Shown: one piece after another, positions 1 to 64,000 of the stretch
Layout: every line of letters starts with the position of its first letter
How positions within the stretch are numbered: position 1 is the stretch's first letter
Source of the DNA: Ranitomeya imitator
Lineage: Eukaryota
Length of the DNA: 64,000 bases
Direction of reading: 5' to 3'
NCBI RefSeq assembly: GCF_032444005.1
Contig: NC_091285.1
Coordinates: forward strand, 56,296,001-56,360,000
Program-made: the position numbers and the translations under genes
The notes under the pieces: generated by a model
What the model saw: the letters and a program-made list of their open reading frames with translations, nothing else
What the model was told of the DNA's origin: nothing
Database searches by the model: none

Positions 1-702
1 ATCTATAACAATTATATTTAATAATGTTGTACCAGATCTGATAGGATTTCCTCCGTCCAAGGCAGTTAGTATTAACTGATGATTGACCTGTGTCTCTCTG
101 TCTAATGGTTTCTCCAGGACAAGCTCTGGATATTTACTCCCATCTGTTCTGATATTCTCAGTGAGTGTAAAATACTGATTCTCACTGAGCTCGTATGTCT
201 GCACTGAATTACTACCAATATCGGGATCTTCTGCACTTTCTAATGCAAATCTTGCTCCTTCTGATGTAAGTTCGATTATTTCCAAAGTAATTTTTTTATG
301 ATAAAATTGTGGAGAATTATCATTTATATCCTGAATGTCAACTTTGATCTTAAAATTATTGAATGGATTTCCAATAACAACGTCAAAGGTTAACAAACAA
401 GAAATATCTGATCCACACAATGTCTCTCTGTCTATCCTGTCATTTATATACAGATTTCCATTATTAAGATTTACATAGAAATATTTTTCAGATGATCTGG
501 ATACAATCCTCAGTTTTCTAGATGAGAGCTGATTATTATCTAATCCAAGGTCATCTGCAATATTTGCTATAACAGAGTCTTTCCTCATTTCCTCTATAAT
601 GGAATAATGAATCTGACCTGAGACTGAGTAACAAAGATAAGAAATTAAGATGTAATTTACTTGCCATCTGATTCTTGTGCTTCCTTGAATAGGAGATTCC
701 AT
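1..702 (-). CDS. pcdhg: Clustered protocadherin gamma variable exon, 5' part only (signal peptide, EC1, EC2); runs off the window edge
   Basis: Manual translation from ATG 702 (an in-frame ATG also lies at 717): MESPIQGSTRIRWQV...SGQIHYSIIEEMRKDSVIANIADDLGLD... reads to LDGGNPIRSGTTLLNIIVID at base 1. Paralogous to the full exons downstream. Confidence 0.93.
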   Translation of the reverse strand, partial: MESPIQGSTRIRWQVNYILISYLCYSVSGQIHYSIIEEMRKDSVIANIADDLGLDNNQLSSRKLRIVSRSSEKYFYVNLNNGNLYINDRIDRETLCGSDISCLLTFDVVIGNPFNNFKIKVDIQDINDNSPQFYHKKITLEIIELTSEGARFALESAEDPDIGSNSVQTYELSENQYFTLTENIRTDGSKYPELVLEKPLDRETQVNHQLILTALDGGNPIRSGTTLLNIIVID

Positions 703-939
703 CCTGTCCTTGCTCATGGATAATTTTCCCACCAAGAAAAATCCAGTAAATTAGAACAAATATGTTAATTAGAACAATATTCATGATATCTGTAGATGCA
801 TTTTCAATTTGTATCCGCAGCTTTGGGTTAAGGAGAATCCAGAAAATCTGTGTTGTTCTTTCTGCAGATCAGTAATGTGAGTGACAAAGGAAAATTCCAG
901 TGAATTTCTTGTTCTGCATTTTCCTTTTTACTGGTTAAA

Positions 940-975
940 CAGCGGCGCTCAGAGGTGAAAAAATAGAATTGCAAT
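940..975 (-). promoter_or_regulatory. Pcdh promoter conserved sequence element (CGCT box, CTCF-type site) 1
   Basis: Minus strand reads ATTGCAAT-n-TTCACCTCTGAGCGCCGCTG, 238 bp upstream of the ATG. The same motif precedes all six exons. Confidence 0.85.
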
Positions 976-1465
976 GTCTTTATAAAATATAAATTTAAAA
1001 TATATAAAATGTTAAATTTTTGACGCTGTTGATATTTTAAAAACAATACATTTGGTAAACACTTTTCTTGTTTTCTCCATTTTATTATTAAACTATTTTC
1101 ATTTCATTTTTTATAAAACAGCAATAATCAGCTCTTAGATACACCAAACAAGATTAACTACTTTACAAATAATATAACTACACAGGCTTAATAAGAAGAT
1201 AAGCATAGTTACATATTCACAGATAAAAATGGGTTATATTTAAGAAATTCATCCAGGCAATAGGAGGCATGATTTAGAGCAATTTAGTTAAAAGGACATT
1301 TTAATGTCTACGTTTCGTTTTGATGGAGATTTAAACTTTTAGTACTATTAATCAGCATTCACGCATATTATTGGAATGATCCATTTTACTTAAGGCAGGT
1401 ATTTACTATTATCTGCAATATCACTACATAAGAGATACAGGAAAAAACAGACACTAAGAAAAAAC

Positions 1466-3990
1466 AAGCTCACATAGTACAGGAAGAGCTCACACAGAAC
1501 ACAAAGAGCTCACACAAAACGCAAAGAGCTCACATAGTACACAAAGCACTCACACAGTACACAAAGAGCTCACACAGTACACAAAGAGCTCACACAGTAC
1601 ACAAAGCACTCACACAGTACACAAAGTCCTCACACAGTACACAAAGAGTTCACACAGTACACAAAGAGCTCACACAGTACACAAAGAGTTCACACAGTAC
1701 ACAAGAGCTCACACAGTACACAAAGAGTTCACACAGTACACAAAGAGTTCACACAGTACACAAAGAGCTCACACAGTACACAAAGTGCTCACACAGTACA
1801 CAAGAGCTCACACAGTACACAAAGAGTTCACACAGTACACAAGAGCTCACACAGTACACAAAGAGTTCACACAGTACACAAGAGCTCACACAGTACACAA
1901 AGAGTTCACACAGTACACAAAGAGTTCACACAGTACACAAAGCACTCACACAGTACACAAAGCCCTCACACAGTACACAAAGAGTTCACACAGTACACGA
2001 AGAGCTCACACAGTACACAAAGCGCTCACACAGTACACAAAGAGTTCACACAGTACACGAAGAGCTCACACAGTAGCCAAAGTGCTCACATAGTACACAA
2101 AGTGCTCACACAGTACACAAAGTGCTCACACAGTACACAAAGCGCTCACACAGTACCCAAAGTGCTCACATAGTACACAAAGTGCTCACACAGTACACAA
2201 TGTGCTCACACAGTACACAAAGAGCTCACACAGTACACAAAGCGCTTACACAGTACACAAGGAGCTCACACGGTACACAAAGTGCTCACACAGTACACAA
2301 AGAGCTCACACAGTACCCAAAGTGCTCACATAGTACACAAAGTGCTCACACAGTACATAAAGTGCTCACACAGTAGACAAAGAGCTCACACAGTACCCAA
2401 AGTGCTCACATAGTACACAAAGTGCTCACACAGTACACAATGTGCTCACACAGTACACAAAGAGCTCACACAGTACACAAAGCGCTTACACAGTACACAA
2501 GGAGCTCACACGGTACACAAAGTGCTCACACAGTACACAAAGAGCTCACATAGTACACAAAGAGCTCACATAATACACAAAGAGCTCACACAGTACTCAA
2601 AGACCTCACACAGTACACAAAGAGCTCACATAGTACACAAAGCGCTCACACAGTACACAAAGAGTTCACACAGTACACAAAGTGCTCACATAGTACACAA
2701 AGCCCTCACACAGTACACAAAGAGTTCACACAGTGCACAAAGTGCTCACATAGTACACAAAGACCTCATACAGTACTCAAAAAGCTCACACAGTGCACAA
2801 AGAGCACACACTGTGGACAAAAAATGCTCACACAGTACATAAAGCATTCACACAGTACAGACAGCGCTCACACAGTACACAAAGAGCTCACACAATACAC
2901 AAAGAGCTCACACAATACACAAAGAGCTCACACAGTACACAAAGCCCTCACACAGTACACAAAGCCCTCACACAGTACACAAAGAGCTCACACATTACCC
3001 AAAGTGCTCACATAGTACACAAAGACCTCATACAGTATACAATGAGTTCACACAGTACATAAAGAGCTCGCACAGTACACAAAGCCCTCACACAGTACAC
3101 AAAGAGTTCACACAGTACACAAAGTGCTCACATAGTACACAAAGACCTCATACAGTACTCAAAAAGCTCACACAGTGCACAAAGAGCACACACTGTGGAC
3201 AAAAAATGCTCACACATTACATAAAGCATTCACACAGTACACAAAGTGCTTACACAGTACACAAGGAGCTCACACAGTACACAAAGTGCTGACACAGTAC
3301 ACAAAGAGCTCACACAGTACACAAAAAGCGCTCACACAGTAAATAAAGAGCTTACACAGTACTCAAAGAGTTCACATAGTACACAAAGAACTCACACAGT
3401 ACATAAACAGCTCACATGGTACACAAAAAGCGCTCACACAGTACTCAAAGAGCTCACACTGTACACAAAGAGCTCACACAGTACACAAAAAGCGCACACA
3501 GTACACAAAAAGCGCACACAGTACAGAAAGAGCTCACACAGTACACAAAGAGGTCACATAGTACACAAAGAGCTCACACAGTACATAAAGAGCTCACACA
3601 GTGCATAAAAAGTGTTCACACAGTACATAAAGAGCTCACACAGTACACAAAGCTCACACAGTACACAAAGCTCACACAGTACACAAAGCTCACACAGTAC
3701 ACAAAAAGCGCTCACACGGAGCATAAAGAGTTCACACAGTACCCAAAAAGTGCTCACACAGTACATAAAGAGCTCACACCGTGCACAAAGAGCTCACACC
3801 ATGCACAAAGAGCTCACATAGTACATAAAGAGCTCACACAGTACACAAAGCTCACACAGTACACAAAAAGCGCTCACAAGGTGCATAAAGAGCTCACACA
3901 GTACACAAAAAGTGCTCACACGGTACAGAAAGAGCTCACACAGTACACAAAAAGCTCACACAGTACATAAATCACTCACACAGTACACAA
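1466..3990. repeat. Minisatellite, about 20-bp unit (CTCACACAGTACACAAAGAG), roughly 2.5 kb
   Basis: Tandem repeat read directly, with 18-21 bp unit variants. It explains the spurious HTVHK/TQYTK ORFs. Confidence 0.97.
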
Positions 3991-5170
3991 TTAACAAACT
4001 CTAACAATTAACCACTTCCAAATTTCCTGTCTGCACAACACAGTACATAAAGCATAAGCCTGCGGCAGTTGCTATTTCACCAACATTTTAAAACAAAGCT
4101 AAACTTTATATGATGGAGGGCTGACAAATGTAATGCTTGAAAGCATGTGTTGGATACTTCTTACAATATGAATCTGTAAAGATTTTTTACATTTTTTAGC
4201 ATATATTTCAGCAAAGTCATTTTTGAAACAATTAGCTGCTTCTACTATGAGCTGCCCCTGAAGTACTAAAGAATTATCTACAGATTCACAACTGCACTGG
4301 CAAAAAAGAATGTTACTCTAGAGATTGAACATTTCATTTTTTCAGAATTAATCAGCACCTCATTATCTTTTAGGAGAATATTATATGTAACACTTTTTTT
4401 TACATATTTTTGTAGGAGCCAAATTTATCATGTCCTTGTCTAAAATATCTTTTCTCAAGACTGAATAATTTTAATTGTAATTTTGCTCATGACTAAGATA
4501 CTCTAAGATCCATACTAGTTTAATTATTTTGTATTATATCTGTTTTAATTCTAAAATTACCACAAACTCTTTGTTTAGTTCATTATGGTCTTGAAAACTG
4601 CTGAAATAAATAATAATAATTGATTTAATAATTTTTCAATAGATAGCAATGTTGGTTTTTATTATACAGTTAAATGATGCCCAGAAAATATATGATTTCC
4701 CAAAAGTAGTATAATGGTAGTAATGATACAAACTGAAAACTCCCAAATTATGAAACTTATATCTATTATAGTAGCAAATGTAGCAAATGTATATCATATT
4801 TAAATAAAGATTTTTCTACCTAGTACCCATTAAAATTCTAGATTTTATAAAATGGAAGTTTACAATTTTTCCTGCAGTATTCTATGCATAAAATATGTCA
4901 CAATAATATCTTAATTTAGACCCCATACAACTACATAATGCAACATGTCAGTTCCTCATATAAGAATGTTCGATCCTCCAACTAAAGAAAAAAAAGAAAA
5001 TGATCAGCAGGAAGCCTTTTTATAGTAATCAATTAATCAATTGTCCAAAGGAAAAAAAAAATTGTAAAATATGAGGTTTTATTTTCAAGCTTTTTCTTAT
5101 TTAGAAACTAAGAGACAATAATGTCATTGTAATGCAGTTGAAAAGTCAGTATCAGGATAATATAATTTAA

Positions 5171-5498
5171 AGGGACTCTGTCACCTGAATTTGGAGGGAA
5201 CAATCTTCAGACATAGGGGCGGGGTTTTCGGGTGCTTGATTCACCCTTTCCTTACCCGCTGGCTGCATGCTGACTGCAATATTGGATTGAAGTTCATTCT
5301 CTGTCCTCCATAGTACATGCCTGCACAAGGCAAGATTGCCTTGTGCAGGCGTGTACTACGGAGGACAGAGAATGAACTTCAATCCAATATTGCAGTCAGC
5401 ATGCAGCCAGCGGGTAAGGAAAGGGTGAATCAAGCACCCGAAAACCCCGCCCCTATGTCTGAAGATTGTTCCCTCCAAATTCAGGTGACAGAGTCCCT
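5171..5498. mobile_element. Fully palindromic TTAA-target MITE (T2/Kolobok-like, AGGG ends)
   Basis: TTAA at 5167-5170 and 5499-5502. Ends are AGGGACTCTGTCACC...GGTGACAGAGTCCCT. The arms are complementary up to a 2-nt centre (5334-5335). Confidence 0.8.
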
Positions 5499-5970
5499 TT
5501 AAATTATATTATCCTGATACTGACTTTTCAACTGCATTACAATGACATTATTGTCTCTTAGTTTCTAAATACACACACATTAGGAAGACTTAACTATTAC
5601 ACAGAGTATAATCAAATCAGTACTAGTCTTCCAAACAGATAATTGTCATTTATATCAGCTTTCCGCTTTTCAACAAAGGAGAAGAATCTTAAAACTCCCA
5701 ATAGGTTACAAAAAATATTATTTCAAGAGTAGACATTCCCTCTAATTGCTTCATAAAAAGGTTGCAATATTTAAAAACACAGGAAGAAATATCAATAATT
5801 TGAGGCAACTTATTTTAGATTCTGCAAATAGAAAGTTAACTCTGGTAGTAAGTGATTAGCTCTAAAGTCAACAATAAGTAAAGTTGTTCATGAAGGATAC
5901 ATAATACTAGAAATCGAAAAGGACATATTTCAAACATTTATACAACAGGTAAAAAGTTAGAACATCTTAC

Positions 5971-8382
5971 CTGTTCTGTGCTTAGAGAAGCTTCATTGTG
6001 ACATTCAGTTCCTTGTTCTGTATTATCAGCATCAATCAGGTTTTCCACAGGAACATTTCCACTAGGATTCATGTAAGTAAAATCCCCCTCAGCAGGGTCT
6101 AGTGCCACACACATATTATATGAGTATGGTAAAGGTAACGATCCATCACTATACATGGAGAAGGTCCTGGGATCAATTGGAGGATACAGATTTGTAGTGA
6201 GAGAAGAGAAGGCCGGTAATGGTTTTGGCTGCTTACATTTGGATATAATTGCCACCATCACAGTTATTATGAAAAGCAAAGAAATAAGTGCAAGTCCAAC
6301 CACTAAGAAGAATTGTAAGTTGCTTTGAGTTTCTTCATCTTTCAGTTTGTTGCTGAGCTTAGGAACAACCTGCTGAAAGTCATCTGCAATAATAAGACTT
6401 AAGGTGGTTGTAGCAGAGAGAGTGGGATGTCCATTGTCCTTCACCATCACTACAACCTTGTAATTCAATATGTCCTTTTCTTGCAAGATACGTGATGTTC
6501 TGATCTCACCTGTGTACTCACTTATCACAAAATGAATTGAGTCTGACAGTTGTATGAAGTGATAAGAGAGCCAGGAATTATGTCCAGAGTCTGCATCCTC
6601 TGCCACCACTTTAGTTATCAAAGAACCAGGCTCAGAAACAAAAGGCACCAACTCAAACACAGCCAACCCACCAGTATCTGGTGATGGGTATAAGATCTTT
6701 GGTGCATTATCATTCTGGTCCACTATATGGATAAATAATGTAACATTGCTGCTCAGAGAGGGGGATCCATTGTCTGAAGCTGTGACTTCTATTATAAACT
6801 CCTTGTTCTGCTCATAATCAAATGATCTTTGAGCATAGAGAACTCCGGTCTCTATATTGATGGAGAGATAAGATGTCATTGATGGTGTTTCTGTAATGGC
6901 GCTGGAAATTGAGTAAATTATTCTAGCATTGTCTCCAGTGTCAGGATCTGAGGCTTGTATACTGAATATTGAAGCTCCTGGTAAATTGTTCTCTGGCACA
7001 TAAGCCACATAAGTAGATTTTGAAAATATTGGTGGGTTGTCATTGACATCTGATACATCCAATGTAAGAATTTGTGTACTGGAAAGAGGAGGAGATCCTC
7101 TATCTGTGGCTATAATGGAGATATTATAAGAAGATGTTTTCTCTCTGTCTATAACAGCACTTAAAACAAGTCTATAGTAAGTGTTTGATGATAATAAATT
7201 AAAAGGAACATCTTCAAGGATTTGGCAGTCAACATCTGCATTATCTCCAGAATCTTGGTCGTGAACCTCAATCAGAGCGATCATTGTTCCAGGAGCAGAA
7301 TCCTCAGGAATAGGAGAAGATAATGAGGTGATGGATATCTCAGGAGCATTGTCATTTACATCTATGACTTCCACCAGAACCTTACAATGAGCTACAAGGC
7401 CTCCTCCATCCTTGGCTTGTACAGACAATTCATAATTCTTTGTTACTTCAAAATTTAAGCTTACTATGATCTTGATTTCCCCAGTATTTGGGTTGATGCT
7501 GAATATTCCTGTATGATGGATGTTTCTAGATGTTTTCATAAAAGAATAAGTGATCTGAGCATTGATCCCTTCATCATTGTCTGTAGCATTTAATATGATC
7601 ACTGTAGAATTAACTGGGATGTTTTCCTTTAAATTTATTTTGTATATATCTTGACTAAATAGGGGGGCATTGTCATTACCATCTATTACAATGATCTTTA
7701 GTAATGTTGTACCAGACCTGATAGGATTTCCTCCATCCAAGGCAGTTAGTATTATCTGATGATTGGCCTGCGTCTCTCGATCTAATGGTTTCTCCAGGAC
7801 AAGCTCTGGATATTTACTCCCATCTGTTCTGATATTCTCAGTGAGAGTAAAATACTGATTATCACTGAGCTTGTATGTCTCCACTGAATTACTACCAATA
7901 TCTGGATCTTCTGCATTTTGTAAACCAAATCTTGCTCCTGGAGATGTCAGTTCACCAATTTGTAAAGTAATTTTATTTTTATAGAATTGTGGAGCATTAT
8001 CATTTGTATCCTGAATGTCAACTTTAATGTTAAAATTATTAAATGGATTTTCAACCACAGCATCAAAGGTTAAGAAACATGAAGCCTCCGCACCACACAA
8101 TGTCTCTCTGTCTATCCTGTCCTTTATATACAGATTACCATTATCTAAATTTACATAGAAATATCTCTCTGCTGATCTGGATACAATCCTCAGTTTTCTA
8201 GATGAGAGCTGATTATTATCTAATCCAAGGTCATCTGCAATATTTGCTATAACAGAGTCTTTCCTCAGTTCTTCCACAATGGAATAATGAATCTGACCGG
8301 AGACTAAATGACAAAGAAAAGAAAATAAGACAAATATTACTTGCCATCTGATTCCTGTGCAGCCATTTATAAGAGATTTCAT
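5971..8382 (-). CDS. pcdhg: Protocadherin gamma variable exon (signal peptide, EC1-EC6, TM, variable cytoplasmic domain), intact
   Basis: Six cadherin repeats with DRE/DxNDNxP motifs, a TM segment and a LPYSYNMCV cytoplasmic motif (gamma-B-like). ATG at 8382; phase-0 CAG|GTAAG donor at 5971/5970; 2412 bp. Confidence 0.96.
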
Positions 8383-8614
8383 CCTGTCAATCCTCAGTGT
8401 TAATTTTCCCCAAAATGTCCAGTAAGGCTTTATTATCCAATGCAAATGTTCAACAGAAAAATCTTCATCATATTTTTAATTATCTTTTAAAATTTTATCT
8501 GTGTCCAGGAGATTCCAGAAAATGTCTGTGGTTCTTTCCGCAGATCAGCAATGAATGTGACAAAGGAAAATACCAGTGGATTTCTGCATTGCATTTTTCT
8601 CCTTTATGGTTAAA

Positions 8615-8650
8615 CAGCGGCGCTCAGAGGTGAAAATACAGAATTGCAAT
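8615..8650 (-). promoter_or_regulatory. Pcdh CSE / CTCF-type site 2
   Basis: Plus strand CAGCGGCGCTCAGAGGTGAAAATACAGAATTGCAAT, 233 bp upstream of the ATG. Confidence 0.85.
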
Positions 8651-10082
8651 TTCTTTCATTTACTTTATGAAGTGTAAATTTGAATTTTTAAAGATATTTA
8701 TTTTAATTGCTTTTTACATTCTAAAAACATAGTACGTATTTTGTGAATTATTTATATTTTATCATTTTCCTGCCACTATGTTCAGTTTAAATACAACAGT
8801 AATACACAGCTATTAATATCACTTAAGAAAAAGTTAGTTCTTTAAAAGTATATGCAAAATATTATCTCACAGGTGTAAAAAGATGAACATAGCCGCATAG
8901 ACACAAAGTACAATTGATGAATGACAAATGTTCATCATGTTCAACCAGGGAATAATAGACAGGGCAGAGGAAATATTCACAGCAATCCAGTAAGAAGGAC
9001 GCTTTAATATAAATATTTATTTCTTGCAGATTTCAGATTCCAGGAGAGTTATTTATTGCTCATACATTATAAGAGAGAAAACAGTTTTACTTCGGACATT
9101 CAGTTACCATTATCTATATCGTAGTAGCAAACTGGATGCAGAAAAAAGCAGAGACAAACAAGCCAATAGGGTTCCCACTGTACATAAAAAACTAACTATT
9201 ATCACAGCACCGTCTGCTGTTTGTTCAACAAAAGCCTTGAAGCATAAGCCTGCAGCTGTTGCTATTACTCCAATATCTTTAAACATAGTAACCTCTATGT
9301 GATGGAAGATTCAGGCATCCATTGGATGTTTCTCAGAATATGAATTTCTATTGATTCTGTAAATTAATACAAACAAATATTTTTTTCTCCAGTGATAAAG
9401 TTTCATTGTCTTTTAAGGGATATTTACATTGAACATTGTTAACATATTTCTGCAGGATTTAAATTAATTATGTCCTTCCTTAAACATTTTTCCAATTTAG
9501 CTGTTGTACTTTACACCTTCTTCAACTACAGTACATCCATTAGCTCTTAGGTAAGGACATTGCAGACTTTTGAAAAATTCTTTGAATTCAGATCACACTT
9601 TATCTGTAGGCACGAAGAGCTTTATATAAATGATACCTGGCCTTGGTGCTCATAACTGCCAATCAGAGTTCAGACACCGTGTCTGAAAGTGCTCTGGAGT
9701 AATAAAAGCTGAGCCTTCATTTGTTGCATTAAATAACAAGAATAGTTTTTTTTATTAGACTGTATTAGTAAATAAGGCACAGATAATATATATGATTACT
9801 AAAGATAAGGTAAGGTAAAAGTAAGGTAAAGGTAAGGTAAAAGTAAGGATTATAACTGAATGCCCCCACATTCTACAAGAAATGGCTCTTGGCAAATTTA
9901 TGATTTTTTTTGAAGATATCTTTTTTCTATCTAGGATGTATCACAATTCTAGAGTGTATCGAGATATAAAATTAAGATTTTCCTTGTAGCATACTATGTG
10001 GAAGATAAAGAAGAAAATTATTATTCTTCAGCCTACCTATAATTACGTAATTCAGCATGTCCATTCCTCAGATAAAGACTTA

Positions 10083-11833
10083 CAGTACAGACCAAAAGAT
10101 TGGACACACCTTCTCATTTAAAGATTTTTCTGTATTTCCATTACTATGAAAATTGTAAATTCACACTGAAGGCATAAAAACTATGAATTATCACATCTGG
10201 AATTATATACTTAACAAAAAAGTGTGAAACAACTGAAATTATGTCTTATATTCTAGGTTCTTCAAAGTAGCCACCTTTTGCTTTGATGACGGCTTTGCAC
10301 ACTCTTGGCATTCTCTTGATGAGCTTCAAGATGTAGTCACTGGGAATGGTTTTCACTTCACAGGTGTGCCCTGTCAGGTTTAATAAGTGGGATTTCTTGC
10401 CTTATAAATGGTGTTGGGACCATCAGTTGTGCTGTGCAGAAATCTGATGGATACACAGCTGATAGTCCTACTGAATAGACTGTTAGAATTTGTATTATGG
10501 CAAGAAAAAAGAGTGGCCATCATTAATTTAAGAAAGGAAGGTCAGTGAGTCCAAAAAATTAGGAAAATTTTGAAAGTGTCCCCAAGTGCAGTGTAAAAAC
10601 CATCAAGCGCTAGAAAGAAACTGGCTCACATGGGGACCGCCCTGGAAAGGAAGACCAAGAGTCACCTCTGCTTCTGAGGATAAGTTTATCTGAGTCACCA
10701 GCCTCAGAAATCGCAGGTTAAAAGCACCACAGATTAGAGACCAGGTCAATGCCACACAGAGTTCAAGCAGCAGACACAACTCTGCAACTGTTAAGAGGAG
10801 ACTTTGTGCAGCAGGCCTTCATGGTAAAATAGCTGCTAGGAAACCACTGCTAAGGAGAGGCAACAAGCAGAAAAGACTTGTTTGGGCTAAAGAACACAAG
10901 GAATGGACATTAGACCAGTGGAGATCTGTGCTTTGGTCTGATAAGTCCAAATTTGAGATCTTTGGTTCCAACCACGGTGTCTTTGTGCGATGCAGAAAAG
11001 TTGAACGGATGGACTCTACATGCCTGGTTCCCACCGTGAAGCATTGAGGAGGTGTGATGGTGTGGGGGTGCTGGTGACACTGTTAGGGATTTATTCAAAA
11101 TTGAAGGCATACTGAACCAGCATGGCTACCACAGCATCTTGTAGGGGCATGCTATTCCATCCGGTTTGCGTTTAGTTAGACCATCATTTATTTTTCAACA
11201 GGACAATGACCCCAAACACACCTCCAGGCTGTGTAAGGGCTATTTGACCAAGAAGGAGAGTGATGGGGTGCTATGCCAGATGACTTGGCCTCCACAGTCA
11301 CCAGACCTGAACCCAATCGAGGTGGTTTGGGGTGAGCTGGACCACAGAGTGAAGGCAAAAGGGCCAACAAGTGCTAAGCATCTCTGGGAACTCCTTCAAG
11401 ATTGTTGGAAGACCATTCCTGGTAACTACATCTTGAAGCTCATCAAGAGAATGCCAAGAGTGTGCAAAGTAGTCATCAAAGCAAAAAGTGGCTACTTTGA
11501 AGAAACTAGAATATAAGACGTATTTTCAGTTGTTTCACACTTTTTTATTAAGTATATAATTCTACGTGTTAATTCATAGTTTTTATGCCTTCAGTGTGAA
11601 TTTACAATTTTCATAGTGATGGAAATACAGAAAAATCTTTAAATGAGAAGGTGTGTCCAATCTTTTGGTCTGTACTGTAGGTCTTTATCTGAGGAATGGG
11701 CATGCTGAATTACGTAATTCCACATGTGTTAATTCATAGTTTTGATGCTTTCAGTGTGAATTAACAATTTTCATAGTCATGAAAATATAGAAAAACTTTA
11801 AATGAGGTGTGTCCGAACTTTTGGTCTGTACTG
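10083..11833 (+). mobile_element. Tc1-family DNA transposon, defective transposase, with a duplicated right end
   Basis: TA flanks at 10081-82, 11678-79 and 11834-35; ~200-bp TIRs starting CAGTACAGACCAAAAG. Broken transposase at about 10497-11516 with QQDNDPKH...SPDLNPIE motifs. Confidence 0.93.
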
Positions 11834-13105
11834 TACATTGACACACACACATGAAACACACAAAAGTTTAATAGAAATTGATTAATCATTTGTGTAAGGG
11901 AAACAACACATTTTTGTCTAGAGCAGCAGGAGCTTTTAATAAAATAATTTATTTTTATGTTTTACTAAAAAGAAATCAGATTATTGTAAATAAGTTGGAA
12001 AAGGACAAGAAAGGTTTGTGTGTTTCACTGTACACCGATTGTGCATGTGATTTCCGGTAAACTCTTGCATGCACAAAATATATGCAGTGTTGACTGACCA
12101 AAGTTTTAGATTTGAAATCCACGGCAGGTGAATTTTTCCTGGAGATATCATTGACATTGTGCATTTTACCAAATTGTTATGCACCCTATCACCCTCATTG
12201 CAAAGATATCTGCAGTGGAGAAATACAGTTGTACATTTTAATATGGTATTTCTGCTGTGCAAGATTCACAGCAAACATGCAACATGGGATCTTGGCCTAA
12301 CAGTTTTCCCCATTGGCATTACAATGGCCTTGCAGCATTGGGATCCTAGGTCCAAATCCTATGGAGGACAACATCTGCAAGGAGATTGCATGTTCTCTTC
12401 ATGTTTTCATGGCATTTTTCCCACAATGCAAAGATATACCGGTAGTCAATTTAGATCGTGAGCCTCATTGGTAATAGTAATGATGATGTCTGTGAAGCGC
12501 AGTGTAATTAAGGGTGTCATATGAACAACTAAAATAAATCAAAAGTTGTATTCTGGATTGAGAATCAATATGCACATGCACTTTTCAAGGAATTGTCCAC
12601 TTTTAACAATTTCTACTTGTAAAATGGTCCCTATGCAAAACAAGTTCATGAATGATCTCTATATTGGGACATTTTGGCAAAGAATGTTATATTTTCTTCC
12701 AGCGCTTCAACTGGAAGAAGCAGACATTACACAAAGTCTGTGTAAATCAATATATTTTTTGTGTAATGTAGGGCAGCACAAGTCCTCCCCAGAGAAAGTT
12801 CTGATTAATATCAGCCTTCTCTTCTAGACAAAAGATCAGGATTCTGAACAAGGAGTCCACCAGTAGGGTATATCAAAATGTTTCCACAACTAATTTAAGT
12901 TTTTAAATTATTTATGTTGTGATAATTACAAACAGGTAAATTATCAGTAAGTTATTATTGTTCATTTTCCATTCTACTCTCAGAAAGAATGCAATAATAG
13001 AAATTACCTGCAGACAAAGTTCTTATTGAAGGAAAAATTATCTAGAAATCACAAAGAGCATAATATAGATACTTAAACAACAGGAAGAAAGCGAAAACAT
13101 CTTAC

Positions 13106-15517
13106 CTGTTCTGTGCTTGGGGAAGTTTCTTTGAGACATTCAGTTCCTTGTTCTGTATTATCAGCATCAATCAGGTTTTCCACAGGAACATTTCCACTAG
13201 GATTCATGTAAGTAAAGTCCCCCTCAGTAGGATCCAGTGCCACACACATATTATATGAGTATGGTAAAGGTAACGATCCATCACTATACATGGAGAAGGT
13301 CCTGGGATCAATTGGAGGATACAGATTTGTAGTGAGAGAAGAGAAGGCCGGTAATGGTTTTGGCTGCTTACATTTGGATATAATTGCCGCCATCACAGTT
13401 ATTATGAAGAGCAAGGAAATAAGAGCAAGTCCAACCACTAAGTAGAATTGTAAGTTGCTTTGAATTTCTTCATCTTTCAGTTTGTTGCTGAGCTTAGGAA
13501 CAACCTGCTGAAAGTCATCTGCAATAATAAGACTTAAAGTGGCTGAAGAAGACAGAGAGGGATTTCCATTGTCCTTCACCATTACCACAACCTTAAAATT
13601 CAACGTGTCCTTTTCTTGAAAAATACATGATGTTCTGATCTCACCTGTGTACTCACTTATCACAAAATGAATTGAGTCTGACAGTTGTATGAAGTGATAA
13701 GAGAGCCAGGAATTATGTCCAGAGTCTGCATCCACTGCCACCACTTTAGTTATTAAAGAACCAGTCTCAGAAACAAAAGGCACCATCTCAAACACAGCCG
13801 ACCCACCAGTATCTGGTGATGGGTATAAGATCTTTGGGGCATTATCATTCTGGTCCACAATATGGATAAATAATGTAACATTGCTGCTCAGAGAGGGGGA
13901 TCCATTGTCTGAAGCTGTGACTTCTATTATAAACTCCTTGTTCTGCTCATAATCAAATGATCTTTGAGCATAGAGAACGCCGGTCTCTATATTGATAGAG
14001 AGATAAGATGTCATTGATGGAGTTTCTGTAATGGCGCTGGAAATTGAGTAAATAATTCTAGCATTGTCTCCAGTGTCAGGATCTGAGGCTTGTATACTGA
14101 ATATTGAAGCTCCTGGTAAATTGTTCTCTGGCACATAGGCCACATAAGTAGATTTAGAAAATATTGGTGGGTTGTCATTGACATCTGATACATCCAATGT
14201 GAGAACTCGTGTACTGGAAAGAGGAGGAGATCCTCTATCTGTGGCTATAATGGAGATATTATAAGAAGATGTTTTCTCTCTGTCTATGGCAGCACTCAAA
14301 ACAAGTCTATAGTAAGTGTTTGATGATAATAAATTAAAAGGAACATCTTCAAGAATTTGGCAGTCAACATCTGCATTATCTCCAGAATCTTGGTCATGAA
14401 CTTCAATCAGAGCGATCATTGTCCCAGGAGCAGAATCCTCAGGAATAGGAGAAGATAATGAGGTGATGGATATCTCAGGAGCATTGTCATTTACATCTAG
14501 AACTTCCACCAGAACTTTACAATGAGCTACAAGACCTCCTCCATCTCTTGCTTGTACAGACAATTCATAATTCTTCATTACTTCAACATCTAAGTTTTCA
14601 TTGATCTTTATTTCACCATTGGTTGAGTTGATGCTGAATATTCCTGTATGGTGGATGTTTCCAGATGTTTTAATAAAAGAATATGTGATCTGAGCATTGA
14701 TCCCTTCATCATTGTCTGTAGCATTTAACATGATCACTGTTGAATTAACTGGAATGTTTTCCTTTAAGTTGACTTTATATATTTTTTGCTTAAATATAGG
14801 GGCATTGTCATTGGCATCTACAACAATAACTTTTAATAATGTTGTTCCAGACCGGACAGGATTTCCTCCATCAAAGGCTGTTAGTATTAATCTATGAATG
14901 TCTTGTTTCTCTCTATCTAATGGTTTCTCCAGGACAAGCTCTGGAAATTTATTTCCATCTGTTCTGATATCCTCAGTGAGTGTAAAATACTGATTATCAC
15001 TGAGCTTGTATGTCTGCACTGAATTACTACCAATATCTGGATCTTCTGCATTTTGTAAAGCAAATCTTGATCCTTCTGATGTAAATTCGATTATTTCCAG
15101 AGTAATTGAATTGTGATAGAATTGTGGAGAATTATCATTTATATCCTGAATATCAACTCTAATGTTAAAATTATTGAAGGGATTTTCAACCACAGCATCA
15201 AAGGTTAAAAAACATGAAGCCTCCGCACCACACAATGTCTCTCTGTCTATCCTGTCCTTTATATATAGGATTCCATTATCAATATTTATATAGAAATATT
15301 TCTCTGCTGATCTGGATACAATTCTCAGTTTTCTAGATGAGAGCTGATTATTATCTAATCCAAGGTCATCTGCAATATTTGCTATAACAGAGTCTTTCCT
15401 CATCTCTTCCACAATGGAATAATGAATCTGACCGGAGACTGAATAATGAAGATAAGAAAATAAGAGAAATATTACTTGCCATCTCATTCCTTTGCAGTCC
15501 TGTATAGGAGGCTCCAT
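13106..15517 (-). CDS. pcdhg: Protocadherin gamma variable exon, intact
   Basis: ATG at 15517, six EC repeats, TM, cytoplasmic motif; CAG|GTAAG donor at 13106/13105; 2412 bp. Confidence 0.96.
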
Positions 15518-15767
15518 CTTGACCTTCGTTAGTGATTATTTTCCCAATTTTCCACAAAATATTCAGCAATACTTTATCATCCAATACAAATATTAAACAG
15601 AAAAATGTTCATGATTTCTGTAATTGTTTTTAAAATTGTTTAGTTAGCTTTGTATCCAGGAGAATACAGAAAATGTCTGTGGTTCTTTCTGCAGATCAGC
15701 AATGTGTCTGACAAAGGAAAACTCCCATGGATTTCTAGTTTAGCATTTTTTTTCCTTTGTGGTTAAA

Positions 15768-15803
15768 CAGCGGCGCTCAGAGGTGAAAATATAGAATTAC
15801 AAT
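15768..15803 (-). promoter_or_regulatory. Pcdh CSE / CTCF-type site 3
   Basis: Core identical to the other sites. The upstream module reads TTACAAT rather than TTGCAAT on the plus strand. 251 bp from the ATG. Confidence 0.85.
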
Positions 15804-16276
15804 ATCTTTCTATTACCTTATTATGTCTATATTTTAAAATTTAAAAACATTTATTTTAAATGCTCTTAACATTTTCATCGCATAAAGTAAGTGTTTTTAT
15901 ATTATTTGTATTTGATGATTTAACTGCCATTATGTTCAGTTTTATTAAAGCAGGATTAAACAACCAGAAAAAGTAATTTCTTGAAATCTTTTTATAAAAT
16001 TATAAAAAAATGTATAAAAAAAAGTTCCTTCTTTACATCGAAATGTAACTTTGTTGGTATAAAAAATTATTACAGTTGCAAAGTTACAAAGTACAGTTGA
16101 AATGAGACATATGTTCATCAAATTCAACCAGGGAATAAAAGCGGAAGACGAGACATAACTGACAGCAACCCAGGAAGAATCAGAGTTCAGATTCCATGTC
16201 TGAAAGTATTCTGGAATAATGAAAGCTAAGCTTTTACTTTTTGCTGTAGATAACAAGGAAACTTTTTTTATTGGGC

Positions 16277-16278
<2 letters not shown>

Positions 16279-16325
<47 letters not shown>
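16279..16325. repeat. (TA)n microsatellite
   Basis: Read directly. Confidence 0.95.
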
Positions 16326-16329
<4 letters not shown>

Positions 16330-16810
16330 ACAAAGGTTAGTACAAATGGTAAACATGGAAAAAGAATGCCAAAAAATTCAACAACATATCGATCTTTAAT
16401 TTGCAAATTTACAATGTTTTTGAAATTTTTTATTTTTTATGTAGGAAGGAATCACAAATCTAGAGTGTATGAAGATATAAAATTTATTATATTTTCTGCA
16501 GTATTCTATATGGATAAGCATACACAGTCACAAGAGGTCAGTCGATCGGCACCGAACGAGCTTTCTCACATTCAGACCTCCACAAATTCTCCTTAGAGAC
16601 CAGACGAGGTAAGCTTCTTCTGAAGACGGGGCGGTGCATGCACAAGACGCAGCTGAATCACCAATACATGAGGAGATGAATGAAAGCAGCACTCACCCGT
16701 GATCTTCAATGATAATATAGTCCTTTATTGACCGTGGCTCAACATTCCCAGCTAGGAACAAGGCAGGTTACAACATGAGGAGGGAGCGGTGAGGGAGGGT
16801 GCAGAGACGA

Positions 16811-16857
16811 GACAGACGACGGCCGTTTCGCGAACAATTGCTTCAACGGGTCCAGTG
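16811..16857 (-). ncRNA. Second copy of the hammerhead motif, in the inverted pLTR
   Basis: Reverse complement of 20884-20930, with stem II GCAA instead of GCGA and a change at the outer end of stem I. Confidence 0.55.
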
Positions 16858-17468
16858 AGTTGTGTTAGTGACGTCATATCCTCTTATAGGAGTTGACGCC
16901 CTACTTACCACATATGGGTGCAATTAACAAATACTAAAAACAACATAACTCATTCTACTATCTCCACATTTTAACGGATCTAAAGGAAAACCGCCATGTC
17001 TAATTTATCGTTAAGACCCCAAGCACCTTGTGCGTCAGTTTTTAGAATCCAGTGTGCTTCGCGCTGTAATAATAATTTATTATGGTTTCCTCCTTGCTGA
17101 GGGAATTTAACTACCTCTAAGCCGGCAAAACTAAGGGTACTAGGGTCGCCACCATGCGCATCATGTATATGTTTTACCAGGCGCACACGCCCCTTCCCTG
17201 TAAGTACAGAGTTAAAGTGCTCGCGAAACCTAACCAATAGGGGTCTTATGGTTTTTCCGATATAAAAACGGTGACAAGGGCAGAAAATAACGTATACCAC
17301 AAATTTACATTTACATGTTATGAAGTCTCTAAGGAGAATTTGTGGAGGTCTGAATGTGAGAAAGCTCGTTCGGTTCCGATCGACTGACCTCTTGTGACTG
17401 TGTATGCTTACTGCTCTTTTTGGTGATCAGAGCACGAAAGGTGAGCCCCCGTCAGACCGCAATCCATT

Positions 17469-18299
17469 ATGTTGACAGATGAAATGGAAGATTTGACTAA
17501 TGGCGATGAAGCTGTTAATGGCCTTATGGCAGGCAGAGAGGGAGCGGGGCAGTTTTTTACGGATTGTAACCACAAAGATGAACTGGAGCTGATAAGCACC
17601 AAGTCCCTGGAAGTTAAAATCCAGAATCTGGCAGAAAAAGAAATTCGCCTTTATTGGACAATTAAGTCTTTAAAGTCTTATATGGATTGTAATCATGTCC
17701 CGAGAGGTTTAAGAGTATTTAAAGAGATTTCGCAGTTTAAGGAGGATCCTGGCTTCTTGAAAGCATGGGAGCAAATTCATCTTGAGTGCTCTCGAAACCT
17801 GCTACAATTAGTCACCACTCAGAATGAGAAAGACTATAAATTTATCTGTGAACAATTGGAAAAATCTAAATGTGAACTCTCCTCCCGCATAAGTGTGGAT
17901 AATTTTAGATCCTTTGAGAAAAAGTTAGAGAAAAAATTGATCGTAGTCCAGATGGACACGAAAGAAAAGAAAAAAGAGAAATTTCTCAGAGATAAGCGGG
18001 ATTTTGATTCAGGACAGATTTTTACATGGAATCAAAATAAGCCTAAAAAACCTTTTTCCCGGTTTCGTTCTAAGAAATTTTCCAAATATCAGAAAACGTC
18101 TCGCGATGGATGGATAACAGACTCAGATTCCAGCGCTACGGAGAAGGGTGGAGAAGAAGTGGCTTCCACCTCTAATGCCACACTTCCACTCCCAGCACCG
18201 GTTAAAAATCCAATCCCTTTAGGAGGAAAAAAATCCGGCGAGGTGGCAGAAGAAAAAAGCGCTTGGAAGAAACGCAAACAAGTGTCTTGGAGACGTTAG
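17469..18299 (+). CDS. PLE ORF1 / N-terminal domain (basic, coiled-coil-like)
   Basis: 276-aa ORF with VPRGLR, W-E-x-I-H-L-E-C-S and KKEKFLRDKRDF...W motifs, resembling as I recall them Neptune-type N-terminal regions. Overlaps the RT frame. Confidence 0.75.
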   Translation: MLTDEMEDLTNGDEAVNGLMAGREGAGQFFTDCNHKDELELISTKSLEVKIQNLAEKEIRLYWTIKSLKSYMDCNHVPRGLRVFKEISQFKEDPGFLKAWEQIHLECSRNLLQLVTTQNEKDYKFICEQLEKSKCELSSRISVDNFRSFEKKLEKKLIVVQMDTKEKKKEKFLRDKRDFDSGQIFTWNQNKPKKPFSRFRSKKFSKYQKTSRDGWITDSDSSATEKGGEEVASTSNATLPLPAPVKNPIPLGGKKSGEVAEEKSAWKKRKQVSWRR

Positions 18300-20761
18300 A
18301 GACACGTAGTGAGGATAGCCACACAGATGACTCGCTCCAAGTTATTAATTTATCACAAAGAATGCTCACAGAGGATCAAATAAAAGTTCTCTCACGAGGG
18401 GTTAATTTTTGTCTGCCTGAGGCTTTTGACTTAAATGATTTCAAAATTGATTTATTTAAAGGTGTTAGAAAGCTACATTTACATGAACACTTTTCTAAAT
18501 GTAAGGATAATCAGGCCAGCTCAGTCTCTACAGATACACCAGCCACAGTGGGATCATTGGGCTTTATGGTATATCCTGTTATGGATCAAGGGGATATTGA
18601 AATGAGTACACTACTAGCGGGGTTAAGTGAGGACGCTGAAGAGGTTCATGATGATCGGCAAATAGCTTTTAAACATGGTCCAGCAAACCCCTTTACAGGG
18701 GGTACAAAATCTAGCTGGATGCCTCCTATCTCACCCGGTAATAATATAGATCTTTTTCAGGAGTTGGTGATCAAAGATGTAGAGGCATTATTATATAGAC
18801 AACCTCAATCCAATTTGTCATTTGAAGAGAAAAGAGCCCTGAAAGAATTACAGAGGTGGGACGATGTAATCATTAGAAAAGCCGATAAAGGCGGTAACCT
18901 CATTATTTTGGATAAAGCGTATTACATCGAGGAGGCTTTGTCCCAACTAAATGACTCCAGCACATATTTGCTTTTACCTAATAATCCGACTAATAGGATC
19001 AAACAAAAACTAAGAACACTGTTACGAAAATATGTAGAAAAGGGGACCATTTCTAAAAAACGAACAGAAAAATTAATACCTGAATTCCCACATTTCCCTA
19101 CCTGGTACAGTATCCCAAAGATTCATAAGAATGCAGAGCGTCCCCCTGGATGCCCAATAGTTTCAGGGAAGAATTCAGTGACTGAGCCGTTATCCCAGTT
19201 TTTAGATTGGTTGTTGAAACCCCTATTGTTGAAAATACCTTCGTTCGTCAAAGATTCAGGTGACTTCTTATTGGCGCTTAAGAACTTTGTTTTGCATCCC
19301 ACCTTCGCCCTAACTTCGATAGACATTGTTAATCTGTATACGAGAATACCACAACAAAAAGGCTTGGAAGCTATCCAACGTATTCTTCTTAATACAGACA
19401 AAGATCATGACTTTGTTTCGTTTGTGCTGGAAGGACTTGAATTTGTGCTGTGCAATAACACCTTTAAATTCTTGGATAAATGGTACAGTCAAAGGGTTGG
19501 TACCTCGATGGGTACCCCGGTGGCGTGCGTTTTCGCGAACCTGTTTCTTGCAGCGTTTGAGGAGAAGCACATCACCGGAGCCCTAAATCCATACCTAAAA
19601 CATATACGCCTTTATCTGCGTTTCGCGGATGACGTTTTCATTGTGTGGGATGGAGGTGAACCCACATTTAACGATTTTGTCAGCTTCTTAAATAATAATA
19701 ACGATCAAAATATGAAATTTACGTCCGTATTTGGAGATAAGCAACTAGAATTTCTGGATGTAAAAATTGAGATAGAGGAAGGCAGTATCAAAACTAGTGT
19801 TCACAGAAAAACAACGGCGACTAATAATGTGTTGCATTTTCAGAGCGCTCATCCAGCTCACACTAAGTGTGGTATCCCATTTAGTCAGATGGTAAGATTA
19901 AGAAAAATTAATAATTGTGAGGAAAGTTACATAAAACAACTGGAGGATCTCAAATTGCGCTTCAGAAATAGAGGTTATCCCAATCACATACTGCAAAAGG
20001 CAGAACAAAGGGCCGCCAATTTAACCCAAGCTGATCTTTTAAGGAAAGGGAGAAATAAGAGTAGAGGAAATAATACGACGTTGACTAATCGTAAAGAAAA
20101 CGGGACTTTTACTTTTTTATTTAAACATAGTCCACTTGATGATAACATCCATGCAGCCATCCGAAAAAATTGGCACGTGATTAAAAATGATACCGCTTTT
20201 CGCGATTTAACCACCTGTATCCCGCGTTTTGCCTATAAACGAACAGTAAATTTGGGCGACTTGGTAGTAAAGCACCGGCTGTCTGCTGATACCAGCAGCT
20301 GGATCAAAAAATCGCTCCCGCAAGGTAATTTCAGGTGCGGTGGTTGCAAAATGTGTCACCTCCATAATATTACTAATCCCCTCAAAATAGGCACTTTTTT
20401 TCATTTCGTAAAAGACTTCATAACATGTAAATGTAAATTTGTGGTATACGTTATTTTCTGCCCTTGTCACCGTTTTTATATCGGAAAAACCATAAGACCC
20501 CTATTGGTTAGGTTTCGCGAGCACTTTAACTCTGTACTTACAGGGAAGGGGCGTGTGCGCCTGGTAAAACATATACATGATGCGCATGGTGGCGACCCTA
20601 GTACCCTTAGTTTTGCCGGCTTAGAGGTAGTTAAATTCCCTCAGCAAGGAGGAAACCATAATAAATTATTATTACAGCGCGAAGCACACTGGATTCTAAA
20701 AACTGACGCACAAGGTGCTTGGGGTCTTAACGATAAATTAGACATGGCGGTTTTCCTTTAG
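18263..20761 (+). CDS. PLE reverse transcriptase + Cys-rich linker + GIY-YIG endonuclease
   Basis: 832-aa open frame: IRKADKGG, PKIHK, GTSMG, RFADD (RT); CGGCKMC linker; VVYVIFCPCHRFYIGKT (GIY-YIG). The listed start is a TTG; the frame is open from 18206. Confidence 0.92.
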   Translation: MEETQTSVLETLETRSEDSHTDDSLQVINLSQRMLTEDQIKVLSRGVNFCLPEAFDLNDFKIDLFKGVRKLHLHEHFSKCKDNQASSVSTDTPATVGSLGFMVYPVMDQGDIEMSTLLAGLSEDAEEVHDDRQIAFKHGPANPFTGGTKSSWMPPISPGNNIDLFQELVIKDVEALLYRQPQSNLSFEEKRALKELQRWDDVIIRKADKGGNLIILDKAYYIEEALSQLNDSSTYLLLPNNPTNRIKQKLRTLLRKYVEKGTISKKRTEKLIPEFPHFPTWYSIPKIHKNAERPPGCPIVSGKNSVTEPLSQFLDWLLKPLLLKIPSFVKDSGDFLLALKNFVLHPTFALTSIDIVNLYTRIPQQKGLEAIQRILLNTDKDHDFVSFVLEGLEFVLCNNTFKFLDKWYSQRVGTSMGTPVACVFANLFLAAFEEKHITGALNPYLKHIRLYLRFADDVFIVWDGGEPTFNDFVSFLNNNNDQNMKFTSVFGDKQLEFLDVKIEIEEGSIKTSVHRKTTATNNVLHFQSAHPAHTKCGIPFSQMVRLRKINNCEESYIKQLEDLKLRFRNRGYPNHILQKAEQRAANLTQADLLRKGRNKSRGNNTTLTNRKENGTFTFLFKHSPLDDNIHAAIRKNWHVIKNDTAFRDLTTCIPRFAYKRTVNLGDLVVKHRLSADTSSWIKKSLPQGNFRCGGCKMCHLHNITNPLKIGTFFHFVKDFITCKCKFVVYVIFCPCHRFYIGKTIRPLLVRFREHFNSVLTGKGRVRLVKHIHDAHGGDPSTLSFAGLEVVKFPQQGGNHNKLLLQREAHWILKTDAQGAWGLNDKLDMAVFL

Positions 20762-20883
20762 ATCCGTTAAAATGTGGAGATAGTAGAATGAGTTATGTTG
20801 TTTTTAGTATTTGTTAATTGCACCCATATGTGGTAAGTAGGGCGTCAACTCCTATAAGAGGATATGACGTCACTAACACAACT

Positions 20884-20930
20884 GACTGGACCCGTTGAAG
20901 CGATTGTTCGCGAAACGGCCGTCGTCTGTC
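20884..20930 (+). ncRNA. Minimal hammerhead ribozyme variant in the PLE pLTR
   Basis: Stem I GAC(T)GGAC/GTCTGTC; core CCGTTGAA; stem II GCGA-TTGT-TCGC; GAAA; palindromic stem III ACGGCCGT; GTC cleavage triplet at 20921-20923. Confidence 0.65.
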
Positions 20931-22715
20931 TCGTCTCTGCACCCTCCCTCACCGCTCCCTCCTCATGTTGTAACCTGCCTTGTTCCTAGCTGGGAATGTT
21001 GAGCCACGGTCAATAAAGGACTATATTATCATTGAAGATCACGGGTGAGTGCTGCTTTCATTCATCTCCTCATGTATTGGTGATTCTATATGGATAATAT
21101 ATCCCAAAAGTACCGTCCTATAAACTCTCAATAATTGTGATATTTGGCATATCAATTCTTCAGATAAGAACCTTCAGTCTCTCAAATAGAAGATGATCCG
21201 TAGGAAATTTTAACATCAATCATTGAATCAATTGTGTAAAGGAAACAACTGCTTTTAATCCAGTGCAATTTCACTGTCATTAAATTGATTCTTCATATAT
21301 TTTACTGAGAGAAAATCAGGTCTGTGTAGTCTTGCTCCAAAAAGTCAGTATAAGGGTTCTGTGTTTTACAGTAACTGATTTTCTGTAATCTCACGCGCAG
21401 TGCCAATTGACCAATGTTTTGCATTTTAAATAAAAAAACAGGTCAGTTTATCCTGATGATGTCATTGATAGTGTGCATTTCATCCATTACAATGTTTTAG
21501 GGACATGACTCGACGGTGGTGGTGAGGTTTGCATCGCCGTCCTAAACACCTTGTTACTTTACCCCTGATTGCGTCAGTGCTTTGTAGTAGTTTTATGATT
21601 ACCCATTTTCTGGCCACAAGTATGAGAACTAGAGTTGAGCGACCTTGACCTTTTTAGAGTCGAGCCGGGTTTTGCGAAACCCGACTATGTCCAAAGTCGG
21701 GTCGAGTGAAATCGGCCGATTATGACGTAAAGTCGGGATCGACCGAAACACGAAACCCAATGCAAGTCAATGGGGCAGCATAGTCGGCAGTGAGTGGGGG
21801 CCAGGAAAACACCTAGAGTGGCCATTTTAATGTCAAAACCATCCATTCTTCTTAATGAAGCTTGTCAAGCGTAATTTACCTTATAATAATTGGAAGGCAT
21901 TTGAAATTGGGGGTCATTTGGCTAAAGTTGTGGGGGGTAGGGCTGGTTCAAGTAATTAGTGGGCCCAGGAAATCTGGACCACGTCACGGCAGTGGAGCAG
22001 GGAGAGGTAAGTATTTCAACTTTGCAAGTGCTGTGAACCTGAGCAAGCAGGGGGGGCCCACTCGTTGGCATTGGCACTGGCACAGGGCCCCTCAAAGTAC
22101 AGCGGTGTGTTTGCACGGCGGGGGCGCCTCCCACCGGCAGCAACACTTTTGCGTACTATGAGAGGCCCTGTGCCAGTGACGTCGCCAACTAGTATTCCTC
22201 CCCCCACCTGATGAAGGAACCTGCACTTTCATCTGCACCTTCCTCTTTGTCCCCGTGTAAGGTGGTATGGTATGCGGGAAGAGCAACCTGACTTTCAGCA
22301 GGGTCACAATGTTGTTGTGTAGCGTGCACGGGGAATGTTGCGTTATGGGTCAATGTACCAGCAGACTCATCTATCACTGGCTGGGCAATGGGCACGATGA
22401 AGTGGAAACACAGATATAGGCCCAAAGAAGAAAGTGGGCTAAATGCAGTTCAAAATTGGTAACACAGGAATAACCAGGGGGCATTGCAGTGGAGGACAAC
22501 TGGAATGAGAGGCTGACACAGAGAGTAGGGCCAAATCAGTAAGTAGTCGAAATGCAGTTCAAAATTGGCAACCGTAGTAAACAGGCGGCACAGCTTTGTT
22601 CAGTGGAGGAGAACAGCAAGGAGTGGCAGACACCGATAGTAGGCCCCAAACCAACTAGTACGCCAAATGCAGTTGTTCCATTTAACCACAATTTAATGAG
22701 AGCCTGAAGATAGAA

Positions 22716-23925
22716 GCTCAGGAAAGGCAACCTGGGGAACACCTTGGAGTGTAACACACCATCTCTCTCCACCCCATACCCATTTTGTATGGCCTAATGC
22801 AGTGTACTTTTCTACAACTACTAAACGAGAGTCGGAAGACCGAAGCAATGGCAAGGAAACCTGGGGAACACCTTAGAGTGTAACACACCCTCTCTCTACA
22901 CCCCATACCCAATTTGAAGGCCTAATGCAGTGTAGTTTCCAAGAACTACTAAACGAGAGCCGGAAGATCGAAGCTCAGGAAAGGCAACCTGGGGAACACC
23001 TTGGAGTGTAACACACCCTCTCGCTACACCCCATACCCAATTTGAAGGCCTAATGCAGCGTAGTTTCCAACAACTACTAAACGAGAGCCGGAAGATCGAA
23101 GCTCAGGAAAGGCAACCTGGGGAACACCTTGGAGTGTAACAAACCCTCTCTCTACACCCCATACCCAATTTGTAGGCCTAATGCAGCGTAGTTTCCGACA
23201 ACTACTAAACGAGAGCATGAAGATCGAAGCTCAGGAAAGGCAACCTGGGGAACACCTTGGAGTGTAACACACCCTCTCTCTACACCCCATACCCAATTTG
23301 TAGGCCTAATGCAGCGTAGTTTCCGACAACTACTAAACGAGAGCCGGAATATCGAAGCTCAGGAAAGGCAACCTGGGGAACACCTTGGAGTGTAACACAC
23401 CCTCTCTCTACGCCCCATACCCAATTTGTAGGCCTAATGCAGCGTAGTTTCCGACAACTACTAAACGAGAGCCGGAATATCGAAGCTCAGGAAAGGCAAC
23501 CTGGGGAACACCTTGGAGTGTAACACACCCTCTCTCTACACCCCATACCCAATTTGAAGGCCTAATGCAGTGTAGTTTCCAAGAACTACTAAACGAGAGC
23601 CGGAAGATCGAAGCTCAGGAAAGGCAACCTGGGGAACACCTTGGAGTGTAACACACCCTCTCGCTACACCCCATACCCAATTTGAAGGCCTAATGCAGCG
23701 TAGTTTCCAACAACTACTAAACGAGAGCCGGAAGATCGAAGCTCAGGAAAGGCAACCTGGGGAACACCTTGGAGTGGAACACACCATCTCTCTACACCCC
23801 ATACCCAATTTGAAGGCCTAATGCAGAGTAGTTTCCAAGAACTACTAAACGAGAGCCGGAAGATCGAAGCTCAGGAAAGGCAACCTGGGGAACACCTTGG
23901 AGTGTAACACAACGTCTCTCTACAC
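22716..23925. repeat. 128-bp tandem array inside the hAT (about 9.5 units)
   Basis: GCTCAGGAAAGG recurs at 22973, 23101, 23229, 23357, 23485, 23613, 23741 and 23869. Confidence 0.95.
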
Positions 23926-24377
23926 GACGGAAGGGCTGATTCTTAGGAAGGAAGGCTGTTGGAAATAAGCATTGCGCGTCCGAGGGTGATTATATTCTTA
24001 TTAGGTATATACTCACCCTCGGACGCGCCCTGCTTCTTTATTTGGAATGAATGTTTATTTGCAATGTGGTGTTGACTTTCTCTATTATTTTGGTAATTAA
24101 TGATTTTATTATTTTCATTATTTTGCATCTTCTCGGCAATAATATAAAGAAGACGCGACAGGACAACACTCGGTGGATGCCATATGTGTGTTTTCAATTT
24201 AAAAAAACTTTCAGTTAACTACTTGCAGGAGAAAGTAATTGTAGCTGGTGGCCATTTTTAGTACTGTACCAGATTAGAGTTGTGTGTTTGTTTTTAATGT
24301 TAAAATGTCTGCATTTGATATCTCACCAGTATTTTCTTTTTTATAAGCAAAATACTTATTTTTATATTTTCTGATGT

Positions 24378-27375
24378 TGGTTCCAGGGGTACACGGCCAG
24401 CAGTGCCCTGGTCAGTGTAGTAGTAGTTGAAAGAATGGACCGCAGACAGGCATCGAAGGCCTAAAATAATAACACATGGCTGTAGGCAATTTTAAATTGG
24501 TTCCAGGGGTACACGGACAGCAGTGGTGTGGTCAGTGGAGGCCTAGTGGAAGGAGTGACCGCAGACAGGCATCGAAGGCCTAAAATAATAACACATGGCT
24601 GTAGGCAATTTTAAATTGGTTCCAGGGGTACACGGGCAGCAGTGACCTGGTCAGTGTAGTAGTAGTTGAAAGAATGGACCGCAGACAGGCATCGAAGGCC
24701 TAAAATAAAAAAATTGGGCTGGCTGTAGGCAATTTTAAATTGGTTCCAGGGGTACACGGGCAGCAGTGGTGTGGTCAGTGGAGGCCTAGTGGAAGGAGTG
24801 ACCGCAGACAGGCATCGAAGGCCTAAAATAATAACACATGGCTGTAGGCAATTTTAAATTGGTTCCAGGGGTACACGGGCAGCAGTGACCTGGTCAGTGT
24901 AGTAGTAGTTGAAAAAATGGACCGCAGACAGGCATCGAATGCCTAAAATAATAACACATGGCTGTAGGCAATTTTAAATTGGTTCCAGGGGTACACGGGC
25001 AGCAGTGACCTGGTCAGTGTAGTAGTAGTTGAAAGAATGGACCGCAGACAGGCATCGAAGGCCTAAAATAAAAAAATTGGGCTGGCTGTAGGCAATTTTA
25101 AATTGGTTCCAGGGGTACACGGACAGCAGTGGTGTGGTCAGTGGAGGCCTAGTGGAAGGAGTGACCGCAGACAGGCATCGAAGGCCTAAAATAATAACAC
25201 ATGGCTGTAGGCAATTTTAAATTGGTTCCAGGGGTACACGGACAGCAGTGACCTGGTCAGTGTAGTAGTAGTTGAAAGAATGGACCGCAGACAGGCATCG
25301 AAGGCCTAAAATAAAAAAATTGGGCTGGCTGTAGGCAATTTTAAATTGGTTCCAGGGGTACACGGGCAGCAGTGGTGTGGTCAGTGGAGGCCTAGTGGAA
25401 GGAGTGACCGCAGACAGGCATCGAAGGCCTAAAATAATAACACATGGCTGTAGGCAATTTTAAATTGGTTCCAGGGGTACACGGACAGCAGTGGTGTGGT
25501 CAGTGGAGGCCTAGTGGAAGGAGTGACCGCAGACAGGCATCGAAGGCCTAAAATAATAACACATGGCTGTAGGCAATTTTAAATTGGTTCCAGGGGTACA
25601 CGGACAGCAGTGACCTGGTCAGTGTAGTAGTAGTTGAAAGAATGGACCGCAGACAGGCATCGAAGGCCTAAAATAAAAAAATTGGGCTGGCTGTAGGCAA
25701 TTTTAAATTGGTTCCAGGGGTACACGGACAGCAGTGGTGTGGTCAGTGGAGGCCTAGTGGAAGGAGTGACCGCAGACAGGCATCGAAGGCCTAAAATAAT
25801 AACACATGGCTGTAGGCAATTTTAAATTGGTTCCAGGGGTACACGGACAGCAGTGGTGTGGTCAGTGGAGGCCTAGTGGAAGGAGTGACCGCAGACAGGC
25901 ATCGAAGGCCTAAAATAATAACACATGGCTGTAGGCAATTTTAAATTGGTTCCAGGGGTACACGGACAGCAGTGACCTGGTCAGTGTAGTAGTAGTTGAA
26001 AGAATGGACCGCAGACAGGCATCGAAGGCCTAAAATAAAAAAATTGGGCTGGCTGTAGGCAATTTTAAATTGGTTCCAGGGGTACACGGGCAGCAGTGGT
26101 GTGGTCAGTGGAGGCCTAGTGGAAGGAGTGACCGCAGACAGGCATCGAAGGCCTAAAATAATAACACATGGCTGTAGGCAATTTTAAATTGGTTCCAGGG
26201 GTACACGGACAGCAGTGGTGTGGTCAGTGGAGGCCTAGTGGAAGGAGTGACCGCAGACAGGCATCGAAGGCCTAAAATAATAACACATGGCTGTAGGCAA
26301 TTTTAAATTGGTTCCAGGGGTACACGGACAGCAGTGACCTGGTCAGTGTAGTAGTAGTTGAAAGAATGGACCGCAGACAGGCATCGAAGGCCTAAAATAA
26401 AAAAATTGGGCTGGCTGTAGGCAATTTTAAATTGGTTCCAGGGGTACACGGGCAGCAGTGGTGTGGTCAGTGGAGGCCTAGTGGAAGGAGTGACCGCAGA
26501 CAGGCATCGAAGGCCTAAAATAATAACACATGGCTGTAGGCAATTTTAAATTGGTTCCAGGGGTACACGGACAGCAGTGGTGTGGTCAGTGGAGGCCTAG
26601 TGGAAGGAGTGACCGCAGACAGGCATCGAAGGCCTAAAATAATAACACATGGCTGTAGGCAATTTTAAATTGGTTCCAGGGGTACACGGACAGCAGTGAC
26701 CTGGTCAGTGTAGTAGTAGTTGAAAGAATGGACCGCAGACAGGCATCGAAGGCCTAAAATAAAAAAATTGGGCTGGCTGTAGGCAATTTTAAATTGGTTC
26801 CAGGGGTACACGGACAGCAGTGGTGTGGTCAGTGGAGGCCTAGTGGAAGGAGTGACCGCAGACAGGCATCGAAGGCCTAAAATAATAACACATGGCTGTA
26901 GGCAATTTTAAATTGGTTCCAGGGGTACACGGACAGCAGTGGTGTGGTCAGTGGAGGCCTAGTGGAAGGAGTGACCGCAGACAGGCATCGAAGGCCTAAA
27001 ATAATAACACATGGCTGTAGGCAATTTTAAATTGGTTCCAGGGGTACACGGACAGCAGTGACCTGGTCAGTGTAGTAGTAGTTGAAAGAATGGACCGCAG
27101 ACAGGCATCGAAGGCCTAAAATAAAAAAATTGGGCTGGCTGTAGGCAATTTTAAATTGGTTCCAGGGGTACACGGGCAGCAGTGGTGTGGTCAGTGGAGG
27201 CCTAGTGGAAGGAGTGACGGCAGACAGTCTTCGAAGGCCTAACATAACAAAATTGGGCTGACTGTAGGCACTTTTAAATTGGTTCCAGGGTAACACGGCC
27301 AGCAGTGGCCTGGTCAGTGTAGTAGTTGTAGAAAGAAGGGACCGCAGACAGGCTTCGAAGGCCTAACATAACAAA
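24378..27375. repeat. 119/124-bp satellite array inside the hAT (about 25 units) with a 362-bp higher-order repeat
   Basis: Two monomer types, X (124 bp) and Y (119 bp). X starts at 25226, 25588, 25950, 26312, 26674 and 27036. Confidence 0.95.
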
Positions 27376-27834
27376 AATGTCAAAACAATGGTATTGTCAG
27401 TGCCAGGCATTGAAGGATGTCAGCGGCTAGACTACACATTGGTGAAGCTGTGAGAGATAATTTTGCTAGTGGTAGAGCACTGTTTGAGCTGGGGGGGGAA
27501 CTGTCTTGTGGCCGGCGGTACAGGCACAGGGCCCCTCATATTACAACGGTGTGTCTGACGTTGGGTGCGCACCACCACCGCCAGAGACACTTTATTGTAC
27601 TATGAGGGACCCAGTGGCAGTGCCGTCGACCAAAAGCGGCCACACCCACCTCTTCAGACAAACAGCACTCTCAAGGGTCCAAGCGCAAAGTGGCGATAGC
27701 ACGGCCCCGTGTGGGGAGTTTGGCCATTTCGTGAGGTGGAAACATGTCGTATGCTGGACAATCAGGTGAAGAAAATTACGAGATTGGAAAAGTCATTCAG
27801 AATAGTCCACAGGCAAGACCTTTTCATAGGAAAG

Positions 27835-30800
27835 CTAGGTGTCAGCCGGGCAGGGTGGGGCAAAAGATTTTGAAATCCAGTTGTGGTTCATTTTAATGAA
27901 GGTTAGATCATCTACATTTTGGGTAGCCAGACGAGTCCTTTTTTCTGTTAGTATTGAACCTGCAGCACTGAATACTCTTTCTGATAGGACACTAGCTGCC
28001 GGGCAAGCAAGCTCCTGCAATGCATATTCTGCCAATTCTGGCCAGGTGTCTAATTTGGATGCCCAGTAATCAAATGGGAATGACGGTTGAGGGAGAACGT
28101 CGATAAGGGATGAAAAATAGTTTGTAACCATACTGGACAAATGTTGTCTCCTGTCACTTTGAATTGATGCTGCAGTACCTGTCCTGTCTGCGGTCATAGA
28201 AAAATCACTCCACAACCTGGTCAGAAAACCCCTCTGTCCAACGCCACTTCTGATTTCTGCCCCTCTAACACCTCTGGTCTGCTGGCCCCTGGAGCTCGTG
28301 TGAGAACGATCACGGGCGCTGTGTGCAGGGAATGCCAGAAGCAAACGGTCAACAAGAGTTGATTGTTTTGTTGCTAATATTAGTTCCAAGTTCTCATGTG
28401 GCATAATATTTTGCAATTTGCCTTTATAGCGAGGATCAAGGAGGCAGGCCAACCAGTAATCGTCATCGTTCATCATTTTTGTAATGCGTGTGTCCCTTTT
28501 GAGGATACACAAGGCATAATCCGCCATGTGGGCCAAAGTTCCCGTTGTCAAATCTGCGGTTGTGCTTGGTTGAGGGGCAGTTGCAGGCAAATCTACGTCA
28601 CTTGTGTCCCTCAAAAAACCAGAACCCGGCCTTGCCACGCCACCAATTTCCCGTGCCCCCGGGAAAGCTTCCTCATTAAAAATATACTCATCCCCATCAT
28701 CCTCCTCATCCTCCACCTCCTCTTCGCCCGGTACCTCGTCATGTACACTGCCCTGACCAGACAATCGCTGACTGTCATCAAGGCTTTCCTCTTCCTCTGG
28801 TGCAGACGCCTGATCCTTTATGTGCGTCAAACTTTGCATCAGCAGACGCATTAGGGGGATGCTCATGCTTATTATGGCGTTGTCTGCACTAACCAGCCGT
28901 GTGCATTCCTCAAAACACTGAAGGACTTGACACATGTCTTGAATCTTCGACCACTGCACACCTGACAACTCCATGTCTGCCATCCTACTGCCTGCCCGTG
29001 TATGTGTATCCTCCCACAAAAACATAACAGCCCGCCTCTGTTCGCACAGTCTCTGAAGCATGTGCAGTGTTGAGTTCCACCTTGTTGCAACGTCTATGAT
29101 TAGGCGATGCTGGGGAAGGTTCAAAGAACGCTGATAGGTCTGCATACGGCTGGAGTGTACAGGCGAACGGCGGATATGTGCGCAAAGTCCACGCACTTTG
29201 AGGAGCAGGTCGGATAACCCCGGATAACTTTTCAGGAAGCACTGCACCACCAGGTTTAAGGTGTGAGCCAGGCAAGGAATGTGTTTCAGTTGGGAAAGGG
29301 AGATGGCAGCCATGAAATTCCTTCCGTTATCACTCACTACCTTGCCTGCCTCAAGATCTACAGTGCCCAGCCACGACTGCGTTTCTTGCTGCAAGAACTC
29401 GGACAGAACTTCCGCGGTGTGTCTATTGTCGCCCAAACACTTCATAGCCAATACAGCCTGCTGACGTATGCCAGTAGCTGCCCCATAATGGGAGACCTGG
29501 TGTGCAACAGTGGCAGGTGCGGATGGAGTGTTTGTGCGACTGCGGTCTGTGGACGAGCTCTTGCTTCTGCAGGAGGACGAGGAGGAGGAGGAGGAGGGGG
29601 TGCGAACGGCTACAGACAACTGTTTACTAGACCGTGGGCTAGGCAGAACTGTCCCAAACTTGCTGTCCCCTGTGGACCCTGAATCCACCACATTTACCCA
29701 GTGTGCCGTGATGGACACGTAACGTCCCTGGCCATGCCTACTGGTCCATGCATCTGTTGTCAGGTGCACCTTTGTGCTCACAGATTGCCTGAGTGCATGG
29801 ACGATGCGCTCTTTAACATGCTGGTGGAGGGCTGGGATGGCTTTTCTGGAAAAAAAGTGTCGACTGGGTAGCTCGTAGCGTGGTACAGCGTAGTCCATCA
29901 GGTCTTTGAAAGCTTCGCTTTCAACTAACCGGTAGGGCATCATCTCTAACGAGATTAGTCTAGCTATGTGGGCGTTCAAACCCTGTGTACGCGGATGCGA
30001 GGCTAAGTATTTCCTTTTTCTAACCATAGTCTCATGTAGGGTGAGCTGGACTGGAGAGCTGGAGATCGTGGAACTAGCGGGGGTGCCGGTGGACATGGCA
30101 GACTGAGAGACGGTGGGAGATGGTATTGTTGCCGCCGGTGCCCTAGATGCAGTGTTTCCTACTACGAAACTGGTGATTCCCTGACCCTGACTGCTTTGGC
30201 CTGGCAAAGATACCTGCACAGATACAGCAGGTGGTGCGCTAAATGGTGGTCCTACACTGCCGGAAGGGATGTTGCGTTGATGACTAGCTTCATTGGCCGA
30301 GGGTGCAACAACCTTAAGGGACGTTTGGTAGTTAGTCCAAGCTTTCAAATGCATGGTGGTTAAATGTCTATGCATGCAACTAGTATTGAGACTTTTCAGA
30401 TTCTGACCTCTGCTTAAGGAAGTAGAACATTTTTGACAGATGACTTTGCGCTGATCAATTGGATGTTGTTTAAAAAAATGCCAGACTGCACTCTTTCTAG
30501 CATCGGATACCTTTTCAGGCATTGCAGACTGAGCTTTAACCGGATGGCCACGCTGTCCTCCACCAGGTTTTGGCTTTGCCACGCGTTTTGGGCAAGATAC
30601 GGGCCCGGCAGATGGAACCTGTGGCGATGTTGATGCCTGCTGCGGCCCCTCCTCCTCCTCTGCTTCAGAACTGCTGCCGCCTGCACCCTGTTCCCCCAAT
30701 GGCTGCCAATCGGGGTCAAGAACTGGGTCATCTAATAACTCTTCTTGTACCTCCTGCGCAACTTCGTCTGTGTCACCGTGTCGTTCGGTGGTATAGCGTT

Positions 30801-31410
30801 CGTGATGGGGCAACATAGTCTCATCAGGGTCTGATTCTTGATCAGCACCCTGCGAGGGCAATGTTGTGGTCTGAGTCAAAGGACCAGCATAGTAGTCTGG
30901 CTGTGGCTGTGCGTCAGTGCACTCCATGTCAGATTCAATTTGTAATGGGCATGGACTGTTAACTGCTTCACTTTCTAAGCCAGGGACGGTATGTGTAAAG
31001 AGCTCCATGGAGTAACCCGTTGTGTCGCCTGCTGCATTCTTCTCTGTTGTTGTTTTTGCTGAAGAGGACAAGGAAGTGACTTGTCCCTGAACGTGAACAT
31101 CCACTAACGACGCGCTGCTTTTACTTTTACCAGTTTCACGAGATGAGGCAAAAGAGCTAGAGGCTGAGTCAGCAAGATAAGCCAAAACTTGCTCTTGCTG
31201 CTCCGGCTTTAAAAGCGGTTTTCCTAATCCCAGAAAAGGGAGCGTTCGAGGCCTTGTGTAGCCGGACGACGAACCTGGCTCCACAGCTCCAGACTTAGGT
31301 GCAATATTTTTTCCCCCACGACCACCTGATGCTCCACCACTACCACTACCCTCATTACCAGCTGACAATGAACGCCCCCGGCCACGACCTCTTCCACTAG
31401 ACTTCCTCAT
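27835..31410 (-). CDS. hAT transposase (BED zinc finger, DDE core, hATC dimerisation domain), 1191 aa
   Basis: BED finger SAVWHFF...C..C...H....H; LTTDAW, VSDNGRN, CLAHTLNL (CxxH), SERVFS; C-terminal RLATQNVDDLTFIKMN. No stops. Confidence 0.94.
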   Translation of the reverse strand: MRKSSGRGRGRGRSLSAGNEGSGSGGASGGRGGKNIAPKSGAVEPGSSSGYTRPRTLPFLGLGKPLLKPEQQEQVLAYLADSASSSFASSRETGKSKSSASLVDVHVQGQVTSLSSSAKTTTEKNAAGDTTGYSMELFTHTVPGLESEAVNSPCPLQIESDMECTDAQPQPDYYAGPLTQTTTLPSQGADQESDPDETMLPHHERYTTERHGDTDEVAQEVQEELLDDPVLDPDWQPLGEQGAGGSSSEAEEEEGPQQASTSPQVPSAGPVSCPKRVAKPKPGGGQRGHPVKAQSAMPEKVSDARKSAVWHFFKQHPIDQRKVICQKCSTSLSRGQNLKSLNTSCMHRHLTTMHLKAWTNYQTSLKVVAPSANEASHQRNIPSGSVGPPFSAPPAVSVQVSLPGQSSQGQGITSFVVGNTASRAPAATIPSPTVSQSAMSTGTPASSTISSSPVQLTLHETMVRKRKYLASHPRTQGLNAHIARLISLEMMPYRLVESEAFKDLMDYAVPRYELPSRHFFSRKAIPALHQHVKERIVHALRQSVSTKVHLTTDAWTSRHGQGRYVSITAHWVNVVDSGSTGDSKFGTVLPSPRSSKQLSVAVRTPSSSSSSSSCRSKSSSTDRSRTNTPSAPATVAHQVSHYGAATGIRQQAVLAMKCLGDNRHTAEVLSEFLQQETQSWLGTVDLEAGKVVSDNGRNFMAAISLSQLKHIPCLAHTLNLVVQCFLKSYPGLSDLLLKVRGLCAHIRRSPVHSSRMQTYQRSLNLPQHRLIIDVATRWNSTLHMLQRLCEQRRAVMFLWEDTHTRAGSRMADMELSGVQWSKIQDMCQVLQCFEECTRLVSADNAIISMSIPLMRLLMQSLTHIKDQASAPEEEESLDDSQRLSGQGSVHDEVPGEEEVEDEEDDGDEYIFNEEAFPGAREIGGVARPGSGFLRDTSDVDLPATAPQPSTTADLTTGTLAHMADYALCILKRDTRITKMMNDDDYWLACLLDPRYKGKLQNIMPHENLELILATKQSTLVDRLLLAFPAHSARDRSHTSSRGQQTRGVRGAEIRSGVGQRGFLTRLWSDFSMTADRTGTAASIQSDRRQHLSSMVTNYFSSLIDVLPQPSFPFDYWASKLDTWPELAEYALQELACPAASVLSERVFSAAGSILTEKRTRLATQNVDDLTFIKMNHNWISKSFAPPCPADT

Positions 31411-31649
31411 TGTTTTAAAAACGTAACCAAACTAACGTTATTTGTTGCAGTCACACAACTTACACGGTGAGCTATAACTTCAGTATGATTTAGCTACCCC
31501 TTTACAGGTTGGTGAGACCACAGCGAAAATCAGGCCCAATGTTACACACTCTTTTTTTGGTGGCTGCAAATTAGAGAGATGCCCCACACGCAGGACTGTC
31601 ACTGAAGCACAAATGTTAATATTAATGTCACACTATTATTTTTTTTTTA

Positions 31650-32310
31650 TTTTTTTTTTTTTCAGGAACACTTTAGAAACCCCCCCAAAAAAAAAAAATA
31701 GATTTTTGCAGGGAGAATTTAGAAAACAAATGTAACAAACTATATGCTTTCTATGGGCCACTGAGTGAGAGATGACGCACACAGGAATCAGGAGTGGCAC
31801 ACAAGCCCAGAGGCCAATATTTTTCTACCAATGATTGATGGAGTTATTTTCTCTGGTAGATTTTGGAACCCAAATCAAGGAAAAAAAATGTAGGCTTTCT
31901 ATGGACCACAATTGGAGAGAGAGAGAGAGAGAGATGGCACACCCAGGAGTCAAGACTGGCACACAAGCAGAAAGGCCAATATTAATCTCCCACTGTTTTT
32001 TTTTTTTTTTTTTTTTTTTCAGGGAGACTTTAGAAAAAAAAATAATAAAAAAAATATGATTTTATCAGGAAGAATTTAGAAACCAAATAAAATAAAATGA
32101 TTTTTTCAGGGAGAATTTATAAAACAAATAAAAACAAAAATAGGCGTTCTATGGCCCACTGACTGAGAGATGACGCACACAGGAGTCAGGAGTGGCACAC
32201 AAACCCAGAGGCCAATATTTTTCTACCAATGATTGATGTAGTTATTTTCTCTGGTAGATTTTAGAACCCAAATCAAGGAAAAAAAATATAGGCTTTCTAT
32301 GGACCACAAT

Positions 32311-32367
<57 letters not shown>

Positions 32368-33689
32368 CACCCAGGAGTCAAGACTGGCACACAAGCAGAA
32401 AGGCCAATATTAATCTCCCACTGTTTTTTTTGGTTGTTTTTTTTTTTTTTTTTTTCAGGGAGACTTTAGAAAAAAAAATAATAAAAAAAATATGATTTTA
32501 TCAGGAAGAATTTAGAAACCAAATAAAATAAAATGATTTTTTCAGGGAGAATTTATAAAACAAATAAAACCAAAAATAGGCGTTCTATGGCCCACTGACT
32601 GAGAGATGACGCACCCAGGAGTCAAGACTGGCACACAAGCAGAAAGGCCAATATTAATCTCCCACTGTTTTTTTTGGTTGTTTTTTTTTTTTTTTTTTCA
32701 GGGAGACTTTAGAAAAAAAAATAATAAAAAAAATATGATTTTATCAGGAAGAATTTAGAAACCAAATAAAATAAAATGATTTTTTCAGGGAGAATTTATA
32801 AAACAAATAAAACCAAAAATAGGCGTTCTATGGCCCACTGACTGAGAGATGACGCACCCAGGAGTCAAGACTGGCACACAAGCAGAAAGGCCAATATTAA
32901 TCTCCCACTGTTTTTTTTTTTTTTTTTCAGGGAGACTTTAGAAAAAAAAATAATAAAAAAAATATGATTTTATCAGGAAGAATTTAGAAACCAAATAAAA
33001 TAAAATGATTTTTTCAGGGAGAATTTATAAAACAAATAAAACCAAAAATAGGCGTTCTATGGCCCACTGACTGAGAGATGACGCACCCAGGAGTCAAGAC
33101 TGGCACACAAGCAGAAAGGCCAATATTAATCTCCCACTGTTTTTTTTGGTTGTTTTTTTTTTTTTTTTTTCAGGGAGACTTTAGAAAAAAAAATAATAAA
33201 AAAAATATGATTTTATCAGGAAGAATTTAGAAACCAAATAAAATAAAATGATTTTTTCAGGGAGAATTTATAAAACAAATAAAACCAAAAATAGGCGTTC
33301 TATGGCCCACTGACTGAGAGATGACGCACCCAGGAGTCAAGACTGGCACACAAGCAGAAAGGCCAATATTAATCTCCCACTGTTTTTTTTTTTTTTTTCA
33401 GGGAGACTTTAGAAAAAAAAATAATAAAAAAAATATGATTTTATCAGGAAGAATTTAGAAACCAAATAAAATAAAATGATTTTTTCAGGGAGAATTTAGA
33501 AAACAAATAAAACCAAAAATAGGCGTTCTATGGCCCACTGACTGAGAGATGACGCACACAGGAGTCAGGAGTGGCACACAAACCCAGAGGCCAATATTTT
33601 TCTACCAATGATTGATGTAGTTATTTTCTCTGGTAGATTTTAGAACCCAAATCAAGGAAAAAAAATATAGGCTTTCTATGGACCACAAT

Positions 33690-33736
<47 letters not shown>

Positions 33737-35660
33737 CACCCAGGAGTCAAGACTGGCACACAAGCAGAAAGGCCAATATTAATCTCCCACTGTTTTTTTG
33801 GTTGTTTTTTTTTTTTTTTTTTCAGGGAGACTTTAGAAATAAAAATAATAAAAAAAATATGATTTTATCAGGAAGAATTTAGAAACCAAATAAAATAAAA
33901 TGATTTTTTCAGGGAGAATTTAGAAAACAAATAAAACCAAAAATATGCGTTCTATGGCCCACTGACTGAGAGAGAGAGAGAGATGGAACGCTTAGTACTG
34001 GCACACAAGCCCAAAGGGCAATATTAATCTCCCTTTGTTTTTCCAGGGAGAATTTCTGAAACCCAAAAAAAAAATAAAATAGGCTTTCTATGGCCCACTA
34101 TTTGTGAGAGAGATGGGACGCTCAGGACTGGCACAGATGGCACGCTCAGGACTGGCACAGAAGCCCAGAGGCCAATATTAATCTCCCTTTTTTTCTGGGA
34201 GAATTTATAAAACCAAAAAAATATTTAAATAGGCTTTCTATGGCCCACTATTTGTGAGAGAGATGGCACGCTCAGGACTGGCACAGATGGCACGCTCACA
34301 ACTGGCACACAAGCCCAGAGGCCAATATTAATCTCCCTTTTTTCAGGGAGAATTTCTAAAACCCAAAAAAAAAATAAAATAGGCTTTCTATGGCCCACTA
34401 TTTGTGAGAGAGATGGGACGCTCAGGACTGGCACAGATGGCACGCTCAGGACTGGCACAGAAGCCCAGAGGCCAATATTAATCTCCCTTTTTTTCTGGGA
34501 GAATTTATAAAACCAAAAAAATATTTAAATAGGCTTTCTATGGCCCACTATTTGTGAGAGAGATGGCACGCTCAGGACTGGCACAGATGGCACGCTCACA
34601 ACTGGCACACAAGCCCAGAGGCCAATATTAATCTCCCTTTTTTCAGGGAAAATTGATAAAACAAAAAAAAAAATTAAATAGGCTTTCTATGGCCCACTAT
34701 TTGTGAGAGAGATGGCACGCTCAGGGCTGGCTGGCACAGATGGCACGCTCAGGACTGGCACACAAGCCCAGAGGCCAATATTAATCTCCCTTTTTTTCTG
34801 GGAGAATTTATAAAACCAAAAAAATATTTAAATAGGCTTTCTATGGCCCACTATTTGTGAGAGAGATGGCACGCTCAGGACTGGCACAGATGGCACGCTC
34901 ACAACTGGCACACAAGCCCAGAGGCCAATATTAATCTCCCTTTTTTCAGGGAAAATTGATAAAACAAAAAAAAAAATTAAATAGGCTTTCTATGGCCCAC
35001 TATTTGTGAGAGAGATGGCACGCTCAGGGCTGGCTGGCACAGATGGCACGCTCAGGACTGGCACACAAGCCCAGAGGCCAATATTAATCTCCCTTTTTTT
35101 CTGGGAGAATTTATAAAACCAAAAAAATATTTAAATAGGCTTTCTATGGCCCACTATTTGTGAGAGAGATGGCACGCTCAGGACTGGCACAGATGGCACG
35201 CTCACAACTGGCACACAAGCCCAGAGGCCAATATTAATCTCCCTTTTTTCAGGGAAAATTTATAAAACAAAAAAAAAAATTAAATAGGCTTTCTATGGCC
35301 CACTATTTGTGAGAGAGATGGCACGCTCAGGGCTGGCACAGATGGCACGCTCAGGACTGGCACACAAGCCCAGAGGCCAATATTAATCTCCCTTTTTTTC
35401 AGGGAGAATTTATAAAACCAAAAAAAAAAATAAATAGGCTTTCTATGGCCCACTATTTGTGAGAGAGATGGCACACTCAGGACTGGCACACAAGCCCAAA
35501 GGCCAATATTAATCTCCCACTGTATTTTTATCAGGGAGAATTTATACACCCCACAAAAAAAAATACAGAAAAATGAAAAGGCTTTCTATGGCCCACTATG
35601 TGAGAGAGATGGCACACACAGGGATGGCACTCTAGCAGAAATGCCAAATTGCCAATCTTA
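31650..35660. repeat. Compound tandem arrays inside the hAT (~230-245-bp units, then ~150-bp units in ~300-bp dimers) with embedded (GA)n and T/A tracts
   Basis: GGCCAATATTAATCTCCC recurs at about 32402, 32646, 32889, 33118 and 33361. AGGCTTTCTATGGCCCAC recurs about every 150 bp from 34081 to 35580. Confidence 0.92.
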
Positions 35661-36159
35661 ATCTCCCACCAAAAAAAAAAAAAAAAAAAAAAACAGGGAA
35701 TGTCCTACAATTACTATCTCCCTGCCTGCAGTAATCTCAGCCAGGTATGGCAGGCAGCTACTATCTCCCTGCCTGCAGTAATCTCAGCCAGGTATGGCAG
35801 GCAGCAATAAGGAGTGGACTGATGCACAAATGAAATAAAAAGTGTGGACAAACAAAAAAGATAGCTGTGCAGAAAGGAAGGAACAAGAGGATTTGTGCTT
35901 TGAAAAAAGCAGTTGGTTTGCACAGCGGCGTACACACAGCAATGCAGCTATCAGGGAGCCTTCTAGGGCAGCCCAATGAGCTACAGCGCTGAGGGGAAAA
36001 AAAAAAAAAAAAAAACTTCCACTGTCCCTGCACACCGAGGGTGGTGTTGGACAGTGCAAATCGCTGCAGCACAAGCGGTTTTGTGGTTAATGGACCCTGC
36101 CTAACGCTATCCCTGCTTCTGACAAAGCGGCAGCAACCTCTCCCTAAGCTCAGATCAGC

Positions 36160-36330
36160 AGCAGTAAGATGGCGGTCGGCGGGAACGCCTCTTTATAGCC
36201 CCTGTGACGTCGCAGACAGCAAGCCAATCACTGCAATGCCCTTCTCTAAGATGGTGGGGACCAGGACCTATGTCATCACGCTGCCCACACTCTGCGTTTA
36301 CCTTCATTGGCTGAGAAATGGCGCTTTTCG
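36160..36330 (-). promoter_or_regulatory. Putative hAT transposase promoter
   Basis: CpG-rich. Minus-strand TATAAA at about 36193-36198; YY1-like AAGATGGCGG at 36167-36176; TGACGTC at about 36205; CCAAT boxes at about 36222 and 36306. Confidence 0.55.
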
Positions 36331-36714
36331 CGTCATTGAAACGCGACTTTGGCGCGAAAGTCGCGTACCGCATGGCCGACCCCGCACAGGGGTCGGATCG
36401 GGTTTCATGAAACCCCGACTTAGCCAAAAGTCGGCGACTTTTGAAAATGTTCGACCCGTTTCGCTCAACCCTAATGAGAACCTTATTTTCACGTGTTAAC
36501 TCAGGGAGGCCAAAAAACATTTTAAAAAGTTAAGTACATCTTTACTAGAATTCCTGGACCAAATTTTCAACATATGATAAATGGCATATACAGTATTTCT
36601 TTGGACATTCTTCTGCATATGGCAGAGACTCATACTTTAGTTTCATAGCAAAAGATGCAGCAATGTTTAGGTACAGTTCCAGAGTATTACTTCTAAGAGC
36701 ATCATAGTGCTAAA

Positions 36715-37204
36715 TTCAAAGAACAAAACCAAAATGGGAATAACTCAGAACCCTAGAAAAAGTCAAAACACCTAAGCAACAAGGATCCCTAAAATATAAC
36801 CTTTATTTAACAATAGTTAAAAAATCTCTAATCATGACACAAGTAATAATAATAAATTAAACAAGTTGTGTACCTGTTAGGTCCTAGGGAGTCGCTATGC
36901 TGGATCCTACCTACCAGTGGGGGTTGGCACCCTAATTTTCTGCGGTAGGCTCCCCCCCTCCGCGTCGACTCGACCCTCAAAAATCCCTAGAATTCCCTAA
37001 ATAAGGAACCCTAGAAAAGTCTGACAATATCCCTATGGGAAAGAATCCTGCCTGACAGTGGGGGTAGGCACTCTAATGTGAAACGGTAGGCGCCCCCACT
37101 TCGCGTCAACTGACCCTAGGAACCCTTGTGTCATGATTAGAGATTTTTTAACTATTGTTAAATAAAGGTTATATTTTAGGGATCCTTGTTGCTTAGGTGT
37201 TTTG
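36715..37204. mobile_element. 490-bp insertion with a perfect 81-bp inverted repeat, probably a non-autonomous PLE-derived fragment
   Basis: Direct repeat ATAGTGCTAAA at 36704-36714 and 37205-37215; inverted repeat 36763-36843 / 37125-37205. Family assignment is inference. Confidence 0.5.
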
Positions 37205-39423
37205 ATAGTGCTAAACTCCCACTGACGATATCCTCCACTATGGTGCTGCACCCTGTGCTCCTTTCTGGTCAGAAAAGACCGCTCTAGACCTCCAGGACCA
37301 GTTTTCACTGTAGCCCACTCCTTCCAGCTGTCTAAGTATTATGCCACTGTCAGGTCTGTTTATGCTATAGCAGGTAATCACTGTTGGGGAAGGAACTTTC
37401 TTTCTAGTATAAACGTCACACAGGTCAATGTGTGTCACTGTTACTTCCTAACTGTCTCTGCAGTCCAGCCTTCCAGATGGTAAGCATGATCTGGAACATT
37501 GTTCTGAATTTATACTCTTTCACTCCTTTGTCGCTACTCTTTATCCACTTGTGGCCTACTGGTCAACAGTACTTCTAATCTCAGAATCTATTCAAGAACT
37601 GCTAGTAACTAAGAACTAGCTTTCTGAAATGCCCAGGCAACTCCAACCCACTAAATGTTAACCCTGCCACAGCCTAACAAACTGCTGACGAGCACAGTAC
37701 ATGTAAAAACCCAGTGAAACCCCATATAATACAGGTTCTGGCAATAAAATAATACGAGAAGTCTAAATAGAGAGTGTCAGGATGATTTCTACACCCTTAC
37801 AAATGCACCCTATAAAGTACCATTTTTTTGCAAAGAGATCTGCAGTGTTAAATTCTGCTGTAAATATGGATGTGGTATGTCTGTAGATCAAGGTTCACAG
37901 CAGACATGCTACATAGGATGTTGCTCTAACAGTTTTAATTAAGTTGCAGTGCTGAACTGGGGACCCATGTGCACATATATTTTTCAAGAAATTGTCCACT
38001 TTTAACAATTTTTATTTGTTAAGGGTCACCTTACAACAACCAGATCAGAAATTATCTTCCTATTGGGACATTCCAGCAATTTACTGTAGTCTATGCAGAA
38101 TGGTGGCTGAGAATGTTAAGTTCCTGCTCCAACTGAAAAAAATTTCATAAATCAATAGCACACAGGAAAATAAGCAATTTTGTAATATATATTATATCAG
38201 AGAAACTAACTTATTGAGTTGTGGCAGCTTCTAGCCTCTGATACGACATGTTACAAAGTTGCTTATTTTCATGTGTAAGATTGTTTTGTGAAAAAAATAT
38301 TCCAATTTAAGTATTACACAGAGTCTATCCAAATTGATACATTGTCTGTGTAGTCAGAGCAGTACAAGTTCTCCAGAAACATCGTTGTTTACATCGACCT
38401 TCTTTTCTGGACAAAAAATGAGGATCCTGAACAATGATTCTGCCAGTAGAATATATAAAATATGTTTCCTTCAATAGAAAACCCGTCTTATAAATCCTAA
38501 ATGTTGTGATAGTTACAGACATAGGTACCGTATATACTCGAGTATAAGCCGACCCGAGTATAAGCCGACCACCCTAATTTGGCAACAAAAAACTGGGAAA
38601 ACCCAAATGACTCGAGTATAAGCCTAGGGTGGAAAATGCAGCAGCTACCGGTACATGTCAAAAATAAAAATAGATACCAATAAAAGTAAAATTAATTGAG
38701 ACATCAGTAGGTTAAGTCTTTTTGAATATCCATATTGAATCAGGAGCCCCATATAATGCTCCATACTGTTCATTATGGCCCCATAAGATGCTCCATACAA
38801 AATAGGCCCCATATAATGCTCCATACAGGTCATTATGGCCCCATAAGATGCTCCATCTACAAATATGCCCCATATAATGCTCCATGCAGTTCTTTATGAC
38901 CCCATAAATGCCCTATATAATGCTCCATGCAGTTCTTTATGGTGCCATAGATGCTCCATATAATGCTCCACGCAGTTCTTTATGGCCCCATAGATGCCCC
39001 ATATAATGACGTGGAAGATGAGGCAGCGGTGGAACGCAGAAAGGTGAATATGACATACTCACCTGCTCTCGACGCGGTCCCTGCATGTCCCACGTCTCCA
39101 GGAGCGGCAGTTTCTTCCTGTAGTGAACAGTCACATGGTACCACTCATTACAGTAATGAATATGTGGCTCCACCCCTATGGGAGTGGAGTCCATATTCAT
39201 AACTTTAATGAGCAGTACCAGTGACCGCTAAACAGGGGAAGAAGCTGCCGTGCCCGAAGATACGGGGACCGCACCAGGAGCGCTAGGAGCAGGTGAGTAT
39301 TTGACAGGCATCGCTCCCCCTCACCTGCCGACCCCCCCACCTTCCATGACTCGAGTATAAGCTGAGAGGGGCACTTTCAGACCATTTTTTGGGGCTGAAA
39401 ATCTCGGCTTATACTCGAGTATA

Positions 39424-41029
39424 CAGTGGGGCAAAAAAGTATTTAGTCAGTCAGCAATAGTGCAAGTTCCACCACTTAGAAAGATGAGAGGCGTCTGTAA
39501 TTTACATCATAGGTAGACCTCAACTATGGGAGACAAACTGAGAAAAAAAAATGCAGAAAATCACATTGTCTGTTTTTTTAACAATTTATTTGCATATTAT
39601 GGTGGAAAATAAGTATTTGGTCAGAAACAAACAATCAAGATTTCTGGCTCTCACAGACCTGTAACTTCTTCTTTAAGAGTCTCCTCTTTCCTCCACTCAT
39701 TACCTGTAGTAATGGCACCTGTTTAAACTTGTTATCAGTATAAAAAGACACCTGTGCACACCCTCAAACAGTCTAAATCCAAACTCCACTATGGTGAAGA
39801 CCAAAGTGCTGTCAAAGGACACCAGAAACAAAATTGTAGCCCTGCACCAGGCTGGGAAGACTGAATCTGCAATAGCCAACCAGCTTGGAGTGAAGAAATC
39901 AACAGTGGGAGCAATAATTAGAAAATGGAAGACATACAAGACCACTGATAATCTCCCTTGATCTGGGGCTCCACGCAAAATCCCACCCCGTGGGGTCAGA
40001 ATGATCACAAGAACAGTGAGCAAAAATCCCAGAACCACGCGGGGGGACCTAGTGAATGAACTGCAGAGAGCTGGGACCAATGTAACAAGGCCTACCATAA
40101 GTAACACACTACGCCACCATGGACTCAGATCCTGCAGTGCCAGACGTGTCCCACTGCTTAAGCCAGTACATGTCCGGGCCCGTCTGAAATTTGCTAGAGA
40201 GCATTTGGATGATCCAGAGGAGTTTTTGGAGGATGTCCTATGGTCTGATGAAACCAAACTGGAACTGTTTGGTAAAAACACAACTTGTCGTGTTTGGAGG
40301 AAAAAGAATACTGAGTTGCATCCATCAAACACCATACCTACTGTAAAGCATGGTGGTGGAAACATCATGCTTTGGGGCTGTTTCTCTGCAAAGGGGCCAG
40401 GACGACTGATCCGGGTACATGAAAGAATGAATGGGGCCATGTATCGTGAGATTTTGAGTGCAAACCTCCTTCCATCAGCAAGGGCATTGAAGATGAAACG
40501 TGGCTGGGTCTTTCAACATGACAATGATCCAAAGCACACCGCCAGGGCAACAAAGGAGTGGCTTCGTAAGAAGCATTTCAAGGTCCTGGAGTGGCCTAGC
40601 CAGTCTCCAGATCTCAACCCTATAGAAAACCTTTGGAGGGAGTTGAAAGTCCGTGTTGACAAGCGAAAAGCCAAAAACATCACTGCTCTAGAGGAGATCT
40701 GTATGGAGGGATGGGCCAACATACCAACAACAGTGTGTGGCAACCTTGTGAAGACTTACAGAAAACGTTTGACCTCTGTCATTGCCAACAAAGGATATAT
40801 TACAAAGTATTGAGATGAAATTTTGTTTCTGACCAAATACTTATTTTCCACCATAATATGCAAATAAATTGTTAAAAATACAGACAATGTGATTTTCTGG
40901 ATTTTTTTTTCTCAGTTTGTCTCCCATAGTTGAGGTCTACCTATGATGTAAATTACAGACGCCTCTCATCTTTTTAAGTGGTGGAACTTGCACTATTGCT
41001 GACTGACTAAATACTTTTTTGCCCCACTG
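39424..41029 (+). mobile_element. Tc1-family transposon (DD34E), full length
   Basis: TA TSDs; ~215-bp TIRs CAGTGGGGCAAAAAAGTATTTAG; 1606 bp. Confidence 0.95.
39791..40813 (+). pseudogene. Tc1 transposase, 340 codons with a single in-frame TGA at codon 57
   Basis: ATG at 39791; TGA at 39959-39961. WSDE, HDNDPKH and SPDLNPIE motifs with D-34-E spacing. Confidence 0.9.
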
Positions 41030-41211
41030 TATATAGTAAATTATCAGTAAGTTGTCATTGTTAATTTTTCATCTACATATAGAAAGTAGACCCTAATAGC
41101 AAGTGATTAGCTCCTGAAAAAAAGTTGTTCCTAAATGACAAATAATTCTAGGAATCACAAAGCGCATATTACAGACCCTTATACAACATGCAGAAAGTGA
41201 AAACATCTTAC

Positions 41212-43604
41212 CTGTTCTGCGCTTGAGGAAGTTTCTTTGAGACATTCAGTTCCTTGTTCTGTATTTTCAGCATCAATCAGGTTTTCCACAGGAACATTTC
41301 CAATAGGATTCATGTAAGTAAAGTCACCCTCAGTAGGATCCAGTGCCACACACATATTATATGAGTATGGTAAAGGTAACGATCCATCACTATACATGGA
41401 GAAGGTCCTGGGATCAATTGGAGGATACAGATTTGTAGTGAGAGAAGAGAAGGCCGGTAATGGTTTTGGCTGCTTACATTTGGATATAATCGCCACCATT
41501 ACAGTTATTATAAAGAGCAAAGAAATAAGTGCAAGTCCAACCACTAAGTAAAATTGTAAGTATCTTTGAGTTCCATCATCTTTCTCATTGTTGCTGAGCT
41601 TAGGAACAACCTGCTGAAAGTCATCTGCAATAATAAGACTTAAGGTGGTTGTAGCAGAGAGAGTGGGATGTCCATTGTCCTTCACCATCACCACAACCTT
41701 GTAATTCAATATGTCTCTTTCTTGAAAGATACGTGATGTTCTGATCTCACCTGTGTACTCACTTATCACAAAATGAGTTAAGTCTGACATCTGTATCAAA
41801 TGATAAGAAAGCCATGAATTATGTCCAGAGTCTGCATCCACTGCCACTACTTTAGTTATTAAAGAACCAGGCTCAGAAGCAAAAGGCACCATCTCAAACA
41901 CAGCCGACCCTCCAACACCTGGTGATGGGAACAAGATCTTTGGTGCATTATCATTCTGGTCCACTATATGGATAAATAATGTAACATTGCTGCTCAGAGA
42001 GGGGGATCCATTGTCTGAGGCTGTGACTTCTATTATAAACTCCTTGTTCTGCTCATAATCAAATGATCTTTGAGCATAGAGAACTCCGGTCTCTATATTG
42101 ATGGAGAGATAAGATGTCATTGATGGAGTTTCTGTAACGGTGCTAGAAATTGAGTAAATAATTCTAGCATTGTCTCCAGTGTCAGGATCTGAGGCTTGTA
42201 TACTGAATATTGAAGCTCCTGGTAAATTGTTCTCTGGCACATAAGCCACATAAGTAGATTTAGTAAATATTGGTGGGTTGTCATTGACATCTGATACATC
42301 CAATGTGAGAACTCGTGTACTGGAAAGAGGAGGAGATCCTCTATCTGTGGCTATAATGGAGATATTATAAGAAGATGTTTTCTCTCTGTCTATGGCAGCA
42401 CTTAACACAAGTCTATAGTAAGTGTTTGATGATAATAAATTAAAAGGAACATCTTCAAGTATTTGGCAGTCAACATCTGCATTATCTCCAGAATCTTGGT
42501 CGTGAACCTCAATCAGAGCGATCATTGTTCCAGGAACAGAATCCTCAGGAATAGGAGAAGATAATGAGGTGATGGATATCTCAGGAGCATTGTCATTTAC
42601 ATCCATAACTTCCAGCAGAACTTTACAATGAGCTACAAGGCCTCCGCCATCCTTCGCTTGTACAGACAACTCATAATTCTTTCTTGTTTCAACATCTAAG
42701 TTTCCATTGATCTTGATTTCACCAGTATTTGGGTTAATACTAAATATTCCCGTATGATGGATATTTCCAGATATTTTAATAAAAGAATATGTGATCTGAG
42801 CATTGATCCCTTCATCATTGTCTGTAGCATTTAATATGATCACTGTAGAATTAACTGGGATGCTTTCCTTTAACTTGACTTTATACAAATTTTGTCATTG
42901 GCATCTATAACAATGATCTTTAATAATGTTGTTCCAGACCGGACAGGATTTCCTCCGTCCAAGGCTGTTAGTATTAATTTATGAGTGCCTTGTCTCTCTC
43001 TATCCAATGGTTTCTCCAGGACAAGCTCTGGATATTTACTCCCATCTGTTCTGATATTCTCAGTAAGTGTAAAATACTGATTATCACTGAGCTTGTATGT
43101 CTGCACTGAATTACTACCAATATCTGGATCATCTGCATTTTGTAAAGAAAATCTTGCTCCTGGTGATGTCAGTTCAATTATTTCCAAAGTAATTGAATTG
43201 TGATAGAACTGTGGAGCATTATCATTTATATCCTGAATGTCAATTTTAATATTAAAATTATTGAAAGGATTTTCAACCACAGCATCAAATGTTAAGAAAC
43301 ATGAAGCCTCCGCACCACACAATGTCTCTCTGTCTATCCTGTCCTTTATATAAATGTTTCCATTATCCATATTTACATAGAAATATCTCTCTGCTGATCT
43401 GGATACAATCCTCAGTTTTCTAGATGAGAGATGATTATTATCTAATCCAAGGTCATCTGCAATATTTGCTATAACAGAGTCTTTCCTCATCTCTTCTACA
43501 ATGGAATAATGAATCTGACCTGAGACTGAATAATGAAGATAAGAGAATAAAACATATATTACTTGCCATCTGATTCCTTTGTAGCCCTGTATAGGAGATT
43601 CCAT
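41212..43604 (-). pseudogene. pcdhg: Protocadherin gamma variable exon with a frameshift at the EC2-EC3 linker
   Basis: At 42886-42891, 6 nt (CAAATT) replace the 25 nt found in paralogs (net -19). The frame stops at 42870-42872 (DANDKICIKSS*). The donor at 41212/41211 is intact. Confidence 0.88.
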
Positions 43605-43851
43605 CTTGTCCATTTTTACTGATGATCTTGCATAAAATATCCAATCAGACTTTATCATCCAATGTAGTGTTAAACAAAACCAATGTTCATGATCGTGATA
43701 TCTGTAGTTTGGTTTATATATTGTAGCCTAAGCTCTACATCCAAGAAAATCCAGCAAATGTCTGTGGTTCTTTCTGCAGATCAGCAATGTGAGTAACAAA
43801 GGAAAATACCGGTGGATTTTTAGTTTTGCATTTTTCTTTTAACTGGTTAAA

Positions 43852-43887
43852 CAGCGGCGCTCAGAGGTGAAAATACAGAATTGCAAT
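43852..43887 (-). promoter_or_regulatory. Pcdh CSE / CTCF-type site 4 (intact, upstream of the frameshifted exon)
   Basis: Identical to site 2 over 36 bp. Confidence 0.85.
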
Positions 43888-46506
43888 GTTTTTCAATTGC
43901 ATTTCAAACTCAAAATTTAAATGGTTCAAACACATTATTTTTTTATTACCAATTTTTGTTTAAAAACATGCAGCAAGCAAATTTATTTTTATATATCTTT
44001 TTGTCATTTCATTATTTATATGTTTGTTTTTATGAAATGGAAATTGAAGTCATTTAGTTTCTTTAACCCCAAAAACAGATTGTGAAAAATATAAACTGTA
44101 CAGCTTAATTGCTTTATGGCCAATGTGAACATGGATTTATGTGTAACATGTATACCAACTTAAACCAATCTCAATTTTTGTGTTTTTTTCATAGCATTTT
44201 TTGCAAGCAGGGGTGTGGCCTCCCTTTCCTGAGCTGGTAATTATATTTAAAAGCTTCCCCAGACTGGTGTCCACAGGACCATGTCCTTTTGTCTGCCCTT
44301 ATTCACACATTGAGGTCAACTCTGACACATGGTAAGATTTTTAATATTAGACAGCGTAGGACTGTCTCAATCAGGGTCACCTTGTCGACAGTGGGATGGC
44401 TTTTATGTTATTTTTGATTAAAAAACACTATTACTAAGAACCCTGTGTTATTCGAATGTACTTTTGCTTTTTACTTATTTAGTTACAGCAGGGTTTTTGC
44501 TCATTTTGCTTCTTGTAGGTTTGGTAAGCTTAAATGGTTGATATACATTGTTATAAATTCTGGCTGTACAATTGGAAAGAGTGGTATATGCTTATAAAGT
44601 CAACCATGGAAGTGCATCTAATTAAGTGTGTAGAATTTGTAATATAAAATCTAGGTGTATTTTAGCAACATCTCTATGTATCATTATTTATAATGGCCTT
44701 AATAATTATGTGCTTTACAAGACCCTGCCTATCTGTGGCCCTGATGAGCTATTTGTGCACTTTGCTATTGCAGATGGACCACCTGAGGAAACCCTACAGA
44801 ATTATACATACACAAAATGCCCATTGGGGCGTCTAGTGGGCAATTTCTTGGGAAGCCGATATTGGTAAGGCTACCCTAAATATTGCTACATTGTGATAAT
44901 GTCTGTGTGGAATCCCAATACCTGGTCTACTGCTGTTGAGTGAAACAGTTGTCGTGTGTCTGTGGATTTGTTCCAGTGTGCCAGAACTACTTTGGGCCCT
45001 GTGAGTTAGGAGATGTAATAGATTGTATGTGCATTCTACTTGTTACCATCTACTGGACAGTGTATGCATATGAAAGTTAGATGTTTAATCTCACAATAGG
45101 CTACAATAGAAATGGCTGGGACGGGCCTCCTAGCTCAGTTTTAGCGCACAATCTAGTCCTGTTTAGTGCAGTCAAAGAAGAGCAAGGAAGCTCCACTGCT
45201 CCCAGACTCCATTACAGTCCATGCTGAGGGGACATAACTCTCCATCTCCACATAGTCATCTCCACATATAAGTGAAGCCTTATACAGTCAGGAGAGATAA
45301 GGCTGGAAAGACGCTCTTCTTCTTATTGGTTTTCCTATGTGCTTTCAGCCGGAACCAGGTCCACGTTTCTTCCACGACACAAACTTTTGCAGACCTATGC
45401 CCTTTAACAAGGAACAATAGTATCAAAATGGTGAGTACTACCAAATTGCTATTGTTTTACTACAGAGATCCATCCCATGAAGTTCTCTTTATCAATGTAC
45501 CCATGAAGGTCCCTTCATCAATGCAGCATTACATGGACTGTGCATAGTATTTCCTCCAATACCAAGTGAAAAGAACTGTGCATCAGCTGCTGTGAGAGGC
45601 CATAAACCTGCTTGTATCATAGGGAGAAGACACCTTATTTCATACTACAATATGCAGTGTAACCTATACTGTGAATTACCACCAATTTGCCTTTAACCCC
45701 TTAAGCCCCAAGGGTGGTTTGCACGTTAATGACCGGGCCAATTTTTACAATTCTGACCACTGTCCCTTTTTGAGGTTATAACTCTTGAACGCTTCAACGA
45801 ATCCTGATGATTTCGCAATTTTCCAAATTTGAATTTTTATGCCCTTAAGTCACAGAGATATGTCACGCAAAATACTTTATAAGTAACATTTCCCACATGT
45901 CTACTTTACATCAGCACAATTTTGGAGCCAAAATTTTTTTTGTTAGGGAGTTATAAGGGTTAAATTTGACCAGCAATTTCTCATTTTTACAATACCATTT
46001 TTTTTAGGGACCACATCCCATTTAAAGTCATTTTGAGGGGTCTATATGATAGAAAATAACCAAGTGTGACACCATTCTAAAAAAAAACTGCACCCTTCAG
46101 GGTGCTCAAAACCACATTCAAGAAGTTTATTAACCCTTCAGGTGTTTCACAGGAATTTTTGGAATGATTAAAAAAATGAACATTTAACTTTTTTTACACA
46201 AAATTTACTTCAGCTTCAATTTGTTTTATTTTACCAAGGGTGACAGGAGAAAATGGACCCCAAAACCTGTTGTACAATTTGTCCTAAGTACGACAATACC
46301 CCACATGTGGGGGGTAAACCACTTATTGGGCGCATGGCAGAGCTCGGAAGGGAAGGAACGCAAATTGATTTTTCAATGCAAAATTTACTGGAATTGAGAT
46401 GGGGCACCATGTTTCGTTTGAAGAGCCCCTGATGTGCCAAAACATTGAAACCCCCAAGTGACACCATTTTGGAAAGTAGACCCCCTAAGGAACTTATCTG
46501 GATGTG

Positions 46507-47516
46507 TGTTAGGTGTCGAGATCCCGCTTCTGCACAGGGGAAATCTCTAAACATCTCCGATGCGGTCTCCAATTCCTCTCCAGCCGCAGTGGAGTCTGCT
46601 TAGTGGAGACGTTAGTCCCAGCGTCTAGCTCAGGCTGATACTGGATGACTGGTTACTGCTGCCTTTCCAGCTTCTGCCATTGTAGCCAGTACTGGGCAGC
46701 GGCGAGCAGACATGTTTGGGACTAAGTCCTGCTCTTCCCTTTCTGAGCATGCCTAGGGCAAGATCTCTCATTGGAGAGCAAGGGTCACATGCTTAGATAC
46801 AGCAGCAAATCCCATTGGTCCTTTAGGAAGGTCCTGAAGGTGTTCTTCTTCTGTGGCTGACTCCCATTGGTCCTTCTGGGAAGGTCCTGTTCTTGCTGCA
46901 GCTATAAAAGGTTCGCATGGCCGCACAGCCATGCGCTAGTGTACATTTGGAATCGTGTGTGTGTTGATGAGTGCAAGTCGTTCTTTAAAATCACTTCAAT
47001 TGTGTATGACTGTTCGCAAAAGGTGGATGCATGCTGTCTAGCGCCCGACTAAGCTGTCAACATAAAGACACACGATACAGCGTCTATTGCTGTAACCGCC
47101 AGTGCGGCGCCGTGCGCTTATAGAGCGCTTTTCTATCCCAAGTCTGGGTGGTTAGTGGAATCCGCCAAAGCGGCACAGCACACACTCTTGTGCTTTAAGT
47201 TATATTTTGTGTTACTTTGACACCCCAGTTGCGATGTCGAGCGCAAATGGTCTGAACGTACTCTAATCCTGTGTCTTGGGATAGAGTGCTGTGACTCCTT
47301 GCTTGCGCTCTTGGTGCTGTACCGCGGCCCTGTGATGCAACAGGGTTTGCTTCCTTCACACAGGGTGAAGTTAACCCATGTGTGTATCCACATTGTACCG
47401 CCATATAGTCCGTCAATACTCAGCAGCAGGTTCCATCTCTGCACGGTGAATCCAGGGCTGCGAACGCACCTTATACCATCTCTCTTATAATTTGGTGCAT
47501 TCCTCTAGCCTTAACA
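46507..47516 (+). mobile_element. Solo LTR (TG...CA) nested in the element above
   Basis: TGTTAGG...CTTAACA termini; 5-bp TSD ATGTG/TTGTG with one mismatch; TATAAAA at 46903 and several ATTGG boxes. It lengthens one host unit by about 1015 bp. Confidence 0.82.
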
Positions 47517-49014
47517 TTGTGTGCTGAGCACTTTGAACCACCAAGTGCTTCACAGAAGTTTATAATGCAGAGCCGTAAAAATAAAAATCATATTTTTTCA
47601 CAAAAATGATCTTTTCGCCCCAATTTTTTATTTTCCCAAGGGTAAAAGAAGAAATTGGATCCCAAAAGTGGTTGTGCAATTTGTCCTGAGTACGCTGATA
47701 GCCCATATGTGGGGGTAAACCACTGTTTGGGTGCATGGCAGAGCTCGGAAGGGAAGGAGCGCCGTTTGACTTTTCAATGAAAAATTGACAGGAATTGATT
47801 TGGGACGCCATGTTGCATTTGGAGAGCCACTGATGTGCCTAAAAATTGAAACCCCCAAGTGACACTATTTTGGAAAGTAGACCCCCTTAGGAACTTATCT
47901 AGAGGTGTGGTGAGCACTTTCACCCACCAAGTGCTTCACAGAAGTTTATAATGCAGAGCCGTAAAATAAAAAATCATATTTTTTCACAAAAATGATATTT
48001 TTGCCCCCAATTTTTTATTTTCCCAAGGGTAAGAGAAGAAATTGGATCCCAAAAGTTGTTGTGCAATTTGTCCTGAGTACGCTGATACCCCATATGTGGG
48101 AGTGAAACAATGTTTGGGCGCATGGCAGAGCTCGGAAGGGAAGGAGCACCGTTTGACTTTTTAATGCAAAATTGACTGGAATTGAGATGGGACGCCATGT
48201 TGCGTTTGGAGAGCCACTGATGTGCATAAAAATTGAAACCTCCCATAAACCATTTTGGAAAGTAGACCCCCTAAGGAACTTATCTAGATGTGTTGTGAGA
48301 GCTTTGAACCCCCAAGTGTTTCACTACTGTTTATAACGCAGAGCCGTGAAAATAAATATTATTTTTTTCCCACAAAAATTATTTTTTAGCCCCCAGTTTT
48401 GCATTTTCCCAAGGGTAACAGGAGAAATTTAACCCCAAAAGTTGTTGTCCAATTTGTCCTGAGTATGCTGATACCCCATATGTGGGGGGGAACCACTGTT
48501 TGGGCGCATAGCAGAGCCCAGAAGGGAAGGAGCGCCGTTTCCAATGCAGACTTAGATGGAATGGTCTGTAGGTGTCACATTGCGCTTGCAGAGCCCCTAA
48601 TGTACCTAAACAGTAGAAACCCCCCCAAGTAACCCCATATTGGAAACTAGACCCCCCAAGGAACTTATCTAGGTATGTTGTGAGAACTTTGAACCCCCAA
48701 GTGTTTCACTACAGTTTATAACGCAGAGCCGTCAAAATAAAAAATCATTTTTTCCCACAAAAATGGTTTTTAGCCCCCTAAATTTGTATTTTCCCAAGGG
48801 TAACAAGAGAAATTGGACCCCAAAAGTAGTTGTCCAATTTGTTCTGAGTACGCTGATACCCTATATGTTGGGGCGCACGGCAGAGCTCGGAAGGGAAAAA
48901 GCACTGTTTTACTTTTTCAATGCAGAATTGGCTGGAATTGAGATTAGATGCCATGTCGCGTTTGGAGAGCCCTTGATGTGCCTAAATAGTTGAAACCCCC
49001 AATTCTAACAGAAA

Positions 49015-49290
49015 CCGTAACCCTAGCCCCAACCCTAACCCCAATCCTAACCCTAGCCCTAACCCTAACCCTAGCCCTAACCCTAAGACTAGCCCTAACC
49101 CTAACCCTTGCCCTAACACTAGCCTTAACCCTACCCCTAACTCTAGCCCTAGCTTTAACCCTAACCCTAGCCCTAAGCCTAGCTCTAATCCTAACCCTAG
49201 CCCTAATTCTAAGACTAGCACTAACCCTTGCCCAACCCTAGCCTCAACCCTAGCCCTAACCCTAGCCCTAACCCCAGCCCTAGCCCTAAC
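49015..49290. repeat. Degenerate telomere-like hexamer array (CCCTAA/CCCTAG)n
   Basis: Read directly; about 45 hexamers. Confidence 0.9.
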
Positions 49291-52200
49291 CATAATGGGA
49301 AAATGGGAATAAATACATTTTTTGAATTTTATTATTTTTCCCTAACTAAGGGGGTGATGAAGGGGGGTTTGATTTACTTTTATAGCGTTTTTTTAGCAAA
49401 TTTTTATGATTGGCAGCCGTCACAGACTAAAAGATGCTTTTTATTGCAAAAAAAAGGTTTTGCATCTCCACATTTTGAGAGCTATAATTTTTCCATATTT
49501 TGGTCCACAGAGTCATGTGACGTCTTGTTTTTTGCAAGACGAGTTATTGTTTTTATTGGTAACACTTTTGGGCATGTGACATTTTTTGATTGCTTTTTAT
49601 TCTGATTTTTGTGAGGCAGAATGACCAAAAACCAGCTATTCATGAATTTCTTTCTGGGGGTGCGCTTATACCATTCCACGTTTGGTAAAATTGATAAAAC
49701 AGTTTTATTGTTCAGGTGAGTACGATTACAGCGATACCTCATTTATATTTTTTTTATGTTTTGGCGCTTTTATACAATAAAAACTATTTTATAGAAAAAA
49801 TAATTATTTTTGCATCGCTTTATTCTGAGGACTATAACTTTTTTATTTTTTCACTGATTATGCTGTATGGCGGCTCGTTTTTTGCGGGAGAAGATGACGT
49901 TTTCAGCAGTACCATGGTTATTTATATCCATCTTTTTGATTGCATCACGTGCTATTTCACTTTTTGTTCTGCGATATGATAATAAAGCGTTGTTTTTTGC
50001 CTGTTTTTTTTTTTACCGCGTTCACTGAAGGGGTTAACTAGCGAGACAGTTTTATAGGTGGGGTCGTTACGGACGCGGCGATACAAAATATGTGTATTTT
50101 TATTGTTTTTTTATTATTTAGATAAAGAAATGTATTTAATTTTTTACACATGTGAATATCTTTCTTTCTTTACAACATTGCCCCAGGGGGGGGGGGCATC
50201 ATGTTATAGGGTTAGATCGCTGATCTGACACTTTGCACAACACTGTGTCAGATCAGCGATCTGACATGCAGGGCTGCAGGCATACCAGTGCTTGCTCTGA
50301 GCAGGCGCTGGTAAGCCACCTCCCTGCAGGACCCGGATGCAGCCCCGCGGCCATTTTGGATCCGGGGCCTACAGGGAGAGGAAGGTAGGAGACCCTCAGA
50401 GCAACGCGATCACATCGCGATCACATCGCGTTGCTCTGAGGGTTTCAGGGAAGCATGCAGGGAACCCCCTCCCTGCGTGATGCTTTCCTATGCCGCTGGA
50501 ACACTACGATCATGTTTGATCACAGTGTGCCGGGGGTTAATGTGCCAGGGGCAGTCCGTGACAATAGTTGTGGACAGGAGGGAAATGTTTTTGGGTCCAG
50601 CAACCCACTTCCGCTACCGTGACATTAAAATCTGCCACCAGTGAGGCTACATGTCCCAGTTGGCCCCTATGCAATATCTGGTGCTTCCCACATAGCTCAC
50701 CGCATCTGTATCTTGCATATTTTATGCTACAATTTTTATGCACTTTACTATAAGCACATTTGTGAATGCCTCTATTCTTCTTGACTACTTTCCTTTGTCT
50801 TAAAGAGCTATTCTCAATAAGTCTCTTGAAAAGATCATATATATGAAATGTGCTTATCTCTTGTTTTTATTTTATTGCAAGGTTGGGCGCTTATCCTTGA
50901 CTGAAAGTTGTCATCAGCAGCCGAGCTGTAGCATTATCAGAACTTATGTTGAGCTTTATTGTTCTTCTGCAACACATTCAGCTATCATTGGTTTATTCTG
51001 GAGTGTACAATGCTATAAAAGTACTTACATATAAAGATAACAAAGCATTTGAACAGCACACAGGAAAGTGAGATCCCTGATTAGGAGAACTTAGGAGAAC
51101 TTTATGGAAAATGTTGATGGTGGGGTATTGTGATTTAGCAAGTTTTGGAACAGTAAATTGTCAGGAGCTGAGAGGGAGGAAGAAGGAGATGAACTGCTAA
51201 CTTTTGTATAAAAATCAATGGACAGGAGAAAAGTGGCTATAATGCTAGGAGTTAACTCATTTCCTGCAATGTAGCTAGTGCACACACTCAGCCAGTCTCT
51301 GATGACTACTAATTCTTCTGTTTTTGAGCAATTGGTTTATTGACATTGCTCAATGTTTTATACTTTGCTCTGTGCTGTTTGAAGAACATACAAATGATAG
51401 TGTTTGCCAAGCTCTTGATGTAGTCATGCACTCCTTGAGATATATTCATTCAACATTTATATAAGCATGCATTTAAGAAATCTAAGTCTTTTTTAAGAAA
51501 TCAACTATTTCAATTGTGACCAACTACTAAGGTACTGCATGCTTTGCCGCAGATTTACTGCTGTAATAAGAAAGAACTCTAGAATTTGATTTTTTCTCTA
51601 GTGACTAAATGTCTTCTAAAGAACAATTTGATAAATCATTTTTCTTAGCAGGAGCCATTTATATACCCATGTGCATTAAACTTGTTTGTGCCTTTACCTT
51701 GGACATTTTTTTTCTCAAGTTTTCAACAACTTAAATATGTTATTTATTATTACCTATAAGTAATGCTGTTTTTGCACCTTTTTTACAAAAAGGACAACCA
51801 GGAAAGAATGGGCTCAAAAAATGCCCTTATGCACTTTGAATGCAAAGCACGATTAAACAGCAGACACTTAGGGTTTGATTTATAAAATGAAATGTGGTCT
51901 TATTGCAGATGGAAATCAATAAAATCTCATAATCAAAATCTAAAACTTCTCTACAAATATAAAAGCTGAGCTGTGATTTTTTTTCTTTGCATTGAGTAGC
52001 AAATACAGCTTTCCTACTGGTATGTACAATGACGCTTATAGTTAGAAACAAATGTGAATAACAAATGGTTCTATTTATGATCTCTGAAATTCACGAATAT
52101 TAGACAAAATAAAGTTTTTAATCAAAACCAAACATATATCTGCTTCACAGCCACCTCTGAGGGTCTTGTGTTCAAACAAAAATGCTGATGAATCCAAAAT

Positions 52201-53029
52201 ACATGATTTTTAAACAGAAAATTTTTAACAAACGGCATAATGAATACAAATGTACATTTCATCATTTTACAAAATAAAAATTGACGTCTCTGTACATGAA
52301 ACAAGGGGGTATTTATCATCTTAACTTCAACAATTTTTGGTACCAAAAGACATCACAACATTGGTTGTATATTTTGTAGGTTGTACAAATTCTCTTTTTT
52401 CTAAGTTGGTTGGTAGAAATGAGCAAACGTGGGGAGCAATTAATCAGTGTGCAACATTTTCATACAATGTAGGAAGCGTTATAGATTTCATGTTCTTGCA
52501 CATAGACAACCCAAACAGATGCTTCAAGGTGACTCAAAGCTTTGCCTGCAACTTACCTGGAACTAAGTATTCAAATTTCCTGCAGGCGATAGGTAAAATT
52601 AAACATTGTACATTGTTGATTTCATTTAATAGATCAATTAATGTACAGTAGATAAACAAGTTAAAAAAGGAGGAGTACTTTGTATCAGTTTTCCATTTTG
52701 GCCAGGAGATGAAGAGCCTGAAACTTAAACTCTTTCTATTTCTCAAGATTATAAGATAATTGACATTCTAAACTGAACAATAGCTCTTATTACATAATGA
52801 AACTTCTATTAAAATTATTATCTTATTATTATAATTAAATATTTTTATCACAATTAAAATTCATTCATTTCCATTGCTATTTAAAACTATACCAAGGAGA
52901 AACAGACCATGGAAGCGAGTGACTGGCTCTAACCCAAGTAGAATTGCTTGTATTAGGTTACTGACTTCATAAGTGAAGTTGTAATTATTATAGAAATTCA
53001 AAAACTGCCAGGAGATTACAACATCTTAC

Positions 53030-55441
53030 CTGTTCTGCGCTTAGAGAACTTTCTTTGAGAGTTTCAGTTCCTTGCTCAGTATTGTTGGCATCAATCAGGT
53101 TTTCCACAGGGACATTTCGACTTGGATTCATGTAAGTAAAATCACCCTCAGCAGGATCAAGTGCCACACACATATTATATGAGTATGGTAAAGGTAACGA
53201 TCCATCACTATACATGGAGAAAGTCCTGGGATCAATTGGAGGATACAGATTTGTAGTGAGAGAAGAGAAGGCCGGTAATGGTTTTGGCTGCTTACATTTG
53301 GATATAATCGCCACCATCACAGTTATTATAAAGAGCAAAGAAATAAGTGCAAGTCCAACCACTAAGTAGAATTGTAAGTAGCTTTGAGTTTCTTCATCTT
53401 TCTCATTGTTGCTGAGCTTAGGAACAACCTGCTGAAAGTCCTCTGCAATAATAAGAGTTAAGGTGGTTGTAGTAGAGAGAGTGGGATGTCCATTGTCCTT
53501 CACCATCACTACAAGCTTGTAATTCAACATGTCCTTTTCTTGAAAGATTCGTGATGTTCTGATCTCTCCTGTGTACTCACTTATGACAAAATGATTTTGG
53601 TCTGACATTGGTATAAAATGATAAGAGAGCCAGGAATTATGTCCAGAGTCTGCATCCACTGCCACCACTTTAGTTATTAAAGAACCAGGCTCAGAAACAA
53701 AAGGCACCATCTCAAACACAGCTGACCCACCAGTATCTGGCGATGGGTATAAGATCTTTGGTGCATTATCATTCTGGTCCACTATATGGATAAATAATGT
53801 AACATTGCTGCTCAGAGAGGGGGATCCATTGTCTGAGGCTGTGACTTCTATTATAAACTCCTTGTTCTGCTCATAATCAAATGATCTTTGAGCATAGAGA
53901 ACGCCGGTCTCTATATTGATGGAGAGATAAGATGTCATTGATGGTGTTTCTGTAATGGTGCTAGAAATTGAGTACTTTATTTTAGCATTGTCTCCAGTGT
54001 CAGGATCTGAGGCTTGTATACTGAATATTGGAGCTCCTGGTAAATTGTTCTCTGGCACATAAGCCACATAAGTAGATTTAGAAAATATTGGTGGATTGTC
54101 GTTAACATCTGATACATCCAATGTGAGAACTTTTCTACTGGAAAGAGGTGGAGATCCTCTATCTTTGGCTATAATTGTGATATTGTAAGAGGATACTTTT
54201 TCTCTGTCTATAGCATTTTTTAATACAAGTCTATAGTAAGTGTCTAAAGATAGTAAAGTAAAGCCAACATCCTGAAGAATAATGCAGTCAACATCTGCAT
54301 TATCTCCAGAATCTTGGTCATGAACTTCGATCAGTGCGACCATTGTTCCAGGTGCAGAATCCTCAGGAATAGGAGAAGATAATGAGCTGATGGATATCTC
54401 AGGAGCATTGTCATTTATATCTATGACTTCCACCAGAACCTTACAATGAGCTACAAGGCCTCCTCCATCCTTGGCTTCTACAGATAATTCATAATTCTTT
54501 CTTATTTCATAATCCAAGATTCCATTGGTCTTGATGTCACCAGTGTTTGGATTAATTCTGAATATTCCTGTATGATGGTTGTGTTCAGATATTTTCAATA
54601 AAGAGTATGTAATCTGAGCATTGATGCCTTCATCATTGTCTGTGGCATTTATCATGATCACTGTAGAATTAACTGGGATGTTTTCCTTTAAATTGACTTT
54701 ATACATATCTTGAGTAAATATAGGGGCATTGTCATTGGCATCTGTAACAATGATCTTTAGTAATGTTGTACCAGACCTGATAGGATTTCCTCCATCCAAG
54801 GCAGTTAGTGTTAATTCATGAATGACCTGTGTCTCTCTGTCTAATGGTTTCTGTAGGACAAGCTCTGGATATTTACTCCCATCTGTTCTGATATTCTCAG
54901 TTATTGTAAAATACTGATTATCACTGAGCTTGTATGTCTGCACTGAATTACTACCAATATCTGGATCTTCTGCACTTCGCAAGACAAATTTTGTTCCTAT
55001 CTCTGTAAATTCAATTATTTTGAAAACAGATTTAACACTAAAAAACTGTGGCGCATTATCATTAACATCCTGAATTTCAATTTTAATTTTAAAATTATTA
55101 AAAGGATTTTCAATCACAGCATCAAAGGTTAGAAGACAAGTAGCTTCTGCTCCACACAATGTCTCTCTGTCTATCCTGTCTTTTACATGTAGATTTCCAT
55201 TGTTTTTATTTATATAGAAGTATCTATCTGCTGATCTGGATACAATCCTCAGTTTTCTAGATGAGAGCTGATTATCTAATCCAAGGTCATCTGCAATATT
55301 TGTTATAACAGAGTCTTTCCTCATCTCTTCTACAATGGAATAATGAATCTGACCGGAGACTGAATGACACAGCCAAACAATGAATATAGAAATTGCTACT
55401 TGCCATCTGATTCTGTTGCAGCTCCTTGTAGAAGATTTCAT
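53030..55441 (-). CDS. pcdhg: Protocadherin gamma variable exon, intact
   Basis: Paralogous ATG at 55441 (further in-frame ATGs at 55450 and 55456); six EC repeats, TM; CAG|GTAAG donor at 53030/53029. Confidence 0.96.
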
Positions 55442-55678
55442 TTTGTCCATCCTCATTGAATTTTTCCCATATATTATCTCATGAGGCTTCATCATCCAAT
55501 GCAGTTGCTGAGCAGAAAATAGTTCAAATCTGTAATGTCTTTCCAAATTATTTTCTTAGCTCTATAACCAGGAGAATCTAGAAGATGTGTGTGGTTCTTT
55601 CTGTGAATCAGCAATGTATGTGGCAGAGGAAAATATCACTGAATTTCTTTTTCTGCATTTTTCTTCTTTCTGATTAAA

Positions 55679-55714
55679 CAGCGACGCTCAGAGGTGAAAA
55701 TAAAGTATTGCAAT
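55679..55714 (-). promoter_or_regulatory. Pcdh CSE / CTCF-type site 5 (core variant)
   Basis: CAGCGACGCTCAGAGGTG: one substitution relative to the other five cores. Confidence 0.82.
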
Positions 55715-56435
55715 ATTCGTAAAAATCTTATATAGTAGAATTTTGAATTTTCAAAATATTTTATTGCCATTTACATTTCAATAACTTACATTCAACCCTT
55801 TATTTAGTGTTTGGTTTTGTAAACAGCCATTATATTTCATTTTTACAAAACAGTAAGCAAAGTCCTTGAAAAAAACCATCAATAAAATTTATTTCGACAT
55901 ACGTATGTAATCAAATGTATTATAAAACTGAGACATATTTTCAAGCAATGAACTGTTCCAGTTATGACCCACTACTAAAGTACAATAGCTTTTTCTGCAG
56001 ATTCATAGCACCATTGGCTAAGAAGGCAAGTTGCCCACGGAGACAAACTTTTCTTTAAGAAGATTTTACAAGGAACAAGTTTTCTTAAAATTTTTGAAGG
56101 ATCAATTTATAAGCTTATTGTCTCACTGTCTCCATAACTAAATAAATGTAATAACTTATTTATTTTTGCTCATAATTTAAATTCTTTATGACTCCTGTTA
56201 GAGTAGCTGCTTTTTCCTTACACCATCTTCAGAACCAGAACATCCTTTGGCCTCTAGTTTAGGATAGTACAGAACACTCAGAATACAGAGCATCATAAAC
56301 TGTGCACACATAGGTCTTTACCAAAATTATACAACTGAAAAATGTAAAGCTTATATTCAAAGCAATTTTCATTTCTAAGAAAATTTCATCTCTAATATTT
56401 TTAAAACCTATGCTGCAAATTTTTTTTGCAATAGG

Positions 56436-57380
56436 TGTCAAGTTCTCACCGCTGCACAGAGGGAATCTCGAACCATGTCCACTGCGGTCTCCCATTTTTC
56501 TCCAGCCGCAGTAGAACCTGCTCAGCAGAGACATCGGTCCCAGCGTCTGGCTCAAGCTGATACTGTGCGACTGGTTACTGCTGTCTTTCCAGATTCTAAC
56601 TTTGTAGCCAGTACTGATCAGCAGTGAGCAGGCCTTTCTGGGACAAAGTGCCGCTTTTCTCATACTGAGCATGCCCATTGGAGGTCGGGGGTCACATGTA
56701 GAGGTCCTGTTGTGGCTCCTATTGGATCATCTGGAAGGTCCTGGTGTCCTACTGCTGTAAAAGCTTTGCATGGCCGCTCGGCCATGCGCTAGTGTATACT
56801 AACTAACGTGTGTGTGTAGATGAATGTCTGTCGATGGATGAAAGCTCCTTAATCATTCCCATTCCTTGTGGTGATGACTGCTCGTGAATGGTGGAAGCTA
56901 CCTAACGCCCAACAGTGCTAATCTGCACACTCAGCACATGTTACAGCATCTCTTCGCCGTGCCCGCCAGTGCGGCACCATGCGCTATGAGTGTGCTTTCC
57001 TGACAACTGGTCAGTCTAGGGTGGGAATTCCCGCTTGGACTCAGCATCTGACTCAGGGCATCCTCAGGCGTGGGCTCAAAAGCCATCGAGGGTAAGAGCG
57101 AGTCCAATCACCAGTTTAGTGGGGATGATTTATAGGGATCCCACTAGTGTCTATCAGCTGCAGCCTGTGACTGCTAACAGGGCACAGCGTATATTGGCAA
57201 CTCTGTGAAGCAACAGAGTTCGCTTCCATTCACACTGGGTAAGGTCTAACCCACGTGTGAGCAAGTGTCCATCCGCCATTACTCAGCAGCAGGTGTCATC
57301 CCTGCACGGTGGACCCCGGACTGCAAACGCACTTCATATTCTCTGTTATCACTATTTGGTGTGTTCCGCCAGTCCTAACA
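56436..57380 (+). mobile_element. Solo LTR, diverged relative of 46507-47516
   Basis: Collinear similarity over most of its length; ends CCTAACA; 5-bp TSD ATAGG (56431-35 and 57381-85). The first 7 bp (TGTTAGG) appear to be lost. Confidence 0.78.
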
Positions 57381-58436
57381 ATAGGCAACAAGGCCAGTTG
57401 TTCTATTTGCTATTTTTATTAAATGAGATATACGGAACAGTATGAATGATTTATTAAATGTTGTAGCGTTACAAGGTATGTATGAAAGCTGAATATCCTT
57501 AAATTTCCAAATATTTTGCGTTTTAAGTTGCTGATTTGCAACTCTTTGCAAATATCAATTTTTCTATATATGACACATTACAATTAATACAATCAAATAA
57601 TTTGTAGATATAGAAAACGTATAATCATTTTTTCATTCAGTATAGAATGGAACGTATAAAGAAAAAGTATAGAAGAAAAATTTTGCTCTCCTGTATTTTA
57701 GACTCTCTATAAATTTATAGGTCAGCATGTAATTTTGGTTTATGGGGACATATCAAGCCCAAGAAGAAAAAGTTGAAAATTATGGACAGTTAAAAATTAA
57801 TATTATTCACTGTTATAATTGTTTATGACAACAAAATCACTAACTGGTTTGGATTTTTCCATTTTTCATTAAGAGAAGATCGTGAAGTTGTAGTAGTGGT
57901 ATGAATTTTGGTAAAACATTTTTTTTACTAAGTTCTACTATTGAACTGCAAATCTTTGTATATATCTAGTTTAAATAGTTGGTCAATGTTTCATGACTCC
58001 TACTTATTAAAATGATTCCCATTACAATAAATCAGTTGAAAATGTGTCCTCTTCCAGAACACCAAGCAATCTTCTGTAAGCTATTGTCTAAACCTGGAAG
58101 TGAATGTTCAGTTTTCCTGCAGTGTCGACACATAGGAAGTGAAGCACTATGCAATGTCCAAACAAATCAATATGTTTATTGAGTAAAGCAGGACACAGGT
58201 CCTACAGAGTGGTCAATATTAGAGATGAGAATACTAATTAAGGAACCTCTGTTATCAGACCCGAATAATTAAAAAAACTGCACATTTGGGACATACTGTA
58301 CATCATCTATAAATTTAGATGACTGTCTCCAAAATGCAGCTCCAAATAGAGTTGCTTTTGATAAACAAATGATTCTAGATATTATAATGTATGAGTTAGT
58401 CAACTTCACAAAAAAAGGCAGAAAGTTACATCTTAC

Positions 58437-60848
58437 CTTTTCAGAACTTGGTGATGTCTCTGGGAAACTTTCAGTTGCTTGTTCTGTATTTTCAGCATCA
58501 ATCAGGTTTTCCACAGGAACATTTCCACTAGGATTCATGTAAGTAAAGTCCCCCTCAGCAGGGTCTATTGCCACACACATATTATATGAGTATGGTAAAG
58601 GTAACGATCCATCACTATACATGGAGAAGGTCCTGGGATCAATTGGAGGATACAGATTTGTAGTGAGAGAAGAGAAGGCCGGTAATGGTTTTGGCTGCTT
58701 ACATTTGGATATAATCACCGTCATCACAGTTATTATAAAGAGCAAAGAAATAAGTGCAAGTCCAACCACTAAGTAGAATTGTAAGTTGCTTTGAGTTTCC
58801 TCATCTTTCAGTTTATTGCTGAGCTTAGGAACAATCTGCTGAAAGTCATCTGCAATAATAAGACTTAAGGTGGTTGTAGCAGAGAGCGTGGGATGTCCAT
58901 TGTCCTTCACCATCACTACAACTTTGTAATTCAATGTGTCCTTCTCCTGAAATAAGCGTGATGTTCTGATCTCTCCTGTGTACTCATTTATTGCAAAATT
59001 ATGTCGGTCTGACACTTCTATAAAATGATAAGAGAGCCAGGAATTGTGTCCAGAGTCAGCATCCACTGCCACCACTTTAGTTATTAAAGAGCCAGGCTCA
59101 GAAATAAAAGGCACCAACTCAAATGCAACTGACCCACCTGTTTCTGGTGATGGGTATAAGATCTTTGGGGCATTATCATTCTGGTCCACTATATGGATAA
59201 ATAATGTAACATTGCTGCTCAGAGAGGGGGATCCATTGTCTGAAGCTGTGACTTCTATTATAAACTCCTTGTTCTGCTCATAATCAAATGATCTTTGAGC
59301 ATAAAGAACTCCGGTCTCTATATTGATGGAGAGATAAGATGTCATTGATGGAGTTTCTGTAATGGCGCTGGAAATTGTGTAAATAATTCTAGCATTGTCT
59401 CCAGTGTCAGGATCTGAGGCTTGTATACTGAATATTGAAGCTCCTGGTAAATTGTTCTCTGGCACATAAGCCACATAAGTAGATTTAGAAAATATTGGTG
59501 GGTTGTCATTGACATCTGATATATCCAATGTAAGAACTCTTGTACTGGAAAGAGGTGGAGATCCTCTATCTGTGGCTATAATAGTAATGTTAAAAAAATA
59601 ATTTTTTTCTCTGTCAACGGCAATTTTTAAAACAATTTTATAGTAATTTTCCAACGATAATAAATTAAAAGGAACATCTTCAAGAATTTGACAGTCAACA
59701 TCTGCATTATCTCCAGAATCTTGATCATGAACTTCGATCAAAGCGATCATTGTTCCAGGTGGAGAATCCTCAGGAATAGGAGAAGACAATGAAGTGATGG
59801 TTATCTCAGGAACATTGTCATTTACATCTATGACTTCCACCAGAACCTTACAATGAGCTACAAGGCCTCCTCCATCCTTGGCCTGTACAGACAATTCATA
59901 ATCCTTTGTTTCCTCAAAATCCAAGGACCCATTTATCTTAATTTCACCAGTTGCTTTATTAATGTTAAATATTCCTGTATGATGGATGTTTCCAGATGTT
60001 TTCATAAAAGAATATATGATCTGAGCATTTATCCCTTCATCGTTGTCTGTAGCATTTAATATGATCACTGTAGAATTAACTGGGATGTTTTCCTTTAAGT
60101 TTACTTTATACATATCCTGACTAAATATAGGGGCATTGTCATTAGCGTCTATAACAATGATCTTTAGTGATGCTGTGCCAGATCTGATAGGATTTCCTCC
60201 ATCTAAGGCTGTTAGCAATAATTCATGAATATCTTGTGTTTCTCGATCCAATGGTTTCTGTAGGACAAGCTCTGGATATTTACTCCCATCTGTTCTGATA
60301 TTCTCAGTAAGTGTAAAATACTGATTATCACTGAGCTTATATGTCTGCACTGAATTACTACCAATATCTGGATCTTCTGCACTTTGTAAAGCAAATTTTG
60401 CTCCTGGAGACGCAAATTCGACAATTTCCAAAGTAATTTTATCATGAAAAAAATGTGGGGCATTATCATTAATATCCTGAAGGTTAACTTTAATCTTAAA
60501 AATATTTAATGGGTTTTCAACAACAGCATCAAAGGTTATGGAGCAAGAAGCTGCTCTCCCACACAATGTCTCTCTGTCTATTCTGTCTCTTGTATGCAGA
60601 TTTCCATTTTCTAGCTTGACATAAAAATATTTCTCTGCAGCTTTGGATACAATCCTCAGTTTTCTAGATGAGAGCTGATTAATATCTAATCCAAGGTCAT
60701 CTGCAATATTTGCTATAACAGAGTCTTTCCTCATTTCTTCTACAATGGAATAGTGAATCTGACCGGAGACTGAATAATGAAGATAAGAGAATAAGACATA
60801 TATTACTTGCCATCTGATTCCTGTGCCGACCTGTATAGAAGGTTCCAT
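58437..60848 (-). CDS. pcdhg: Protocadherin gamma variable exon, intact
   Basis: ATG at 60848 (also 60857); six EC repeats, TM; AAG|GTAAG donor at 58437/58436; 2412 bp. Confidence 0.96.
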
Positions 60849-61092
60849 CGTGTCCATCTTCAAAAACAATGTTCCATAGAATATCCAGTAAGACTTTATC
60901 ACCCAATGCAAATGTTAATTAGTAAAATGTTAAGATTTCTGTAATTGTCTTTTTAATATATATGCATCCTTAGCTCTGTGTCCAGGAGAATCCAGAAAAT
61001 GTCCGTGGTTCTTTCTGCAGATCAGCAATGTGTGTGACAAAGGAAAATACTAGTGGATTTCTGGTTCTGAATTTTTCTCCTTAATGGTTAAA

Positions 61093-61128
61093 CAGCGGCG
61101 CTCAGAGGTGAAAATATGGAATTGCAAG
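61093..61128 (-). promoter_or_regulatory. Pcdh CSE / CTCF-type site 6
   Basis: Core CAGCGGCGCTCAGAGGTG, 245 bp upstream of the ATG. Confidence 0.85.
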
Positions 61129-61665
61129 ACACTAAGATTATGTTTTAAAGCTTGAAATTATCTGAATATTTTATTTTTTGCACCACGTATTTTTATTTGA
61201 AAAGCTTAGTTATCCCTTTTAGAGTTTTCTCTATTTTAACACCTTATTGCTGTTGCGTTAGCTTTCATGAAACAGTTTTCATAAAACATTCGGAACCAAA
61301 TAGGCATATTATAATTACAATTTCATATAGTACAACTGAAGGAGAACATGCAGTATGTCCAATAAATTCAACCAAGGAATAGGAAAGGTTGCCTAGACAT
61401 TCATCGCAGCATTTTTTTGAAAGAAAGATATAGGTGAAGGAGAGTTAAGGAATGGCATCAGTTAAGACATCCGTTAAATATATCTAAAGATATATCAGCC
61501 TTACAAATAAGTTAATAAGGAATACTACAACATATTTTTAAGCAATTATGTTTTCCCTTTTTGACTCAAACCGGAGTTACCTCAGCCTACTCTACAGATT
61601 CACAACAATATTTATAAAGGAAGCTTGTCACTGTATATTAAACTTTTCTTTCCAATTGTTTTTTT

Positions 61666-64000
61666 AAGGAAATAAGTAAAATTTCAACAATTAAGTTTAA
61701 TGGTAACTTGCTTTGAGTTTCCTTATAATTCACTTGCTTGCTAAGTTAAAAATCAACTTGACAAGTTATTTTGATGACAGTTAAAATCAACTTGGTTAAA
61801 GTTATCTGCAATGAAAAGGCATATCTTTTTTGGGGTTTTGGAACTTCCCCCCCTGCTTCTCGGCCTAAATTTGTTCTAGAAAAACAAACCGTTTTTTGCT
61901 TACTCCACCCAGGTCAAGTGCCCAGTTTCTGCTGCTGCTCCCGATGTTTGTTATTGACTGCAGCGCTAAGTTCATGTTGATAGCACTGCAGCCAATAACT
62001 GAGCTCACGGCTCTGAAGGGCCCATGCTGTTATCTTGGGTAGAGCTGATCTCAGTTATTGGCTATAGTGCTTTCAAAGTTATATCGGCACTGCAGACAAT
62101 AACAGATCACGAGAATGTCAGTGGGAATGCTGATCTGGACCTTGGGATAATAAGTAAAGCATAGTTTGTTTTTCTTTTAAAGTAAATTGCAACCAGAGGA
62201 GATGGGTTTTCAAATCAGGAAAACCCCTTTAAGGTGGTTGTAGCAGTGAGATCAGATTGTCCATTGTCCTCCATCATCACTTCAAGCTTAAAATTTAACC
62301 TGTTCTTTTTCTTGAAAGCTGCGTGATGTGCTCACTTAGAATATATCTAGTTTGGTCTAACAATTGTATACAGTGATAAGAGAGCCATGATGTATGACCA
62401 GATCTGAATTCACTGACTCTACTTTTGTTATTAAAGAGCTATGCACAAAAACAAATGACACCATCTCAAATTCAACTGTGCCATCAGTATCTGGGATGGA
62501 TATAAGATTTTTGTGCATTATAATTCTAGTCCATGATGTGGATTAATAATGTCACATTGTTGCTCAGATAGAGTGTCTGAGGCTGTGACTTCTATTATAA
62601 ACTCTTTGTTTTACTCTTGATCAAGTGATCTTTGAGCGTAGAGCACTCCAATCTCTATATTGATGTCCCAACAAATTTGCAGTTTGCAAATCAGCAAAAA
62701 AATGCACTTATGTCTTACACATTGCATGAGCTACTGAAGAATCACTTGACCTTAAGAACAGTCATGCAAGCTTCATCATAATGACTTGCAGGCGTCAAAT
62801 CACACAGTATAGTGAGGCAATTCAGGTAGTATAGCAGGCATTATAGGGTGATACAGTAAAAGGGATAGGAACAGAAAGTAAAAAAAAAAATAGATTAATA
62901 CTTAAGTCAGTAATATTTTATAGTAAATAGTAGTCACCAAACTACGGGCTCTCGTGTGGGAAAATTATCCCTGATGAAGGAGGTCGGAGCTTCAGAAATA
63001 TGTTGGATGTATAGCCAGTATTCTTTTTTTTTCGAAAGAGAGCCAGTAGATTGGTGACATCATACAAACTCAGGGCAGCAGATTTTATCAAAACTAGTGT
63101 TAGAACAGACGCGACCAGCTGGTACTCTGTCTACACTGTTTGTCGAATATCAAGCACGGATTCAAGACAGTTGACCTACCACATCTTCAGACTTCCTGAC
63201 AAAGAATCCTTATCCAGGACAGAACAGCACATTCGAACTACATTTGCACAGAACCACAGGTGGGCTTCTAGTGATTATCAGACATTTTTAGTGCACAATG
63301 TGTTTTTTCATATAACTAACATAAGCCTATAACACACTTGGGCATAAGGTGCGCCTATATGCAGCTCTAAATAACAGTATGCAGGAGAGTGCTAGTGCAC
63401 ATTATTTTTAAGGTTCTCCAGAATCTTAGTCAAAAATTTCAATCAGGAATAAGATTAGGTAATGAGGTGACTGATATCTCAGGAGCACTGTTATTCGCAT
63501 TTTTGACATCCACCAGTCCAGTGTGCAACAAGGCCTTCTGCATCCTTTGCTTAAATTTGAGTCAATTATTCTAACATTGTCTCCAGTGTCAGGATCTGAG
63601 GCTTTTATACTGAATATTGAAGCTCATTGTTCTTCGACAAATAAGCCACATATTTTGATTAAGAAAATATTGGTGGTTTGGAAAGAGGAGGAGATCGTCT
63701 TTCTGTAACTATGTTGAAAGACGAAAGATTTTTTTCTTTGTCATTAAAACTTTTTAAGATAATAGTAAATTAAAAAATAACATCTTCAAGAATTTAGCAG
63801 GCGGTATCTGCAGTATCTCCAGAATCTTGATCTTGAACTTCTATCAGATTTTTCATTGCTTCAGGTACAGAATCTTCAGGAATCTTCTAGGAGAAGATAA
63901 GGAGCTGATGGATATCGTTGACTTCTACAAGTGCCTTAAAATCATCTTCCAGGCTTCCTCATTCCTAGGAGGCAATTCATAATGTTTTGTTGCTCAAAAA
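61666..64000 (-). pseudogene. pcdhg: Heavily decayed, fragmented protocadherin gamma variable exon relic
   Basis: Recognisable TM/EC6 remnants (61666-61820), EC6-EC5 (62230-62665), and EC3-EC5 pieces (63410-64000), with many indels and no ORF. Confidence 0.8.
61825..62232. mobile_element. Degenerate TTAA-type MITE inside the Pcdh relic
   Basis: Right end GGAAAACCCCTTTAA at the relic's TTAAGGTGGTTG site; internal palindrome GCACTGCAGCCAATAACTGAG / CTCAGTTATTGGCTATAGTGC. The left end is poorly defined. Confidence 0.45.

Follow-up and report, generated by a model that had tools for sequence, protein, structure and literature searches.

A conserved C_CCU_UUA heptamer as the probable −1 frameshift site between ORF1 and the RT-endonuclease of a Neptune-type Penelope-like element in a frog

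The reverse transcriptase-endonuclease (RT-EN) of the Penelope-like element (PLE) described here is very probably made by programmed −1 frameshifting at the heptamer C_CCU_UUA (18215-18221), without a conserved RNA structure found behind the site, as judged by comparison with related copies and families. The element lies in a 64,000-nucleotide stretch of Ranitomeya imitator DNA (contig NC_091285.1), hereafter the window, to which all positions refer. The window is a cadherin-repeat exon cluster with five long ORFs (one of them split), broken up by transposons, and the insertion sits between two protocadherin-like exons, recognized by the flanking cadherin-repeat ORFs. Its outer parts are as follows.

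16503..16517, +: left TSD copy ATTCTATATGGATAA, a direct repeat (100%) with ends blurred by microhomology
16515..21086, +: whole Penelope-like (Neptune-type) insertion, from inverted arms, TSD and self-BLAST (99.7%)
16515..17328, −: inverted partial copy comprising the end of EN, the pseudo-LTR and the 5′ leader; inverted arms in a PLE-typical arrangement
20886..20926, +: minimal hammerhead-like motif in the pseudo-LTR, from a pattern count over fetched loci
21012..21017, +: AATAAA in the pseudo-LTR, a candidate polyadenylation signal from sequence, with inferred function
21083..21097, +: right TSD copy, a direct repeat

The TSD, the inverted copy of the 3′ end, still 99.7% identical, and the two open frames mark the insertion as young. 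In the tandem copies L004 and L010, pseudo-LTR, leader and ORF1 follow one another in direct order, and the pseudo-LTR is thus found in the tandem or inverted arrangement that characterizes EN+ PLEs. The hammerhead-like motif, for which the Min-HHR description in PMC4209133 was used, has the variant core CCGUNGA, a covarying stem II, a palindromic loop and GUC, and an Rfam search returned no real match to it. A second copy of the motif lies at 16815-16855 (−), and the motif as a whole, with its variant core, covarying stem II and palindromic loop (GGCC, GATC, AGCT), recurs in many families. In line with the candidate polyadenylation signal, contigs from sequencing runs cease matching the element at 21044-21046.

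Between these parts lie two overlapping frames and the sequences proposed to link them.

17469..18299, +: ORF1, 276 aa; open frame 17445-18299, first ATG 17469, TAG 18297
18206..20761, +: ORF2, the RT-EN frame, 851 aa; shifted by −1 from the ORF1 frame, which it overlaps by 94 nt
18215..18221, +: slippery heptamer C_CCU_UUA, then an invariant G; predicted −1 frameshift site
18221..18259, +: −1-frame basic linker RRKKIRRGGRRKK, with −1-frame selection from the heptamer on
18227..18233, +: second heptamer A_AAA_AAA; present, not conserved (26 of 69 loci, 3 of 29 families)
18234..18267, +: previously proposed stem; no better than shuffles, in 1 of 29 families, 0 consensus pairs
18267..18290, +: 0-frame tail motif KKRKQVSW (RVxF-like, NLS-like), only in the unshifted ORF1 protein

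ORF2 contains an RT domain (FADD motif 19622-19633), a Cys linker that reads CGGCKMC, in the CX2-5CxxC pattern, at 20336-20356 upstream of the endonuclease, and a GIY-YIG endonuclease (about 20438-20710); in Pfam it matches RVT_1 below the cut-off (E 7e-4) and GIY-YIG above it (E 9e-5). This order of RT, linker and GIY-YIG is the Neptune/Nematis layout of PMC8557442, the source also of the linker pattern, and points by architecture to the Neptune type, the RT tree covering own-genome families only. The catalytic motif is FADD or FVDD in the CCCTTTA clade and mostly YIDD in its sister clades. At 19151, within a conserved RT motif, this copy has GCPIV, where relatives have GRPIV or GHPII, which is probably a private substitution.

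The layout set out in the original prediction is borne out in several respects. The RT frame is −1 relative to ORF1 and directly preceded by a TAA at 18203-18205; both heptamers, CCCTTTA at 18215-18221 and AAAAAAA at 18227-18233, are present as X_XXY_YYZ in the ORF1 phase; the RT frame lacks a nearby ATG, the first lying 47 codons past the heptamer, behind a conserved INLS motif; and the fusion, put at about 1,100 aa, is computed as 1,097 aa. The TAA itself is not conserved, the −1 frame opening 0-156 nt before the heptamer in distant families. Phased heptamers occur 26 times per 6,468 ORF1 codons elsewhere, so that one would be expected by chance in a 29-codon overlap with p ~0.11 and two with p ~0.006. 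As a single copy is weak evidence, the reality of the signal rests on the conservation of CCCTTTA. A canonical EN+ PLE has a single ORF; here, two frames are found in the CCCTTTA clade and a single ORF only in a sister clade.

Conservation was followed through the 5.96 Gb genome. A DNA search gave 41 matches, and all 30 loci fetched from it carry CCCTTTAG. From the 150 matches of a protein search, 70 loci were examined (the top 30 and 40 hand-picked for spread, with a few insertions included twice), and CCCTTTA stands at the same spot in 69 of them, at ORF1 identities of 54-100%; since some loci were fetched twice (e.g. L051/L062), these counts are not independent events. The frame layout is −1 in 63 of the 70, +1 in six and 0 in one, and the +1 and frame-0 exceptions resemble decayed copies with indels or stops. 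The ORF1 stop of intact copies ends 76-85 nt beyond the heptamer. The suggested check, an alignment of other copies, finds the two-frame layout kept, both among copies that are 97-99% alike and in families whose ORF1 identity falls to 54%. Only one of the two heptamers put forward is conserved with it, namely C_CCU_UUA, the A7 run not being so.

Codon usage in 29 families bears on what is being conserved; these families are related and were chosen for having the CCC heptamer, and so provide no independent test of its presence. The heptamer codons are CCT in all 29 and TTA in 28, and eight different codons supply its leading C as their third base. In the rest of both ORFs, a single codon is kept at none of 40 invariant residues of four- or sixfold degeneracy and the third base at none of 186 other variable columns, which indicates that the constraint at the heptamer acts on nucleotides rather than on protein. 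From the heptamer on, variation falls at −1-frame third positions and the sequence encodes R[RK]K[IT]RRG[GR]R; judged by this pattern, selection changes to the −1 frame right after the heptamer. A −1-frame stop lies directly before CCC in three loci (L084, L088 and L094), and these stops, together with the third-position variation that follows, pin entry into the −1 frame to the heptamer. The RRGG/RR motif of the −1-frame linker is found in all three split clades. The core of the original prediction, a −1 frameshift joining ORF1 to RT-EN, is thereby strongly supported at the level of sequence comparison.

More distant relatives were sought by fishing the genome with four ORF1 homologues, and 95 loci were examined, eight of them unpaired. 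Among the 87 paired loci, 71 are −1, 15 are fused single ORFs and one is +1, and a phased heptamer lies in the overlap of 61 of the 71 −1 loci (19 AAAAAAC, 25 TTTTTTA, 16 CCCTTTA and 1 CCCTTTT). Single-ORF families with the ORF1 domain in frame with RT (L172, L174-L178, L180-L183, L188-L190, L193 and L195) coexist with split ones. At about 30% RT identity, the sister clades carry U_UUU_UUA or A_AAA_AAC at the equivalent place, the former being the slippery heptamer of HIV. An RT tree built by a quick method from 36 rows (30 of the 44 split families and six fused ones, own-genome families only, without an outgroup) gave four clades, the three heptamer types and the fused families, each supported and at about 30% RT identity from one another; support does not extend to the branching order of the clades, nor to an order of gain and loss of the frameshift. 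The fused families group on a branch apart (SH-aLRT 100), and their existence shows that an ORF1-RT fusion is a natural product. Three textbook heptamers at one place, together with an in-frame clade, are predicted by −1 frameshifting and not by splicing or reinitiation.

In the proposed mechanism, ribosomes would start at ATG 17469 and most would read to TAG 18297, yielding a 276-aa coiled-coil ORF1 protein that ends in KKRKQVSWRR. A minority would slip, tRNA-Pro moving from CCU to CCC and tRNA-Leu from UUA to UUU, to produce a 1,097-aa ORF1-RT-EN fusion organized like the single-ORF relatives (coiled coil, Ser-rich stretch, basic linker, INLS, RT); with the shift, the RVxF-like tail would be lost and an Arg/Gly-rich linker gained. 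The simplest reading would be slippage at a low rate on nothing but the heptamer, with ORF1 protein in excess over enzyme. Slippage without a stimulator would be expected at a low rate, a few percent at most; because a stimulator, usual in classic −1 signals, was not found, slippage here could be near background.

A canonical −1 signal combines a phased heptamer, which is present here, with a stimulatory stem-loop or pseudoknot 5-9 nt downstream, which was not found. A search covering nested local pairing detected no conserved downstream fold within about 70-110 nt of the heptamer, and RNAalifold returned 0 consensus pairs in 21 sequences. The mean z of downstream folding is +0.14 over 28 CCCTTTA families (one of the 28 below −2) and +0.17 over 10 TTTTTTA families, and some folding is seen only among the AAAAAAC families, 2 of 5 of which are below −2. 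The AAAAAAC-type families L159 and L163 form a stable hairpin behind the heptamer (z −3.75 and −2.33), which sets them apart from the CCCTTTA clade. About three-quarters of the 66 nt that follow the heptamer are purines. As for the stem formed by TCCGGCG and CGCTTGGA, its arms can indeed pair as proposed (−5.1 kcal/mol), but its z is +0.89, 166 of 200 shuffles are as good and it occurs in 1 of 29 families; folding of 18225-18310, as suggested, gave a z of −0.73.

Other stimulators were considered in the same families. A G-quadruplex was rejected, a two-tier pattern occurring in 2 of 29 families and a three-tier pattern in none. In 27 of 29 families, the ORF1 stop falls 23-26 codons after the UUA codon, equal to about 2.5 ribosome footprints and not one, and a ribosome queue behind the stop as a stimulator is neither supported nor excluded. 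As to a hungry UUA codon, the element often uses TTA for Leu (5 of 23 Leu codons in ORF1, 26 of 95 in ORF2).

A point against frameshifting is that the heptamer and its invariant G read YYYYYYAG, like a splice acceptor, so that splicing from a donor within ORF1 could join ORF1 to the RT frame. The invariant AG/G behind a pyrimidine run fits this reading, as does the statement in PMC8557442 that PLEs can keep introns. The surroundings of the site speak otherwise: the pyrimidine share averages 0.48 in the 20 nt upstream, 17 of 29 families have a further AG no more than 12 nt upstream, the phase needed is found in none of the eight commonest donor-like columns, and no AG stands at the site in L104 (CCCTTTT g), in 10 loci with TTTTTTA t or in 19 with AAAAAAC. 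Run contigs of X1, X3 and X10, from three studies, span the junction unspliced; their type is uncertain and none is on record as RNA, and since such contigs drop rare isoforms, they weaken splicing rather than exclude it. We consider splicing very unlikely. X3 contigs cover a protocadherin exon without its flanks, as an RNA library would. Relative to this copy, the contigs of X1, X3 and X10 share a G-to-A difference at 18225, close behind the heptamer, as well as about 40 further ones, which suggests that one other copy supplies most of the run-contig signal.

RT-EN could also be translated independently of ORF1, like ORF2 of many LINEs, through reinitiation, leaky scanning or a start that is internal or non-AUG, and in a few families (e.g. 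L052 and L081) an ATG does overlap the ORF1 stop as ATGA. However, no RT start codon is conserved, 16 of 29 families have their first −1-frame Met more than 100 codons downstream, in the window this Met follows INLS, −1-frame selection begins at the heptamer and hence upstream of the ORF1 stop, and the heptamers in three clades and the fused clade would be left unexplained, which makes a separate start highly improbable. Still less credible is a shift, by ribosomal or polymerase slippage, at the A-run 18227-18233 with help from the proposed stem: this family does have a phased A_AAA_AAA in 26 of 69 loci, with single-base indels in L011, L016 and L017, but the run is in 3 and the stem in 1 of the 29 families, and the stem is not unusually stable. 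The A-run may add minor leakage in this family only. That a private indel has split what was one ORF in this copy, as the 15 single-ORF loci in the genome might suggest, is refuted by the −1 layout and heptamer shared among the fetched copies and families and by the separate branch of the fused families, and has next to no probability left.

On the frameshift reading, ORF1 would be the major product. Its predicted structure comprises three long helices (26-73, 94-140 and 143-180) and a disordered tail, consistent with a coiled coil. There is no Pfam family match to ORF1, no PDB fold match to its model at E<=0.001 (Foldseek), and an ESM Atlas search with the homologue P0001 gave weak coiled-coil rows only. 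A profile search found 997 homologous proteins, and 128 of the best 150 are stand-alone proteins of 180-400 aa; among named relatives, the closest come from frogs (77% in Ranitomeya imitator, 42% in Dendropsophus, with Engystomops, Hyla and Xenopus further out). In single-ORF families, ORF1 is present as the N-terminal coiled-coil domain, read in one frame with RT. As in retroviral and totiviral gag-pol, an X_XXY_YYZ heptamer near the end of ORF1 would give a minor enzyme fusion, but neither a capsid fold nor a zinc knuckle was found in ORF1 by Pfam, model and PDB search, and no conserved 3′ stimulator was found; the earlier description "gag-pol-like" therefore suits the expression logic and not the protein.

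The overlap is coded twice, and the 0-frame tail is of nearly fixed length. Its KKRKQVSW motif, which we take to fit the RVxF consensus, is matched by an ending of the same type in 28 of the 29 families, as well as in homologues of ORF1 that belong to other frogs. An RVxF pattern occurs in 48 of 101 library ORF1 tails, compared with 7.4 in shuffles (maximum 15 across 500 shuffles), and the motif falls in the low-pLDDT tail of the model, as expected of a disordered region. In favor of the frameshift, footprints FL/KN/PL lie near the end of 39 of the 101 tails, compared with 4.6 in shuffles. RVxF is the docking motif of PP1 regulators (10.1101/753004), and we hypothesize that the ORF1 tail is a putative PP1 binder. 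The RVxF-like motif is downstream of the slip site in the CCCTTTA clade and upstream of it in three of five AAAAAAC families and some fused families. A vertebrate Neptune switch may be tentatively imagined, though we hold it to be rather doubtful, in which a stimulator-free −1 shift at clade-specific heptamers would separate an unshifted ORF1 with a PP1-recruiting RVxF tail from a shifted product with the Arg/Gly linker and the enzyme. If true, it would mean that a retrotransposon enlists a phosphatase of its host, and it would provide a natural vertebrate model for −1 frameshifting that is structure-independent (or protein-stimulated).

Frameshifting in PLEs is not new as such. EN+ PLEs are described as having a single ORF in the abstract of PMC8557442, whereas the legend of its Fig. 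1 states that ORF1 is separated by a frameshift with a pseudoknot in some PLEs; the part of its supplement searched gave no match for pseudoknot or slippery. The frog element resembles the PLEs of the legend in its coiled-coil ORF1 upstream of RT and the frameshift proposed to join them, but it also encodes an endonuclease, and its heptamer is not followed by a conserved sequence able to form a stem or pseudoknot. We presume the legend's elements to be the EN-less Athena/Terminon elements. As far as that legend goes, then, a frameshifted ORF1 with a pseudoknot is already known in some PLEs, and the frog element would be an endonuclease-bearing variant without a conserved structure. Neptune clade PLEs (PMC8557442) likewise have RT, a Cys-rich linker, a C-terminal GIY-YIG and a pseudo-LTR with an inverted 5′ copy, as well as a hammerhead-like motif, for which the frog pseudo-LTR offers a candidate, but a single ORF, whereas the frog element has a coiled-coil ORF1 in the 0 frame, RT-EN in the −1 frame and an invariant heptamer. 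The killifish Neptune repeat.CL27 (PMC12602865) also has an unexplained ORF1 upstream of RT-GIY-YIG; its ORFs are called non-overlapping, after ATG-based ORF finding, and the word "frameshift" is absent from the main text. The only CCCUUUA precedent found is C_CCU_UUA of giardiavirus, an assignment disputed in PMC8230311. Esterases in Neptune-like PLEs are mentioned in PMC5408684, and the part examined of the review PMC5009743 does not mention Penelope. Our literature search found no slippery heptamer in EN+ PLEs and no RVxF in a PLE ORF1; Arkhipova 2006 and 2017 may cover them.

A conserved frameshift would set the ratio of structural to catalytic protein and guide the choice of protein to express for reconstitution of a telomerase-related element. 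A heptamer kept over many families without a fold offers a compact case in which −1 frameshifting without a stimulator can be put directly to the test, and the RVxF-like motif a first handle on the host-cell role of an unannotated ORF1. EN+ PLEs are mostly annotated as one ORF and their protein is thereby mis-called, the RT frame appearing without a start and ORF1 being listed in databases as an unrelated host gene. The PLE ORF1 products P0001, P0007 and P0002 go under host-gene names (kinesin-related, UPF3B-like) or have been joined to alpha-2-macroglobulin exons by gene prediction.

Elsewhere in the window, the protocadherin-like exon at 41179-43727 (−) is split by a frameshift near 42880, representing a pseudogene or an assembly error, and its four neighbors are intact. 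By inspection, an intact 1,198-aa ORF at 27835-31431 (−) resembles a BED-finger hAT transposase, and long tandem arrays (about 22400-27400) adjoin it; a Tc1-like transposase ORF lies at 39962-40813 (+), with a decayed relative at 10739-11498 (+).
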